Assembly (NCBI GenBank): GCA_040080645.1
Contig: JBEBIA010000003.1
Span: 11,575-75,574, forward strand
Source of the DNA: Thiobacillus sp.
GTDB taxonomy: Bacteria; Pseudomonadota; Gammaproteobacteria; Burkholderiales; Thiobacillaceae
Length of the DNA: 64,000 nt
Reading direction: 5' to 3'
In this document: positions 1-64,000 of the stretch, piece after piece
Numbering within the stretch: the stretch's first letter is position 1
How the letters are laid out: each line of letters starts with the position of its first letter
Made by a program: the position numbers and the translations under genes
The notes under the pieces: model-generated
What the model saw: only the letters and a program-made list of their open reading frames with translations
What the model was told of the DNA's origin: nothing
Databases searched by the model: none

Positions 1-883
<883 letters not shown>

Positions 884-908
884 GGTTTCCCCTTCTGGGA
901 TTGCCCGC

Positions 909-934
909 AAAGCCCCGCTTCGGTGGGGCTTTTT
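909..934 (+). terminator. Rho-independent terminator of groEL
   Basis: AAAGCCCCGC-TTCG-GTGGGGC-TTTTT: GC stem, 4-nt loop, U-tract 25 nt after the stop. Confidence 0.9.
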
Positions 935-981
935 CATGCGCGCTCCGCTATGATCTGATCAGCGATGATCCGGAGACTCGC

Positions 982-2871
982 ATGTCCCATATCCAGCCGC
1001 TTGCCAACAGCCTGCACCGTGCCACGCTCGATGCACTGCAACGTCAGTCGCCGTTTTCAGCAATGCCAGCCGACGAAGTTATGTGGTTGGTACAGCGTCT
1101 GTCGGTGGCCTATTTTCCGCACGACACCACCTTGCTGGCGCCTGCCGACGCTGCGGCCAGCACACTCTTCATCATCAAGCAGGGCACCGTCAGCGGCGCG
1201 ACCGCCGAGGGGCAGACCATCCTGCAATTGGCCCCCGGCGAAATGTTTCCCCTTGGTGCCTTGCTGGCCGGACGCGGTGTCGCCAATCGCTACCTCGCGA
1301 CAACGGACACTTTTTGCTATCAACTGCCCGCCGCCGATTTCCATGTCTTGCTGGCCAAAAGTGCCGCGTTCCATGATTTCTGCACACGCCGCATCGCCAG
1401 CCTGCTCGAGGAATCACACCGCTCGGTGCAGTCGGAATACGCGCTGGCGCTCGACGACGAAAGTCGCTTTGCGCGCCCGCTCGCCAGCCTGATCCGGCGT
1501 TCGCCACTGAGCGTGCCATCCACCACACCGCTTGCCGACGCGCTGACGAAAATGGAAACCACGCGGGTTGGCTCGGTTGTCGTCATCGATCACGCTGCAC
1601 AACCCATCGGCATTCTCACGCTGAAAGACGTACTGGCGCGCGTCACGCTGCCTGGTGTGCCGCTAGCCACACCGATCAACGCGGTGATGACGCCGAACCC
1701 GGCCACACTTTCTGTAGACGCGCCGGTGGCCGATGCGCTGGTACTGATGGCGCGCCAAGGCATTCATCATCTTCCGCTGCTGCGCGACGGCAAGCTGGTG
1801 GGCGTGGTGTCGGAAAAGGACATCTTCGCATTGCGCCGCTTGTCAGTGGAGGGGATCACCACAGCATTGGCGCGCATTGATGACCCTGCGCGACTGCCCG
1901 CTCTGGCCCAGGACATCGGCGATCTGGCGCACAGCCTGCTGGCGCAGGGCATGGATGCGGAGAACCTCACCGCGATCATCTCCAGCCTGAACGACCGCGT
2001 CACCGAGCGCATCATCGCGCTGGAAAGCGAAGCCGACCACGCGCTCGCAGGCTTGCGCTGGTGCTGGCTGGCACTCGGTTCGGAAGGGCGCATGGAGCAG
2101 ACACTCGCCACTGATCAGGACAATGCACTGATTTTTCAAACCACCAACGACACGCAGCACACCGCGTTGCTGGCATTTGCCGAGCGCGTCAACGCGCGCC
2201 TCGACGCCTGCGGGTTTCCGCTGTGCAAGGGCGGTATCATGGCCAGCAATCCGAAATGGTGCCTGTCGGCGGCGGACTGGCAGCGCCAGTTCACCGAATG
2301 GATCGACCACGGCTCGCCCGAGGCGCTGCTGCATGCCAGCATCTTTTTCGATTTTCGCCCACTGGCGGGCGATACCGCACTGGCGCTTGAACTACGCGAC
2401 TGGCTGAATTGGGCGGCGCAGCGGAACCCGCGTTTCCTCCACCAGATGGCGGGCAACGCGCTGCGCAACCGCCCGCCACTGGGAGTCGTGCGTGACTTCG
2501 TGCTGTCGGAGGACGAGACTCACCCCCACACGCTAGACCTCAAGCTCAACGGCGCCACGCCTTTTGTCGATGCCGCGCGCATTTTCGCGCTGGCCACCGG
2601 CAGCCCGCAGACCAATACCGCCAAGCGCCTGCGCGAAGCCGCCCATGCGCTGCATGTTCCCGACGCCGAGCTGGCAGACTGGAACCGCGCCTTTCATTTT
2701 CTGCAGCTGCTGCGACTGCGCCACCAGCATACCCAGTTGCGCGCTGGTCACGCGCCCGACAACCACATCGATCCTGACACGCTGAATCCCCTCGACCGTC
2801 GCATCTTTAAAGAGGCGCTGCGGCAGGCGCGCAAGGTGCAGACCCGACTGGCGATGGACTACAAGCTGTGA
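982..2871 (+). CDS. DUF294 nucleotidyltransferase-like protein with cNMP-binding and CBS domains
   Basis: N-terminal cNMP fold (FIIKQGTV, GEMFP), a CBS pair, the motif WLALGSEGRMEQTLATDQDNAL, and a C-terminal DUF294_C-like region (DLKLNGATPFVDAARIFAL). Start chosen at ATG 982 after GGAG; the longer 607 ORF start is an artefact. Confidence 0.9.
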   Translation: MSHIQPLANSLHRATLDALQRQSPFSAMPADEVMWLVQRLSVAYFPHDTTLLAPADAAASTLFIIKQGTVSGATAEGQTILQLAPGEMFPLGALLAGRGVANRYLATTDTFCYQLPAADFHVLLAKSAAFHDFCTRRIASLLEESHRSVQSEYALALDDESRFARPLASLIRRSPLSVPSTTPLADALTKMETTRVGSVVVIDHAAQPIGILTLKDVLARVTLPGVPLATPINAVMTPNPATLSVDAPVADALVLMARQGIHHLPLLRDGKLVGVVSEKDIFALRRLSVEGITTALARIDDPARLPALAQDIGDLAHSLLAQGMDAENLTAIISSLNDRVTERIIALESEADHALAGLRWCWLALGSEGRMEQTLATDQDNALIFQTTNDTQHTALLAFAERVNARLDACGFPLCKGGIMASNPKWCLSAADWQRQFTEWIDHGSPEALLHASIFFDFRPLAGDTALALELRDWLNWAAQRNPRFLHQMAGNALRNRPPLGVVRDFVLSEDETHPHTLDLKLNGATPFVDAARIFALATGSPQTNTAKRLREAAHALHVPDAELADWNRAFHFLQLLRLRHQHTQLRAGHAPDNHIDPDTLNPLDRRIFKEALRQARKVQTRLAMDYKL

Positions 2872-3566
2872 CCTGGCCGTTCCGCCGCCAGCGCCAGCCT
2901 GCACTGGACGTGGCTAGTCTCGGGCGTCGCGACGCGTTGCGCAGACAGACCTTCGACCTGAAGCAGCCGCTCGCTCACACGCGCTGGGTCGTGGTTGACG
3001 TTGAAACCGGCGGGCTGGATGCGGAGCGCGATCCCTTGCTGTCAATCGGCGCGGTAGCGATCGAGCACGGTCGCATCGCGGTCGGTCCCAGTCTGGAAAT
3101 CGGGCTGAAGCAAGCGCAATCGACTGCCGCCGCCAACATCCTGATTCACGGCATCAGCGGTAACGAGCAGCGCGCCGGAGAAGCTCCGGATGTGGCCCTG
3201 CTCGACTGGCTCGAATTCGCGCAGAACGCGCCGTGCGTGGCTTTCCATGCCGCCTTCGACCAGGCCGTGCTGCGACGTGAAGTGCAGGCGCAACTGGGCT
3301 TGCCGTCAAAAGCGCCCTGGTTCGATGCTGCCGTGGTCGCGCCGCTGCTGTTTCCTGACGCAGCAGCGCAGTGCCGCCAGCTCGACGACTGGCTGGCGCA
3401 TTTCGGCATCACCGCGTACGCCCGACACGGCGCACTCGCCGATGCCTGCGCCACCGCCGAATTGTGGCTCGTGTTGCTGGCGGCTGCCCAGCGAGAACAC
3501 ATCGAGACAGCCCGCCAGCTGCAACGCCTGCTGGGCGCCCGGCGCTGGCTGACGCCGCATTATTAA
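2868..3566 (+). CDS. DEDDh 3'-5' exonuclease (DNA polymerase III epsilon-like)
   Basis: VVVDVETGGLD, FHAAFD, RHGALADA motifs; GTGA overlap with the DUF294 gene. Confidence 0.9.
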   Translation: MTWPFRRQRQPALDVASLGRRDALRRQTFDLKQPLAHTRWVVVDVETGGLDAERDPLLSIGAVAIEHGRIAVGPSLEIGLKQAQSTAAANILIHGISGNEQRAGEAPDVALLDWLEFAQNAPCVAFHAAFDQAVLRREVQAQLGLPSKAPWFDAAVVAPLLFPDAAAQCRQLDDWLAHFGITAYARHGALADACATAELWLVLLAAAQREHIETARQLQRLLGARRWLTPHY

Positions 3567-3690
3567 TTTTGCTGATACCGCAAAAGTAATTGTGGTGGTT
3601 GTCATAAATCCTTAAACTTCGCGCACGCGCGCAACACTCAATAAACCCGGGCATAAGCGCGTGCCCACCATCATGCAAAGGAGAGACGCC

Positions 3691-3957
3691 ATGCAGTTGT
3701 CGGAGAGACATCAAGAATACTGGCGCAAGAACCTGCGACTCACTGCGGTGTTACTTGTCATCTGGTTTGTGGTGACCTTCGTGGTCATCTACTTCGCCCC
3801 CCAGCTCAATAACATTGTCATCATGGGTTTCCCCTTCGCCTTTTACATGGCGGCTCAGGGCTCACTCATCATCTATGTCCTCGTCATCTGGTTTTATGCC
3901 CACCGCATGAACCAGCTGGACAAGGAATTCGGCGTCCACGAGGGAGATGAAGAATGA
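3691..3957 (+). CDS. DUF4212 small membrane subunit of a solute:sodium symporter
   Basis: YWRKNL...GFPFAFYMAAQGS motif, two hydrophobic segments, RBS AGGAG, ATGA overlap with the symporter. Confidence 0.88.
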   Translation: MQLSERHQEYWRKNLRLTAVLLVIWFVVTFVVIYFAPQLNNIVIMGFPFAFYMAAQGSLIIYVLVIWFYAHRMNQLDKEFGVHEGDEE

Positions 3958-6089
3958 GCACCCAAACCCAAAGCCAGTTCTTCCAGCAACTGAAAAAGTA
4001 CTACACCTTCTACACCGGCGGCTTCATCGCCTTCGTCATCGTGCTCGCCATCCTCGAGCAGATGGGGCTGGCGCCGAAGTACATCGGCTACATCTTCCTC
4101 GCCGCGACCATCTCGCTGTATGCGGGCATCGGCATCATGTCGAAGACGGCCGACGTGTCGGAATACTACGTCGCCGGACGCCGCGTGCCTGCGCTGTTCA
4201 ACGGCATGGCCACCGGTGCCGACTGGATGTCGGCTGCGTCCTTCATCGGCATGGCCGGCACTCTGTATCTGAGCGGCTTTGATGGCCTGGCCTTCATCCT
4301 GGGCTGGACCGGCGGCTACGTGCTGGTGGCGCTGCTGCTCGCGCCCTACCTGCGCAAGTTCGGCCAGTTCACCATTCCTGACTTCCTCGGCGCGCGTTTC
4401 GGCGGCAATCTGCCGCGCACCATCGGCGTCGTCGCGGCCATCATCTGCTCGTTCGTCTACGTGGTCGCGCAGATTTATGGTGTGGGCCTGATTACCGCCC
4501 GCCTCACCGGCCTGGAATTCCAGGTCGGCGTGTTCGCCGGCCTGGCCGGCATCCTGGTGTGCTCCTTCCTCGGCGGCATGCGCGCGGTGACCTGGACCCA
4601 GGTCGCGCAGTACATCATCCTGATCCTTGCCTACATGATTCCGGTGGTGTGGCTGTCGGTGAACATCACCGGCAACCCGATTCCACAGATCGCCTACGGC
4701 CAGGTGCTGCAGCAGGTCACGGCCAAGGAAAAAGAACTGAACGATCCGACCACGGTGCTGGGTGCCGCCGAAGCTTCGGTGCGCGCGTTGCACAAGGAGA
4801 AGCAGCTCGCTGCCGGTTCTGCCGACACCCTGGTGGGCGAAGCCCGCGCCAAGCTTGATACCGAGCTGGCCGAACTGAACGCCGCGCCGGAACTCGACGC
4901 CAAGAAGATCGAAGCCAAGGCCAAGGAAATCGCCGACCTGACCGGCCCCGACGCCCTGATGGCCAAGCTGAAAAAAGCCGCCGAGGGTGCCAAGAAAGCG
5001 TCCGGTCCGGTCGCGGCACACGCCACGGCTTTCTCCGGCAAGGGTGCCGAGAAGAAGTTGCTGAAGGACAACCCCAGCGCGACCGAGGCTGAAATCGCCA
5101 CCGCGAAGGCCGAGGACGAAAAAGTCTCCAACGAGAAGCGCCGCAACTTCATCGCGCTGGTACTGTGTCTGATGGTCGGCACCGCCTCGCTGCCACACAT
5201 CCTGATGCGCTACTACACCACGCCGTCGGTGCGCGATGCTCGCAAGTCGGTGTTCTGGTCGCTGTTCTTCATTTTCCTGCTGTACTTCACCGCGCCGGCG
5301 CTGGCGGTGCTGGTCAAGTCCGTGGTCTACAACAACGTGATCGGCTCATCGTTCGCCTCGTTGCCGGCCTGGGTAGCCAACTGGGCGGCGGTGGATCCGA
5401 CGCTGATGAAAATCACCGACATGAACAAGGACGGTCTGGTGCAGCTCGCCGAAATGACCATCGGTGGCGACCTCATCGTGCTGGCGACGCCGGAAATCGC
5501 GGGTCTGCCGTACGTGATCTCGGGCCTGGTGGCGGCGGGCGGTCTGGCTGCGGCGCTGTCCACGGCGGACGGCCTGCTGCTGACCATCGCCAACGCGCTG
5601 TCGCACGACGTCTACTACAAGATGATCGACCCGAAAGCGTCGACCGTCCGCCGTCTGGCCATCTCCAAGGGTCTGTTGCTGGTGGTCGCCCTGCTGGCCG
5701 CGTACACCGCTTCTCTGAAACCGGGTGACATCCTGTTCCTGGTCGGTGCCGCGTTCTCGCTGGCCGCTTCGGCGTTCTTCCCGGCGCTGGTGCTCGGCGT
5801 GTTCTGGAAGCGCGCCAACCACCTCGGTGCGGTCATCGGCATGCTGGCTGGCCTGATCGTGTGCATGTACTACATGTACATCACCTACGACTTCTTCGGC
5901 GGCGTCGCAGCCAACGAATGGTTCGCCATCAAGCCGATCGCTGCCGGCGTGTTTGGCATGCCGGCCGGCTTCCTCGGCGTGATCGTCGGCTCACTGCTCT
6001 CCAGTGCGCCCGCCAAGGAAATTCAGGACCTGGTCGACCATGTGCGCTATCCGAATCTGGAAGGCGACATCGACACCCGCGCAGCCTGA
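3954..6089 (+). CDS. Sodium:solute symporter (ActP-related, VC_2705-like subfamily)
   Basis: YYVAGRRVPALFNGMATGADWMSAASF, GTASLPHILMRYYT, GLAAALSTADGLLL; many TM segments. Confidence 0.93.
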   Translation: MSTQTQSQFFQQLKKYYTFYTGGFIAFVIVLAILEQMGLAPKYIGYIFLAATISLYAGIGIMSKTADVSEYYVAGRRVPALFNGMATGADWMSAASFIGMAGTLYLSGFDGLAFILGWTGGYVLVALLLAPYLRKFGQFTIPDFLGARFGGNLPRTIGVVAAIICSFVYVVAQIYGVGLITARLTGLEFQVGVFAGLAGILVCSFLGGMRAVTWTQVAQYIILILAYMIPVVWLSVNITGNPIPQIAYGQVLQQVTAKEKELNDPTTVLGAAEASVRALHKEKQLAAGSADTLVGEARAKLDTELAELNAAPELDAKKIEAKAKEIADLTGPDALMAKLKKAAEGAKKASGPVAAHATAFSGKGAEKKLLKDNPSATEAEIATAKAEDEKVSNEKRRNFIALVLCLMVGTASLPHILMRYYTTPSVRDARKSVFWSLFFIFLLYFTAPALAVLVKSVVYNNVIGSSFASLPAWVANWAAVDPTLMKITDMNKDGLVQLAEMTIGGDLIVLATPEIAGLPYVISGLVAAGGLAAALSTADGLLLTIANALSHDVYYKMIDPKASTVRRLAISKGLLLVVALLAAYTASLKPGDILFLVGAAFSLAASAFFPALVLGVFWKRANHLGAVIGMLAGLIVCMYYMYITYDFFGGVAANEWFAIKPIAAGVFGMPAGFLGVIVGSLLSSAPAKEIQDLVDHVRYPNLEGDIDTRAA

Positions 6090-6122
6090 TTGCTGCACCC
6101 TGCGCGTCCACGGGCGCGCAAC

Positions 6123-6155
6123 AAAAAAGCCAGCCTCACGGGGCTGGCTTTTTTT
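6123..6155. terminator. Bidirectional Rho-independent terminator
   Basis: AAAAAAGCCAGCC-loop-GGCTGGCTTTTTTT between convergent genes. Confidence 0.88.
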
Positions 6156-6173
6156 CGCCTTCAAAATCTCATC

Positions 6174-6755
6174 TCAATCCAGTCGGTGCGCGTAATCGCT
6201 GCGTCTGGTTTCACGGATCAGCCGCTGTGCAGTTTGCGGATCGTGCGTCAGCGTGTGCTCGATCACTGCCGCCACCTTGTCGGGTTCGTTGCAGTGCTGC
6301 CACGCCATCCCCAGCGCATACCAGGCCAGTCCGTTCATCGGTTGCAGACGTCCCGCTTCGGTCAGCGCCGCCGCCGCGTCCGCGTGGCGACCATGTCGCG
6401 CATGCAGCATGCCCAGTCCGTACCAGGCGCGATCATTGTTGGGATCGAGTGCGGTCGCGCGCTGGAACGCCACGATCGCGGCGTCGTCCATGCCTCCCTT
6501 GTCGCGCACATACGCCAGATTGAACCACGCATGCCCATCGCCTGGCGCAAGCTCGACCGCACGTTGCAACCACTGTTCCGCTTCGGTCCAGTGTTCCTGC
6601 TGCGCTTCCAGCCAGCCCAGCGTCAGCAGTGTGCCAACGTGGGTCGGATCGGCACGATGGCTCTCGCGATACGCAGCCAACGCCCTTTCCGGCTGGCGCA
6701 GCATGGTAAAGAATACGCCCCGCAGGCCATGCCGCCCCCGGTCGAAATTCGTCAT
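6174..6755 (-). CDS. Tetratricopeptide repeat protein
   Basis: Repeated TPR helices (AWFNLAYV, AWYGLGML, AWYALGMA). Start set at MTNFDRG (6755); the longer ORF runs antisense to the next gene. Confidence 0.8.
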   Translation of the reverse strand: MTNFDRGRHGLRGVFFTMLRQPERALAAYRESHRADPTHVGTLLTLGWLEAQQEHWTEAEQWLQRAVELAPGDGHAWFNLAYVRDKGGMDDAAIVAFQRATALDPNNDRAWYGLGMLHARHGRHADAAAALTEAGRLQPMNGLAWYALGMAWQHCNEPDKVAAVIEHTLTHDPQTAQRLIRETRRSDYAHRLD

Positions 6756-6854
6756 GCGATTCCTGCCCTGTATAGTCAGCGCGCATTGTCGCGGCCGGGC
6801 GGCATACTGACAAGCTGCGATAAAATTGCGGGCTTCGACACACAGGCCTTTCCC

Positions 6855-7154
6855 ATGCCGTTCGACATCCTGCTGGTTTCCATTTTGCGCACCCTCGTCG
6901 AAGTCGCCGGTTTTGCCTTGCTCGGGCAAGGCGCCCTGGCCGTACTGGCCGGGAAATACCGCGAACAGAACGCTTTCTACCGCGTGCTGCGCGTCGTCAC
7001 CGGCCCGGTGGTGCGCACCGTGCGCTTGATCACTCCACGCCTCGTCGTTGATGCACATATCCCCTACGTGACCTTCTTCGTGCTGTTCTGGCTGTGGATC
7101 ATGCTGGCGCTGGCCAAGCGCCATCTATGCGGCCTGCACGGGCTCGTCTGCTGA
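6855..7154 (+). CDS. Small membrane protein, YggT-like
   Basis: 99-aa hydrophobic ORF with NAFYRVLRVVTGPVVR resembling the YggT NP.Y.....T.P pattern. Confidence 0.6.
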   Translation: MPFDILLVSILRTLVEVAGFALLGQGALAVLAGKYREQNAFYRVLRVVTGPVVRTVRLITPRLVVDAHIPYVTFFVLFWLWIMLALAKRHLCGLHGLVC

Positions 7155-7175
7155 GCCCATCAGCACGGCTTTTTC

Positions 7176-7204
7176 TTGACGGGAAGACGCCAAACCGTTA
7201 AATT
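7176..7204 (+). promoter_or_regulatory. Sigma-70 promoter of tRNA-Phe
   Basis: TTGACG-17 nt-TAAATT followed by a GC-rich discriminator (GCGGCC), 13 nt upstream of the tRNA. Confidence 0.7.
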
Positions 7205-7217
7205 GCGGCCTCTTTTT

Positions 7218-7293
7218 GGCCAGTTAGCTCAGTTGGTAGAGCAGCGGATTGAAAATCCGCGTGTCCTTGGTTCGATTCCGAGACTGGCCACCA
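7218..7293 (+). tRNA. tRNA-Phe (GAA)
   Basis: 76 nt; acceptor GGCCAGT/ACTGGCC, D-loop AGTTGGTA, anticodon stem GCGGA-TTGAAAA-TCCGC, TTCGATT loop, encoded CCA. Confidence 0.98.
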
Positions 7294-7299
7294 GTATTC

Positions 7300-7329
7300 A
7301 AGACGGCTCACAGCAATGTGAGCCGTTTT
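7300..7329. terminator. Terminator after tRNA-Phe (probably bidirectional)
   Basis: AAGACGGCTCAC-AGCAAT-GTGAGCCGTTTT hairpin between convergent genes. Confidence 0.82.
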
Positions 7330-7349
7330 CATTTGGCGACGACGCGTAA

Positions 7350-7736
7350 TCAGGTCGTCGCGGGCAGCCAGGCTTGCAAGGTATGACGCAGGTGAGCTTC
7401 GGCTACGGGGAGTGGCAGCGCAACATCGACGCGCAAGCGGGCGCTCACGGTATCGAGTACGGTCTGGTGCGCGGCCTCATAAAACACCAGAATTTTGGTG
7501 GTGGGCGACGCCTGCGCGGTGGCGAGCAGCGATTCGAGATTGGATAAGCGATCGCGGAAATCGGACTGATGGAAAAAATCAGCGACGAGGACTGCCGGTG
7601 GCGTTTTGCGGACGAACGCAATGGCCTTGCGTTCGGTCCATTCAGCGGCGACCTGGTAGCCGAGTTCCTGATACAGTTTTTTGTAACCCGCCGTGCCGAT
7701 GAAGGCGTTGACCATGAGCAGCGTGGGCGCGCTCAT
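7350..7736 (-). CDS. Conserved hypothetical protein with an atypical receiver (CheY-like) fold
   Basis: Alternating beta/alpha pattern (LLMVN, VLVADFF, ILVFYE, VALPLP); ATGA overlap with the topA stop. Confidence 0.65.
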   Translation of the reverse strand: MSAPTLLMVNAFIGTAGYKKLYQELGYQVAAEWTERKAIAFVRKTPPAVLVADFFHQSDFRDRLSNLESLLATAQASPTTKILVFYEAAHQTVLDTVSARLRVDVALPLPVAEAHLRHTLQAWLPATT

Positions 7737-10330
7737 GCGGCGGGTTTTTTGGGCTTGCTCGCCGTTTTGCTGGTGGCCGGTTTTTTAGGGACTGTTTTTT
7801 TCACCGCAGGTTTTTTCGCGGCGGGCTTGGCCGCTGCCTTGGGTTTGGCCGGTTTGTCTGCTGTTTCTGTTTTGGGCTTTTTAGCCGCTGTCGTTTTGGT
7901 GGCGGCCTTGCGCACGGGCTTCTTGGCCGGGCCTTTGGCGACGCGCGCAGCAATCAACTCCATCGCTTCTTCCAGCGTCACTGCCTCGGGCGTGGTGTCT
8001 TTCGGCAGCGTGGCGTTGGTGCTGCCATGCTTCACATACGGCCCGTAGCGGCCTTCGTGAACGGTGATGTCCTTGCCGTCTTCGGGATGCGCGCCCAGTG
8101 TGCGTAGTGCGGCTGCGCCCGCACCGCGCGGGGCGCGTTCCATCACCAGCACTTCGAGCGCGCGCGGCAGGTCGATTTCATACACGCTGTCGGTTTTTGG
8201 AATCGATTTGAATTTGTCGTTATGCAGCAGATACGGCCCGAAGCGCCCGTTGTTGGCGATGATCGGCAGACCGGTTTCCGGATGGTGGCCGACTTCGCGC
8301 GGCAGTGACAAAAGTTTCAGCGCCAGTTCGAGTGTGGCCTGATCAAGCGGAATATCTTTTGGCCACGACGCACGACGCGGCTTCGGCGCTTTTTTGTCTT
8401 CCGGCATGTCGCCGATCTGCACGTAGGGACCGAAACGGCCAGACAGCAATTTGATGTCGAGCCCGCTCGCCGGGTCTTTGCCGAGAATGTTGTCGCCTTC
8501 GATCATGCCAGCGTGCAACGGGCGCGTGTAATCGCATTCCGGATAGCCCGAGCAGCCAATGAACAACCCGCGCTTGCTCGCCTGCATGAACAGCGGTTTG
8601 CTGCACTTGGGGCACGGTTCCATGATCGGGCAGCCGCGCTCGACATCCTGTTTGGCTTTCAGGTCGCCGTCGAAGCCCTTCCAGAATTCGCCCAGCAGTT
8701 GCGACCACACGCGTTTGCCGTTGGACACATCGTCGAGCTTGTCTTCAAGCTTGGCAGTGAAATCGTAATCAATGTACTGGGTGAAATGGCGGGTGAGAAA
8801 GCAGTTCACTAGCCGCCCGACGTCGGTCGGCTGAAAACGTTTTTTATCCAGCACCACATACTCACGGTCCTGCAGCGTGGAAATGATGCTGGCATAGGTA
8901 GAGGGACGACCGATGCCGTATTCCTCCAGCGTCTTCACCAGCGAGGCTTCGGTAAAACGCGGCGGCGGCTGGGTGAAGTGCTGCTCGCCGTAGAGTTTGT
9001 CGACCGGCAGGGTTTCGTTTTCTACCAGCACGGGCAGTTTGGACTCTTCTTCGTCCTCGTCATCCTGATACACCGCGAGAAATCCGGCGAACGCCAGCGT
9101 CTGGCCGGTGGCGCGGAACGTGCCCTCGCCCACGGTGATGTCGGCGGCGACAGTATCGAATTGCGCGGGCGTCATCTGGCAGGCGACGGTGCGTTTCCAG
9201 ATCAGTTCATACAGCCTGGCCTGGTCGGCGGTGAGGCGCGCGCGCACCGCGTCGGGCGTGCGCGCGGCAGATGTCGGGCGCACCGCTTCGTGCGCTTCCT
9301 GCGCGTTTTTGGTTTTGGCTTTGTAGGTCAGCGCGGTTGGCGGCAGGTAGTCCTTGTCGAACTGCGCGCTGATAAAGCTGCGGATTTCGGTGATCGCCTC
9401 GTTGGCCAGATTCACCGAATCGGTACGCATGTAGGTGATGAGGCCGACCGGGCCTTCGCCGAGGTCGATGCCTTCGTACAGCTGCTGCGCGGTGCGCATC
9501 ACGCGGTCGGTGGTCATGCCGAGCTGGCGCACCCCGGCCTGTTGCAGCGTCGAGGTGGTGAACGGCGCGCCGGGGTGACGGGCGCGACGCTTCTTTTCGA
9601 TGCGCATGACGCGGGCATCTTTGCCAGACAGCATCGCCAGCCACTCGTTGCTGCGCGCTTCGTGCTCGACCGAAAACTGCTCGATTTTCTCGCCTTTGAA
9701 ATGCGTGAGTTTGGCCGTGAACGCCTGCCCGGCCTTGTTGGTATCGAGATGCAGCGACCAGTATTCGCGCGGCACAAAGGCTTCGATTTCGAGTTCGCGC
9801 TCGACGATCATGCGCAGTGCGGGCGATTGCACGCGCCCGGCACTCAAGCCCGGGCTGATCTTGCGCCACAGCAGCGGCGACAGGTTGAAGCCAACCAGAT
9901 AATCGAGCGCGCGCCGCGCCTGCTGCGCGTCGACCAGATCGCCCGCGATTTCACGCGGATTGCGTACCGCATCCTGAATCGCCGATTCGGTGATTTCGTA
10001 AAAGGCGACGCGGCGCATCGGCGCCTTGATTTTTTTCTCTTTGAGAATCTCGCTGATGTGCCAGGAAATCGCCTCACCTTCGCGATCCGGGTCGGTTGCC
10101 AGCAGGATTTCGTCGGCTTTTTTTGCCGCCTTGACGATGGCATCGACGTGTTTGGCGTTGCGCTCGATGATCTGATACTTCATCGAGAAATCGTCCGTGT
10201 TCACCGCGCCGGTTTTCGGCTCCAGATCGCGCACGTGGCCGTAGCTGGCGAGGATGTCGTAATCCGCGCCGAGGTATTTTTTCAGCGATTTGGATTTGGA
10301 CGGTGATTCAACGATAACGAGCTTGGACAT
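7733..10330 (-). CDS. topA: DNA topoisomerase I
   Basis: LVIVESPSK, LATDPDREGEAI, SAGRVQS, ITYMRTDS (catalytic Tyr), AQEAHEAVRP, GIGRPSTY. Confidence 0.98.
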   Translation of the reverse strand: MSKLVIVESPSKSKSLKKYLGADYDILASYGHVRDLEPKTGAVNTDDFSMKYQIIERNAKHVDAIVKAAKKADEILLATDPDREGEAISWHISEILKEKKIKAPMRRVAFYEITESAIQDAVRNPREIAGDLVDAQQARRALDYLVGFNLSPLLWRKISPGLSAGRVQSPALRMIVERELEIEAFVPREYWSLHLDTNKAGQAFTAKLTHFKGEKIEQFSVEHEARSNEWLAMLSGKDARVMRIEKKRRARHPGAPFTTSTLQQAGVRQLGMTTDRVMRTAQQLYEGIDLGEGPVGLITYMRTDSVNLANEAITEIRSFISAQFDKDYLPPTALTYKAKTKNAQEAHEAVRPTSAARTPDAVRARLTADQARLYELIWKRTVACQMTPAQFDTVAADITVGEGTFRATGQTLAFAGFLAVYQDDEDEEESKLPVLVENETLPVDKLYGEQHFTQPPPRFTEASLVKTLEEYGIGRPSTYASIISTLQDREYVVLDKKRFQPTDVGRLVNCFLTRHFTQYIDYDFTAKLEDKLDDVSNGKRVWSQLLGEFWKGFDGDLKAKQDVERGCPIMEPCPKCSKPLFMQASKRGLFIGCSGYPECDYTRPLHAGMIEGDNILGKDPASGLDIKLLSGRFGPYVQIGDMPEDKKAPKPRRASWPKDIPLDQATLELALKLLSLPREVGHHPETGLPIIANNGRFGPYLLHNDKFKSIPKTDSVYEIDLPRALEVLVMERAPRGAGAAALRTLGAHPEDGKDITVHEGRYGPYVKHGSTNATLPKDTTPEAVTLEEAMELIAARVAKGPAKKPVRKAATKTTAAKKPKTETADKPAKPKAAAKPAAKKPAVKKTVPKKPATSKTASKPKKPAA

Positions 10331-10339
10331 GGTTATTGA

Positions 10340-10786
10340 TTAATGTAGGTGTTCCGGCTCGTGATTCAGCAGCATATCTTCGAGATGGGTGAAATGTTCG
10401 ATCAGGCCGCGACTCCACAGCACGATCAGCGTCATCCAGCGCACATGGTCGGGTTCGATGTCTTCTCCCGCCAGACTCATCAGGCCGGAAATCACCCATT
10501 CGCGCGATTCGGGGTCGAGGATCTCGGCACGCTCCAGCCACACCAGCTCGGCGCGGCAGGCGGTATCGAGTCGCTCCAGCTCGTCCGGTGCGTAATGGCG
10601 CAAATGGGCGTAAGCCAACCGTTCGTGGGTCTGGCTGTCGGCCAGATGGGCGAACCAGTCGAGCGCCAGGGTTATGTCGTTTTCTTCAAAACCCGCCGCA
10701 AACAGGCGCTTTTCCAGCGCGTCGCGGTCAGGCGCAAGTTCCGCCATGCGGAAGCTTTCGTAGAGATAAACCAGAATGTCGAGCAT
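10340..10786 (-). CDS. smg: Smg protein (DUF494)
   Basis: MLDILVYLYE...AGF...LDWF; lies between dprA and topA as in other proteobacteria. Confidence 0.88.
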   Translation of the reverse strand: MLDILVYLYESFRMAELAPDRDALEKRLFAAGFEENDITLALDWFAHLADSQTHERLAYAHLRHYAPDELERLDTACRAELVWLERAEILDPESREWVISGLMSLAGEDIEPDHVRWMTLIVLWSRGLIEHFTHLEDMLLNHEPEHLH

Positions 10787-10790
10787 AGTT

Positions 10791-11855
10791 TCAGTGTATT
10801 TTTTGGTAACGCCCGCCGGGGAGCTGGGCAATGCGCCCTTCCAGTTCAAGCGTCAACAGCTTCGCTGAAAGCGTATCCAGCGTCAACCCGGTTGTTTGAA
10901 CCAGTGTGTCGAGCGCGGTGGGTGCGTCGCCCAGCGCATCCAGCACCGGATCGCGTGTCGACTCGGCGAATTGCGGCGGTGACAAACGGTGCTGCCAGGC
11001 CAGCTCATCGAGAATGTCGGCGGCTGACTCAACGAGTTTCGCGCCCTGCTTGATGAGCGCGTGGCAGCCGCGCGCCAGTGGGGAATGGATCGAACCTGGC
11101 ATGGCGAAGACCTCGCGTCCCTGCTCGACAGCCACCCGCGCGGTGATAAGCGACCCGCTGTCCGGCGTGGCTTCGACCACCAGCACGCCCCGCGAAAGAC
11201 CACTAATCAAGCGGTTGCGGCGCGGAAAATTTGCGGGCAAGGGTGGCGTGCCGAGCGGAAACTCCGACACGATCAGACCTTTTTCCGCCAGTTGATGTGC
11301 CAATGTCTTGTTGCGCGCCGGGTAAATGCGATCCAGCCCGGTGCCGACGATGGCGATACTCGCGCCCGCGCCGAGCAGGCCGCCACGATGCGCCGCCGCG
11401 TCGATGCCGAGCGCGAGTCCGCTGACGATGGTGAGTCCGGCATCCGATAGCGCGTGGGCAAACGCTTCGGCATCGCGTGCACCCTGCGGCGTGGCATTGC
11501 GGCTGCCGACGATGCCAAAGCCAGCCGCGTTGAGCCAGCCGCGATGACCTTTGCAATACAGCAGCGCGGGTGGATCGGGGATTTCAAGCAGGGCTTTAGG
11601 GTAATCGGCATCGGCCAGCGTCATCAGGCTGTTGCCGGGGGCAGCCAGCCAGGCGTGAGTGCTTGCTATCGCGGCAGCATCCGGCTCGGCAAGTAAGGCA
11701 TCAATCTGTCGTGCGGACAAGTGCGCCGATAACGCGCCGCGCCCCGACGCCAAAACGGCCTCCGGAGAACCGAAGGCCGTCAGCAAGCGAAGCAGGGAAG
11801 TGTTGCCGACACCCGACGCGAACGTCAGGTGCAGCCAGGCATCGAGCTCGTTCAG
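10791..11855 (-). CDS. dprA: DNA-processing protein DprA
   Basis: GIVGSRNATPQG, IVSGLALGIDAAAHRG, FPRRNRLISGLS, SGSLITA and a C-terminal wHTH. Homology continues upstream of the tracked TTG (11786) to a CTG at 11855, so the start is uncertain. Confidence 0.93.
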   Translation of the reverse strand: MNELDAWLHLTFASGVGNTSLLRLLTAFGSPEAVLASGRGALSAHLSARQIDALLAEPDAAAIASTHAWLAAPGNSLMTLADADYPKALLEIPDPPALLYCKGHRGWLNAAGFGIVGSRNATPQGARDAEAFAHALSDAGLTIVSGLALGIDAAAHRGGLLGAGASIAIVGTGLDRIYPARNKTLAHQLAEKGLIVSEFPLGTPPLPANFPRRNRLISGLSRGVLVVEATPDSGSLITARVAVEQGREVFAMPGSIHSPLARGCHALIKQGAKLVESAADILDELAWQHRLSPPQFAESTRDPVLDALGDAPTALDTLVQTTGLTLDTLSAKLLTLELEGRIAQLPGGRYQKIH

Positions 11856-13042
11856 GGGTTTTTTACCGTGTCGAGCAGATACACCGGGCCGTCGGATTGC
11901 ATGATGAGCGCGTACGACACGCGGTCGTACACCCGATAGACCATAGCCAGCCCGCTGCGCGCGTCCGGCAGCTTCACCGCGCGGTCGTTATCCTGGCCGA
12001 TACAGGTGTTGCGGAAGGTGTTTTTCACGTCGGCCTTCTGGTCGTAGGTGACTTTGCTGTTTTCTTTGAGGCAGCGTACGTCACTGTACAGCCACGCGCC
12101 GCCGCCCGGCACGCCGGATTTTTCGTTGACCCAGGCCATGCGGTCTTTTTCGTCGCGCGTCAGCGTCACCGCTTGGCCTTCGCGGTAGATGGCGAGTACG
12201 TGGCCGGGTTCGAGACCGTCCTGGCTGCCGCGATTGAGCACGACAGTCTGGTAGCGGCCACTATCGCTCATGCCGCCGTAGGCAGAAATGATCCGCCCGG
12301 CGATGGTTTTTTCCGGCGCATGCGGCAGATATTCAAAGGTGGTGGCGGTATCCGCCTCGACCAGCTTGTCTTTAGGCAGGATTTCCTGCGCCGACTGGGT
12401 GATGCGGATTTTCTGCGGCGCGCCTTCGGTGATGGTGCGGGCATCGCCCAGATATTCCACTTCATAACCCAGCGTTTCGCCGGTTTCGGGGTCTTTCAAC
12501 GCTTTGCCGGGACGCACCAGATTCCAGCGGGTGACCCCGGGTTTGCCGCCGGTGGCGAAGGCATCGTCGCCCGCCGCCAACACCACCCGCTCGGTATTGC
12601 TGCCCAGTATGAACGGCGCGCTATCGAGTGCGCCTGCCGGGGCAACGCGCGGCTGCGACAGGAAAGGATGGATCACTCGCATCGGAATCGCTGGAATGGC
12701 ATCACTGTCAATATCGCTGGCGCGCACACCGGGCGAGAGTCTCACAGTGCGCATTCCGTTTTTGTCGCCCTTGACCAGCGACAGGCGTGGCGTTTTGCCG
12801 CTGCGGTCGAGCACGATCAGGTCGCCGGGATAAATCCAGTGCGGATTCTTGATTTCTTCGCGATTGAGATTCCAGATTTGCGGCCAGCGCCAAGGATCTT
12901 TGAGAAATTTGCCGGAGATATCCCACAGCGTATCGCCCTTGATCACGACATGCTTGTCGGGCGCGTTGTCCTGCAATTGCAGGGTGTCGGCCAGGGCGGG
13001 CATAGCCAGAGTCAGAGCCAGGGTGAGAGCAAGATAACGCAC
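11852..13042 (-). CDS. LysM peptidoglycan-binding protein
   Basis: Signal peptide, then HVVIKGDTLWDISGKFLKDPWRWPQIW...NPHWIYPGD; GTG start at 13042 with GGAGG RBS. Confidence 0.9.
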   Translation of the reverse strand: MRYLALTLALTLAMPALADTLQLQDNAPDKHVVIKGDTLWDISGKFLKDPWRWPQIWNLNREEIKNPHWIYPGDLIVLDRSGKTPRLSLVKGDKNGMRTVRLSPGVRASDIDSDAIPAIPMRVIHPFLSQPRVAPAGALDSAPFILGSNTERVVLAAGDDAFATGGKPGVTRWNLVRPGKALKDPETGETLGYEVEYLGDARTITEGAPQKIRITQSAQEILPKDKLVEADTATTFEYLPHAPEKTIAGRIISAYGGMSDSGRYQTVVLNRGSQDGLEPGHVLAIYREGQAVTLTRDEKDRMAWVNEKSGVPGGGAWLYSDVRCLKENSKVTYDQKADVKNTFRNTCIGQDNDRAVKLPDARSGLAMVYRVYDRVSYALIMQSDGPVYLLDTVKNP

Positions 13043-13227
13043 GGGGAAACCCTCCATTGAGCGCTTGTCCAAAAAACGTGACATTGAAAATAGCCACATT
13101 GAAAATATACTGTGCGTTGTTTACGGCATTCTGCCGCGCTTATTTAGCGTGAGAGAGCATCGCACACAGATTTCGTCTCAAAGTGTGCCTCCAGTCCTTT
13201 CATTCGTAAAGCTTTTCCTGACATTAA

Positions 13228-13761
13228 ATGGCCAAACTCGATATTCTGCATTATCCCGATCCGCGCTTGCACACTGTCGCCAAGCCCGTGCAGGCGGTCG
13301 ATGCCCGCATCCAGCAATTGGTGAGTGACATGGCTGAGACCATGTATGCCGCGCCGGGCATCGGCTTGGCCGCCACGCAGGTCAACGTGCACGAGCGCGT
13401 GGTGGTGATTGACGTGTCTGAAGATCGCAGCGCGTTGCGCGTGTTCATCAATCCCGAGTTGATTGCCCAGTCGGGCGAAGCCGAAGGTGAAGAGGGCTGT
13501 CTGTCAGTGCCGGGGATTTTTGACAGGGTCAAACGCGCCGAGCGCGTGACCGTTCGCGCGCTCGACCGCAACGGAATGCCGTTTGAGCTCATGGCCGAAG
13601 GCCTGCTGGCCGTGTGCATCCAGCACGAAATGGATCATTTGCTGGGTAAGGTGTTCGTCGATTATCTGTCCGCGCTCAAACGCAACCGGATCAAGACCCG
13701 GCTCGTCAAGCAGGCGCGCGAACATCGTCCCGATGCCGTGCCTTCGCGCGCGTCGCTCTGA
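13228..13761 (+). CDS. def: Peptide deformylase
   Basis: [26 protein letters not shown] motifs. Confidence 0.98.
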
Positions 13762-14681
13762 TGCGGCTGATTTTTGCCGGCACGCCGCCGTTTGCCGCAG
13801 CGGCGCTCAATGCTTTGGCGGACGCCGGGCATGACATTCCGCTGGTGCTCACACAGCCCGATCGCCCCGCCGGGCGCGGCATGAAACTCACTCCCAGCGC
13901 GGTCAAGCAGGCTGCGCTGGCGCGCGGGTTGCCCGTCGTCCAGCCCGTCAGCCTCAAAACGCCTGATGCACAAGCCAAACTCGCCGCTGTGCATGCCGAC
14001 GTGATGGTGGTAGCGGCTTATGGTCTGCTCCTGCCGCAGGCGGTGCTGGATCTGCCCGCACGCGGCTGCCTCAATATCCACGCCTCGCTGTTGCCGCGCT
14101 GGCGAGGTGCTGCGCCGATCCAGCGGGCGATACTCGCGGGCGACCGCGACACGGGTATCACCATCATGCAGATGGACGCCGGACTCGATACCGGAGCCAT
14201 GCTGCTGAAAAAATCGTTGCCGATTACCACCGACGCGACTGCCGCCACGCTGCACGATCAGCTGGCTGCGCTGGGCGCGACGGCGATCGTCGAAGCCCTG
14301 GCGACGCTCGACTCGCTCCGCCCTGAACCTCAGGATGCTACCCACGTGACCTACGCTGCCAAACTTACCAAAGACGAAGCCCGGTTGAACTGGCAACTCG
14401 ACGCCGCCGCGCTCGCGCGCGCAGTCCGCGCGTACAACCCGGCACCCGGCGCGTGGACCTTGCTCGACGGCGCGCCACTGAAAATCTGGGCGGCCACCGC
14501 CGTGCCGGCCAGCGGCCAGCCCGGCGAAGTATTGCCCGGCGACGACAGCCTGCTGATCGCCTGCGGCCATGGCAGTGGCTTGCGGGTGACCGAGTTGCAA
14601 GCGGCGGGCGGTAAACGCATGGCGGCGGCGGCGTTCCTGGCCGGTCGCGCCGTGCCAGTGGGGAGCCTGCTCAATGCGTAA
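13761..14681 (+). CDS. fmt: Methionyl-tRNA formyltransferase
   Basis: FAGTPPFA, NIHASLLPRWRGAAPIQRA, MDAGLDTG. Confidence 0.98.
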   Translation: MRLIFAGTPPFAAAALNALADAGHDIPLVLTQPDRPAGRGMKLTPSAVKQAALARGLPVVQPVSLKTPDAQAKLAAVHADVMVVAAYGLLLPQAVLDLPARGCLNIHASLLPRWRGAAPIQRAILAGDRDTGITIMQMDAGLDTGAMLLKKSLPITTDATAATLHDQLAALGATAIVEALATLDSLRPEPQDATHVTYAAKLTKDEARLNWQLDAAALARAVRAYNPAPGAWTLLDGAPLKIWAATAVPASGQPGEVLPGDDSLLIACGHGSGLRVTELQAAGGKRMAAAAFLAGRAVPVGSLLNA

Positions 14682-15939
14682 ACTTCAGCAGCTGGCGGCC
14701 GACACGCTCGACGCCGTCTTCGCAGGCGCGGCACTCCACCAGATTTTGCCCACGCAGCTGGCGCAGCTCGGCACACCCGGCGAGCGCGGTGCGCTGCAAG
14801 ACATTGTGTACGGCAGCCTGCGCTGGTGGGGTCGGCTCGACTCTTGGCTAACTGCGTTGCTGGAGCGTCCTCTCACTGATCCGGCACTTGCTACCTTGCT
14901 GCGCGTGACGCTGTATCAGCTCGCGTTTACCCGAGCGCCCGCCCACGCAGTGGTGCATAACGCCGTTACGGCGGCTGGCGAAGGCTGGCGACGCGGGCTG
15001 ACCAACGCGGTACTACGTAATTTTCAGCGTCGCCGCGCCGAACTCGATCAGCTGGCGCAGACCGACCCGCTCGCGCGCTGGTCGCATCCGGCCTGGTGGA
15101 TCGACAAGGTGCGTGTTGAGCACCCCGAGCACTGGCAGGCGATTCTCGACGCCAGCCTGCTGCATCCGCCCTTCACCCTGCGCGTCAATTTGCGCCACGG
15201 CAGCGTGGCGGATTATCTGTCCGCCCTCGCCGCTGCCGATCTGTCCGCGCGCCAGACTGGCGACACCGCCGTCACCCTCGACAAGGCCGTGGCCGTGAGC
15301 CAGCTACCCGGTTTTGCCGAGGGCGCGGTGTCGGTACAGGATGCGGGCGCGCAATGGGCGGCACGTTTGCTTGATACCCAAGCCGGGATGCGAACGCTGG
15401 ATGCTTGCGCGGCACCCGGCGGCAAGACTGGCCATTTGCTCGAACGCGCGAACGACCTCGAACTGGTTGCGCTCGACATCGATGCCGCCCGGCTCGCCCG
15501 CGTGCGTGAAAATCTCGACCGTCTCCAACTCGACGCGACGCTGTTACAAGGTGATGCCGCCCAGCCCGAGCGCTGGTGGGATGGTCGTCCGTTTGATCGC
15601 ATCCTGGCCGATGTGCCGTGCAGCGCGTCGGGCGTGGTGCGCCGCAACCCCGATATCAAATGGCTGCGCCGACCTGACGATATTGCCAGTTTCGCCCGCC
15701 AGCAGCGCGACATGCTGGACGCCCTGTGGCGGCTGCTCGCGCCCGGTGGTACATTGCTCTACGCAACCTGCTCAATTTTTAATGAAGAAAACGGCGCGCA
15801 GGTGGCGGCGTTTCTGGCGCGCACGCCTGATGCCACACGCCTGCCCTTACCTGACCCCTTGTCTGACGAAATCCTGATCCCCACTGCCGAGCATGATGGT
15901 TTTTTCTACGCCCTGTTGCAGAAATCGCCACCGTTCTGA
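14674..15939 (+). CDS. rsmB: 16S rRNA m5C967 methyltransferase RsmB (Sun)
   Basis: NusB-like N-terminus, VQDAGAQ, LDACAAPGGKT, DVPCSASG, LYATCS. Confidence 0.95.
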   Translation: MRKLQQLAADTLDAVFAGAALHQILPTQLAQLGTPGERGALQDIVYGSLRWWGRLDSWLTALLERPLTDPALATLLRVTLYQLAFTRAPAHAVVHNAVTAAGEGWRRGLTNAVLRNFQRRRAELDQLAQTDPLARWSHPAWWIDKVRVEHPEHWQAILDASLLHPPFTLRVNLRHGSVADYLSALAAADLSARQTGDTAVTLDKAVAVSQLPGFAEGAVSVQDAGAQWAARLLDTQAGMRTLDACAAPGGKTGHLLERANDLELVALDIDAARLARVRENLDRLQLDATLLQGDAAQPERWWDGRPFDRILADVPCSASGVVRRNPDIKWLRRPDDIASFARQQRDMLDALWRLLAPGGTLLYATCSIFNEENGAQVAAFLARTPDATRLPLPDPLSDEILIPTAEHDGFFYALLQKSPPF

Positions 15940-16513
15940 CTGGCGCGTCGGCGCATTGGCGGGGTGGCTATTCTGGTGGGCGCTGAGTGGACTGGCGCTG
16001 GCCGCTGACAAAGCACCGGTTACCCAGGCCGCGCTGCGCGCGAGCGCCAATGGCTACGTGCTCGACGCCACCCTCGATATCAGCCTCAACCGCACGCTTG
16101 AAGACGCGCTTGCCAAGGGCATCACCCTGCCGTTTTTGCTGGATGTGGAAATCAGTCGTCCCCGCAGTTGGTGGCTGGACGACGACATCGGCGAGGCCTC
16201 CCGCAAACTGCGGATTTACTACCATTTGCTGTTGCGCCGTTATGTCGTCGAAAACGGCTATACCACTCGCACGGTGGATACGCTGGCGGCTGCGCTGACT
16301 CAGTTGGGACGAGTAGAAGACTGGCAGATACTTGAGCGCGGCGCGCTGAAACCCGGTCAGCGCTACGACGCGCGCTTGCGACTGCGACTCGACACCGCGC
16401 AACTCGCCAAGCCCTTGTCGATCAGTGCTGTGACGGGTGATAAATGGGAGTTCAGCACCGCCTGGCATCAATGGTCGTTTGACGCGCCGCCGCCCAAACC
16501 TGCGATGCCCTGA
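15893..16513 (+). CDS. DUF4390 domain exported protein
   Basis: Conserved position between rsmB and the NtrY-like kinase; signal-like segment; LEDALAKGITLPF, LAKPLSIS. Confidence 0.8.
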   Translation: MMVFSTPCCRNRHRSDWRVGALAGWLFWWALSGLALAADKAPVTQAALRASANGYVLDATLDISLNRTLEDALAKGITLPFLLDVEISRPRSWWLDDDIGEASRKLRIYYHLLLRRYVVENGYTTRTVDTLAAALTQLGRVEDWQILERGALKPGQRYDARLRLRLDTAQLAKPLSISAVTGDKWEFSTAWHQWSFDAPPPKPAMP

Positions 16514-18648
16514 TGCGCCGCCTGATTCTTGCCGTGGTGGTGTTGGGCGCGCTGTTGCTGGCGCTGCTGTACCTGGCCGGGCTCAACAGCCGCCAGTTCT
16601 CCGACAGTCTTTCTGCGCTGTTTGTCGGCGGTGGCGTGCTCGGTGTGGCGCTATTGATCTTGCTGGGCTGGCGGCTGTGGTGGCTGCAAAAACGGATTCG
16701 GCGCGGCGTGTTTGGTGCCAAGCTCACGCTCAAATTGCTGCTGATGTTTGGCGCGGTAGCGATGTTGCCGGGGCTGGTGGTGTATGGCGCGTCGGTGTTT
16801 TTTCTCAACCGCTCAATTGAAACCTGGTTTGATGTGCGGGTGGACAATGCGCTGACGGCGGGCGTCAATCTCGGCCAGGCTGCACTCGACGATCTGCTGC
16901 GTGAGCTGGACAAGAAATCCGAGCGCATGGCGCTGGCGCTGTCGGATGAAGGCGCAGGCTCAGTCATTACCATCCTTTCGAACCTGCGCGAGCAGAGCGC
17001 GGTGCAGGAACTGACGTTGTTTGACGAACGCGGAGGTGTGGTGGCGCACGTCGGCAACGAACGTGGCACGCTGCTGCCGGTGTTGCCGGAGCGCAATGTG
17101 TTGTGGCAGGTGCGCCAGCAGCAACCTTACAGTCGCATTGAAGAAGACACCGAGCGCGGCCTCATCATGCGCGTCCTGGTGCCGGTTTACACCTCGTCGA
17201 TCGCGGGTGAAACGCGCGTGCTGCAACTGGTGCAACCCGTACCGCCCAACCTCGCGCGCGACGCCCAGGCAGTGCAGACGGCCTATCGCGAATACCAGCA
17301 AATCGCGGTGTCGCGACTGGGGCTGAAACGCATTTACGGTGTGGCCTTGAGCCTGACCCTGTTGCTCGCGTTGCTGCTGACTTTTGTGATTGCCTACATC
17401 CTGTCAGAGCGTCTGGGCGCGCCTTTGCGCACGCTGGCGCGCGGTACCCGCGCCGTTGCCAAGGGCGATTTTTCACAGATGCCGCTGGTGAGTAGCCGCG
17501 ATGAACTGGGTGTGCTGATCCAGAAATTCAACCGCATGACGCGCCAGCTTTCCGATGCGCGCGAGCAGGCTGCGTTGAATCATCAGGAAACCGAACAGGC
17601 CAAGGCTTTTCTGGAGCGGGTGCTGGCCAACCTGTTGTCTGGTGTGGTGGTGCTGGACGAAACGCTGCGCGTGCGCGTGCTCAACAGCGCAGCAGCCCAG
17701 ATTCTTGGCGTCGAAATGGACGCGCTGAGCGGCCAGCTGCTGGTCGCGCTGGGCGAGCCTGACGATGCGTTGAATACCTTCGGCAACGCCGTGGCAACAC
17801 ACTTCGCCACCCGCGACGCAGAATGGCAGGATCAATGCGACTACGCCGGCAAAGGTGGCAGCCAGACCCTGCTGCTGCGCGGCACCCGCCTGCCTAGCGG
17901 CGTCGAGCGCGGCCATGTTCTGGTGTTCGACGACGTCACCAAACTGATTCATGCACAACGCAACGCCGCCTGGAGCGAGGTCGCGCGACGGCTGGCACAT
18001 GAAATCAAAAATCCGCTGACGCCGATCCAGCTGTCTGCCGAGCGCATCGCGCGCAAACTTGATGGTCGTCTGGATGCAACTGACGCCGAATTTCTCACCC
18101 GCGCAACGCAAACCATCGTCAATCAGGTCGCGGCGATGAAAGGCATGGTCGATGCGTTTGCCAGTTATGCGCGGATGCCGAAAGCCCACGTGAGTGCGCT
18201 TGACCTCAATGCACTGGTGCGGGAAATTCTGGCGTTGTACGATGCGAAAGTCTTGGGGCTGCACCTCATGCTCGAGACCGGATTGCCCACTGTGGCGGGC
18301 GACTCTACATTATTGCGTCAGGTGATACATAATCTGCTGCAAAATGCACAGGATGCGCTGGCCGATCATGTCGCCCCCCGGGTAACGGTCACCACGCATC
18401 ACGATAACAACACGGTCACGCTGACCGTTGCAGATAATGGAGCCGGATTCCCGGAACACCTGATGGCACGGCTATTTGAGCCTTATGCAACTACCAAGAC
18501 CAAGGGCACTGGGCTGGGGTTGGCCATCGTTAAAAAAATCGTGGAAGAACATCAGGGGACGATCCATATTGAAAATCTGCTATCCGGCGGTGCCGCGATC
18601 CGCATCGCACTGCCGGTGTTTGTGTCAGTCGGGGAGGCCAGCACGTGA
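16513..18648 (+). CDS. ntrY: NtrY-like sensor histidine kinase (TM-HAMP-PAS-HisKA-HATPase)
   Basis: AWSEVARRLAHEIKNPLTPIQLSAERI, NLLQNA, DNGAGF, TKGTGLGL. Confidence 0.9.
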   Translation: MRRLILAVVVLGALLLALLYLAGLNSRQFSDSLSALFVGGGVLGVALLILLGWRLWWLQKRIRRGVFGAKLTLKLLLMFGAVAMLPGLVVYGASVFFLNRSIETWFDVRVDNALTAGVNLGQAALDDLLRELDKKSERMALALSDEGAGSVITILSNLREQSAVQELTLFDERGGVVAHVGNERGTLLPVLPERNVLWQVRQQQPYSRIEEDTERGLIMRVLVPVYTSSIAGETRVLQLVQPVPPNLARDAQAVQTAYREYQQIAVSRLGLKRIYGVALSLTLLLALLLTFVIAYILSERLGAPLRTLARGTRAVAKGDFSQMPLVSSRDELGVLIQKFNRMTRQLSDAREQAALNHQETEQAKAFLERVLANLLSGVVVLDETLRVRVLNSAAAQILGVEMDALSGQLLVALGEPDDALNTFGNAVATHFATRDAEWQDQCDYAGKGGSQTLLLRGTRLPSGVERGHVLVFDDVTKLIHAQRNAAWSEVARRLAHEIKNPLTPIQLSAERIARKLDGRLDATDAEFLTRATQTIVNQVAAMKGMVDAFASYARMPKAHVSALDLNALVREILALYDAKVLGLHLMLETGLPTVAGDSTLLRQVIHNLLQNAQDALADHVAPRVTVTTHHDNNTVTLTVADNGAGFPEHLMARLFEPYATTKTKGTGLGLAIVKKIVEEHQGTIHIENLLSGGAAIRIALPVFVSVGEAST

Positions 18649-19919
18649 GCGGACATATTCTGGTCGTAGATGACGAAGTTGGCATCCGCGAATTGCTGTC
18701 GGAAATTCTCACCGAAGAGGGTTATGACGTTCATCTCGCGGAAAACGCCGAAGCCGCGCGCGCGTTCCGCGCCAAGCGCCGCCCCGACATGGTGCTGCTC
18801 GACATCTGGATGCCTGATACCGATGGCGTTACCTTGCTGAAAGAATGGTCGGCGAGCGGCCAGCTCACCATGCCGGTCGTGATGATGTCGGGTCATGCCA
18901 CGATCGACACTGCGGTCGAAGCGACCAAGCTCGGCGCGGTCGATTTCATCGAAAAACCCGTTACCCTGGCCAAGCTCATCGACACCGTCGGACGCGCGAT
19001 AAAGCGCGGCAGTGCTGCCCCGCGTCGTGCGCCGACCTTCGATCTGTCGGCGCTCGGCAAGAGCCCGCTGATCCTCGAACTCAAAAAACGCCTGACCCAG
19101 ATTGCAGGTAACACTGCACCGGTGATGTTGATGGGCGAAGCCGGCTCCGGCTTTGAAATTTGCGCGCACTTCCTGCACCAGTCCGCCAGCCCTTGGGTGG
19201 TGATCCAGGATCGCGCACGACTGGTGTCTGAGCCGCTCAGCTATGTCGAATCGCTCGGCAACGGCACGCTTTTCATGCCGGAGGCCAGTGAACTGGCGCG
19301 GCTGGAACAAAAAGGACTTGGCCTGATTCTCGACAAGCTGGACGGTAGCGGCGCGCGACTGGTGTGCTCCACCAGCCGCAGCATCGAGCCGCTGGTCGCG
19401 GCGGGCGAATTCGACAGCCGTTTGTTTTACCGCATTTCCAGCCTGGCGATTCGGGTGCCGCCGCTACGTGATCACCGCGAAGACGTGCCAGACATCGCCA
19501 ATCTCATGCTGACGCAGCTGGTGGAGGCCAATATTTGTCCGGTGCGGCGTTTTACCGTGGCGGCACAAAATCAGCTGCGCAATTTCGACTGGCACGGCAA
19601 TTTGCCGCAGCTCAATAATGTGGTGCGCACGCTGGCCGTGACCGCGCTAGCGAGCGATATCGACGCGGTTGATGTCAATCGCGTGCTCGCGCCGATGAAA
19701 CAGACCACCCCCAACGTCGCGCACAATATCTCGCTCGATATTCCGCTGCGCGAAGCGCGCGACGCATTCGAACGCCTGTATTTTGAGCACCTGATCCAGC
19801 AGGAGGGTGGCAGTATGACGCGAGTGGCCGACAAGTCTGGTCTGGAACGCACCCACCTGTACCGCAAGCTCAAGCAGCTCAATATCCGCCATGGGCGACG
19901 TCTCGAAGAAGATCTCTGA
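18645..19919 (+). CDS. ntrX: NtrX-like response regulator (receiver, degenerate AAA+, Fis-type HTH)
   Basis: ILVVDDE, LLDIWMPD, MMSGH, FIEKP; C-terminal GLERTHLYRKLK. Confidence 0.88.
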   Translation: MSGHILVVDDEVGIRELLSEILTEEGYDVHLAENAEAARAFRAKRRPDMVLLDIWMPDTDGVTLLKEWSASGQLTMPVVMMSGHATIDTAVEATKLGAVDFIEKPVTLAKLIDTVGRAIKRGSAAPRRAPTFDLSALGKSPLILELKKRLTQIAGNTAPVMLMGEAGSGFEICAHFLHQSASPWVVIQDRARLVSEPLSYVESLGNGTLFMPEASELARLEQKGLGLILDKLDGSGARLVCSTSRSIEPLVAAGEFDSRLFYRISSLAIRVPPLRDHREDVPDIANLMLTQLVEANICPVRRFTVAAQNQLRNFDWHGNLPQLNNVVRTLAVTALASDIDAVDVNRVLAPMKQTTPNVAHNISLDIPLREARDAFERLYFEHLIQQEGGSMTRVADKSGLERTHLYRKLKQLNIRHGRRLEEDL

Positions 19920-19970
19920 CCTCGCTCCGCGCTTGTCGGCTAAGCGATACCACTTACTTTCCTTTCCCGT

Positions 19971-21344
19971 ATGAAAATCATTATTCTTGGCGCAGGTCAG
20001 GTCGGTTCCAATCTGGCCGAAAGTCTGGTGGCAGAAAACAACGACATTACTGTCGTCGATCTCGACGCGGCGCGCCTCGCGCAACTCCAGGACCGGCTCG
20101 ATCTGCGCACCGTGCGCGGCCATGCGGCGCATCCTGGCGTGCTGGAGCAGGCGGGTGCGGAAGATGCCGACATGCTGGTGGCGGTGACTCAGAGCGATGA
20201 AGTCAATCTGGTCGCTTGCCGCATCGCCTCCACGCTGTTCAATCTGCCGACGCGGATTGCGCGGATTCGCTCCAATGATTTTCTCAGCCGCCCGGTGGGA
20301 TTTCTGAGCGAGCATTTCGGCGTCGATGACGTCATCAGCCCCGAGCAGGAAGTCACCGACACGTTGCGTCGCTTGATTGAACATCCCGAGGCCTTGCAGG
20401 TGCTGGATTTTGCAGACGGCAAAGTGCGACTGGTCGCGGTGCGTGCTTACCATGGCGGTCCACTGGTGGGGCATGAACTGCAGGACATCCGCCGCCATAT
20501 GCCCGACATCGACTGCCGGGTTGCAGCGATTTACCGGCGCGACCGGGGCATCGTGCCGAAAGGCATCACCGTGATCGAGCCGGGCGACGAAGTGTTTTTT
20601 ATCGCTCGCCGTGCCGATATTCCGGCGGTGATGCGCGAAATGCGCCGATTGGAACGTCCAGTGAAAAGAGTCATGATTGCGGGCGGCGGCAATATCGGCC
20701 AGCGTCTGGCGGCACGGCTGGAGCAGGATTACGACGTCAAGCTGATCGACCACAACAAGGCGACCAGCGCACTGCTGGCCGAAAAGCTTCATCGCACCCT
20801 GGTGTTGACCGGCGATGCGACGGACGAAGAGTTGCTGGAGCAGGAAAACATCGAGTCGATGGACGTGTTCTGCGCACTGACCAACGACGACGAAGACAAC
20901 ATCATGTCCGCGCTGCTGGCCAAACGCATGGGCGCGCACCGGGTGATTTCGCTGATCAACCGTTCAGCGTATGTGAATCTGGTGCAGGGCGGCGAGATCG
21001 ATATTGCGATTTCTCCCGCGCAGGCCACCGTCGGGCCGCTGCTGTCCAAAATCCGCCGGGGCGACATGGCGGCGGTTCACAGCCTGCGGCGCGGCGCCGC
21101 CGAAGTGCTGGAAATCGTGGTGCATGGCGACCTCAAGACCTCCAAAGTGGTGGGACGACCGATCGGCGAGGTGGCGCTGCCGGAGGGTTCGTCGATTGCC
21201 GCCATCATCCGGGGCGACGACGTGCTGATCGCACACCACGATATCCTCGTCGAAGCAGAAGATCACCTCATCGTGTTCGTCCTCAATAAACGCATCATTC
21301 CCAAAGTCGAAAAACTCTTTCAGGTCGGATTCGGGTTTTTCTGA
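19971..21344 (+). CDS. trkA: Trk potassium uptake NAD-binding subunit
   Basis: Two RCK units with GAGQVG and GGGNIG. Confidence 0.96.
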   Translation: MKIIILGAGQVGSNLAESLVAENNDITVVDLDAARLAQLQDRLDLRTVRGHAAHPGVLEQAGAEDADMLVAVTQSDEVNLVACRIASTLFNLPTRIARIRSNDFLSRPVGFLSEHFGVDDVISPEQEVTDTLRRLIEHPEALQVLDFADGKVRLVAVRAYHGGPLVGHELQDIRRHMPDIDCRVAAIYRRDRGIVPKGITVIEPGDEVFFIARRADIPAVMREMRRLERPVKRVMIAGGGNIGQRLAARLEQDYDVKLIDHNKATSALLAEKLHRTLVLTGDATDEELLEQENIESMDVFCALTNDDEDNIMSALLAKRMGAHRVISLINRSAYVNLVQGGEIDIAISPAQATVGPLLSKIRRGDMAAVHSLRRGAAEVLEIVVHGDLKTSKVVGRPIGEVALPEGSSIAAIIRGDDVLIAHHDILVEAEDHLIVFVLNKRIIPKVEKLFQVGFGFF

Positions 21345-22801
21345 TGCAGCGTCTTGCCCCGGTTCTGAATGTACTGTCCAAGGTGGTGATGCTATTCGCC
21401 CTGGCGATGCTGGTTCCCCTAAGCCTGTCGTGGCTGAGCAGCGACGGCGCACACACTGCTTACGACGAAGCCATTGCCATCACGCTGGCGGCGGGGGGCT
21501 TCACCTGGCTGTTTACACGTCGCGCTCGGCGCGAACTGCAAACGCGCGACGGCTTCTTGCTGGTCGTGCTGGCCTGGACGAGCCTGCCCGCTTTTGCCAC
21601 CTTGCCCCTGCTGTTTTACCTGCCGGGCTTGAGCTTTACCGACGCGTATTTTGAAACCGTCTCCGGCATTACCACCACCGGCTCCACCATTTTGAGCGGA
21701 CTCGACGCCTTGCCCATGTCGATCAACCTCTGGCGCGGGCTGCTGGTGTGGCTGGGCGGCATGGGGCTGATTGTGCTGGCGGTGGCGATTCTGCCGTTTC
21801 TCGGCGTGGGCGGTATGCAAATCTACAAGGCCGAAACCCCCGGCCCGATGAAAGATACCAAGCTCACGCCACGCATTACTGAAACAGCCAAGGGACTCTA
21901 TCTCGTGTATTTCGGCATTTCGCTGGCGTGTGGCTTGAGCTTCTGGCTGGCGGGCATGACGCCGTTCGATGCCGTGATGCACACTTTCTCAACCATGGGG
22001 CTGGGCGGTTTTTCCTCGCACGATGCCAGCTTCGGCTATTTCAATTCGCCGCTGATTGAGGCCGTATGTGTTTTTTTCATGCTACTGGCCGGCATCAATT
22101 TCGCCACGCATTTTCTGGTGTGGCGGCAGCGCTCGGTTCGGGCGTATCGCCTTGATCCCGAAGTGCGTTGGTTTTTGACGCTCACGCTCGGCAGCGCGCT
22201 GATGATCGTGGCCTATCTCACCTGGCATCAGGTCTATCCCGACATCGGGCAAACCCTGCGCTACGCCGTGTTCAATACCGTTTCAATCGCCACCACCACC
22301 GGGTTTGCCAATACCGATTACAACCTGTGGCCCGTGTTCGCGCCGCTGTGGATGATCCTGCTGTCGTGCATTGCCAGCTGTTCCGGCAGCACCGGCGGCG
22401 GCATGAAAATGGTGCGCGCCCTGCTGCTGTTCCGTCAGGGGCGGCGCGAGTTGGCGCGGCTGATCCACCCGGCGGCGAGCCTCCCCGTCAAATTGGGCGG
22501 ACAGGTCATCGCCAACAACGTGATTTACGCCGTCCTGGCCTTCGCATTTTTATACGTGTTTTCCATCGTCAGCCTGACCCTGCTCATGGTCGCCAGCGGG
22601 CTTGCACCGCTCACCGCGTTTTCCGCTGTAGTCGCCTCGATCAACAACATGGGGCCCGGCCTCAACGAAGTCGGCCCCGCCACCACTTACGCCGTGCTCT
22701 CCGATTTTCAGACCTGGATCTGCACCTTTGCCATGCTGCTCGGGCGGCTTGAGCTGCTCACCTTACTCGTCGTCTTTACCCGGACCTTCTGGCGTGCCTG
22801 A
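21344..22801 (+). CDS. trkH: Trk potassium uptake membrane subunit
   Basis: FETVSGITTTG, TMGLGGFS, ATTTGF, NMGPGL pore loops; GRLE near the C-terminus. Confidence 0.96.
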   Translation: MQRLAPVLNVLSKVVMLFALAMLVPLSLSWLSSDGAHTAYDEAIAITLAAGGFTWLFTRRARRELQTRDGFLLVVLAWTSLPAFATLPLLFYLPGLSFTDAYFETVSGITTTGSTILSGLDALPMSINLWRGLLVWLGGMGLIVLAVAILPFLGVGGMQIYKAETPGPMKDTKLTPRITETAKGLYLVYFGISLACGLSFWLAGMTPFDAVMHTFSTMGLGGFSSHDASFGYFNSPLIEAVCVFFMLLAGINFATHFLVWRQRSVRAYRLDPEVRWFLTLTLGSALMIVAYLTWHQVYPDIGQTLRYAVFNTVSIATTTGFANTDYNLWPVFAPLWMILLSCIASCSGSTGGGMKMVRALLLFRQGRRELARLIHPAASLPVKLGGQVIANNVIYAVLAFAFLYVFSIVSLTLLMVASGLAPLTAFSAVVASINNMGPGLNEVGPATTYAVLSDFQTWICTFAMLLGRLELLTLLVVFTRTFWRA

Positions 22802-23141
22802 TCCCCTGGATAATTTTTTAGCCCTACTTGCCGCCGGACGCGACAACGCCCTGCTGCGTTTCTCCCTCGGCAACGCCTATCTCAAGCAAGACCAGCCCGC
22901 GCAAGCTGTCGAACACCTGCGCCGCGCCGTCGAACACGATCCTAACTATTCCGCCGCCTGGAAACTGCTCGGCAAAGCCCTGGCAGACATCGAAGCCTGG
23001 CACGACGCCCTGGCCGCGTATCAACAAGGCATCGCCGTCGCCGACGCGCGCGGCGACAAGCAGGCCGCCAAGGAAATGGGCGTCTTCGCCCGGCGTATCG
23101 AGAAACAGCTTGGGCTTGATGAGTTAAAATCGCCGGACTGA
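22794..23141 (+). CDS. Small TPR protein
   Basis: RFSLGNAYL, AAWKLLGKAL, GDKQAAKEM; GTG start overlapping the trkH end. Confidence 0.8.
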   Translation: MPDPLDNFLALLAAGRDNALLRFSLGNAYLKQDQPAQAVEHLRRAVEHDPNYSAAWKLLGKALADIEAWHDALAAYQQGIAVADARGDKQAAKEMGVFARRIEKQLGLDELKSPD

Positions 23142-23158
23142 ATTGATTGGAGCAGCAA

Positions 23159-23434
23159 ATGACGCGGATGGTGAATTGTGTAAAGCTCGGGCGCGAAGCC
23201 GAAGGTCTGGCCTTCCAGCCCGTTCCGGGCGACCTGGGCAAGAAGATTTTTGATGCGGTCTCGAAAGAAGCCTGGAGCGGCTGGCAGCGCCACCAGACCA
23301 TGCTCATCAACGAAAACCGACTCAACCTCGCCGACCCGCAGGCGCGCAGCTATTTGATGGAGCAGATGGATCGCTACTTCTTTGGTGGCGGCGATGTCGA
23401 TGCGGCAGCGGGGTATGTGCCGCCGTCGAAATAA
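23159..23434 (+). CDS. yggX: Fe(II)-trafficking / oxidative damage protection protein
   Basis: [11 protein letters not shown]...[19 protein letters not shown]. Confidence 0.93.
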
Positions 23435-23454
23435 ACGGTGCAGCGTTAAAGGCT

Positions 23455-23482
23455 AAACGGGCTCACTTAGGAGCCCGTTTTT
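23455..23482 (+). terminator. Rho-independent terminator
   Basis: AAACGGGCTC-ACTTAG-GAGCCCGTTTTT. Confidence 0.85.
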
Positions 23483-23542
23483 CATTCCGTTAAATCGATC
23501 TGTTAACCCTCTTCCTGCGGCAGGCTTGGGCATAATGGCGTC

Positions 23543-24958
23543 ATGTTGTCTTATCCCTCTCGTTTTCTAGTCGCGCTGGTCGCTATCGGGCTGACGGCTT
23601 CCGCTTCTGCAGCTGAGTTGCCAGCCGCTTTCACGGCTGCACTCAAATACGCCGACATCCCGCTTGATCACGTTGCGCTGGTGGTGCAGCCGCTGGATGC
23701 GCCTGCGCCGATACTGAGTCATCAGAGCGAGGCGGCGATGAATCCGGCGTCGGTGATGAAGTTGGTGACGAGCTTTGCGGCCTTGCAGCAGCTGGGGCCG
23801 CGTTACACTTGGGCGACGGAAATCTGGGCGGACGGGACGCTGAAAGACGGTGTGCTGGAAGGCGATCTGGTGGTCAAGGGCTACGGCGATCCGGGGCTGA
23901 CGCTGGAGCAGCTGTGGTTGATGCAGCGCGAGTTGCGCGCGCGCGGGGTGCGCCACATTCGGGGCGATCTGGTGCTCGACCTGAGCCATTTCGACGTGCC
24001 GTTCGTAGAACCCGGCGCGTTCGACGGCGAGCCGCTGGCGCTTTATAACGCCGTGCCGGGCGCGCTGGTGGCGAATTTCAACGCGACGACGCTGCGGCTC
24101 AAGCCCAACGGCAATAGCGTGTGGATCGTGCCGGAGATTGCCTTACCGGGGGTGGCGATCCGTTCAGAACTCCGCCTGACTGAAAGCGCCATGTGTAATG
24201 GCTGGCAGGACGCAGTCACGCCGGCGATTCCCGATACGGCGCGGCGCGAACTGGTGCTTTCCGGACACTATCCGCGCGGTTGCGGCGACAAGGCGCTGTC
24301 GCTGAATCTGTTTGAAGCGGCGGCGACTTTTGATTTCATATTTCGCGGTTTGTGGGCGGAGTCGGGCGGCAGCTTGAGTGGAAAAACAGTGCCGGGCATG
24401 GCGCTCTCGACTGCGCCTCTGCTGCGCTTCGAGTCGCAGCCGCTGTCGGATGCGCTGATCCGGCTGAACAAGTATTCCAATAATCTGATGACGCGCAATC
24501 TGTTTCTGACGCTGGGCGCGGAAACTTACGGCGCGCCGGCCACGCTGGAAAAAGGCGCGCGTGCGGTGCGCGCGGCGCTGGAAAAGCACGCGATCCCGAC
24601 CGCCAAGCTGGTGCTGGAAAATGGCTCGGGCTTGTCGCGCGTCGAGCGCGTGACGGCGGATACCTTGAGCGGGGTGTTGCGCGCGGCGTCGCGCAGTCCG
24701 CTGTTCGCCGAATTCGAATCAGCGTTGCCGATTGCGGCGCTCGACGGCACGCTGAAACGCCGTTTCAACGGCAGCGCGCTGGCGGGCAATGCGCATTTGA
24801 AAACCGGCACGCTGCGCAATGTGAGCGCGCTGGCGGGCTATGTGCTCACGTCGCGCGGTCGCCGCGTCAGCTTTGTCATGCTGGTGAACCATGCGAATGC
24901 CGACCGCAGTGAGGCGGCGCAGCGCGCGTTGCTCGAATGGGTGTGGCATGCGCATTGA
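23543..24958 (+). CDS. dacB: D-Ala-D-Ala carboxypeptidase/endopeptidase PBP4 (peptidase S13)
   Basis: PASVMK (SxxK), KYSNN (SxN), KTG motifs; ENGSGLSR. Confidence 0.94.
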   Translation: MLSYPSRFLVALVAIGLTASASAAELPAAFTAALKYADIPLDHVALVVQPLDAPAPILSHQSEAAMNPASVMKLVTSFAALQQLGPRYTWATEIWADGTLKDGVLEGDLVVKGYGDPGLTLEQLWLMQRELRARGVRHIRGDLVLDLSHFDVPFVEPGAFDGEPLALYNAVPGALVANFNATTLRLKPNGNSVWIVPEIALPGVAIRSELRLTESAMCNGWQDAVTPAIPDTARRELVLSGHYPRGCGDKALSLNLFEAAATFDFIFRGLWAESGGSLSGKTVPGMALSTAPLLRFESQPLSDALIRLNKYSNNLMTRNLFLTLGAETYGAPATLEKGARAVRAALEKHAIPTAKLVLENGSGLSRVERVTADTLSGVLRAASRSPLFAEFESALPIAALDGTLKRRFNGSALAGNAHLKTGTLRNVSALAGYVLTSRGRRVSFVMLVNHANADRSEAAQRALLEWVWHAH

Positions 24959-25136
24959 TCCACCCGAGTGGGTGAGTTGGGTCGCGCAGGATGCCGATGG
25001 CGCGATCTGGGGCTACGAAGCTGAGCCAAACCAGCAGCACAACGGCTGGTATGAAAATGAAGTCGGGCGGGTGATTTGTCTGGGTGCGGCCACGCCACCG
25101 GATGACTGGCGGGCGACCTTGCGGCGGGTGGGTTAA
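24948..25136 (+). CDS. Hypothetical 62-aa Trp-rich protein
   Basis: MRIDPPEWVSWVAQDADGAIWGYEAEP...; ATG overlaps the dacB end; natural-looking composition. Confidence 0.6.
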   Translation: MRIDPPEWVSWVAQDADGAIWGYEAEPNQQHNGWYENEVGRVICLGAATPPDDWRATLRRVG

Positions 25137-25193
25137 CCGTAGGCATCGCGACTATCCTGCGCACCTTTGCGAGCTTGTCAAACCGAAATCGAA

Positions 25194-25943
25194 TTACTTG
25201 AAATATCGCGACTGAAAGCGCGCCAGCGGTGTACTGCCGCTCAGTAGCGTGAGCGTTTCACCGTCGATGCGGTAGGCGGTGGTGCGCTGGTAGGCGTCAA
25301 TCAGCGCAGCTTCCTGAGCGCCAAGTTCGGGGCAGGCCATGCGGGTGCTGGCCAGGGGACCCAGTGTGAGCGCGCGGCCTGCGAGCGTGTAGCTGCCCAT
25401 GAGTTTGTTGCAGCCGCTGCTGCCGCTGGCGCGTCCGTCGAGTAGCAACAGGTGGGCTTCGCGCTCACCCGTTTGTACACGAGCGGCTTGGTTGCCCACT
25501 GTGCTCAGCTTCCAGTAGGTGTTTTCCAGGGCGGTGACAGGAGCAAGTTCGCCCGCGCGTTGCAGCAGTAGTTCGACCTTGCTGCCCGCGCCGCCGGTGA
25601 GCACGGGCGTGGCCGTGCGACTTGCGAATAGCAGTTCGCCGTTACCGCTGATCAGCGTGGCACGCAGTGCGTAGCGGTGGGTCGCGTGGATGTCGGCAGC
25701 ATAAAACGGCAGCTCGAATGCGAGCGGAATTTGTCGCCCCCGCGTGGGTAAGGCGAGCCGTACCAGCCGTTCAGTACGCGCGTCGGGGCGGCTTACGTCG
25801 AGCAGTTCGAGCGTCAGCGTGGTGTCGGCGGGCAACGGGCTGCGCTCGGCGTAGCGCACGTGGCCACTGAGGCGGTCGAGTGGTGCAGCGTGGGATAGTC
25901 CGCCCAGGCTAAGGCCACACACCAGAAGCAGCGCGTTACGCAT
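25194..25943 (-). CDS. YbaY-like plus META (HslJ-like) domain exported protein
   Basis: YAERSPLPADTTLTLELLDVS...PLAFEL (YbaY-like); SGSSGCNK...LASTRMAC (META). Confidence 0.85.
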   Translation of the reverse strand: MRNALLLVCGLSLGGLSHAAPLDRLSGHVRYAERSPLPADTTLTLELLDVSRPDARTERLVRLALPTRGRQIPLAFELPFYAADIHATHRYALRATLISGNGELLFASRTATPVLTGGAGSKVELLLQRAGELAPVTALENTYWKLSTVGNQAARVQTGEREAHLLLLDGRASGSSGCNKLMGSYTLAGRALTLGPLASTRMACPELGAQEAALIDAYQRTTAYRIDGETLTLLSGSTPLARFQSRYFK

Positions 25944-27174
25944 TTGGCGGGGTTTCGGTGAGTTGGTGCGTCCAACTCATGGCTTCAATTTCTGCGACGG
26001 TGAGGTCGGACAGCGAGAGGCCACCCACTGCTTCGAGCCGCGCCAAGGTTTCGCTTAGATCATGGTGCTCCACGCTTTCGACCAGGCTCAGCAATGCACC
26101 GAGTTCGCCTTCGCGATGTAGCAAGGCGGCGATCAGACGGTCGCCAAGATGAAGTTCCTGCACAATTTCAGTCAGCGGTTTGCCGATGACGCTTTCGATC
26201 AAGGAGAAAATTCCCACCATGAAGGCGCGCTCGCGCAATTCAGTATCAAGCCCCTTGCGCAAGGCGAGCAATTCCATCATGCGGCCACGCGCCGACGCCA
26301 TCAGCAGCAAAGGGCTGGGCAGGGGCACACCGTCTTGCAGCGTAAACATCAGCAGTTGCAACCAGCGCTGTAACTGCGCGCGACCCAGCAGAATGATCGC
26401 CTGCGCCACGGTGGCGATGCGCCGCCCCGCGCCTACGCCCGCCGAGTTCACCAGCCGCAGCAGGTTGTAGGTGAGACTCGGATTTTGTTTGAAGACCTGT
26501 TCAATCTGCGCGGCATCGGCGTCGCTCAACACCAGGCCGAGCAATTGCGTCAGCGCCAGTTGGCTCGGGTTGGCTCGCTGCGCACTCAGTACGGCAGGCT
26601 TGGCAAAGTAATATCCCTGAAACAGCTGAAAGCCCAGCGCGTGACAAAAATCCGCCTGCGCCGCGCTATCCACTTTTTCGGCCAGCAAGCGCACAGGCCA
26701 AGTGCGCAGGTGGGTGACGATGTCGCGCAACTCATCCTGCGTATGCAGCAGCAGATCGATTTTGACGATATCTACCAGTGCGAGTAGCGGGCGGTAGCTG
26801 TCGTCAAATACAAAGTCATCCAGCGCGAGCATGAATCCTTGTTGCTTAAGCTGGCGGCAGCGTTCGACGATCGCGTCGGTGACGGTAATCGTTTCGAGCA
26901 ACTCCAGCACCACTTGTTGCCGGGGCAGAATTTCGATCAGATCGGACAGCAGCATGTCCGCGCTGACATTGATGAAACCGAGGTGTGGGCCGAGCACGGC
27001 CTGCGCACCCATTTCGCTGAACGCGTGGTGGATCACACTGGCGGTGGCCTGCATGTCGTCGGTGACGGAGGCATCACGCGTGTGACCGGCGCGGAACAAC
27101 AGTTCATAGGCGACCACGCGATGGTCGCGGTCGAGGATGGGTTGCCTGCCAAGAAAAATCTCGCTGACGGCCAT
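25936..27174 (-). CDS. EAL-like plus HDOD domain signalling protein (YuxH-like)
   Basis: FLGRQPIL...YELLFR, LALDDF, LLAEKV, FQGYYF; HDOD part LLRLVNSA...AFMVGIFS. Confidence 0.85.
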   Translation of the reverse strand: MAVSEIFLGRQPILDRDHRVVAYELLFRAGHTRDASVTDDMQATASVIHHAFSEMGAQAVLGPHLGFINVSADMLLSDLIEILPRQQVVLELLETITVTDAIVERCRQLKQQGFMLALDDFVFDDSYRPLLALVDIVKIDLLLHTQDELRDIVTHLRTWPVRLLAEKVDSAAQADFCHALGFQLFQGYYFAKPAVLSAQRANPSQLALTQLLGLVLSDADAAQIEQVFKQNPSLTYNLLRLVNSAGVGAGRRIATVAQAIILLGRAQLQRWLQLLMFTLQDGVPLPSPLLLMASARGRMMELLALRKGLDTELRERAFMVGIFSLIESVIGKPLTEIVQELHLGDRLIAALLHREGELGALLSLVESVEHHDLSETLARLEAVGGLSLSDLTVAEIEAMSWTHQLTETPPNA

Positions 27175-27177
27175 GAC

Positions 27178-28641
27178 TCAGAGCCCGAGGGAGTTCCACA
27201 GTGCATCGACGCGCGCTTTCACGGCAGCATCCATCACAATCGGCGTGCCCCACTCACGTGTCGTTTCGCCCGGCCACTTGTTGGTCGCGTCGATGCCCAT
27301 TTTGCTGCCGAGACCAGACACCGGGCTGGCGAAATCGAGATAGTCGATGGGCGTGTTTTCCACCAGTAAGGTGTCACGTGCCGGATCCACGCGTGTGGTC
27401 AGCGCCCAGATAACTTCTTTCCAGTCGCGCACATTGACGTCGTCGTCGGTGACCAGAATGAATTTGGTGTACATGAACTGGCGCAAAAAACTCCACACGC
27501 CAAACATCACGCGCTTGGCGTGGCCGGGGTAGGCTTTTTTCATACTGACCACCGCCATGCGGTAGGAGCAGCCTTCCGGCGGCAGGTAAAAATCGGTGAT
27601 CTCGGGAAACTGTTTTTGCAGCAGCGGTACGAACACTTCGTTGAGCGCTACGCCGAGGATGGCAGGTTCGTCTGGCGGCTTGCCGGTATAGGTGCTGTGG
27701 TAGATCGGATCGCGCCGCAGCGTGATGCGCTCGACGGTGAATACCGGAAACGCTTCCTGCTCGTTGTAGTAGCCGGTGTGGTCGCCGTAAGGGCCTTCGA
27801 GGGCGGTCTCGCCGGGATGAATCACGCCTTCCAGCACGATTTCAGCCGAGGCGGGCACTTGAAGATCGCTGCCCAGGCACTTTGTCACCTCGGTTTTTGC
27901 GCCGCGCAATAAACCCGCGAACTGGTATTCCGACAGCGAATCCGGCACCGGTGTCACCGCGCCCAAAATCGTTGCCGGATCGGCACCGAGTGCCACGGCG
28001 ACCGGAAACGGCACACCCGGATGTGCCAGTTGATGCTCGCGAAAATCCAGCGCGCCGCCGCGATGCGCGAGCCAGCGCATGATGAGCTTGTTTTTACCGA
28101 TGACCTGCTGGCGGTAAATGCCCAGATTCTGGCGCGGCTTGTGGGGGCCGCGCGTCACCGTCAGCCCCCACGTCACCAGCGGCGCGACGTCACCCGGCCA
28201 GCAATGCTGGATCGGCAGGCGCGCCAAATCGACGTCGGCACCTTCCCAGATCATGTCATGGCAGGGCGCATTTTTGATTTCCTTCGGGGCCATGTTGAGC
28301 ACCTGCTTCAGCACGGGCCATTTTTCCCACGCATCGCGCAGCCCCTTCGGCGGCTCGGGTTCTTTCAGATACGCGAGCAACTTGCCCACCTCGCGCAGCC
28401 GCGCAGGATCATTTTCGCCCATGCCCAGCGCCACTCGCTTCACTGTGCCGAACAGATTCGCCAGCACTGGCATCGTGCCGCCTTTGGGATGCTCGAACAG
28501 CAAGGCCGGGCCGCCTGCGCGCAACACCCGGTCGGCAATTTCGGTCATTTCCAGATGCGGATCGACTTCAACGGCGATGCGTTTTAGCTCACCCATTTTT
28601 TCGAGTTGCGCGATGAAATCACGCAGGTCGCGGTAGATCAT
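27178..28641 (-). CDS. ubiD: 4-hydroxy-3-polyprenylbenzoate decarboxylase
   Basis: [36 protein letters not shown]. Confidence 0.96.
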
Positions 28642-28691
28642 GCAGCGCGTCAGAAAAGTGTGCGGGTGGGTAAAGGGAGAAGATGCATGGC

Positions 28692-29264
28692 TTAACCGAT
28701 GTACTCGAACAGCGTGACCACTTTGGTGACGCCTGCTGTGGTGCGCGCCACTTCAGCGGCGGCCTCGGCTTCGGCTTTCGTCACCAGGCCCATCAAATAC
28801 ACAATCCCTGCTTCGGTGACGACTTTGATTTTGGTGCCGGGTACGCGGTCGTCGCGCAGCAGGCGGGTTTTGACTTTGCTGGTGATCGATACGTCGTTGG
28901 CATCCGAGGTGAGCGATGTCACGCCAGAAACCGAGAGCTCATTGAATACAGTGCGCACGTCGGGAATATCCTTGACGACTTCGCCTGCGCGGCTACGGGT
29001 GGCTTCATCCGGTACCTGGCCGGTGAGCAGCACCTGGCGGTTGTAGCTGGTGGTCGAGATGTTGTCTGTTTTTTGCGGGAAAGCCTCACGCAGACGGTTC
29101 ATCGCGCGCAGTTCGATTTCTTGGTCGCCAACATAGACGCCTGCGGTGCGGCGGTCGAGCGCGACAGACGTGCCGACGGCAGCGCCGCCGACGACAGCAG
29201 TGGCGCAGCCTTGTAATTGAACGAGGGCGAACCCGGCGAGGGCGATTGAAATCAGTTTGGTCAT
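28692..29264 (-). CDS. Dual-BON domain lipoprotein (DolP/YraP-like)
   Basis: Lipobox LQGC, two BON domains, synteny with SIS-yraN-rsmI. Confidence 0.88.
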
Positions 29265-29851
29265 TCTTCAACTCCTAATAAAACGCTGTCTACAGCATCG
29301 CAGAGGCAATGCAGGGTCAGCAAGTGGATTTCCTGGATGCGCGCCGTGGATTCGGCGGGGGCACACAGGAAGACGTCAGCTGCGTGGATTTGTTCCGCCA
29401 GCGACCCGCCGTGGCGGCCGGTGAGCGCGATCACCGCGATACCGCGTGCATGGGCGGCGTCTACAGCCTGCAAAACACTGGGTGAATTGCCGCTGGTAGA
29501 AATCGCCAGCAGCACGTCGCCGGGCTGGCCGAGGGCTTTGATCTGGCGCGCAAAAATCTGATCATACGTGTGGTCATTGGCGATCGCCGTGAGCGCCGAG
29601 GTGTCGGTGGTGAGCGCCAGCGCGGCGAGGCCGGGGCGTTCTTGCTCGAAGCGGTTGACCATGGTGGCAGCAAAATGCTGCGCGTCCGCCGCCGAGCCAC
29701 CGTTACCGCAGGCGAGAATTTTGTTGCCCTGCGCAAGGGTGTGAACGACCAGCCGCGCGGCCTGATCAATCTGCGGAGCCAGGCGGGCGGCGTCGAGCGT
29801 CGTTTGTGCAGCGGTCTGAAAGTGGCTATGGATGCGGTCAGTGAGTGACAT
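29261..29851 (-). CDS. SIS-domain protein of the GmhA/DiaA family
   Basis: CGNGGSAADAQHF, ISTSGNS, ARIQEIH; start MSLTDRI at 29851. GmhA versus DiaA is unresolved (see findings). Confidence 0.9.
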   Translation of the reverse strand: MSLTDRIHSHFQTAAQTTLDAARLAPQIDQAARLVVHTLAQGNKILACGNGGSAADAQHFAATMVNRFEQERPGLAALALTTDTSALTAIANDHTYDQIFARQIKALGQPGDVLLAISTSGNSPSVLQAVDAAHARGIAVIALTGRHGGSLAEQIHAADVFLCAPAESTARIQEIHLLTLHCLCDAVDSVLLGVEE

Positions 29852-29917
29852 GGGTTGATTATCGCGGAAACGGCGATTGGGCGCACGGCGTGCGGTGTGA
29901 CGCAAGCCATTTTCGCA

Positions 29918-30268
29918 TCACCCTGCGTCCTCAAATGCGTTTTTCAACCAGTCTGGCGTGGCGTCATCGCGCATGGCCACCACGTCAAAACGGCACGGCG
30001 GCAGCGATTTCAGCGTACTTAAATATTGCCGCGCGGCGGCGAGCAGCTTGTGCTGCTTGCTGGCGGTCACGCTGGCAAAGCCGTCACCAAAATGGCGGTG
30101 GTTGCGCAGGCGCACTTCAACAAACACCAGGGTGTCGCGGTCGCGCATGATGAGATCGATTTCGCCGAAGCGGCAGCGCCAGTTGCGTGCCACTGGCAGC
30201 AGACCTTGCTGCTTGAGGTAGACCTCGGCGCGCGCTTCGGCAGATTGGCCGAGCAGGGTTTTCAACAT
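29918..30268 (-). CDS. yraN: YraN (UPF0102) family protein
   Basis: GQSAE..A..YL, NWRCRFGEIDLIM, FVEVR, CRFDVV. Confidence 0.92.
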   Translation of the reverse strand: MLKTLLGQSAEARAEVYLKQQGLLPVARNWRCRFGEIDLIMRDRDTLVFVEVRLRNHRHFGDGFASVTASKQHKLLAAARQYLSTLKSLPPCRFDVVAMRDDATPDWLKNAFEDAG

Positions 30269-30285
30269 CTGCGACAATGAGAGCG

Positions 30286-31155
30286 ATGAACGAAATGCAT
30301 CATACCCGCCTGCCACCCGCGCTTTATGTGGTGGCCACGCCGATCGGTAATCTCGGCGACATGACCACACGAGCCATCGAGACGCTGAAAAACGCCGACC
30401 GCGTGGCGGCGGAAGATACGCGGGTGTCGGGCGGCCTGTTGGCGCATTTTGGTATTCAGCAGTCGCTCACGTCGATACGCGAACACAACGAGCGCGAAGC
30501 GGCTGACAAGGTGATCGCCTGGATCGCGGCGGGAGAAGCCGTGGCGTATGTGTCGGACGCGGGCACGCCCGCGATTTCCGACCCCGGCGCGCGGCTGGTG
30601 GCAGCGGTGCGCGCGGCGGGACATACGGTGATACCGATCCCCGGTGCGTCGGCCGTGGTGACCGCTTTGTCGGCGGCGGGAGTGGAATCCGGCGCGTGGC
30701 TGTTCCATGGATTTTTGCCCCCGAAGTCGGGCGCGCGGCGTACGCAATTGCAGACACTCGCGGCGCTGCCCTGTGCGCTGGTGTTTTACGAAGCGCCGCA
30801 CCGCATCGAGGAAACCGTCGCCGACATGGCCGCTGTGTTTGACGGCGCGCGCGCGGTGACGCTGGCACGCGAGCTCACCAAAAAATTCGAGAGCATCGTC
30901 ACCCTGCCACTTGCCGAGGCCCCCGCCTGGCTCGCTGCGGACACCAACCACGTGCGTGGCGAATTTGTCGTCGTCGTGCACCCGCCACGCGAAACCGCTG
31001 TGGCGGTGGATGCCGAAGCGATGCGCGTGCTCGATATTTTGGCAAACGAATTGCCGCCCACGCTTGCCGCCAAGCTTGCCGCCAAAATCACCTTGCGCAG
31101 CAAGGCGGAGTTGTACCAAATGTCTCTCGCCCGCAAACCCTCCGCCGAATCATGA
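30286..31155 (+). CDS. rsmI: 16S rRNA C1402 2'-O-methyltransferase
   Basis: [44 protein letters not shown]; exact start uncertain (30277/30286/30295). Confidence 0.95.
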
Positions 31156-32189
31156 CCGATACCTTAACCATTACCCGCCCCGACGACTGGCATATCCATT
31201 TTCGTGACGGCGCGGCCATGCAGAGCGTGCTGCCGCACACCGCACGCGTGTTTGGCCGCGCGATTGCCATGCCCAATCTCAAGTCACCGGTTGTCACCGT
31301 TGCCGACGCGGCCGCCTACCGCGAGCGCCTGCTCGCCGCCGTGCCCGCCGGGGTGCAATTCATGCCGCTGATGGTGCTCTACCTGACCGACAACACCGCC
31401 GCAGCTGAAATCGTTCGCGCCCGGGCCAGCGGCTTTATCCACGCCGTCAAATATTATCCGGCGGGCGCCACCACTAACTCCGACTCCGGCGTTACCGACT
31501 TGCGTAAAGCCTATCGAGCCATCGCCGCGATGGAAGAAGCCGGATTGCCGCTGTTGTTGCACGGCGAAGTGGTGGATGCCGACGTGGATGTATTCGACCG
31601 CGAAGCCGTGTTCATCGAGCGTCATCTCACGCAGCTGATGAAAGATTTTCCATGTCTGAAAATCGTGCTTGAACATATCACTACCCGGCAAGCCGCTGAA
31701 TTCGTGGCGGCGGCTCCCACGAATGTCGCCGCTACACTCACCGTCCACCACCTGCTGTACAACCGCAATGCCATGTTTCAGGGCGGCATCCGCCCGCACT
31801 ATTACTGCTTGCCGATTCTGAAACGAGAATCGCACCGCCGCGCCCTCGTCGAAGCCGCCATCTCCGGCAATCCCCAGTTTTTTCTCGGTACCGACTCCGC
31901 CCCCCACGCCGTCGGTGCAAAGGAATCGTCGTGTGGTTGTGCGGGTATCTATACGGCACATGCTGCCATTGAACTCTATGCTGAAGTGTTTGACGCAGCG
32001 GGCGCACTCGACAAGCTTGAAGCCTTTGCAAGCCATTTCGGCGCAGATTTCTATGGCCTGCCACGCAACACCGACACGATTACCTTACGGCGTGAAAGCT
32101 GGACGGTGCCAGAGCAGCTCACCATGGGAGATACCTTTGTGTCGCCCTTGCGCGCGGGGAATGAAGTTCGCTGGCAGGTCACACAATAA
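31152..32189 (+). CDS. pyrC: Dihydroorotase
   Basis: [33 protein letters not shown]. Confidence 0.97.
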
Positions 32190-32193
32190 AAAC

Positions 32194-32218
32194 GGCAGAC
32201 GGGTTTGCCGCCTGCCGT
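32194..32218. terminator. Hairpin between convergent pyrC and the DUF1269-like gene
   Basis: CGGCAG...CTGCCG stem preceded by an A-run (a U-tract on the minus strand). Confidence 0.5.
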
Positions 32219-32283
32219 GGTCTGGAAGCTAGCCAGCGCTTCCAAGGTATCGTGCGACATTGCGCCGCACGGGGAGGAGACTA

Positions 32284-32796
32284 CTAAGGGAATGCGGGAA
32301 TGGTGGGTTCGACGCCCGAGCCCATGGCTTCAGGGTGGTGTGCGGCGACAAGCTGTTTGATCTCGTCTACGCGCCCGGCGGGTACGTCTACCATCATCAA
32401 CACGCGACCCGCGGCGATGGCGGCTTCGAATGTTTTCAGGCGCGAATTAGGGATGGAACTGGCGACCATGCTGGCGACCCAGGCACCGAAGGCTGCGCCG
32501 ATCAGGGCGGTGAGCAGGATGGTGACAAGCTGGAGGTCAACACCAGCGGGCGGGAAAAACACGGCCACGAGTCCAGCGATGATGCCGATGCCCCCGCCTA
32601 CGGCGAGGCCGGTCTCCGCGCCATGCACGAAGTCGGTGGTTTGCAGGATGGACGCTTCATGCAGACCGTTGAGCGGAACACCATCTTTGGCCATGACGTG
32701 GATATGTGCGTTTTCGATCTGCGCGAGCAGCAACTCGTCACGAATTCTGCGGGCGCTGGATGAATCGGGAACCATGAAATAAAGCCGCCTTCTCAT
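32284..32796 (-). CDS. DUF1269-like membrane protein
   Basis: MRRRLYFMVPD..., Gly-rich hydrophobic hairpin (GLAVGGGIGIIAG...GAAFGAW), GRVLMMVDV. Confidence 0.7.
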   Translation of the reverse strand: MRRRLYFMVPDSSSARRIRDELLLAQIENAHIHVMAKDGVPLNGLHEASILQTTDFVHGAETGLAVGGGIGIIAGLVAVFFPPAGVDLQLVTILLTALIGAAFGAWVASMVASSIPNSRLKTFEAAIAAGRVLMMVDVPAGRVDEIKQLVAAHHPEAMGSGVEPTIPAFP

Positions 32797-32897
32797 GTTG
32801 ATTCTCCTCGTAAACGGAGCCGGAACGGATCCTGTGATTGAGTTGTAGTTCAATTATTAAAACCGTCAAGAAAATAAATGCGTTTTATAATGGCGAT

Positions 32898-33216
32898 GGA
32901 AAAGCCGATCAGACAACCGCCGCCATGCAAATGGGGGAGGAAAGTCCGGGCTCCACAGAGCAGGATGCTGGCTAACGGCCAGACGCAGCAAGTTTGTCGT
33001 CGCAAGGCGGCAAACCCAAGGCGAGGAATAGGGCCACAGAGACGAGCGTATTCAGTTACGGTGAAACGCGGTAACCTCCATCCGGAGCAACACCAAATAG
33101 GCAGACGTTGAGGCGGCTCGCTGAGTCTGCGGGTAGGTGGCTGGAGCCGGTTAGTAATGACCGGCCTAGAGGAATGGTTGTCCACGACAGAACCCGGCTT
33201 ATCGATCGACTTTTCC
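32898..33216 (+). ncRNA. rnpB: RNase P RNA (type A)
   Basis: P1 GGAAAAGCCGATC/GATCGACTTTTCC; universal GAGGAAAGTCCGGGCTC and ACAGAACCCGGCTTA; TATAAT at 32886-32891. Confidence 0.97.
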
Positions 33217-33300
33217 ACTTTTCATTTAATTCAATAAGTTAGCGTTTTTATCTAAATAGACAGACAGATTTAAGCGCTAAGCACCGGTTTTTCCAGAAAC

Positions 33301-33309
33301 TTATCCACA
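33301..33309 (+). promoter_or_regulatory. Consensus DnaA box
   Basis: Exact TTATCCACA in the rnpB-mraZ intergenic region; function inferred. Confidence 0.6.
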
Positions 33310-33320
33310 GCCGTGAACCA

Positions 33321-33352
33321 CCCCTAAGTCCTTGAGGCATAGGGGTTTTTTT
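33321..33352 (+). terminator. Terminator-like hairpin upstream of the dcw promoter
   Basis: CCCCTA...TAGGGG followed by T7. Confidence 0.55.
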
Positions 33353-33364
33353 ACGTTCAGTGTC

Positions 33365-33426
33365 TTGACCCCCTCAAAACTATCCCCTATAGTGGGTGCA
33401 GGTGGTGAATGGTGGGTGCAAGTGGG
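33365..33426 (+). promoter_or_regulatory. dcw (Pmra) promoter with four MraZ-type boxes
   Basis: TTGACC-17 nt-TATAGT; GTGGG/GTGGT at 33392, 33402, 33412 and 33422 (10-bp period). Confidence 0.85.
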
Positions 33427-33470
33427 ATTTGTCGCTCACTGTTTACGACACAACAATCAACGGAGATGAC

Positions 33471-33917
33471 ATGTTCAGGGGGGTTGCGAGCGTAAGTCTG
33501 GATAGCAAAAACCGGCTGGTCGTGCCGGCGCGCTATCGCGACGCCCTGTTGGTGAACGGCGCTGGGCGGGTTGTGATTACCGCCGACCCGAACCAGTGCC
33601 TGTTGCTATATCCCCTGCCCGAATGGGAGCCGATCGAGAAAAAACTCAACGGCCTGTCTGATTTCAATCCCCGCACCCGCAGCCTCAAACAACTGCTCGT
33701 TGGTTACGCGCACGACATGGATATGGACGGCGCAGGCCGCGTATTGCTGCCGCCGATGCTGCGCAAATTTGCCGAGCTGGAAAAAAACGTGGTGCTGGTG
33801 GGTCAGGGCAGCAAAGTCGAGTTGTGGAATGAGACGCGCTGGGAGGCGCGCATCAGCGAGGCGCTGACGTTCCGCGATGACGATCTGCCGCCGGAACTGG
33901 AAGGTTTCACGTTGTGA
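33471..33917 (+). CDS. mraZ: Transcriptional regulator MraZ
   Basis: MFRG...[23 protein letters not shown]; GGAG RBS. Confidence 0.96.
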
Positions 33918-34846
33918 GCGAAGCCGCCCATGTGCCGGTGTTGGCACACGAGGCGGTGGCGGCGCTGGCAATAAAACCGGAGGGCGCGTATGTGGACGCG
34001 ACTTTCGGTCGCGGTGGCCACAGCCGGTTGATTCTGGATCGGCTGGGCGCGCGGGGGCGGTTGATTGCGCTGGATCGCGATCCCGACGCCATCCGTGCCG
34101 GGGCAGCGTTAAAGGATGCGCGGTTGACGCTGGTGCGGAGTCCGTTTTCGCAATTGGCGAACGTGCTCGAGTCGCTGAGCGTGAAGCAGGTGAATGGTGT
34201 GTTGCTGGATATCGGCGTGTCGTCGCCACAACTCGACGACGCGACGCGGGGATTCAGCTTCCGGTTTGATGCGCCACTCGACATGCGCATGGATCCGGAA
34301 AGCGGACAGTCGGCCGCCGCCTGGCTGGCGACGGCGGCAGAGGGGGAGATAAGTGAAGTCATCCGCAGCTACGGGGAAGAGCGGTTTGCTAAATCGATTG
34401 CGCGCGCGCTTGTTGCGGCGCGACAAAGCCAAGCCATCGTCAGCACGGGGCAACTCGCGCAAATCATCGCTGGCACGGTCAAGCGTCGCGAGCCGGGGCA
34501 ACACCCGGCCACGCGCAGTTTTCAGGCTATACGGATTTATCTCAACCGTGAGCTGGAAGAGTTGAGCGCGGTGCTGCCGCAATGCGTTGAGAGGCTGGTG
34601 CCCAGCGGACGGCTTGTCGTGATCAGTTTCCATTCGCTGGAAGATCGGATCGTGAAACGATTTTTGCGCGACGAAGCGCTGGGTGAGCAACCCCCTGCGC
34701 GTTTGCCGATTCCCGCAGCGATGCTGAAAGCCGGGCGTTTGAAGCTGGTGGGGCGTGCGCAGCACGCGAGTGACGAAGAAGTGGCGGCCAACCCGCGTGC
34801 GCGCAGTGCGGTACTGCGCGTGGCAGAGCGTTCGGAGGCAGCGTGA
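33914..34846 (+). CDS. rsmH: 16S rRNA m4C1402 methyltransferase
   Basis: [41 protein letters not shown]. Confidence 0.97.
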
Positions 34847-35115
34847 GCCGGCTCAATATCGCACTCGCGGCGTTGTTGATTCTATCGGCGCTGGCAGTGG
34901 TGCAAGCGCAGCATCGCGCCCGCAGTTATTTTGTGGAACTGGAACGGCTGAAGAAAGAAGCACGCGTGCTGGATGAGGAGTGGGGGCAGTTGCGGCTGGA
35001 GCAAAGTACCTGGGCCAACCCAGCGCGGGTCGATACGCTCGCGCGCACCCAGTTGAGCTTGATCGCGCCGCCGCAGGAGCGTATCCGGGTGGAAACCGGG
35101 GCGACAGCGCCATGA
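34843..35115 (+). CDS. ftsL: Cell division protein FtsL
   Basis: Single TM then coiled coil, [12 protein letters not shown]; dcw synteny. Confidence 0.92.
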
Positions 35116-36875
35116 ATTATCACACCCAGAAACTGCTCAAGCTCAACCTGGTGACCTGGCGCATGGTGACCGTGGGCGGTTTGCTGCTAGCCGGGCTGAC
35201 CACGATCGGTATCCGCGCCATGTATTTGCAGGGCCTGAAAGACACCTACCTGCAAGGCAAGGGCGATGCCGTGGCAAACCGCTATCTCACGCTGCCTGCG
35301 CATCGCGGCATGGTGTCGGATCGACATGGTCAGCCATTGGCGATCAGCACGCCGGTTGAGGCGCTCTGGGCGCGTCCGGCGGAACTGAAATTGAGCGCTC
35401 AACAACACCGGCAATTGGCGGCGTTGATCGAGATGCCGCCCGAGGCGCTCGCAAAACGGCTGCGCAGCCGTACGCGTGGAGAGTTTGCGGTGCGACGGCC
35501 GGTGACCCCTGAGCAGGCGGCCAAAATCACGGCGATGGGCGTGCCGGGTCTGGTGTTGCGCCGCGAGTTTCGCCGCTATTACCCAGCGGGGGATGTCGCC
35601 GCGCATGTGGTGGGCTTTACCAACGTGGATGACGTGGGGCAGGAAGGCGTCGAACGTGCTTATCAGAGCTGGCTGGCGGGTGAGGCGGGCGAGCGGCGCA
35701 TCCTGCGTGATCGCAAAGGCAATACGATTCGCGATATTGCGCCGATTAAAACCGCACAGATGGGCGGCAATCTGGCGCTTTCACTGGATCTCAAAATCCA
35801 GTATCTGGCGCACCGTGAACTGGCGGCCGCGATTAAAACGCACAAGGCTAAAGGTGGCAGCATCGTGGTGCTCGACGCCAAGACCGGCGAGATTCTCGCG
35901 CTGGCCAATTTACCTAACTTCAACCCCAACAACCGCCGTAACTACCAGCCCGGACCGATGCGCAACCGCGCAGTGATTGACACCTTCGAGCCGGGCTCGA
36001 CGATCAAGCCTTTTGTAGCAGCGGCGGTGCTGGAGCGCGGTCTGTTTGCCCCGGAATCAGTGATCGAGACGCCCGAGACCTGGCGCGTCGGCAATAAGCT
36101 GGTGCGCGACGTTCACCCGCATCCGCGTATGACCGTCACTGAAATTATCCAGAAATCGAGCAACGTCGGCTCGGTCAAAATGGCGATGTCGCTCACCCCG
36201 ATGCAACATTGGGAAGTCTTGCATCGCGCGGGGTTTGGCCAGCTGCCCGGCTCCGGATTCCCCGGTGAAACTGCAGGTCGACTGCGCGATGGTGCAAGCT
36301 GGAAGCCGGTTGAACATGCCACCATGGCCTATGGCTACGGCATGTCGGTCAGCCTGCTGCAAGTCGCGCGGGCGTATATGGCATTCGCCAATGATGGCGA
36401 AGTCATGCCGTTGTCGTTCCTCAAGCGCGAACCGCAGGAAGTCATCGGCGAGCGGGTGTTTTCACCCACCGTGGCACGGCAGGTGCGCACCATGATGGAA
36501 GCCGTGACCGCCGAGGGCGGCACCGGGATGCGCACTCGCGTGGCGGGTTATCGGGTGGCGGGTAAAACCGGCACCGCGCACAAGCTGATCGACGGGCGCT
36601 ATGCGTCAGATCGTTATCTGTCGTCGTTTATCGGGATGGCACCGGCTTCAGATCCGCGCCTCATTATCGGCGTGGTGATCGATGAGCCGGGGGGGGCGGT
36701 GTATTACGGCGGTAGCGTCGCTGGTCCGGTGTTCTCGCAAGTCATGGCGGCGAGCTTACGTCACCTGGGCTTGCCGCCCGATATGCCACCTGAAGATAGC
36801 ACCCGTCTGACCCAACCCTCGGCAGTTCCGCCGCATCGTAACGTATGGGGGCCAGCCAATGACCGCCCCGTATGA
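35112..36875 (+). CDS. ftsI: Peptidoglycan D,D-transpeptidase FtsI (PBP3)
   Basis: HRGMVSDR, EPGSTIKP (SxxK), KSSNVG (SxN), GKTGTA. Confidence 0.96.
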   Translation: MNYHTQKLLKLNLVTWRMVTVGGLLLAGLTTIGIRAMYLQGLKDTYLQGKGDAVANRYLTLPAHRGMVSDRHGQPLAISTPVEALWARPAELKLSAQQHRQLAALIEMPPEALAKRLRSRTRGEFAVRRPVTPEQAAKITAMGVPGLVLRREFRRYYPAGDVAAHVVGFTNVDDVGQEGVERAYQSWLAGEAGERRILRDRKGNTIRDIAPIKTAQMGGNLALSLDLKIQYLAHRELAAAIKTHKAKGGSIVVLDAKTGEILALANLPNFNPNNRRNYQPGPMRNRAVIDTFEPGSTIKPFVAAAVLERGLFAPESVIETPETWRVGNKLVRDVHPHPRMTVTEIIQKSSNVGSVKMAMSLTPMQHWEVLHRAGFGQLPGSGFPGETAGRLRDGASWKPVEHATMAYGYGMSVSLLQVARAYMAFANDGEVMPLSFLKREPQEVIGERVFSPTVARQVRTMMEAVTAEGGTGMRTRVAGYRVAGKTGTAHKLIDGRYASDRYLSSFIGMAPASDPRLIIGVVIDEPGGAVYYGGSVAGPVFSQVMAASLRHLGLPPDMPPEDSTRLTQPSAVPPHRNVWGPANDRPV

Positions 36876-38322
36876 ATCGGTGTCGCACATTTTGGAGCGG
36901 CTCGGCGTGCCGGTGAGCGCGCTCACGCCGGATAGCCGTCGCGCGCAGCCGGGACAGGTGTTTGCGGCCTACCCGGGCGAGGTCCGTGATGGGCGCGAAT
37001 TCATTTCACAGGCGGTCGCCAATCGTGCAGACGGCGTGTTGTGGGAAGCCGATCACTGGCAATGGGATCCGGTACTTGAGGTGCCCAATGTTGGGGTACG
37101 CAACCTGCGCGAACGCATCGGCGAAATCGCCGCAAGCGTGTACGGTGAGCCGTCGCAGCACCTGAAAATGTTTGGCGTCACTGGCACCAATGGTAAAACT
37201 TCGGTCGCACACTGGATCGCGCAGGCGCTGAATGCACTCGGTGAAAAAACCGCCACGCTGGGCACGGTGGGCAACGGTTTTCCCGCGTTTGGCAACACCT
37301 CTGGCGCGCTGACGCCTGCGCTCAACACCACCCCCGACGCAATCGAGCTGCATCAGCGGCTGGCTGCGTACCGCCAGCAGGGCGCGACCGCCTGCGCGAT
37401 GGAAGTGTCGTCGCATGGCCTGGCGCAGGGGCGCGTTAACGGCACCCGCTTCAACGTGGCGGTGCTGACGAATTTGTCGCGCGACCATCTCGATTACCAC
37501 GGCGATATGGACAACTATGCAGCGACCAAGGCGCGGCTATTCAACTGGCCGGGACTGGAATGGGCGGTGCTCAATACCGACGATGTATTTGGCCGCCAGC
37601 TGGAAGGCGAAACCCGTGTCGCGCAAGTCGCGGGTTATGGGTTTCAGCGCGGTGTTGTGGTCGGACGCGAGCTTAGTCTGGGTCGCGAAGGGATCCGCAT
37701 GGCTGTGCATTCTGATTGGGGCGACGGCCACATCCACTCGGCCCTGCTGGGACGTTTCAACGCCGCCAATCTGCTGGCGGCGTTGACGGCCCTGCTGGTG
37801 AGTGGCGTTACGCTTGACCGTGCCTGCGAGGCGCTGGGGCGCGTGACGCCGCCGTCGGGGCGCATGCAGACACTGGGTGGCAACGCGCATCCGCTGGTGG
37901 TGGTGGATTATGCGCACACCCCGGACGCGCTGGAAAAATCGCTCAGCACTCTGCGGGAAATCATTCAGGGCGGACGGCTGATTTGCGTGTTTGGCTGCGG
38001 CGGCAACCGTGACACCGGCAAACGTCCGTTGATGGGACGCGTCGCCGGGCGAGAAGCGGATCAAGTCTGGGTCACCAGCGATAACCCGCGCAACGAAGAG
38101 CCGCTGGACATCATTAACGACATCGTGGCAGGTATGGACAGCAAACCTCAGATTGAACCCGACCGCGCCCGCGCGATTTTCGAGGCCATTGGTCAGGCGC
38201 ATCAAGGCGATGTGGTCTTGATCGCGGGCAAAGGACACGAGGATTACCAGGAAATTGCCGGTGAGCGGCTGTCGTTTTCTGACGTTGCCATGGTGCAAAA
38301 AGCGTTGGAGGCATGGAGCTGA
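36859..38322 (+). CDS. murE: UDP-MurNAc-tripeptide synthetase
   Basis: GVTGTNGKT, MEVSSHGL, NLSRDHLDYH, VDYAHTPD, DNPR, GKGHEDYQ. Confidence 0.96.
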   Translation: MTAPYESVSHILERLGVPVSALTPDSRRAQPGQVFAAYPGEVRDGREFISQAVANRADGVLWEADHWQWDPVLEVPNVGVRNLRERIGEIAASVYGEPSQHLKMFGVTGTNGKTSVAHWIAQALNALGEKTATLGTVGNGFPAFGNTSGALTPALNTTPDAIELHQRLAAYRQQGATACAMEVSSHGLAQGRVNGTRFNVAVLTNLSRDHLDYHGDMDNYAATKARLFNWPGLEWAVLNTDDVFGRQLEGETRVAQVAGYGFQRGVVVGRELSLGREGIRMAVHSDWGDGHIHSALLGRFNAANLLAALTALLVSGVTLDRACEALGRVTPPSGRMQTLGGNAHPLVVVDYAHTPDALEKSLSTLREIIQGGRLICVFGCGGNRDTGKRPLMGRVAGREADQVWVTSDNPRNEEPLDIINDIVAGMDSKPQIEPDRARAIFEAIGQAHQGDVVLIAGKGHEDYQEIAGERLSFSDVAMVQKALEAWS

Positions 38323-39680
38323 TGGCGATGCTGCGTTTGACCGAAGCGGCTGCTCTGCTGGGCGTGTCATTCCACGGCAGTGATGCTGATGTGCTGCGCG
38401 TCAGCACCGACAGCCGCAACATTCAGCCGGGCGATTTGTTCATCGCCTTGCGCGGCGAAAAATTCGACGGTGGCACGTTTGCCGCACAGACCTTGCAGCT
38501 AGGCGCGGCGGGTGTTGTGCTGGATGCGCGGCAAGCGCCCGACGTTACGCAGGCAATCCGTGTAGACGACACCCGGCTTGCGCTGGGGCGGTTGGCGTCC
38601 GCCTGGCGTCAGCGTTTCAAACTGCCGGTGATAGCCATTACCGGCAGCAACGGCAAAACCACGGTGAAGGAAATGCTCGCCGCGATGTTGCGGGTGGAAT
38701 ACGGCAGCGCCGACGCCGTGCTTGCCACCGAAGGCAATCTCAACAACGACATCGGCCTGCCGCTGATGTTGCTAAGACTAAATGCTGCACACCGTGTCGC
38801 CGTGCTCGAAATGGGCATGAATCACTCGGGCGAGATCGACTATCTGACCCGGCTGGCGCAGCCGGATATGGCGCTCATCAACAATGCGCTCACGGCACAC
38901 ATCGGATTGCTCGGCTCGGTGGAAGCGATTGCGCGCGCCAAGGGTGAAATTTTCAACGGACTATCTGAGACAGGCATCGCGATATTCAACGCAGACGACG
39001 CGCACGCGGCGATGTGGCACGAGCAGAATGCAGCGCGCTGCGTGATTGGCTTTGGCCGCGCGCCAAGCGCCAGAGTGCGGGCGGAATACCAGCTCGCCGC
39101 TACCGGCACCGCGCTCAGCATTCATCTGCCCGACGCCACCCTTGACGTGAACCTGCCGGTGCCCGGCGAGCACAACGCCATGAATGCCCTGGCGGCAGCC
39201 ACCGCCGCGTTTGCGCTCGACGTCGGTCACAGTAGCATCGTGAGCGGACTGTCTGGTTTCAGCGGCACCAAAGGCCGACTGCAACGCAAGCTTGCTTTGC
39301 ATGGCAGTGTATTCCTCGACGATACCTACAACGCCAATCCCGATTCGGTGAAAGCTGCGCTCGCCGTGCTGGCGCAGCAGCCGGGCCGCAAAATTCTGGT
39401 GCTCGGCGATATGGGCGAACTGGGTGACGAAGCGGCGGCGATGCACGCTCAGATCGGAATGGTGGCGCGTGCACAGGGCGTTGACCGCTTGCTTGCCCTC
39501 GGCGATCTGAGCCGCGAGAGCGTCGGCGCGTTCGGCGCGGGCGCGATGCACTTCGAACGCATCCAGGAGCTGCTCGCCGAGCTTGAAAACACGCTGGACG
39601 CCGACACCACTGTGTTGGTGAAAGGTTCGCGTTTCATGCAGATGGAACGCGTCGTCAACAGCTTCACAGGAGCGCACTGA
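38322..39680 (+). CDS. murF: UDP-MurNAc-pentapeptide synthetase
   Basis: [38 protein letters not shown]. Confidence 0.96.
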
Positions 39681-39681
39681 C

Positions 39682-40767
39682 ATGCTGCTTTGGCTATTTC
39701 AGTATTTGGGGCAAGACGTTCGCGCCTTTAATGTGTTCAATTATCTGACGCTGCGCGCCGTGCTCGCTACGCTCACTGCGTTGACGATTTCCTTCATCGT
39801 CGGCCCTGCCGTTATTCGAAAACTGACCGCGCTGAAAATCGGCCAGTCGGTGCGTACCGACGGCCCGCAAACGCATCTGGTGAAAGCCGGTACGCCGACC
39901 ATGGGTGGAGTGTTGATCCTGGTGTCGGTAGCCGTCACCACCTTGCTGTGGGCGGATTTGTCGAACGACTATGTCTGGGTTGCCTTGCTTACCCTGTTGG
40001 GGTTTGGCGTGATTGGCTGGGTAGATGACTGGCGCAAGGTGGTGGAAAAAAACTCACGCGGTCTGGCGAGTCGCTGGAAATATTTCTGGCAGTCGATGAT
40101 TGGACTCGCGGTCGCGGTCTATCTGTGGAACACCGCCAGCCTGCCTGCGCATACCGAACTCATCATTCCCTTTGCAAAATACGCCACGCTGAGTCTGTCC
40201 GCTGCGGGCTTTATCGCGCTCACCTATTTCGTCATCGTCGGCTCCAGTAACGCAGTCAACCTGACCGACGGCCTGGATGGCCTCGCGATCCTGCCGACCG
40301 TGATGGTCGCTTCAGCCCTGGCGATCTTTGCTTATGTGGCGGGTAACGCCGTGTTTTCCAAGTATCTCGGCCTGCCCTTTGTGCCGGGCGCGGGCGAGCT
40401 TGCCGTGTTTTGCGCGGCCATGGCGGGTGCAGGGCTGGCTTTTCTCTGGTTCAACGCCTACCCGGCAGAAGTGTTCATGGGTGACGTCGGCGCGCTCGCT
40501 CTGGGCGCGGCGCTGGGCGTCGTCGCTGTCATCGTGCGGCAGGAAATCGTGCTCTTCATCATGTGCGGCGTGTTCGTCATGGAAACCCTGTCGGTGATGA
40601 TTCAGGTGGTGTCGTTCAAGACGCGCGGCAAGCGCGTGTTCCTGATGGCACCGATGCACCACCACTACGAACTCAAGGGCTGGAAGGAAACCCAGGTGGT
40701 CGTGCGCTTCTGGATTATCAGCATGATGCTGGTGCTGATCGGCTTGTCGAGCCTGAAACTCAGATGA
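39682..40767 (+). CDS. mraY: Phospho-MurNAc-pentapeptide transferase
   Basis: [37 protein letters not shown]. Confidence 0.98.
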
Positions 40768-42188
40768 ATTACGACAGCCTCAATCTCGCAGGCAAAAACG
40801 TGCTCGTGCTGGGCCTGGGCGATACCGGGTTGTCGTGCGCGCGCTGGCTGGCGGCACGCGATGCCAATGTGAACGTGGCGGATAGCCGCGAGACGCCGCC
40901 GCACGCCGCGCACCTGTCTAACCTGCTGCCCGGTGTGCCCTTGTATGCCGGTGCATTTGACCCGGCGCGGCTGATGGCGGCCGATTTGCTGGTGGTGAGT
41001 CCGGGTGTACCGCTGGCCGATCCGGCGGTCGCGCAGGCGATGGCCGCAGGCGTCGAGGTCGTGGGCGATGTCGAGCTGTTTGCCCGTGCGATCCACGCCT
41101 TGAATGCGCGGCGTGCCGAATCTTCCGACAGCAGCGGGCCTATGCGCATCCTGGCCATTACCGGCAGCAACGGCAAGAGCACCGTCACCGCGATGTGTGG
41201 CGACATGTGCCGGATGGCCGGACTGGCTACCTGCGTCGCGGGCAACATCGGCCTACCGGTGCTCGACGCCTTGTATGAAGTCGAGCAGGGCATCGCCACC
41301 GCTCCGCAGGTCTGGGTACTGGAGTTGTCCAGCTTTCAGTTGGAGACCACGTCGAGCCTGCATGCCGATGCGGCTACGGTGCTCAACATCAGCGAAGATC
41401 ATCTCGACCGTTATCCCGATCTGTCGGCCTACGCGGCGGCCAAGGCGCGTATTTTTGCAGGCGACGGCGTCATGGTGCTGAACCGCGATGACGCGCGCGT
41501 GATGGCAATGGCGCAACCCGGTCGGCGCGTATCGATATTCGGCCTGGGGCGTTGCCCCGACGATACGCACTACGGCCTGTGCGACGACGAACTCTGCGTC
41601 GGCGGCGACATGCTGATGCCGATCCGTGAACTGCCGGTGGCGGGTCTGCACAACGCCGCCAACGCGCTGGCCGCGCTGGCACTGACCCGCGCGCTTGAGC
41701 TGCCGATGGACGCCCTGTTGCGTGGCCTGAGTCACTTTAAGGGGCTGCCGCACCGAGTCGAATATGTTGCTGAAATCAACGGTGTGACCTGGTATGACGA
41801 TTCCAAGGGCACCAACGTCGGGGCAACCGAAGCCGCGCTGTACGGTATGGGCAAGCAGCGCGCCGTGGTCATACTCGGCGGCGAAGGCAAGGGGCAGGAT
41901 TTCTCGCCGCTCAAAGCGGCTGTCATCGCCAACGCGCGCGCCGTGGTGTTGATTGGCCGCGATGCGCCCTTGATCGAGGCAGCGTTGTCGGGCAGCGGCG
42001 TGGAGCTGCAACGCGCTGCCAGCCTTCCCGACGCGGTGGCGACCGCGCACCGGTTGGCGCAATCCGGAGACGCCGTGCTGCTGTCTCCAGCCTGCGCCAG
42101 TTTCGACATGTTCCGCAATTATGCGCATCGTGCCGAGGTGTTTGTCGCGGCGGTGAATGCGCTGACGTCATCCGGAGGCGCGCACTGA
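40764..42188 (+). CDS. murD: UDP-MurNAc-L-Ala:D-Glu ligase
   Basis: [43 protein letters not shown]. Confidence 0.96.
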
Positions 42189-43345
42189 TGCTGTATACCG
42201 CGCGCGCGCCCAAGCCCAGCGCCGAACTCGATTTCAACCTGCTCTGGCTCGCGCTCGGTTTACTCGCGCTCGGTTGGGTGATGGTGTATTCCGCCTCGAT
42301 CGCGATTGCCGAGGCGGCGCGCTACACCCAGCACAACGGCGAATATTATTTGTTCCGCCAGGGCATTTTCATCCTGTTGGGTTTGATGGCGGCGTTTGCG
42401 GCGTTTCAGGTACCGATGCGCGTGTGGCAGCAGGCCGCACCTTTTCTGTTTCTGGGTGGTTTGCTGCTACTGGTGGTGGTGTTGATCCCCGGCATTGGTC
42501 GTGAAGTGAACGGTAGCCGTCGCTGGATCCCCCTGGGTTTTGCCAACTTGCAGCCCTCCGAGTTGATGAAGTTTCTCGCGGTGCTCTACGCAGCCGACTA
42601 CACCACGCGTAAAGCCGCGTTCATGCACGACTTCAAAAAAGGCTTTTTGCCGATGGCCGGCGTGATGATGATGGCGGGGGCGCTACTGCTCAAAGAGCCG
42701 GATTTCGGTGCGTTTGTCGTCATCGTGTCGATCGCCATGGGCATTCTGTTTCTGGGGGGGCTCAACTGGAAAGTATTTGCTGCTCTGGTCGTGGTGCTGC
42801 TGATCGGTTTTGCCGTGCTGATTTTTACCTCGGAATATCGGATGCAGCGGATGCTCGGTTTCATGGATCCCTTCAAAGATCCCTACGGCAAGGGCTATCA
42901 GCTATCGCACGCGCTGATCGCGTTCGGGCGTGGCGAGTGGTTCGGGCTGGGCCTGGGCGGTAGCGTGGAGAAGCTGTTTTATCTGCCCGAGGCGCACACT
43001 GATTTTCTGCTCGCAGTAATTGCTGAAGAATTCGGTTTTGTCGGCGTCGCCATCGTCATTGCGCTGTTCGCCTGGCTCATCGTAAAAGCTTTTCTGATCG
43101 GCTACCGCGCCGCGCAGCTGGAGCGAAATTTCTGCGCACTGGTCGCGCAGGGCATCGGCATCTGGCTAGGCGTGCAGGCGCTCATCAACATGGGCGTGAA
43201 TGTAGGCCTGCTGCCGACCAAGGGACTGACCCTGCCGTTCCTGTCCTTCGGCGGCAGCGGCATTCTCGCCAACTGCCTGGCGATTGCGGTGTTGCTGCGC
43301 ATCGACTGGGAGCATCGGCAGATGATGCGGGGAAAAACCTTCTGA
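42188..43345 (+). CDS. ftsW: SEDS peptidoglycan glycosyltransferase FtsW
   Basis: [35 protein letters not shown]. Confidence 0.96.
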
Positions 43346-44469
43346 TGGCCGCCACGAATCGCACGCTCATGGTGATGGCGGGTGGCACCGGTGGCCACGT
43401 TTATCCTGCGCTGGCGGTAGCCGACGCGCTGCGCGCGCGTGGCTGGGAAGTGTTCTGGCTCGGTACCAAGAGTGGCCTCGAAGCACGTGTGGTGCCCGCC
43501 GCCGGGATCGACATGGTGTGGGTGTCGATGGGCGGCGTGCGGGGCAAAGGCATAGTGAAAAAAATGCTGCTGCCGCTGACGCTGCTGATTGCCTTCTGGC
43601 AAAGCCTGGTCGCGATCCTGCGACGCCGCCCCGATATCGTGCTCGGCATGGGCGGCTACACCGCGTTTCCTGGCGGCATGATGGCGAGCCTGCTGGGCAA
43701 GCCGCTGGTGATCCACGAACAGAATTCAGTCGCTGGACTGACCAACCGGGTGCTCGCGTGTCTGGCTGATCGGGTACTGACGGCATTCCCCAAAGTCTTT
43801 ACCCATGCGCACGACAAACCGCTGCCGTGTCGCAAAGTGGCGACTGAGTGGGTGGGTAACCCGGTGCGTACCGACATCGTCACTGAAGTAGCGGGACAGC
43901 GCGGCGACACCGCCGCTGCGGCATCCGGACAGCGTACCGGCGCGCTGCGTCTGCTGGTCGTAGGCGGCAGTCTTGGCGCGCAGGCGCTGAACGATCTGGT
44001 GCCCAGAGCGCTGGCGCTGTTGCCTGTCGATCAGCGCCCGCAGGTCGTGCACCAATCGGGTCGTCAGCATATCGAGGTGTTGCGCGCCAATTACGCAGCA
44101 GCCGGTATTGCCGCTGACGTGCGCGATTACATTGAAGATATGGCCGCCGAATATCGTGCCTGCGATTTTGCGATCTGTCGTGCAGGCGCGATGACGGTGG
44201 CTGAACTGGCTTGTGCGAGTGTGCCCGCAGTGCTGGTGCCGTTTCCATTTGCCGTGGATGACCACCAGACCGGTAACGCCGAGTTTCTCGCCGAGGCGGG
44301 CGCGGCCTGGCTCATCCAGCAAAAAGAGCTGACAGCAGAAAAACTGGCGGCGCTGATCGGCGGCCTGGATCGCGCCACGCTGGCGGCGATGGCCGCCAAG
44401 GCGCGTGCACTGGCCAAGCCCGATGCCACGGCACGGGTGGCCGATATTTGTGAGGCGCTGGTGAAATGA
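43345..44469 (+). CDS. murG: Lipid II N-acetylglucosaminyltransferase
   Basis: [40 protein letters not shown]. Confidence 0.97.
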
Positions 44470-45857
44470 GACACGCGGTCAAACACATTCACTTCGTCGG
44501 CATCGGCGGCGTAGGCATGAGCGGTATCGCCGAAGTGCTGCTGAACTTGGGGTATGCCGTATCGGGTTCCGATCTCGCCGACAACGCAGTGACGCAGCGA
44601 CTGGCAAAACTGGGGATGCGGATTCATCACGAGCATGCAGCAGAAAATATCGCGGATGCCGATGCGGTAGTGACGTCGACGGCGGTACAAGAATCCAACC
44701 CGGAAGTATTGGCCGCGCGGGAGAAAAAAATTCCCATCGTGCCGCGCGCGCTAATGCTGGCTGAATTGATGCGCCTGAAACAGGGTATCGCCATTGCGGG
44801 CACCCACGGCAAGACCACCACCACCAGCCTGGTTGCCAGCATTCTCGGCGAAGCGGGCATGGATCCGACCTACGTCATCGGTGGCAAGCTCACGGCGGCA
44901 GGCACCAATGCGCGGCTCGGCAAGGGCGATTTTCTGGTTGCCGAGGCGGACGAATCCGACGCGTCGTTTTTGTATCTGACGCCGGTGATCGCCATCGTCA
45001 CCAATATCGACGCCGATCACATGGACACCTACGGCCATGACTTCGAGCGCCTGAAAACCGCCTTCGTCGACTTTTGCCAGCGCCTGCCTTTTTACGGCAT
45101 GGCGGTGTTGTGCATCGACGATCCGCACGTGCGCGCCATCCTGCCGCGCATCACCAAGCCGATCACGACCTATGGCTTTGACGCCGCCGCCCAGGTGCGG
45201 GCAATCAACACGCGTTTCGAGGCGGGTCGGATGCATTTCACCGTGCAGCGCGAGGGCTTGGCCGATCTCGATATCGTGCTCAATCACCCCGGCATGCATA
45301 ACGTATTGAACGCGCTGTCGGCGATTGCGGTGGCCACTGAAGTGGATGCAAGCGACGCGGCCATCGTCAAGGCCTTGGCTGAATTTCACGGCGTGGGTCG
45401 CCGCTTCCAGCGTTATGGCGAACTGCCAGCAAAAGACGGTGGGCATTACACGCTGATCGACGACTACGGCCACCACCCGGTGGAAATGGCCGCGACGCTG
45501 GCGGCAGCGCGCGGTGCATTTCCCGGGCAGCGACTGGTGTTGGTGTTCCAGCCACACCGGTTTACCCGCACCCGCGACTGCTTCGAGGATTTCGTCAAAG
45601 TGCTGTCTGAAACAGACGTGTTGCTGCTGACCGAGGTCTATCCCGCAGGTGAGGCACCGATAGTGGCAGCGGATGGCCGTGCGCTCGCGCGTGCCGTGCG
45701 GGTAGGCGGAAAAGTCGAGCCGGTGTTTGTCGAGGCGGTGACCGACGTGGCGCAGGTGGTGCGCGATCTGGTTCGCGGTGGCGACGTGGTGCTGGTCATG
45801 GGTGCGGGCAGCATAGGTCAGGTTGCTCCCGCCCTGGAGGCCACACATGCGGCATGA
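44466..45857 (+). CDS. murC: UDP-MurNAc:L-Ala ligase
   Basis: [34 protein letters not shown]. Confidence 0.97.
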
Positions 45858-46821
45858 TTTCCGCATCAGCGAGGTCGATACCGCAAGCGGGGGGTCACCC
45901 ACGCTGCGCGGCCAGTTTCTCTACAACGAATCGATGAAGAAGCACCTGTCGTGGCGCGCAGGGGGTGCCGCACAGCGCGTCTATATACCGGCCGATGTCG
46001 AAGACCTGAGCTGGCTGGTGCGCGCGATCCCTGCCGATGATCCGGTGCATATGGTCGGCTTGGGCAGCAATCTGCTGGTGCGCGATGGCGGGGTGAACGG
46101 CGTGGTGATCCTGCTGCATGGCGTGCTGAAAAAACTTGCATTGGAAAGTCGCACGCAAGGTCTGCCACCCGCCCCAGAAGGTCGGGATACTGCTCTGGTC
46201 TATGCCCAGGCAGGGGTGGCCTCGCCCAAACTGGCGCGTTTTGCAGCGAACCACAATCTGGTCGGCGGCGAGTTCTGGGCGGGCATTCCCGGCACGGTGG
46301 GGGGTGCCATTGCCATGAACGCGGGCTGCTATGGGAGCGAAACCTGGAATCACCTGGTGCAGGTGCTGACGCTGGACCGCCGGGGGCAGCTGACCGAGCG
46401 GATGCTGGATGAATATGTGACGGGCTATCGGCACGTGGCGCTGAAGGCGGCGCATGAAGAATGGTTTATCGGCGGCTGGTTCCGGCTGGACAAAGGTGAC
46501 GGTCTTGCGTCCCGCGAGACGGTTAAATCCTTGCTGAAAAAGCGCATCGCTTCGCAGCCACTGGGGCTGCCCAATGCCGGGTCGGTGTTTCGCAACCCGC
46601 TTGGTGATCATGCCGCGCGCCTCATCGAATCGTGCGGCCTCAAAGGGTTTCGTATCGGCGATGCCCAGGTGTCAGAAAAGCACGCCAACTTTATTGTCAA
46701 TCTCGGCCATGCCACCGCGACCGAGATTGAGCGCGTGATTGAGCATGTTGAAGATCTCGTGGAAGCGCGCACCAATGTGCGGTTGATCCGCGAAGTACGG
46801 ATTATTGGAGAACGGCAGTGA
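45847..46821 (+). CDS. murB: UDP-GlcNAc-enolpyruvate reductase
   Basis: [35 protein letters not shown]. Confidence 0.96.
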
Positions 46822-47747
46822 ACGCGTCAGCACACACAACACGGTTCGGCAAAGTTGCCGTCATGCTCGGCGGCACCTCGGCTGAACGTCCGGTATCACT
46901 CAACAGCGGTGCTGCGGTGCTCGCTGCGATGCAGCGTCAAGGCATCGACGCCCATGCGTTTGACCCGGCCACGCGCAATCTCGGCGACCTTATCAGCGGC
47001 GAATTCGATCGCGTCTTTATCAGCCTGCATGGCCGCCTTGGTGAAGACGGCTGTATGCAGGGCGCTCTTGAGTTGCTCGACCTGCCCTACACCGGAAGCG
47101 GCGTGATGGCCTCGGCCATCGGCATGGACAAGTGGCGTACCAAACTGTTGTGGCGCGCGGCTGGCTTGCCCACCGCAGACTGGGACATTCTTACCGAGGC
47201 GAGCGATTTTGCCGCAGTCGAGAAAAAACTCGGCCTGCCGATTTTTGTGAAGCCCGCGCGTGAAGGCTCGAGCATTGGCATGAGTAAGGTGACCGAGCCG
47301 GGTGGCTTGCAAGCGGCTTATGTGGCGGCAGCGGAGCACGACGCGTTGGTGTTGGCCGAAAAGTTTATTGACGGCGCGGAATTCACCGTCGGCATTCTGG
47401 GTGACACCGCATTGCCACTGATTCGGCTGGAGCCCGCCAAAGACAAGGCGTTCTACGATTTCGACGCCAAGTATGTGCGCAATGACACCCAGTATCACTG
47501 CCCGGCGGGCCTGTCCGATGCGCAGGAGCAGGCGCTGCGGCAACTCGCCCTCGATGCATTTCGTCTTATCGACGGGCGCGGCTGGGGGCGGGTAGACATC
47601 ATGCTCGACAGCCTCGGCAACCCGTATCTCCTCGAAGCCAACACCTCGCCCGGCATGACCGACCATAGCCTTGTGCCCATGGCGGCACGCCAGGCCGGGC
47701 TGGATTTTGATGCACTGTGCATCCAGATTCTGGAGCAAACCCTCTGA
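46818..47747 (+). CDS. ddl: D-alanine:D-alanine ligase
   Basis: [41 protein letters not shown]. Confidence 0.97.
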
Positions 47748-48511
47748 TGCAAACCGCCGAGCTCGCCGCCCATCCGCTGACCCAGGTCGCCCGTGTGCTG
47801 ACCTGGGGCGCGCTCGGCCTGCTTGCCTATGGCGCGTTGAGCTGGATGGTGGCTCAGTCCTGGTTTGCGCTGCGCACACTCGACATCAAAACGCCGGTGC
47901 AACACGTGACCGAAGCGCAGATCCGGCTGGTGGCGCGGCGCACGGTGCGGGGCACATTTTTTACCGTCAACCTCGATCAGGTGCGTGGGAGTCTTGAGAA
48001 GCTGCCGTGGGTGCGCGAGGCGCGCGTGGCGCGTCGCTGGCCCGATACACTCGAAGTCTCGCTGATCGAGCATGTGCCTTTGGCGCGCTGGAATGATGAT
48101 GCGCTGGTGAATGGCGATGGCGAAGTGTTCGTTGCCGCCGTGGTCGGCAAATTGCCGCGCCTGACCGGACCGGACGACAGCAGCGCCGACGTGGTGGCGG
48201 CGTTCAGGCATCACCAAAAAATGCTGGCACCGCTCGGCATGTCGATCAGCGAGCTGCGGCTCTCACCTCGCCGTGCCTGGTCGATGCGGCTCGATAACGG
48301 CATTCAGCTGGCGCTGGGGCACGGCGAAGCCGATGCGCGGCTGGCACGTTTTGTTGCGCTGTATCCGCGCCTGTTTGCAGCAGTGCCCGCATCGGCGACC
48401 GCCTCTGTTTCCCCGCAGCGCATCCCGCAGTCCATCGACCTGCGCTATCCAGACGGCTTTGCTATCCGGATGCCCGACGGCCAGTCCCCCTTTAAACCGA
48501 GGCCCACATGA
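47747..48511 (+). CDS. ftsQ: Cell division protein FtsQ
   Basis: TM then POTRA, LPWV...V.RRWPD, IDLRYPDGFA. Confidence 0.93.
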   Translation: MQTAELAAHPLTQVARVLTWGALGLLAYGALSWMVAQSWFALRTLDIKTPVQHVTEAQIRLVARRTVRGTFFTVNLDQVRGSLEKLPWVREARVARRWPDTLEVSLIEHVPLARWNDDALVNGDGEVFVAAVVGKLPRLTGPDDSSADVVAAFRHHQKMLAPLGMSISELRLSPRRAWSMRLDNGIQLALGHGEADARLARFVALYPRLFAAVPASATASVSPQRIPQSIDLRYPDGFAIRMPDGQSPFKPRPT

Positions 48512-48538
48512 GCGTGATACTGAAGAAAGCCCCGCACG

Positions 48539-49774
48539 ATGAGTAAGCCCCGCGACCCTAAAAATCTGGTGGTCGGCCTTGATATCGGCACCTCCAAAAT
48601 CGTTTGCATCGTTGCCGAGATCAACGAGGAAGGCACGCTCGACATCATCGGTATGGGCACGCATCCATCCAAAGGTTTGCGGCGTGGCGTGGTGGTCAAC
48701 ATCGAAGCCACGGTCAACGCGATCCAGCGCGCGCTGGAAGAAGCCGAGCTGATGGCCGACTGCAAGATTCGCGAGGTGTACACCGGCATCGCGGGCAGCC
48801 ACATCAAGAGCTTCAACTCGCACGGCATGTTCGCGATCAAGGACAAGGAAATCTCGCAGATGGACGTGGATCGCGTGGTGGATACCGCGCGCGCGGTGAA
48901 CATCCCGACCGACCAGCAAATCCTGCACACCATCCCGCAGGAATTTATCGTCGATGGACAGGAGGACGTGCGCGATCCGCTCGGCATGAGCGCGGTGCGG
49001 CTGGAAGTGAAAGTGCACATCGTCACCGGCGCGGTGTCGGCGGCGCAGAACATCATCAAATGCGTGCGCCGCTGCGGGCTCGAAGTCGGCGATCTGGTGT
49101 TGCAGCCCCTCGCGTCGGCGATGGCGGTGCTGACCGAGGACGAGAAGGAACTCGGTGTGTGTCTGGTTGATATCGGTGGCGGCACCACCGACATCGCGGT
49201 GTTCACTAACGGCGCGATTCGCCACACCGCAGTCATTCCGGTGGCGGGCGATCAGGTCAACAACGACATTGCGGTGGCACTGCGCACGCCGCCGAAGGAA
49301 GCCGAGGACATCAAGATTCAATACGGCTGCGCGCTGCGTCAACTGGCCGACGCGCGCGACATGATCGAAGTGCCCGGCATCGGCGACCGCCCGCCACGCA
49401 CGCTGTCGAAACAGACCTTGGCCGAGTTCATCGAGCCGCGTATGGAAGAGCTGTATTCCTTGGTGCAGGCCGAATTGCGCCGCAGCGGATTCGAGGAGCT
49501 GCTGTCGTCCGGCATTGTGATTACGGGGGGCTCAGCGGCGATGCAGGGCATGGTCGAGCTGGGCGAAGAGGTGTTCCACATGCCGGTGCGTATGGGCTGG
49601 CCGCGTTACGAAGGCGGGCTCGCCGACGTGATGCACAACCCGCGCTATGCCACCTGCATGGGCTTGTTGATGGCAGGCATGGAAGCGCGCGGACGCGATG
49701 CGCCCAAGCTGTCCGGCAACAGCCTCAAGGACATTCTGGAACGCATGAAGGGCTGGTTCAAAGGGAATTTTTGA
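48539..49774 (+). CDS. ftsA: Cell division protein FtsA
   Basis: GLDIGTSK, DIGGGTTD, TGG, PRYATCMGL, C-terminal amphipathic helix. Confidence 0.98.
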   Translation: MSKPRDPKNLVVGLDIGTSKIVCIVAEINEEGTLDIIGMGTHPSKGLRRGVVVNIEATVNAIQRALEEAELMADCKIREVYTGIAGSHIKSFNSHGMFAIKDKEISQMDVDRVVDTARAVNIPTDQQILHTIPQEFIVDGQEDVRDPLGMSAVRLEVKVHIVTGAVSAAQNIIKCVRRCGLEVGDLVLQPLASAMAVLTEDEKELGVCLVDIGGGTTDIAVFTNGAIRHTAVIPVAGDQVNNDIAVALRTPPKEAEDIKIQYGCALRQLADARDMIEVPGIGDRPPRTLSKQTLAEFIEPRMEELYSLVQAELRRSGFEELLSSGIVITGGSAAMQGMVELGEEVFHMPVRMGWPRYEGGLADVMHNPRYATCMGLLMAGMEARGRDAPKLSGNSLKDILERMKGWFKGNF

Positions 49775-49883
49775 TGACGACTTGAGCGGCATCGAAACGG
49801 GATTTGGCGGTTGTGCCGGGGGAACCCGACAAACACACCAATGATTTTGAGTGGTGATTTTTTAGGCAAAAGAGGAGAGCGAT

Positions 49884-51029
49884 ATGTTTGAACTGATGGA
49901 TGTAGACACCCAGGACGCAGTCATCAAGGTGATCGGTGTGGGCGGCTGCGGCGGCAATGCGGTCGATCACATGATTACCTCAGGGTTGAGTGGCGTGGAA
50001 TTCATCGCCATCAACACCGACGCGCAAGCCCTGAAACGCAACCAGGCCAAGCTGCAACTGCAACTCGGCAACGGCGTGACCAAGGGGCTGGGCGCCGGTG
50101 CCAACCCTGACATTGGCCGCGAAGCCGCGCTGGAAGACCGCGAGCGCATCGCCGAGCTGATCGACGGCGCGGACATGCTGTTCATCACTGCGGGCATGGG
50201 TGGCGGCACCGGCACCGGCGCTGCCCCCGTGGTTGCCGAAGTTGCCAAGGAACTCGGCATCCTCACCGTGGCGGTCGTCACCAAGCCCTTCATGTTTGAA
50301 GGCAAGCGCGTGCGTGCCGCCAACGCCGGTATCGAAGCGCTGGGCCGTCATGTTGATTCGCTGATCATTATCCCCAACGAAAAGCTGATGCAAGTGCTGG
50401 GCGACGACGTCTCGATGCTCGACGCCTTCAAGGCCGCCAACAACGTGCTGCACGGTGCTGTCGGTGGCATCGCCGAAGTGATCAACTGCCCGGGGCTGGT
50501 CAACGTCGACTTTGCCGACGTGCGCACCGTGATGAGCGAAATGGGCATGGCGATGATGGGATCGGCTGCGGCCAGTGGTGAAAACCGCGCCCGCATTGCC
50601 GCCGAGCAGGCCGTCGCCAGCCCGCTGCTGGAAGACGTGAATCTCGCGGGCGCACGCGGTGTGCTGGTCAACATCACCGCCTCGTCTACGGTGAAAATGC
50701 GCGAAATCCACGAAGTGATGAGCACCATCAAGGGCTTCACCGCAGAAGAAGCCACCGTCATCGTCGGTCAGGTGCTCGACGACAGCATGGAAGACAGTCT
50801 GCGCGTCACCATGGTGGCCACCGGTCTGGGCAGCCCCGTTGCACGGCAAAGCCCGAAGCCGATGCAGATCATTCGCACCGGAACGGACGACATGCCGATG
50901 ATGGTGGGTGGCGATGAAGAACTGCCCAGCGTGATGACCACCCGTCGTAGCCGCACCATTCAGGCCATGTCGGATTCCGGCATCGACACGCTGGATATTC
51001 CGGCGTTTCTGCGCAAGCAGGCAGACTGA
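49884..51029 (+). CDS. ftsZ: Cell division protein FtsZ
   Basis: [17 protein letters not shown]-terminal [11 protein letters not shown]. Confidence 0.99.
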
Positions 51030-51111
51030 CCGGTGAACCGTTGACGCGGGAACGGGTCAGACCGGTTCCCGCAGATTCGGCTCGCCTGCCGTGAACGGCT
51101 AAAATAACGGC

Positions 51112-52026
51112 ATGATCAAGCAACGTACTCTTAAAACCCCGGTCAAGGCGACCGGGGTTGGCCTGCATTCCGGCGTCAAGGTCGAGGTGACCTTGCGCCC
51201 GGCCGCCCCCGATTCCGGCATTGTGTTCCGCCGCATGGATCTCGATCCGCCTGCCGAACTCAAGGCCGACCCCTATCTTGTTACCGACACCCGCCTGTGT
51301 TCCATGCTGGAATCCGGCGCGGCCAAAGTGTCTACCGTCGAGCACCTCATGTCCGCGCTGGCGGGCCTGGGCATCGACAACCTGCTGGTCGATCTCACCG
51401 GTCCCGAGATTCCCATCATGGACGGCTCGTCCGCGCCCTTCGTGTTTTTGCTGCAATCGGCGGGCATCGTCGAGCAGGACGCAGCCAAGCAATACGTGCG
51501 CATCAAACAGCCCATCGAAGTGAAAGATGGCGACAAGTGGGCGCGCTTCGTGCCGCACCACGGCTTCAAGGTCGAATTTACCATCGACTTCAAGCACCCC
51601 GTGTTCGACAAGAGCGGCAAAACCGTCAGCATCGACTTCGCCGACACCGCCTACACCAAAGAAGTGTCGCGTGCGCGCACCTTCGGTTTCATGCACGAGG
51701 TCGAATACCTGCGCAACAACGGCCTCGCCCTTGGCGGCTCGCTCGACAACGCCATCGTCATGGACGAATACCGCGTGCTCAACCAGGATGGCCTGCGCTA
51801 CGACGACGAATTCGTCAAACACAAAGTGCTCGACGCCATTGGTGACCTGTATCTGCTGGGGCATCCCATCATCGGCGCCTTCGAAGCCTACAAATCCGGC
51901 CACGCGCTCAACAACGCCCTGCTGCGCGAACTCGCGCAACATCAGGACGCCTGGGAAATGGTCAGCTTCACCCAGGAGCAGGACGTGCCTGCCGCTTTTC
52001 TGCGCCTGCATCCGCTCACGGCATGA
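51112..52026 (+). CDS. lpxC: UDP-3-O-acyl-GlcNAc deacetylase
   Basis: QRTL...[28 protein letters not shown]. Confidence 0.98.
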
Positions 52027-52205
52027 TCGTTCTGCGCCTGCTGATCGTCGCAGTCCTTGTTTCCGTGGCGGCGCTGGGTCTGGCGTGGTTATTGAGCGGC
52101 GACCGAAAGTATCTGGGTTATATCAGCCGCGTGCTGCGCTTCGCGCTTATCGTCGGCGTGATCGCGGCGCTGTTTTATGTGGTGGAGCGGCTGGTGTTGC
52201 GGTGA
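52023..52205 (+). CDS. Small two-TM membrane protein (60 aa)
   Basis: Two hydrophobic helices around SGDRKY; ATGA overlap with lpxC. Confidence 0.7.
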
Positions 52206-52220
52206 GGGCAGAAATAATCG

Positions 52221-52266
52221 TGTCTGACCCTATTCTCTCTGTTTGTCTGACCCTATTCTCTCTGTT
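52221..52266 (+). repeat. Perfect 2 x 23-bp tandem repeat
   Basis: TGTCTGACCCTATTCTCTCTGTT at 52221-52243 and 52244-52266. Confidence 0.95.
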
Positions 52267-52316
52267 TTATTCCGTCACGTGACGGCTATTTAACGTTAGC
52301 CTGCGGGGAGTCACTT

Positions 52317-53630
52317 TTGTCAGACACTGAGTTGAAACTCAAATTTTGGCGCGGAGACCAAATTGGCGCTGAGAGATTGGCAGCGACAATTCTTCACATC
52401 GATGGTTTCTCATCCGTTGACCCGCAATGCCCGCTTGGTGGCCCCGATGGATTGAAGGACCTGCTTTGTGAAAAGAATAGCTGGCGCTATGTTGCCGCTG
52501 CTTATTTCCCTACCGCTGAGAAAGATTTCAAAGCTGTTCAAGATAAATTCATTCACGACCTCGCTGGTGTTACAAAGAACTCTGCTCAAGGAATTGTATT
52601 TCTCACGAACCAGTCGCTAACGCCAAGTCAGCGCGAAGCTCTTTCTGAATTGGCTGACGCCAATGGGCATAAAGCAATTTTGTACCACCTAGAACGACTG
52701 CGGTCTTTACTTGACAGCCCCTCAGGTTACGGCGCCAGATTGGAATTCCTTGATATAGACATGGCCAGAGAAGAGCAATTAAGCTTCTTCTCGCAATGGA
52801 ATAGATCATTCACAGATCAACTTCAGGCACATGGCCTAATGATCATCAGAGAAATATCAAAGAAGATCGATTTACTCGCAGGTACAACGGAAAAGTTCGG
52901 GCTTCGCGTTGATGAAATGAGCGAGTTTGTTGCCCAAACTCGCTCATTTCTTGATTCCGTAAAAGCACCAAGTAACAAAAGAAACTTTGCCCAATCGGTA
53001 CACGATTTCTCAACCAAAGAGTTGACAGTTAACGACCTGTGTATGTTGCATCGTGCCCTGCTATTTGATGACTCAATTGGATTACACGTTGGCAAACTAC
53101 GGCAAGATGTTATCTGGATTGGAGGTCCAGGTGCAAACCTAGCTACAGCACAGTTTGTCCCGCCAGCACCAGAACTTGTACCTGAGTTACTTGAAGCAAT
53201 GTTGTCTGAGTGGAGAGATAACTTCGACAACCTCGACAAGGCAACAGACAAAGACAAAATTACCGCAATCGCAAAATTTCATCACAGGTTTCTTAATATT
53301 CATCCGTTCATGGATGGAAATGGACGCATTGCTCGCTTTTTATTAACGCAACATGCTCATGAACTTCTCAAGCAAAAACAACGAATCATTATTGAGGATC
53401 GTCGCCCATACTTCGATGCGCTCTCACTTGCCGATAAAGGTGATTACTCGGCTCTTGAAACTCAAATAACACAAGCAATATTTGGTGTTGAGTTTGTGGC
53501 GGGTTCGCCATGTCAGATGTCAGGACAGCAATGCCCTGCATGTAAGGAGGGTGTCATGGATACCGACATAAGTGGAACAGGTGTTAAGTGTTCATCCTGC
53601 GGTTTATTTATTCCTGCTGTATTGCCATGA
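52317..53630 (+). CDS. Fic-domain protein with an N-terminal restriction-endonuclease-like domain and a C-terminal Zn ribbon
   Basis: Canonical Fic motif HPFMDGNGRIAR; N-terminal PLGGPDGLKD...FLTNQ; C-terminal CPAC-x16-CSSC; TTG start after GGAG; AT-rich. Confidence 0.85.
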   Translation: MSDTELKLKFWRGDQIGAERLAATILHIDGFSSVDPQCPLGGPDGLKDLLCEKNSWRYVAAAYFPTAEKDFKAVQDKFIHDLAGVTKNSAQGIVFLTNQSLTPSQREALSELADANGHKAILYHLERLRSLLDSPSGYGARLEFLDIDMAREEQLSFFSQWNRSFTDQLQAHGLMIIREISKKIDLLAGTTEKFGLRVDEMSEFVAQTRSFLDSVKAPSNKRNFAQSVHDFSTKELTVNDLCMLHRALLFDDSIGLHVGKLRQDVIWIGGPGANLATAQFVPPAPELVPELLEAMLSEWRDNFDNLDKATDKDKITAIAKFHHRFLNIHPFMDGNGRIARFLLTQHAHELLKQKQRIIIEDRRPYFDALSLADKGDYSALETQITQAIFGVEFVAGSPCQMSGQQCPACKEGVMDTDISGTGVKCSSCGLFIPAVLP

Positions 53631-53634
53631 ACAA

Positions 53635-53706
53635 GGCTAACTTGGCGCTCAAGTGGGACGCCAAAAATGCTGCGCATTTTCGTCGCCCCTTAGCTCTACG
53701 TTGGGC
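53635..53706 (+). other. attC recombination site (72 bp)
   Basis: R'' GGCTAAC; L'' GCTCAAG pairing with L' CTTAGC with an extrahelical C; inner stem AAAATGC/GCATTTT; R' GTTGGGC. Confidence 0.9.
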
Positions 53707-53789
53707 ATCACAAGTAGAATTTTGCAATTGGAAGCCAATCACCATGACAGCAGCCAAAGGAACGCTCAAGACCTGCGCTAAAGGACGCG

Positions 53790-53957
53790 CCTACTGTGAT
53801 TTCAGGCAAGCACAGCAATGCCGCGCTGATGCCGACGGAAGACTGGAATGCAATTCAGGAAACCCTGTATTTGCTGGCCGTGCCGGGGGTGCGTGAGTCC
53901 ATCAAGGCGGGCATGGCGGAGCCGCTCGCAAAAAGTGCGCGGGCGCTCAAGTGGTAA
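53790..53957 (+). pseudogene. Truncated Phd/YefM-type antitoxin
   Basis: Frame reads PTVISGKHSNAALMPTEDWNAIQETLYLLAVPGVRESIKAGMAEPLAKSARALKW*. The N-terminal DNA-binding part is missing (in-frame TGA at 53745) and no intact toxin follows. Confidence 0.8.
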
Positions 53958-53999
53958 CTTGGGTGGTTGCTGGGTCATTTGACGTTTCCCTCGTTTGAT

Positions 54000-55784
54000 A
54001 TGCATCACGCTGACACCACAGTATTGCTTGCCTGTCTGAAAGACGACCTGTCGATTGAGCAGGGCGTTCTCACGGATGCACTGAACATCGACCAATACGA
54101 TCTGCTTTACCCGCAGATTGAGCAGCGCATGTGGCAGGGCGACGACGCTGCCTTTGCGCACTGGCTGGGGCGATATCAGGCGCTGTTCCGCGAGCAGCAG
54201 GCCTTGATTGACGCTTCGGACCTGCGCGAACAACACCATTTCATCATCGGTATACCGGTCGCGGGGCGTCCGGCGCATCTGCGCCATTGCCTCGACAGCA
54301 TCCTTCAGCAGTGTCACCTGTTTGGCTATGGCGGTCAGGATGCCGGCGGACGCTACGCCAAATTCACCGTGATCGTGTCGGAAGACAGCCGTGACGCTGA
54401 ACATCGAGCGCAGCACCAGGCACTCGTCGCTGAGTATTGCGACAAGGGTTTGTCCGTCGTGCACTACGATCTGCCCGAGCAAGTTCAGTTGTTGCAAGCT
54501 ATTCCAGATACTGAACGCGCACAGCTCGGCAGGCTGCTCACCACCCAGCCCGCCGACCGTTTTTATCAGAAAGGCCAGGCGGCAAACCGCAACCTCTGCT
54601 ACCTGAAAATGCGCCAGCTCACGCAGGACACGGCACGCACGCTCTATTATCTGGTGGACAGCGATCAACTGTTTCTGGTGAACCGCCAGACCGCCGAGGG
54701 CGAGCGCGCCTATCCGGCGCTGAATTATTTCTACACGCTCGACCGTATATTTCGAACACAGCCCGTCTCGGTACTGACAGGCAAACTGGTCGGTGACCCG
54801 CCCGTTTCCCCCGCCGTCATGGCCGCGAATTTTCTCGATGACGTCACGGCGTTTTTGCAGCGCATCGCCACGCTTGATTCCCATGCCGCGTGCAGCTTCC
54901 ACCCGCAGAATGTGCCGCTGCCGGACGACGCGGCCTACCACGACCTGGCCAGCCGCTTCGGCTTCGATGCGCCGACCCAAGCTGTCGACTACCGCTGCCC
55001 CCTCGAGGGCGCACACGATCACGCCGCCTGCCTGTCGACATTTTCAGCGCGCCTGCACAACTTCTTTTTCGGCGAACATCTCACGCGCAAAACCGGCTTC
55101 CGCTACGCCGGGTCCTCGCTGGCCCTCAGCCCCGCGCGAACCATTTATCCCGGCAACACCATCGTCAATTTTGAGGGCCTGAAAACCATCATTCCCTTCG
55201 GTCACCTGCGCCTGCGCATGTCCGGCCCCACCGCCGGGCGGCTGATCCAGGCCGAAATCGGCAGCCGTTTCGCGTCGGTCAATCTACCCATGCTGCACAA
55301 GCGTACGATTGCCGACGCGCAGGATGCGTTTCGCCCCGGCGTCGAACAACACAATGCGGCAATTGATATCTCGGACGAATTCGAGCGCCAGTTTTTTGGC
55401 GATCTGATGCTGTTCTCTGTTGTGGCCTGGCTGAAAGACCACCGCCTCGATGATCTCAGCGACAGCACCCAGCTGGACACCGTGGTGGAGCAGGTGGAAG
55501 CCGGATTGCTAGTGGACTATGCAGACAAGCATCGCGCCGTGAACGACCGCCGCGAAGCGCTCGAACGCTGGCTGGATGCCCGGCCCGGCTGGCCCGACCC
55601 GTCAACGCATGCCCGGCTCACGCAGTTTCTGCGTAACATCGCCGCCAATTTTGGCGACGCCTCGCCCGCCTGGACACAGATTCAATCGGCTGCGCATCGT
55701 CAGCAGCGCCGCCAGCAAATTGTCGATGCGCTGCGGCATTACCGACGCGAGCGCGACGCGTGGGATCGTCTGTTTAGTCAGTAA
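54000..55784 (+). CDS. Hypothetical protein with GT-A (glycosyltransferase 2-like) motifs
   Basis: FIIGIPVAGRP..L..CLDSI, VIVSEDS, GQAANRN, YYLVDSD (DxD). Start uncertain (53967 TTG or 54000 ATG). Confidence 0.7.
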   Translation: MHHADTTVLLACLKDDLSIEQGVLTDALNIDQYDLLYPQIEQRMWQGDDAAFAHWLGRYQALFREQQALIDASDLREQHHFIIGIPVAGRPAHLRHCLDSILQQCHLFGYGGQDAGGRYAKFTVIVSEDSRDAEHRAQHQALVAEYCDKGLSVVHYDLPEQVQLLQAIPDTERAQLGRLLTTQPADRFYQKGQAANRNLCYLKMRQLTQDTARTLYYLVDSDQLFLVNRQTAEGERAYPALNYFYTLDRIFRTQPVSVLTGKLVGDPPVSPAVMAANFLDDVTAFLQRIATLDSHAACSFHPQNVPLPDDAAYHDLASRFGFDAPTQAVDYRCPLEGAHDHAACLSTFSARLHNFFFGEHLTRKTGFRYAGSSLALSPARTIYPGNTIVNFEGLKTIIPFGHLRLRMSGPTAGRLIQAEIGSRFASVNLPMLHKRTIADAQDAFRPGVEQHNAAIDISDEFERQFFGDLMLFSVVAWLKDHRLDDLSDSTQLDTVVEQVEAGLLVDYADKHRAVNDRREALERWLDARPGWPDPSTHARLTQFLRNIAANFGDASPAWTQIQSAAHRQQRRQQIVDALRHYRRERDAWDRLFSQ

Positions 55785-56514
55785 ACGACGCTGCTGCGTG
55801 CTTGATCAACTGCTGGCGGCAATCGTCATAGACCTGCTGCGCGCGCGCCAGCGATGCTGCGTCCAGCGTGATTTCGGCGTAGTCGCTTGCGGTGCGGATC
55901 ACTTCTCCGGCTGCCATCGCGGACGAAGTGTCGCCCGCGCCCGCGATCCCGGTTTTTGCAAAGGTCTGATAACGCGGCTGCAGCGGCGAACCCAGCTGCA
56001 ACCAGTCGCCCAGCGCCGCCAGCGTGCGCGTTGGTGCCGTACAAATCAGCGCGGCATCAAAATAGCGGTAGCGCTCCGCATGCCGTGCGGCAAACCCCGC
56101 AAGCCATTGCAGCCGCTCGATGTAATACGTCGTCGCTCCCACCGGATCGGCATAGGGATCGCTGACTGCCTTTCGCGCAAACAGGCTGACGATGCTTTTC
56201 AGCGTCGACTCCGGGGGGCGCAACGCAATCAGCACCTGCGTAGGGTGCGGATCGCAAGCGGCCAAATCCAGTGCGTAATCGTTGTGCAGCAGTTTATCGA
56301 ACAGGTAGCGCCCACCAGGTTTCAGCCTGTCGTGCGCGGCATAGCGCCGTAGCTGTTCTTCCAGATCGGTAGTCGATGCATACGACAGATGCATCTCGTA
56401 ATAGCCATTGATTTCAGGATGCGAACCCAGAAGATGCCCCACCAGGCTGGTGTAGGCGCGCATATGGCTGAGCAGGAAAATGCGCGCGAGCGGGAGAGGC
56501 CGGTTTGATTCCAT
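55774..56514 (-). CDS. Sulfotransferase-fold protein
   Basis: IFLLSHMRAYTSLVGHLLGSHPEI.GYYE (5'-PSB-like region), DKLLH, LRPPESTLKSI (3'-PB-like). Confidence 0.7.
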   Translation of the reverse strand: MESNRPLPLARIFLLSHMRAYTSLVGHLLGSHPEINGYYEMHLSYASTTDLEEQLRRYAAHDRLKPGGRYLFDKLLHNDYALDLAACDPHPTQVLIALRPPESTLKSIVSLFARKAVSDPYADPVGATTYYIERLQWLAGFAARHAERYRYFDAALICTAPTRTLAALGDWLQLGSPLQPRYQTFAKTGIAGAGDTSSAMAAGEVIRTASDYAEITLDAASLARAQQVYDDCRQQLIKHAAASFTD

Positions 56515-56540
56515 GCGTTCATATTATTGCAGGCTTCCTC

Positions 56541-58739
56541 TCAATCCTGCTTCTGCACCCAGAACTGATACATGCCAAAGAAGGTATCGGGATTGTCTGC
56601 TTCGAACGCGTGCCATTGCGTCAGATCGGTGGCAGCCGGGTCATCCGGAAAGCGTTGCCGGTAGGCATTCAACACCTCCGGCTCGGTTTCAAACCCGAGG
56701 AAATTCAGCTGGTGCTCGCGCAGAAATTCGGCAATCGCGGGCAGCGTGAGCTGGTGTTCCTGAACATGGAACAGCAGATCGCGACAGCTGCTGGTGCTGT
56801 AAAAATCAGTCACTGCCAGCAGATTGCCCAGGGCTGAAGGGTCGGGCAGCGCCATCAAATCCTGTCGGCAACGCCGGATGCCGTCGGCGTCGGTTGCGTA
56901 CCCATTGTCGGCGATGAACTGGCGAATCCGCACGACGTGCTGCCGTGCGAGCGCACTGTAAAATCCCAGACACATCAGGCCGCCCGGCCGCAGCAGCGAG
57001 AGCAGCGTGCGCCAGCCTTGCCATGGATCGGCCAGATGGTGCAGCACGCCGATGGATTCGATCACGTCAAAATCGCGCCCCAGCGCCCCGAGCTTCAGCA
57101 GGTCGCCATGCATATATTCCACATTGCCCAGACCCATTTCGTGCGTTTTTCGCTTGGCATACGCCAGGCTGCCGAGACTCAGGTCGATCGCCAGGATGCG
57201 TGCGTCAGGCAGCGTCCGCGCGCGGTTGGTCGAATGCTGGCCAGTGCCGCAGCCTGCAATCAGTATGTCCCGGCGCGGGGCCACTGCGTCTTCGCGAAAA
57301 CCGGCGAGCGGAAATTTCTGTTTGAGCAGGGTGTCGATGTCGAAGGTCGTGTCGACCGGAGACGCCTTGATCCAGCGCGGGTAAGGGTTCTCTTCGTATT
57401 GCTGCTGAACCTGGCGCGACACCGCGTTTTCAATTGTGCTCAGCGCGGGAATACTCGGGCGCACCGTCTGCTCGACCGAGGGCTCGACGAGTTGCTGCAC
57501 CAGCACCGCAGCCACTTCAGCGGGCCACGGGCGTTCCAGCAGGCGCGACGCCGAAGGAAGCGCGCTCAGCGGCAGATAGGTCGCCAGCGCAAGCGGCCAG
57601 ATCGCGGGCACTTCCGCCTGCGTGGCCAGCGCGTTTTCCAGGGCTTCTGCCAGCAAGCCGGCCTGCTGAATTTCGGCCTCGTCCAGCGCAAACACATACT
57701 CGTTAATGAAACACTGCTGGGCCAGCGCACTGTGGAAATTCAGCGAAGCCCCCACGTCAGCCTCAAGCAGAATCGCCCGCCGGGCCAGCGTCAGCAGGCG
57801 CTCCAACCCCACATCGCACACCGGCGTTGCCGTGAGCAGGGCACACAACAGCGCGTCCGCCCCCAGCGTATCCAGATCCCGAGCGTCAAACCCAGCCTGC
57901 GCAGAGGCCCGGTGGGGCCAGGTCGCTTCAGCGCGTGCCAGATAATCGCCGACTTGCGGGTCAAGCTTGATGAAATCCGTGCTGACATGGGCCAGCTCGA
58001 CCGGCCGGTCCCAGGGCGCGTTCAGCGCACGCACCAGCAGCTCGCGCACCTGAGGATTCGTCTGCGTGAAACGCAGGCGCTTGATGCAGGCGGCGAAAAT
58101 TCGCGTCGCCCGCACGCCCTCCTGGATCGGCAGCGCGCGCATGACACATTCCAGCGCCGCAAGCGATTCGCCTCGGGTGTTGAGCAATGCGGCCAGGTTT
58201 TCCAGCGCATCGGCATCGTCGGGCGCGTGCGCCAGTGCATTGCGGAAACACGCTTCGGCTTCATCAAACCGTTGCCGTGATTGCAGTAGTGCGCCCAGAT
58301 TGTTGTGCGCGCGGACGTAATCCGGCGTCAGTGCCAGCGCCCGGCGATAACTGATTTCGGCATCGTCGAGCGCCCCCCGGTCCTGCAGCGCCACGCCCAG
58401 ATTGCTGTGCGCCTGCGCATCGTTCGGGTTGATGGCCAGCGCCCGCCGACAACTGGCCTCGGCCTCCTCGTGCCGCCCCAGACTGTTGAGCGTAATCCCG
58501 AGATTGTTGTGCGCCTCGGCATCCCGGGGCAGCAGCGTCGCCGCCTTGCGCATCGGGCGCAGCGCGTCCGCATTCCGCCCCAGCTGCATGAGCGACACCC
58601 CCAGCAGCTTCCAGCTCATCCCGTGCCGGGGGAAACGAAGCGTCAACGCCCCGGCCTGCTCAGCCGCCGCCTCCAGCCGATGGTCGTTGAACATCGCGAT
58701 GACCGCGTTGAATTCCTGGGGGCTGGGCTGAATGTTCAT
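56541..58739 (-). CDS. TPR-repeat class I SAM-dependent methyltransferase
   Basis: About five TPRs (AHNNLG, AHSNLG), QQYEENPYPRW, ILIAGCGTGQH, IESIGVLHHL, DLLFHVQEH; start set at MNIQP (58739). Confidence 0.85.
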   Translation of the reverse strand: MNIQPSPQEFNAVIAMFNDHRLEAAAEQAGALTLRFPRHGMSWKLLGVSLMQLGRNADALRPMRKAATLLPRDAEAHNNLGITLNSLGRHEEAEASCRRALAINPNDAQAHSNLGVALQDRGALDDAEISYRRALALTPDYVRAHNNLGALLQSRQRFDEAEACFRNALAHAPDDADALENLAALLNTRGESLAALECVMRALPIQEGVRATRIFAACIKRLRFTQTNPQVRELLVRALNAPWDRPVELAHVSTDFIKLDPQVGDYLARAEATWPHRASAQAGFDARDLDTLGADALLCALLTATPVCDVGLERLLTLARRAILLEADVGASLNFHSALAQQCFINEYVFALDEAEIQQAGLLAEALENALATQAEVPAIWPLALATYLPLSALPSASRLLERPWPAEVAAVLVQQLVEPSVEQTVRPSIPALSTIENAVSRQVQQQYEENPYPRWIKASPVDTTFDIDTLLKQKFPLAGFREDAVAPRRDILIAGCGTGQHSTNRARTLPDARILAIDLSLGSLAYAKRKTHEMGLGNVEYMHGDLLKLGALGRDFDVIESIGVLHHLADPWQGWRTLLSLLRPGGLMCLGFYSALARQHVVRIRQFIADNGYATDADGIRRCRQDLMALPDPSALGNLLAVTDFYSTSSCRDLLFHVQEHQLTLPAIAEFLREHQLNFLGFETEPEVLNAYRQRFPDDPAATDLTQWHAFEADNPDTFFGMYQFWVQKQD

Positions 58740-59063
58740 GGGCAATTTCCGGTCCGGGGGGCGATTGAACCATTCTCGGGGAAACTGCGTTCGGCATATC
58801 CAAGGAACAGCGCCCAGGTCAGGCCGCTGTTCTGCGTTTAGGGAAACCCGATTGGGTTCGGGAATCCGAAAATCCCGCACTGGTGGGATGTAGTAATGAC
58901 TTGCCCCCCGTTATCGGGTCTGGTCAAGCTTCAGATTGGGCGGCCTTGTGCGAAGCTCGTCCGGTCAGACATAAAACGGCGTTTTTTACCCGACAGCCTG
59001 TCGGGTATGCGCTGCGAAAAAATCCATCCGTTTTATTTGTTCCGCTATTTCGAAAGCAGACCA

Positions 59064-59518
59064 CTAAAGCTGCTTGACAATAAAGGAATACTCCGCCGGG
59101 TCAACCGGGGTAATCGATAAGCGGTTGCCGCGTTGCAGGATGCGCATATTGGCCAGCGCAGGATAGGTGCGAATTTCAGCCAGCGGCATCAGGCGGGTTT
59201 TCTTCACCAGTTTGACATCGACGTTCATCCAGCGCGGATTCTCCAGCGTGGCCTTGGGATCGAAGTATTTATGTTTGGGATCAAACTGGAAAGCGTCGGG
59301 ATACGCCAGCGTGCTCACGACCGCCAACCCGGCTATCCCCGGCTCGGCGCACGATGAATGATAAAACAGCACTTTGTCACCGACCCTCATCTGATCGCGC
59401 ATGAAATTGCGCGCCTGATAATTGCGGATGCCATACCAGGCAACGCTTTGATCTGGAAAGCCCGCGAGATCGTCAATGCTGACGTCGCTCGGCTCCGATT
59501 TCATGAGCCAGTAGCGCA

Positions 59519-59519
<1 letters not shown>
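59064..59519 (-). CDS. EVE domain protein
   Basis: YWLMKSEP, W.GIRNYQARN, FYHSSC, RGNRLSITPV; coupled to argB by a TGATG overlap. Confidence 0.93.
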
Positions 59520-61119
<1,600 letters not shown>

Positions 61120-61123
<4 letters not shown>

Positions 61124-61377
61124 AATGGCTCGTGACCTGTAAACAGAACACGGAACTTGCATCGCGCGCCATGGACGAAGGTCTGTCCTATAGCGAGCGT
61201 GTCACGATGCAGCTACACCTGCTGATTTGTAACAATTGCGCGCGGCTGAACCAGCATTTACAAATGATGCGAACGCTGTTTCGCCAGGAAACTGAATCCA
61301 GTGATGTGTCACCCGGGCTGGCACCCGCTGCCCGGCAACGCATCAAAACCGAATTGCAGAATAAGCTCGATTCCTGA
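61120..61377 (+). CDS. zf-HC2 (ZAS) anti-sigma factor, soluble
   Basis: TCK...HLLICNNC (C...HxxxCxxC), no TM; GTG start overlapping the sigma stop. Confidence 0.85.
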
Positions 61378-61435
61378 GCCTGCATGAGGCCGACTTCCGG
61401 CCATTGTCAACGTAGTTCATTTAGGAGAGAACACT

Positions 61436-61813
61436 ATGTCGAAGAAAACCCTGATCGCCGCTGCTGTCGGCACCGCGTTTGCCGCCACCTTGGCCGCCCC
61501 GCTGGCCTCGGCTGCCGAGAATCCCTTTGCACTGTCCGGTCTGGATAAAGGCTACATGGTCGCCGAGCATAACGACGGTCATAGCAAAATGATGAAAGAA
61601 GGCAAGTGCGGTGAAGGTAAATGCGGTGCGGCCAAGAAAAAGGATGGCGACTGCGGCCACAAGGCCAAGGACGGCAAGTGCGGTGCCGAAGGCAAATGCG
61701 GCCATAGCAAAACCAAGGATGGCAAATGTGGTGAAGGTAAGTGCGGCGGCGACAAAACCAAAATGAAAGACGGCAAGTGCGGCGAAGGTAAATGCGGCGG
61801 CACGAAGAAGTAA
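61436..61813 (+). CDS. hvfA: HvfA-like secreted Cys-repeat RiPP precursor
   Basis: Sec signal (…PLASA), AENPF, nine GxCG motifs (EGKCG/DGKCG/DGDCG); strong RBS AGGAG. Confidence 0.88.
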   Translation: MSKKTLIAAAVGTAFAATLAAPLASAAENPFALSGLDKGYMVAEHNDGHSKMMKEGKCGEGKCGAAKKKDGDCGHKAKDGKCGAEGKCGHSKTKDGKCGEGKCGGDKTKMKDGKCGEGKCGGTKK

Positions 61814-61825
61814 GCTCATAACGAC

Positions 61826-62695
61826 ATGAGTTTCCCGCACCCGACCGGTGCGGGGCTGGGTTTTCGGCGAGAGTTAATTCCCGCGCTGAAAACCCGTGTC
61901 CCCGACGCCATTGAGTTTTTTGAGATCGCGCCCGAAAACTGGATTGATCTGGGTGGCGCATATGGCCGCGATTTACGCGGGTTTACCGAACGCTATCCGT
62001 TTGTCTGTCATGGCTTGTCGCTGTCGATTGGCAGCCCGGCTCCGCTCGACGAAATGCTGCTGCATAAAACACGGCAATTCATGGATGCGCATGGCATTCA
62101 GCTTTTCACCGAACATTTGTCGTATTGCTCCGACGACGGACATCTCTACGACCTGCTGCCGATTCCTTTTACCGAAGACGCAGTGAAATACGTTGCTGCT
62201 CGCGTCCGACGCGCGCAGGACATTCTTGAGCGGCGCATCGCCATCGAAAACGCGTCGTACTACACGCCGTCGCCGATTGCCGAGATGGACGAAAGCACGT
62301 TCATCCGCGCGATTCTGGCTGAGGCCGACTGCGATTTGCACCTCGACGTGAACAATGTTTACGTCAATAGCGTGAACCACCGTTTCGATCCACTCGAATT
62401 CATTCGCAGCATGCCGACCGAACGCATTGTGTACCTGCACATGGCCGGGCATTACAACGAAGCCGATGACCTGATTGTGGACACGCACGGTGCTGACGTA
62501 ATTGAGCTGGTATGGGCGCTGCTTGACGCCACCTACCGCCTTCACGGTGTTGCACCCACTTTGCTGGAACGTGATTTCAACATTCCACCGCTGGCCGAAC
62601 TGGTACACGAAGTCGAGCGAATCGCGCAGATTCAGCGTCCGCATCACCTGCCGCAGATTCGTGCATCCCATGCAGACATCCGTCAAGCCGTCTGA
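61826..62695 (+). CDS. hvfB: MNIO family (DUF692) multinuclear non-heme iron oxidase, HvfB-like
   Basis: [59 protein letters not shown]. Confidence 0.93.
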
Positions 62696-63440
62696 ACGTC
62701 TACCCTTTCAAACGTATCAGTACGCGTTTACCGCGCATTTGCGCGATCCGCACGCGCATCCGCGCCCAGCGGGGATAGAAGCGCGCCGGATCAAAATCTA
62801 CACCGAGTTGCTGTATAACAACGTTGAAGGCTTTTTGCTCGCCTGTTTTCCGGTGTTGAAGCAGATGCTCGGGGTACGCAAATGGTCGCGCATGGTACGT
62901 GCATTTTTTGCCACGCATCATAGCCACACACCCTACTTCCGGCAGATTCCAGACGAATTCATCCAGTTTTTGCAAAACGAATGGACGCCACCCGACGCCT
63001 ACCCGTCTTATCTTCTGGCGCTGGCGCATTACGAATGGATCGAGTTGGTGCTGTCGGTCTCCAACCGCAGCGCGGCGCGCGCTGCGAATGCGGCGGGCAA
63101 TCTGCTCACCGGTGTTCCGGTACTGAATCCGGTGCTGGCCAATTTACGCTACGACTGGCCGGTACATCGCATCGCCCCGCGCCGTGTGGTCAAGCCTTCT
63201 GAAACGTTTTTACTGGTGTTCCGCGACGCGGATGATCAGGTTCAGTTCACTGAAATCAATGCGTTCACTGCACGCTTGATTACCTTGCTTGAACCCGCCA
63301 CGCTCACGGGCATAGCAGCGCTGGCGCACATTGCCGCAGAAAGTCGCCACCCGAACCCGGCGCTGATTCAGCGGGCGGGCGGCGCGTTACTGGCCGATTT
63401 ACAGACCCGGGGGGTGGTGCTGGGCGCGGTCGCGGAATAA
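62670..63440 (+). CDS. hvfC: DUF2063 RiPP-recognition partner protein, HvfC-like
   Basis: [20 protein letters not shown]...[22 protein letters not shown]. Confidence 0.88.
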
Positions 63441-63479
63441 ATGTTCAAGCGAATGACCGGCTGGAAAACCTGAACTAGC

Positions 63480-63941
63480 CTAATGATGTTCGTGTGAATG
63501 ATTCGCCGAACCCGCCGAGCGGGCGCGCACCATCACATCGAGTTTTTCGAGCTTACCGTCAGCCTCGACAAACAACGTGATCGGAATGACCTCGCCCTCG
63601 GCGATGGGTTTTTTCAGATCTTTCAACATGATATGCAGACCACCCGGCTCCAGCGACACGAGCTCGCCTTTGGGTAGATAGATCGCCTGCACTTCGCGCA
63701 TCCGCATCACGCTACCGTCCATTTTCATTTCGTGTACTTCGATTTTGGGTACGGCGGTACTGGACACCCCCACCAGTCGCGCATTCTGGTTCGCCTGAAT
63801 TTTCATGTAGACCCCCCCGACGCGCTGACCCGGCATCGAGACGCGCGTCCAGGCGTCCACCACCACAACCTGGCTTGCCGATACCGGCAAACTGAGGCTC
63901 ATGGCACTTAGCAGCAGCAGGGTGATCACTGGAATTTTCAT
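63480..63941 (-). CDS. Periplasmic copper chaperone PCu(A)C
   Basis: Signal peptide, DAWTR, VHEMKMDGSVMRM and GGLHIM copper motif, C-terminal HSHEHH. Confidence 0.92.
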   Translation of the reverse strand: MKIPVITLLLLSAMSLSLPVSASQVVVVDAWTRVSMPGQRVGGVYMKIQANQNARLVGVSSTAVPKIEVHEMKMDGSVMRMREVQAIYLPKGELVSLEPGGLHIMLKDLKKPIAEGEVIPITLFVEADGKLEKLDVMVRARSAGSANHSHEHH

Positions 63942-64000
63942 CGAACGTAGACGTCTTTTTATGAAGGATAACAACCTGCGAATCAGACCGACAGTTCGCC

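Follow-up and report, generated by a model that had tools for sequence, protein, structure and literature searches.

Single attC sites (SALINs) and clusters of attC sites (CALINs) that lack an integron integrase are described classes of elements (IntegronFinder 2.0, PMC9024848; 10.1101/2022.09.11.507474). One such site occurs in a 64-kb stretch of DNA from a Thiobacillus-like bacterium (hereafter the window, i.e. the whole stretch that was analysed), where a single gene encoding a Fic-family protein is followed by an attC. The question raised by this locus is whether the lone cassette was inserted straight into ordinary chromosomal DNA, or whether it is what remains of an integron platform whose integrase and further cassettes have been lost.

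Setting of the locus

The cassette is located at the end of the dcw cluster (ftsA, ftsZ, lpxC), in a segment (52206-53784) across which the G+C content drops from ~61% to 39-48%. The features of this part of the window that concern the cassette and its left-hand neighbours are:

51112-52026: lpxC, at the end of the dcw cluster, after ftsA and ftsZ
52023-52205: orf60, a 60-aa membrane ORF
52296-53700, plus strand: gene cassette, 1405 bp, with boundaries given by the left core GTTAGCC (52295-52301) and R' GTTGGGC (53700-53706)
52317-53630, plus strand: cargo ORF, 437 aa, with a TTG start and GGGGAG at 52306-52311, 5 nt ahead of the start
53635-53706, minus strand: attC, 72 nt, delimited by the covariance model R1, a constrained fold and the family structure

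The LpxC protein is 91-93% identical to proteins of Thiobacillus MAGs, and the whole stretch is present in two drinking-water metagenome runs, X1 and X2. The genes on both sides of the low-G+C segment belong to the host chromosome: orf60 directly follows lpxC in four Thiobacillus-type relatives and is therefore native, and so are the 605-aa gene that starts near position 54000 and its sulfotransferase neighbour, as homologues of both are found downstream of lpxC in a complete Thiobacillus genome (L107). Exact-protein look-ups of the window Fic protein, P0001 and orf60 returned no match. A Thiobacillus-like host carries a Fic-type integron cassette just past its cell-division and lpxC genes, beside the last 33 bases of an attI site.

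The cassette and its attC site

The initial annotation of this DNA had described a 1405-bp cassette with the core GTTAGCC at 52295-52301 and a textbook 72-nt attC with R'' at 53635-53641 and R' at 53700-53706, and these coordinates proved to be exact. The segment 52296-53700 is a genuine integron gene cassette, composed of one promoterless Fic-family ORF and a 72-nt attC. Its G+C content is 45.7%, compared with 61% for the window, and its single ORF, which has the same orientation as the cassette, starts 21 nt past the left boundary and stops 4 nt before R''. On the top strand the attC reads R'' GGCTAAC (53635-53641), spacer, L'' (53647-53653), variable hairpin, L' (53689-53694), spacer TAC, and R' GTTGGGC (53700-53706); the strand that is folded and recombined is the bottom one. 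R'' agrees with the consensus RYYYAAC at 6/7 positions (the mismatch being the G at the second position) and R' with GTTRRRY at 7/7, and the length falls within the range of 50-150 nt.

For the detection of attC sites we used a covariance model (R1) that was built here from 13 attC sites of metagenomic integron arrays adjoining intI, with the window left out; it is thus family-specific and not the general attC model of IntegronFinder. R1 matched the window site on the minus strand from end to end (model positions 1-78) with 35.5 bits and an E-value of 5e-7, and this was its sole significant match in the 64 kb, the runner-up scoring 16.6 bits (E 0.06). The same model misses a visibly attC-like site behind a homologue of the Fic gene in locus L085 and found nothing in L002 and L086. 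The Rfam scan gave no family match at the attC.

With the AAC/GTT pairs enforced, the bottom strand folds into an R stem, a spacer, an L stem and a hairpin (-13.9 kcal/mol), with three single-base bulges, G (53650), A (53654) and T (53658), the first of which is the hallmark extrahelical base of L'' and corresponds to a bulged column in the family consensus. The unconstrained minimum of the single-stranded DNA (-16.3 kcal/mol, z -3.5) is a different fold, in which the R boxes are unpaired, and a scan that combined the core motifs with the constrained energy did not separate the site from other AAC...GTT pairs or from the GC-rich coding DNA of the window. Since the energy is not discriminating and the free fold competes, the case for the attC rests on the covariance model and on comparison with homologous sites.

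Such sites are plentiful in the arrays that lie to the right of the attI sites of the family described below, where small ORFs of the same orientation alternate with attC sites; in the arrays L088-L106 R1 detected over 60 attCs, at intervals of a few hundred bp. The RNAalifold consensus of 13 sites from these arrays (alignment A2) is a textbook attC, in which a spacer separates the R-box stem from an L-box stem with one extrahelical (bulged) column. In an alignment of 24 sites that includes the window site, 97.2% of the cells pair, compared with 25-47% when the partners are slid, a figure to be read with the fact that this alignment was fitted to the model, which favours the structure; 9 base pairs show changes on both sides. 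The nearest relatives of the window attC are two short sites (L103a and L104a, from the arrays L103 and L104), which have in common with it the R'', L'', L' and R' flanks, GCTCAAG...CCCCTTAGC, and differ in the central hairpins. The window attC belongs to the attC family found in the arrays of that betaproteobacterial integron family.

It had also been claimed that R'' complements the cassette's own 5' core rather than the downstream R', and this is borne out. The reverse complement of R'' agrees with the own 5' core at 4/4 variable positions and with the downstream R' at 2/4. Among 51 cassettes the corresponding means are 3.59/4 and 2.51/4, and the relationship holds as a rule, with the own core matching better in 39 cassettes and worse in 5. 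No excision joint was seen in the assembled contigs of the runs.

The cargo protein

The 437-aa protein carries an intact Fic motif, HPFMDGNGRIAR, at residue 329, which conforms to the active-site pattern HxFx(D/E)GNGRxxR, and the Fic domain is confidently identified by Pfam (PF02661, 64.4 bits; cut-off 24). The domain layout comprises an alpha/beta N-terminal domain, a long helix, the Fic domain and a C-terminal zinc ribbon with 2xCxxC. Both terminal regions gave matches below the cut-off, the N-terminal one to Mrr_cat (E 0.028) and the C-terminal one to Zn_ribbon (E 0.005), and the PADLOC matches to SoFic and PDC-S04 are confined to the Fic domain. The predicted structure has a pLDDT of 74, and its fold matches are Fic proteins only (Fic structures in the PDB, FICD); the search with the whole protein revealed nothing beyond Fic domains, and the pLDDT of the N-terminal domain is below 50 around a conserved GGPDG motif.

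Like the Fic/Doc (Fido) AMP-transferases SoFic, FICD and EcFicT, the protein exhibits the canonical HPFxDGNGRxxR motif and the Fic fold. Unlike them, it possesses an additional N-terminal domain with weak similarity to Mrr_cat and a C-terminal zinc ribbon, and it has neither an inhibitory motif (a regular-expression search for [ST]xxxE[GN] in the 437 aa gave no hit, although a divergent form is possible) nor a partner antitoxin gene in the cassette; by this search it would fall outside the autoinhibited Fic classes I-III. From its sequence, the cargo is probably an AMP-transferase; a toxin-like or defence-like role would be a guess.

Homologues of the protein show at most 80% identity. A search of genome contigs with the Fic alignment, which relied on the generic motif IHPFxDGNG, retrieved distant Fic proteins only. 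The Fic gene also contains a perfect 16-bp hairpin, which the homologues do not conserve and which was therefore dropped as a candidate feature. The 80%-identical homologue, in locus L001, shares the GTTAGCC core, and its attC scores 81.8 bits with R1; this homologous cassette lies between perfect inverted repeats of 264 nt, beside a fragment of an IS110-type transposase. The homologue in L085 is accompanied by GTTAGCC and by the attC-like site that R1 leaves unscored, and the one in L083 is located in an island with phage-type integrases and has past its stop codon only a collapsed GCCTAAC-TAAAC-GTTAGAC.

A truncated attI site adjoins the cassette

The following features precede the cassette:

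52221-52266, plus strand: two perfect 23-bp tandem repeats, TGTCTGACCCTATTCTCTCTGTT, standing where the remainder of attI, and intI, would be expected
52265-52297, plus strand: truncated attI (delta-attI), TTTTATTCCGTCACGTGACGGCTATTTAACGTT, 33 bases, with the crossover between G52295 and T52296

The attI remnant had been overlooked by the initial annotation. When reads of the source metagenome were mapped to the locus, 52265-52300 turned out to be a repeat with at least four continuations, all of which start right after GTT. A search of JGI metagenomes with a 26-mer from inside the remnant, CCGTCACGTGACGGCTATTTAACGTT, retrieved 20 loci. In all of those with enough left flank, about 130 nt leftward of the 26-mer are conserved, and on the right side all loci diverge immediately past GTT, into GTTRRRY cores. 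In L104 a 333-aa protein encoded ~110 nt left of the 26-mer is an integron integrase (TIGR02249, 474.7 bits; cut-off 265), and IntI also adjoins the 26-mer site in L090, L092, L093 and L102. The conserved left side, the divergence past GTT and the adjacent IntI together identify the 26-mer site as a bona fide attI.

A profile of the 226-nt attI region (nhmmer) matched the window with its last 33 positions only (194-226; E 1.3e-9), and blastn gave a match of the same extent, with 33/33 positions identical between the window and the terminal part of a bona fide attI; 33 of the 226 profile positions are thus present. As the left flank is the end of an attI, the cassette was very probably captured at attI and not in ordinary DNA. 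The comparison of the flank with the attI family indicates that the cassette is the first one of a broken integron, not an isolated insertion. In this family the loss of intI is not confined to the window: at 6 of the 13 attI loci with enough left flank, intI is missing beside an otherwise complete attI.

The 23-bp repeat has no other copy in the window, and none was found in the fetched loci, in plasmids or in viral contigs. Related copies occur only as loose ends in reads, and read mapping to the repeat by itself did not bring in the second contig. These repeats could be native, could mark the ends of a small mobile element, or could be accessory arms of a variant attI; in the last case the attI could be variant rather than truncated.

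The right edge and strain polymorphism

Beyond the attC, two further fragments were identified:

53701-53784, plus strand: 5' fragment of a second cassette (beginning TTGGGC, with an ATG at 53745), 84 bp, with no attC of its own, ending at the strain breakpoint
53785-53957, plus strand: 3' part of a yefM/phd antitoxin gene (Pfam PhdYeFM, 27.8 bits, just below the cut-off of 29.8)

R' differs from the reverse complement of R'', as expected if GTTGGGC marks the start of the next cassette, and the second, eroded cassette that had been postulated from this difference is indeed represented, by the 84 bp that remain of it. R1 found no second attC after 53706 in the 64 kb, and the 84-bp fragment is not yefM-like. 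In the yefM remnant about 28 N-terminal codons are absent; the 53-56 C-terminal aa that are left are 82% identical to 80-aa homologues. No toxin ORF follows it, and a full-length Phd/YefM antitoxin paired with a toxin is not present.

The yefM remnant occurs in all same-species strains seen in the read data, X4 and X5 among them, and the position 53784|53785 is a breakpoint with respect to alternative strains. The cassette segment is missing from X4, from X5 and from a minor form in X2, whose flanks are near-identical to those of the window and which carry GTCAGACACGATATTCGTGCTGGGTGTCGC before 53785. In X3 the cassette is present and both junctions are identical to those of the window. The junction predicted for an empty site without the cassette is ...TATTTAACG|TTGGGCATC....

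Among relatives with the same chromosomal context, L107, a complete Thiobacillus genome, has behind the same orf60 a low-G+C cassette that differs from the one in the window (288 aa), with an attC that folds canonically (R1 22.6 bits; fold z -4.0). The left junction of this cassette does not match the attI profile and thus gave no sign of an ancestral attI common to both genomes at this locus. L108, L112 and L113 have the same lpxC-orf60 pair with no cassette there.

Integrase genes in the window and elsewhere

The initial annotation regarded the cassette as solitary and without an integrase. The window contains one attC in 64 kb and no recognizable intI beside the attI remnant or elsewhere (tblastn with the TIGR02249 IntI of L104, best E 4.9), and to this extent both statements stand; the cassette is solitary in the sense of a SALIN, with one significant R1 attC and no intI in the window. 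They require amendment in two respects, as the cassette sits at an attI remnant, as the first of a broken integron, and as the source metagenome holds an intI-like contig at host-like depth.

Reads of X1, X2 and X5 were mapped to the intI-attI region of L104. They revealed one combination of intI and attI at 45.4x in X1 and 134.1x in X2, the source of which is a different, more abundant organism; the continuation that goes with it is GTT|GGGCC (53x and 173x, respectively). In addition, a colinear intI-like contig (499 letters, compared with 502 in L104) is present at 40.8x, 52.9x and 24.9x in X1, X2 and X5, where the depths of the host contigs are 41-51x, 58-66x and 21-28x. The source metagenome also contains further copies of the attI end. 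As the depth of the intI-like contig tracks that of the host contigs, these depth ratios suggest that the host probably encodes IntI elsewhere than in the window.

Origin of the locus

The combination of a delta-attI with a genuine cassette is very probably the result of integron capture by attI x attC recombination, followed by breakage of the platform, which would make the locus a SALIN-type remnant. According to this scenario the cassette would have entered as a circle (with the junction ...CTCTACG|TTAGCC...), by IntI-catalysed attI x attC recombination with the crossover G|TT at 52295|52296, and would have become the first cassette of the array. Breakage on the left would have removed intI and at least 90 bp of attI, so that the remnant is now abutted by the two 23-bp tandem repeats, and breakage on the right would have cut the next cassette after 84 bp and joined it to the 5'-truncated yefM. 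The outcome would be a single-attC remnant without an integrase, with the delta-attI kept at its left. As to the order of events, the cassette may have been captured in place before the platform decayed, or it may have arrived as a fragment.

Several other explanations have to be weighed against this scenario. That the delta-attI and the cassette arrived together, or were cut off from the integrase, by way of another mobile element or a rearrangement, with the polymorphic block 52206-53784 as its cargo, is possible, yet we consider it unlikely. The 23-bp repeats would then be sites to which a transposase or recombinase binds, marking the end of a MITE, IS or transposon that has the attI core as part of its sequence or as its target. 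In agreement with this, the alternative strains carry the repeat core (GGGTCAGACACGAT) in inverted copies, 18 nt to the left of the right breakpoint, a further repeat pair is found on an X1 contig that also bears the attI end, the window has no attI sequence left of -33, and the homologous cassette of L001 lies between its 264-nt inverted repeats near the fragment of an IS110-type transposase. However, the window shows neither a second end nor a transposase, the repeat is unmatched in plasmids, viral contigs and the fetched loci, how the extra copies are oriented with respect to attI was deduced and not seen directly, and attI x attC capture would still be needed as the first step. An attC x attG recombination that placed the cassette straight into ordinary chromosomal DNA (genome insertion as in Loot et al.) has in its favour that SALINs are common, that the route was shown experimentally (bioRxiv 10.1101/2022.09.11.507474), and that a spot just behind an expressed operon is in line with selection for expression; with 33/33 positions of the left flank identical to a bona fide attI, and with the 5' end of another cassette on the right, neither flank is ordinary, and this origin appears extremely improbable. 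Equally improbable is a chimeric junction produced by assembly through the 33-bp repeat. It is true that in X1 and X2 the 33-mer is a node with at least four right continuations and several left ones, but a contig of X3, which comes from another study, covers 52251-52432 exactly, the cassette contig extends into the native 605-aa gene, which in L107 lies 3.3 kb downstream of orf60, and the depths of the left and the Fic contigs agree (51 and 41.5 in X1, 65.6 and 58.1 in X2).

Or perhaps the site could be a working satellite attI, i.e. a variant with the 23-bp repeats as accessory arms, served by IntI in trans, at which cassettes turn over and are expressed from the lpxC operon? In attI1, an inverted L/R pair comes after two direct repeats. 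The same layout is seen here, and the repeat core TGTCTGAC resembles the repeats TATCCGAC, TATTGGAC and TATCGGAC in the left arm of bona fide attI sites; moreover, the same orf60 is directly followed in L107 by a lone cassette that differs from this one and whose attC folds well (z -4.0), strains with and without the cassette coexist, and an intI-like gene is present at host-like depth. On the other side, the reads link no more than one cassette to this left flank, the left junction in L107 is unmatched by the attI profile, the Thiobacillus relatives L112 and L113, as well as L108, have the lpxC-orf60 pair but no cassette, and the right side of the locus is clearly degraded; we therefore regard a working satellite attI as improbable. 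To the corresponding general statement, that an integrase-less attI core behind the lpxC operon serves as a landing pad for an IntI acting in trans, possibly with the 23-bp repeats as arms, we give little credence. If it were true, cassettes would turn over at this position and borrow the transcription of a housekeeping operon, and the lone cassette of L107 would be a second example.

Returning to capture at attI followed by loss of the platform, the cassette would probably be transcribed by read-through from the lpxC-orf60 operon, because it has the same orientation as lpxC and orf60 and its own ribosome-binding site, and because no terminator-like or promoter-like site was found by pattern scans in the 111 bases between orf60 and the start of the Fic gene. 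The cassette region was found in none of the RNA runs. The cassette would be immobile by itself, and IntI supplied in trans could in principle excise it, as it is bounded by the delta-attI and an intact attC; this is plausible, since function with IntI1 was reported for delta-attI sites that retain 8-12 nt left of the crossover (Gonzales Machuca et al. 2026, PMC12901181).

Relationship to known systems

The locus is a well-preserved SALIN-type integron remnant with a truncated attI, and its kind is already known. It resembles other SALINs and CALINs in that a single attC accompanies one ORF, with no intI anywhere in the 64-kb window, and in being missed by ordinary annotation; it differs from them in that the cassette is flanked by a recognizable attI fragment, which points to an integron platform as its origin and not to attG insertion. 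With the delta-attI sites of mobile integrons it has in common an attI truncated to the crossover-proximal part, but here 31 nt are retained left of the crossover, and the delta-attI forms the left boundary of an integrase-less chromosomal remnant in an environmental family.

Further counterparts are the sedentary chromosomal integrons of Betaproteobacteria and the family L087-L106, with which the window shares the attI end, the attC family, and small low-G+C cassettes of the same orientation, whereas it lacks intI, has one complete cassette only, and has the rest of attI replaced. An IntI of Thiobacillus denitrificans is included in the IntI tree of PMC3108266.

Implications

The locus leaves the understanding of integrons unchanged. 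Its value lies in that the origin of a lone cassette, which is an open question for SALINs generally, can here be read from the sequence: this SALIN descends from a platform and not from attG insertion. In one environmental integron family attI and the cassettes often outlive intI (6/13 loci), and, with an essential operon in front of it, the cassette hints at a way in which one that lacks a promoter can remain expressed after the platform has been lost. Finally, an unstudied Fic protein with three domains travels as an integron cassette.

The lpxC-orf60 locus

Window 52221-52266: 23-bp unit (TGTCTGACCCTATTCTCTCTGTT) occurring twice in perfect tandem, adjoining the attI remnant
Window 53785-53966: yefM antitoxin gene, 5'-truncated, without a toxin gene
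L107 (Thiobacillus genome GCA_942493085.1) 11253-12194: lone cassette, different from that of the window

The L107 cassette, which belongs to another species, lies directly after the same lpxC-orf60 pair and exhibits a 288-aa ORF, low G+C, the 5' core GTTAAGC and an attC that folds canonically; intI was not found near this cassette either. In the window, the right edge of the locus is occupied by the truncated yefM, which every strain of the species represented in the read data has. Its presence points to an older insertion at this locus, of a cassette or a toxin-antitoxin system, that has since degraded.

The 23-bp repeat had no match in the collections searched (fetched loci, plasmids and viral contigs). 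Related copies, some of them inverted, were seen only in read ends of metagenome runs X1, X2, X4 and X5, where they adjoin another attI end and the right breakpoint (53784|53785).

Fic cassette and its homologues

Window 52914-52950: inverted repeat, with perfect 16-bp arms on either side of a 5-nt loop, within the Fic coding region
L001 9550-9813 and 11474-11737: 264-nt arms, 100% complementary, enclosing an 80%-identical Fic cassette
L083 8357-8375: GCCTAAC-TAAAC-GTTAGAC, the sole remainder 3' of the stop codon of a Fic homologue

The inverted repeat is not conserved in five homologues. The L001 arms, adjoined by an IS110-type (Transposase_20) ORF, may reflect a genuine inverted duplication or may have arisen in assembly. 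In L083 an R''/R' pair is left with the entire attC middle gone, and it lies with the Fic homologue in an island that also carries two phage-type integrases.

Distribution of the attI family

Six metagenomic loci (L088, L089, L091, L095, L097 and L106) possess cassette arrays and an attI of the window-remnant family that is complete or almost so, but no adjoining intI, the place of which is taken by pilT-like or other genes. In L096/L102 and L099 the intI match is split in two pieces, as if the gene were frameshifted. Within one drinking-water community (runs X1 and X2), the same attI end (window 52265-52300) continues into four or more different sequences, one of which belongs to an organism that is more abundant and has an intI of its own; thus, the same attI is shared between organisms or replicons.

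Follow-up and report, generated by a model that had tools for sequence, protein, structure and literature searches.

A predicted Mrr-like domain joined to a Fic domain on an integron gene cassette: a candidate anti-phage or toxin gene

In class I Fic proteins (FicT/FicA, VbhT/VbhA) a small adjacent gene supplies the inhibitory helix, alpha-inh, and in class III the motif (S/T)xxxE(G/N) lies C-terminal to the core. The Doc consensus differs from GNGR, and precedents for targets of NMP transfer are EF-Tu and proteins of the GyrB/ParE type. Toxin–antitoxin cassettes stabilise chromosomal integron arrays. CapRel SJ46 is reportedly a fused toxin–antitoxin, that is, a single-chain defence protein with sensor and effector in one polypeptide. 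Class II Fic proteins, in what is reportedly the scheme of Engel et al. 2012, carry (S/T)xxxE(G/N) N-terminal to the core and in the same chain. The closest described defence protein, SoFic (Millman et al. 2022; PADLOC PDLC03963), defends as a single Fic gene, and its product must dimerise to AMPylate EF-Tu (10.1101/2022.05.11.491447; 10.64898/2026.07.09.737422; PMC12249575). Compact defence genes abound in integron cassettes, and Mrr_cat fusions are among them (10.1101/2024.07.02.601686).

The protein described here is encoded by a single ORF in the 64-kb stretch of DNA that was analysed (the window). The features of the locus and of the protein are as follows.

52265..52295 (+): left junction of about 31 nt, TTTATTCCGTCACGTGACGGCTATTTAACG, with the recombination G as its last base (from Logan contigs)
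52295..52301 (+): core site GTTAGCC, crossover G52295/T52296 (from its position across loci and as the complement of R'')
52296..53700 (+): integron gene cassette of 1405 bp, one ORF plus attC (from GC and boundaries)
52305..52310 (+): Shine-Dalgarno-like GGGGAG, 6 nt 5' of the TTG (read from the sequence)
52317..53630 (+): ORF of 437 aa, TTG start, TGA stop (399 homologues)
52317..52760 (+): predicted N-terminal Mrr-like restriction-endonuclease-fold domain, residues 1–148 (AlphaFold2, Foldseek, alignments)
52767..52916 (+): long helical linker, residues 151–200 (AlphaFold2 secondary structure)
52857..52874 (+): putative degenerate class-II alpha-inh-like motif S181-K-K-I-D185-L (phmmer alignment to CdFic)
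53022..53501 (+): Fic domain core, residues ~236–395 (PF02661; similar PDB entries by sequence and by fold)
53301..53336 (+): Fic catalytic motif H329-P-F-M-D-G-N-G-R-I-A-R340 (sequence, homologue alignments)
53511..53615 (+): Zn-ribbon-like tail, residues 399–433, with C399, C406, C409, C425 and C428 (Cys conservation, model strands)
53635..53706 (+): attC, 72 nt (R''-L''...L'-R' layout; bottom-strand fold)

The ORF is confirmed exactly at the coordinates of the original prediction. A search with the 437-aa protein yielded the 399 homologues at E≤1e-3, the best of them 80% identical over 100% of the length. Homologues of 434–441 aa aligned over 99–100% and shared the N-terminus MSDTE. The four-part layout that it had proposed (restriction-endonuclease-like domain, helical linker, Fic domain and CxxC...CxxC tail) was borne out, the linker appearing as a helix over residues 151–200 in the AlphaFold2 model. 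Nor does the architecture match any named system, as had been suspected: the PADLOC matches cover the Fic core alone, and the N-terminal domain (N-domain) has neither a PADLOC nor a Pfam model. A literature search found no description of a Mrr-like–Fic fusion or of a Fic cassette, and an exact look-up of the window Fic and LpxC proteins returned no identical record.

That the gene is cassette-borne, as originally predicted, was confirmed. Directly 3' of the ORF lies a canonical attC composed of R'' (GGCTAAC, 53635–41), a TTGGC spacer, L'' (GCTCAAG, 53647–53), a variable stem-loop, L' (CTTAGC, 53689–94), a TCTAC spacer and R' (GTTGGGC, 53700–06). Its L'' has an extrahelical G on the bottom strand, which folds with −16.3 kcal/mol (z = −2.8). 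The boundaries conform to G|TTRRRY: GTTAGCC at 52295 is complementary in 7 of 7 positions to the cassette's own R'' (GGCTAAC, 53635), so that TTAGCC forms the first six cassette bases. The GC content is 0.457, versus 0.618 upstream and 0.611 downstream. Five of the nine sampled loci are cassettes, and four homologous loci elsewhere are bounded in the same way; L002 has a homologous attC, L003, L088 and L089 have a canonical attC after the stop codon, and in L003 three attCs follow in series. In the window and at L002, L003 and L089, the stretch ACGTTAGCC precedes the start codon by 15–25 nt, and the sequence upstream of this stretch is unrelated. The left junction behaves as the 3' end of an attC (L'-spacer-R') that also precedes other sequences of the same metagenome: 52265–52300 is common to at least four Logan contigs (runs X1 and X2), which diverge after GTTAG (52297, 52299, 52300). 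Only one attC of this type was found within the 64-kb window, and a crude regular expression for tyrosine-recombinase box II gave no match to an integron integrase there. The locus has the look of a solitary cassette or attC, other cassettes with the same left junction existing in the metagenome. Genomes related to the host are homologous as far as about 52206, the stop of a 60-aa ORF. An empty site was sought through LpxC relatives (89–93% identity); the downstream genes differed in each, giving no clean before/after comparison. A promoter and terminator scan upstream of the gene gave nothing above shuffles, and Rfam had no match in 51500–54500. A truncated YefM antitoxin gene lies directly downstream, and in L003 a cassette with a PIN domain follows at a distance of two cassettes.

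The Fic domain was matched by Pfam Fic PF02661 (64.4 bits versus a cut-off of 24; E=1.8e-17; residues 236–344), and by sequence and fold it matched FICD, CdFic, SoFic and M. marinum Fic in the PDB. The closest solved relatives were CdFic (4x2e), FICD/HYPE (4u04) and M. marinum Fic (7cb8), with E-values from 3.5e-11 to 2e-8 and also by fold. The catalytic motif, H329PFMDGNGRIAR340, is of the AMPylation-competent type HxFx(D/E)GNGRxxR, and H329, P330, D333, G334, N335 and G336 are invariant among 116 homologues; the intact motif of the original prediction is hereby confirmed. The flap is present as G259-x-L-R262...W267-I-G...P282-P283. The protein is predicted to be a Fic-type NMP-transferase, most likely an AMPylase. 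A Doc-type kinase was considered and rejected, the motif being GNGR, unlike the Doc consensus.

The original prediction had also stated that no obvious inhibitory motif followed the catalytic motif. This is half of the picture: a regular-expression search of the protein for [ST]xxxE[GN] gave no match after residue 340, but a degenerate motif lies before the core. There, S181-K-K-I-D185-L aligns with S31NKIE35G of CdFic (phmmer, good posterior probability), an assignment that stands on one pairwise HMMER alignment in a region modelled at pLDDT 44–72. Of the 116 homologues, 85 have Ser and 23 have Gly at residue 181; at residue 185, 94 (81%) have Asp, 15 (13%) have Glu and 4% have Ala. The chain appears to carry, ahead of its Fic core, a degenerate alpha-inh-like motif with Asp for the inhibitory Glu. 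Class II Fic proteins share the flap and the core with the window protein, but they have the full (S/T)xxxE(G/N), where the window protein has D185 followed by L/S/A at a conserved helix position, and entirely other flanking domains. A class I module of the FicT/FicA type was rejected because the partner gene is absent. No further ORF lies between the 60-aa ORF and the Fic gene or within the cassette. Neither the Fic gene (window, L002, L003, L005, L088) nor the MazF fusion described below has an antitoxin next to it. No conserved partner accompanies the Fic gene in eight other loci, with the exception of L086, where an overlapping upstream ORF of 100 aa is a possible partner.

SoFic was the top PADLOC match of the window protein (E=1.1e-19). 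Both are single-gene proteins with an HxFxDGNGRxxR Fic core and an inhibitory-helix position N-terminal to it, and both occur on mobile or defence DNA. The match, however, spans positions 91–210 of the 361-position profile (33%), short of full-length similarity, and the NCBIfam SoFic model gave 31.6 bits versus a cut-off of 550. Unlike SoFic, the window protein lacks a Fic_N Pfam match and a winged-helix domain at the C-terminus. In their place it carries the Mrr-like N-domain, the 50-residue helix and the Zn-ribbon-like tail, and it has Asp for the inhibitory Glu. The Fic HMMs of the PADLOC candidates PDC-S04 and PDC-S24 matched at E-values of 1e-18 to 1e-17, over the Fic core alone. The C-terminal tail contains C406-P-A-C409 ... 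C425-S-S-C428, the CPAC...CSSC ribbon noticed originally. The tail is present in approximately 70 of the 116 homologues, always with the four Cys, and is missing from about 40% of the Fic homologues. The tail was modelled by AlphaFold2 as three short strands and scored 11.8 bits with Pfam Zn_ribbon_3, below the cut-off of 27; Zn binding is putative.

The N-domain was modelled by AlphaFold2 as an alpha-beta-beta-beta-alpha-beta core (pLDDT 89), and per-domain comparison with Foldseek placed it among restriction-endonuclease folds (restriction endonucleases, Avs4, Cap4, Rpb5). The top matches in the PDB were the Avs4 N-terminal nuclease, EcoT38I, MspJI, Cap4 and Can2 (E about 1e-3, TMq ≤0.58). 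In BFVD there were nine matches at E≤1e-3, the best at 4.5e-6, and those with names were 'Restriction endonuclease' or Rpb5. Aligned by eye with E. coli Mrr, GDGGIDG corresponds to GGPDGLKD and YVQAKRW to YVAAAYF. The Mrr relationship is based on this manual motif alignment and on Foldseek; hhalign of the family with the single Mrr sequence gave a short match of low probability, topologically consistent. Pfam gave no match for the N-domain of the window protein itself, with weak Mrr_cat matches in 4 of 149 relatives, and a search of PDB sequences with the N-domain family profile returned Fic matches alone and none covering the N-domain. Mrr_cat PF04471 (E. coli Mrr, the Avs4 N-terminus and the integron-cassette protein 'Epona') has the same fold and a common order of motifs, E...G(Y/F)...GGxDGxxD...(Y)V...(F)...G(I)xF(I)T. 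It differs in keeping the QxK pair, where the N-domain family has AxY/F together with the new invariant residues K77 and D81.

These comparisons agree with the Mrr-like PD-(D/E)xK resemblance first proposed, and also with the reading of AAAYF as the replacement for (D/E/Q)xK. The catalytic D48 is kept, and the (D/E/Q)xK position is A61-x-Y63. In 149 family representatives (mutual identity 50% or less) this position reads A/G/S-x-Y/F/H, the canonical QxK occurring in none. The further suggestion that the domain is possibly nuclease-dead stands as regards the loss of QxK, but a dead state, and with it a dead sensor of foreign nucleic acid, is not established, some ten polar residues being invariant or nearly so. 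D48, K77 and D81 are invariant both among the 116 Fic homologues and among the 149 representatives. N98, Q99 and E126 never vary among the Fic homologues and are kept in 92% or more of the family; E19, D44, K47 and R127 are nearly invariant family-wide, and E19, K47, N98, Q99, H124, E126 and R127 each exceed 90% in the 149 representatives. By model and motif, the N-domain is predicted to be a diverged Mrr-type restriction-endonuclease fold that lacks the canonical QxK and keeps a conserved polar constellation. The conserved residues would fit a non-canonical active or ligand site equally with a dead domain, and K77 and D81 could belong to a rebuilt catalytic site.

We propose a self-contained, auto-controlled Fic effector in a promoterless cassette, built of a regulatory or sensor head, a helix and an effector and probably serving in abortive-infection-type defence; we see its chances as evenly balanced. 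While the cell is at rest, the Asp-containing alpha-inh helix, the geometry set by the N-domain and long helix, or both would keep the Fic active site silent. The N-domain would read a signal, optionally with the help of the Zn ribbon; candidates are foreign or damaged nucleic acid, a nucleotide or a phage protein. The signal may change the oligomeric state or the register of the helix, and this change would unleash NMP transfer, with an essential protein of the host as the target and growth arrest, in an abortive-infection-like defence, as the outcome. In the window, expression would come from read-through of the transcript of the upstream lpxC and 60-aa ORF. The logic resembles that of CapRel SJ46, in which toxin and controlling or sensing domain also share one chain without a separate antitoxin, but the domains are unrelated, and it is our proposal that the N-domain acts as a sensor.

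The N-domain family comprises 1010 representatives (clusters at 50% identity) from Proteobacteria, Firmicutes, Bacteroidota and others. The N-domain is N-terminal in every member and is followed by the helical segment, present in all of them, and then by a variable C-terminus. At least 30 C-terminal clusters occur, including Fic (42 of 149 representatives), PemK/MazF, a Zn ribbon alone, repeats, EAL and N6_Mtase. N-domain plus helix is thus a widespread module with interchangeable C-termini, two of which are the classical growth-arrest toxins Fic and MazF. Searches of the N-domain and the non-Fic relatives against PADLOC gave no match. Two scans of viral contigs turned up no relative; three viral motif matches were rejected as phage prohead-protease-like proteins, 'GVPFGGPDGGKD' being shared by chance.

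Two large sub-families have after the helix only a Zn ribbon or short repeats, so that the N-domain is the sole plausible enzyme there. This, with the three invariant and seven further strongly conserved residues, would suit an active non-canonical PD-(D/E)xK-type nuclease or phosphoesterase with a relocated Lys (K47 or K77) and acidic D44/D48/D81/E19. The protein would then be a dual effector: the N-domain would be the effector common to the family, and the C-termini would serve for sensing, for regulation or as a further effector. Active-site residues are well known to migrate in the PD-(D/E)xK superfamily, and the structural neighbours Avs4, Cap4 and Can2 are active nucleases that serve as defence effectors. 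However, the beta-3 (D/E/Q)xK is lost in every family member, and Fic and MazF act as effectors, to our knowledge never as sensors, in all characterised systems; we judge an active N-domain of this kind unlikely and retain the self-controlled Fic effector as the preferred reading.

Family members occupy integron cassettes and defence islands. Relatives were found next to putAbiC with HTH/M78, next to CBASS, TerB, BrxC/BrxD and a DEAD/ResIII helicase, beside an AIPR gene, and near NERD, Mrr_cat, helicases and PLD-DUF3427; an N-domain–MazF fusion lies in a Shedu and type I RM island. These neighbours and the MazF fusions support the original link to conflict and defence, at the level of a handful of loci. 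Most sampled loci lie in cassettes or defence islands, but several homologues lie between housekeeping genes without defence context. Such flanks, and the fact that the gene is tolerated without an antitoxin, would also suit an ordinary regulatory Fic, mobile by chance, whose reversible AMPylation and de-AMPylation of a host protein serves to control stress or growth; the class-II-like FICD and SoFic are bifunctional regulators (10.64898/2026.07.09.737422). The position in cassettes or defence islands at most sampled loci, the fusion of the same N-module to MazF in the Shedu and type I RM island, and the low GC and patchy distribution, which point to horizontal spread, speak against ordinary regulation, which we hold to be distinctly unlikely. 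A selfish or stabilising toxin module, whose loss or imbalance is harmful so that the cassette persists, would account for the toxin-type domains and find company in the truncated YefM gene and the PIN-domain cassette of L003, but it is improbable, with no conserved partner gene and with classical post-segregational killing impossible for a single polypeptide that lacks a separately degradable antitoxin.

Overall, the gene is a credible candidate anti-phage or toxin gene, and a self-controlled Fic effector remains our preferred reading of it. Tentatively, and with more doubt than conviction, we extend this reading to the family: the degenerate Mrr-like head and helix may define a widespread, so far unnamed class of modular immune proteins, each encoded by one gene, in which the head would read an infection signal and control toxic C-termini (Fic, MazF and others), the window cassette being an integron-spread, Fic-armed form. 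If the reading of the gene is right, the protein would be a second, architecturally distinct Fic-based immune protein beside SoFic, and because everything lies in a single chain, the control of AMPylation (Asp-for-Glu alpha-inh, N-domain, helix, Zn ribbon) would be directly dissectable. It would also give a name to a large uncharacterised family without a Pfam or PADLOC model, and the domain swaps (Fic, MazF, others) and neighbours would mark the N-domain family as conflict-related. The locus would be a further case of compact genes for defence or toxins being moved by integron cassettes among Betaproteobacteria of the environment (drinking water). Should the gene not be a defence gene, it would offer a tractable case of a restriction-endonuclease fold re-purposed after loss of the catalytic QxK.

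The predicted reading frame was recovered at 52317..53630 on the + strand; it encodes 437 aa and starts with TTG, with GGGGAG 6 nt before the start codon. The GC content is 0.48–0.49 across 52–54 kb vs ~0.61 on either side (0.457 for the cassette alone), and the region is compositionally foreign. Among 5.8 billion proteins searched, 399 homologues were found, the best with 80% identity along 100% of the length. Their only annotations are 'Fic family protein' or 'fido', and their sources are Acidithiobacillus, Ramlibacter, Duganella, Pedobacter and many metagenomes; ~60% are 430–445 aa long and ~40% are roughly 394 aa, without the C-terminal tail. Inside the ORF, the stretch 52914-52950 forms a perfect 16-bp inverted repeat around a 5-nt loop (residues ~200–211, a low-confidence linker; chance expectation ~3e-6 in a gene that long). 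It is missing from eight homologous genes, the 80%-identical one included; an mRNA hairpin specific to the lineage, or quasi-palindrome correction, could account for it.

That the gene is cassette-borne was borne out by a canonical attC, beginning four bases past the stop codon, and by ACGTTAGCC, which lies 15–25 nt before the start codon in the window and in the homologous loci L002, L003 and L089, the sequence farther upstream being unrelated.

Cassette and attC elements
52296-53700: cassette, 1405 bp
52317..53630, + strand: Fic gene
53635-53706: attC, composed of
R'': GGCTAAC, exact complement of GTTAGCC
spacer between R'' and L'': TTGGC
L'': GCTCAAG
centre: 35-nt imperfect hairpin
L': CTTAGC, pairs with L'', one extrahelical G on the bottom strand
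spacer between L' and R': TCTAC
R': GTTGGGC

The attC of L002 is homologous to that of the window; those of L003, L088 and L089 differ from it yet are equally canonical, with GG(C/A)TAAC straight after the stop. Locus L003, from Ramlibacter, has a series of three or more cassettes whose attC ends are nearly the same; the Fic cassette leads the series, and one of the cassettes encodes a PIN-domain protein. Elsewhere in the 64-kb window no second attC of this type was found, and a crude motif scan of the 64 kb revealed no tyrosine recombinase. We classify the window gene as a true integron cassette.

Upstream, ftsA, ftsZ, lpxC and a 60-aa hydrophobic ORF (48539-52205) are followed directly by the cassette; FtsA was confirmed by Pfam, and ftsZ and lpxC were recognised from their translations. 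The ORFs upstream from ~34 kb look like the remainder of the dcw cell-division cluster. Relatives with 89–93% identical LpxC keep the 60-aa ORF and share the sequence to ~52206; beyond it they differ, and the cassette site is therefore a variable junction. The ~33 nt ending in GTTAG (52265-52300) are common to at least four Logan contigs (sequencing runs X1 and X2) of the drinking-water metagenome from which the window derives that diverge past GTTAG (GGGCCGCTATCC..., GCGATCACTCCC... and others), the pattern expected should several cassettes follow one attC-type 3' end. More cassettes with that end in front of them are thus implied somewhere in the genome or community. The lpxC–cassette adjacency is probably real, because reads easily span a 33-nt repeat. 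At 52221-52266, between the 60-aa ORF and the junction, a perfect 23-bp tandem duplication (TGTCTGACCCTATTCTCTCTGTT twice; shuffles expect 0) lies 29 nt before the crossover G, a position that recalls attI direct repeats, although it has no integrase gene beside it. The same metagenome also contains a variant of the stretch preceded by another upstream sequence.

Downstream, a truncated Phd/YefM antitoxin gene without toxin partner (53796-53957; profile positions 34–71 of 74 only, the N-terminal third being absent) separates the cassette attC from the next gene of native GC. The 13-nt sequence GGCGCTCAAGTGG is present in two exact copies, one in the attC (53644-53656, spacer/L'') and one at the 3' end of this remnant (53942-53954), with TAACTTGG adjoining both copies in permuted order; they may be left from a second, decayed attC or from recombination. 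The native-GC genes at 53967-63440 encode a 605-aa protein with no Pfam match, a sulfotransferase-like protein (weak), a 779-aa TPR and methyltransferase protein, and an amino-acid kinase. Last come an MbnB/TglH/ChrH RiPP-modification enzyme and, after it, a DUF2063/NGO1945-type protein, a pair that hints at a possible RiPP locus.

The 437-aa protein belongs to the Fic family: the sole Pfam match above the cut-off was Fic (residues 236–344, 64.4 bits, cut-off 24), and the solved structures related to it in sequence are M. marinum Fic (7cb8), C. difficile Fic (CdFic, 4x2e), FICD and SoFic (E 3.5e-11 to 4e-6). The full-length AlphaFold2 model (pLDDT 79, pTM 0.73) matched Fic structures only, and no PDB entry in this structure search shared the whole four-part architecture. 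The catalytic site is intact, as anticipated, with H329PFMDGNGRIAR340 complete and H, P, D, G, N and G invariant in 116 aligned homologues. The supposed absence of an inhibitory motif stood for the region after the Fic motif, where no (S/T)xxxE(G/N) was found, but not for the region before it: HMMER aligned S181-K-K-I-D185-L, with good posterior probability, onto the inhibitory S31-N-K-I-E35-G of CdFic. At the D185 position homologues carry D (94/116), E (15/116) or A (5/116). Because of this alignment and these counts, the protein is taken to keep the class-II helix position while its motif there has degenerated; the intramolecular inhibitory motif is weakened, and the protein fits none of Fic classes I, II and III strictly. 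Both CxxC pairs of the proposed ribbon (C406-P-A-C409 and C425-S-S-C428) are present and invariant in every homologue having the tail, the Pfam Zn ribbon match being sub-threshold.

Residues 1–160, modelled alone (pLDDT 89), have a core of helix, three strands, helix and strand. Foldseek searches with this N-domain agreed with the restriction-endonuclease fold of the original prediction: the PDB matches were the Avs4 N-terminal nuclease, EcoT38I, MspJI, Cap4, Can2, Rpb5 and MUS81, at E of merely ~1e-3 and TMq <= 0.58, and BFVD gave nine matches at E<=1e-3 (best 4.5e-6; rmsd ~4 Å over 130–150 columns), those with names being 'Restriction endonuclease' or Rpb5.

By-eye alignment of N-domain motifs (left) with the E. 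coli Mrr catalytic domain (right)
AE19RL; FEVIV
DGF; LGY
GGPDGLKD48; GDGGIDG
YVAAAYF; YVQAKRW
KFIHDL; AFYGAL
GIVFLTNQSLT; GVFITTSGFT
HLERL; DGERL

From this alignment, AAAYF does stand at the QxK position, as claimed; the N-domain resembles Mrr in fold, whereas the Mrr catalytic motif is absent. hhalign recovered the KF...TNQ segment alone, at low probability, and weak Pfam Mrr_cat matches occurred in 4/149 relatives (best E 1.3e-4). A 50-residue helix joins this diverged Mrr fold to the Fic domain.

HMMER with residues 1–160 against 1.84 billion representatives yielded 1010 proteins at E<=1e-3, 251 of them at E<=1e-30. Among the 150 matches listed, the N-domain starts within the first 20 residues in nearly all, and total lengths range from 119 to 614 aa. 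A helical stretch follows the N-domain directly in all members examined, and the regions beyond form at least 30 unrelated sequence clusters: Fic (42/149 by Pfam), PemK/MazF (2), a Zn ribbon alone (HxCSxCGFG...CPKCGN, a cluster of 14), VPLxELxEF repeats (a cluster of 29), and one each with EAL, N6_Mtase and beta-helix; many C-terminal parts contain no Pfam domain. The family follows a logic of swappable effectors. P0145, P0153 and their relatives, outside the window, form two large sub-families without Pfam or PADLOC match, one with HxCSxCGFG...CPKCGN as sole C-terminus, the other with 3–5 repeats of ~35 aa (VPLxELxEFxxIL). No Pfam or NCBIfam model covers the N-domain, and no PADLOC model matched that of the window or ten non-Fic relatives. 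Scans of viral contigs turned up no relative. Prohead-protease-like phage proteins on the IMG/VR contigs L171-L173 carry 'GVPFGGPDGGKD', near-identical to PLGGPDGxKD, the most conserved N-domain loop; tblastn found no similarity beyond this string, and the likeness is probably coincidence.

Beta-3 is without (D/E/Q)xK in 149/149 relatives, the positions being A/G/S and Y/F/H. D48, K77 and D81 are invariant in these 149, and E19, D44, K47, N98, Q99, H124, E126 and R127 are each kept in >90%. The domain had been suspected to be nuclease-dead; the canonical site is indeed gone, but deadness is not established because this polar constellation persists, which could form an active site that has moved or a site for a ligand. 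The rival reading of a dual effector, whose head is an active but non-canonical nuclease, is rather unlikely.

Several homologous loci have mobile or defence neighbourhoods: L001 (Duganella) with putAbiC, an HTH/peptidase-M78 gene and an AAA ATPase; L086 with a CD-NTase and patatin (CBASS), TerB, BrxC/BrxD, a helicase and two integrases; and L178 with AIPR (24 contigs, one locus). An N-domain–MazF protein of Bacillus is flanked by Shedu and a type I RM system and has no MazE-like ORF beside it, and a 290-aa Desulfosporosinus N-domain protein lies among helicase, NERD, Mrr_cat and PLD-DUF3427 genes. Housekeeping genes neighbour L002, L005 and L088, which would suit an ordinary regulatory Fic, a quite improbable reading. 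A stabilising or selfish toxin is very unlikely. No partner gene accompanies the cassette. In L086, an upstream 100-aa ORF without Pfam match (7147-7449) shares 4 nt with the start of the Fic gene and may encode a partner or antitoxin that has no counterpart in the cassette forms.

In the mechanism that we favour, with about even confidence, the Fic site would be kept inactive by the N-domain and helix, together with the Zn ribbon where present, and would switch on once a signal shifts conformation or oligomeric state; NMP transfer onto an essential host protein would then arrest growth. The sensing role and the defence function are what we infer. The precedent is SoFic, a single-gene Fic defence (10.1101/2022.05.11.491447) whose toxicity is under regulation (PMC12249575) and whose AMPylation of EF-Tu requires dimerisation (10.64898/2026.07.09.737422). 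The window protein covers only 33% of the SoFic profile, and orthology was rejected for this reason. Integron cassettes store compact defence genes, Mrr_cat fusions among them (10.1101/2024.07.02.601686); a literature search found no paper on the Mrr-like–Fic architecture, in line with its description as belonging to no named system. The original description is mostly upheld: we class the protein as a variant of the single-gene Fic conflict proteins, a known kind, with an N-terminal module that is uncharacterised and widespread.
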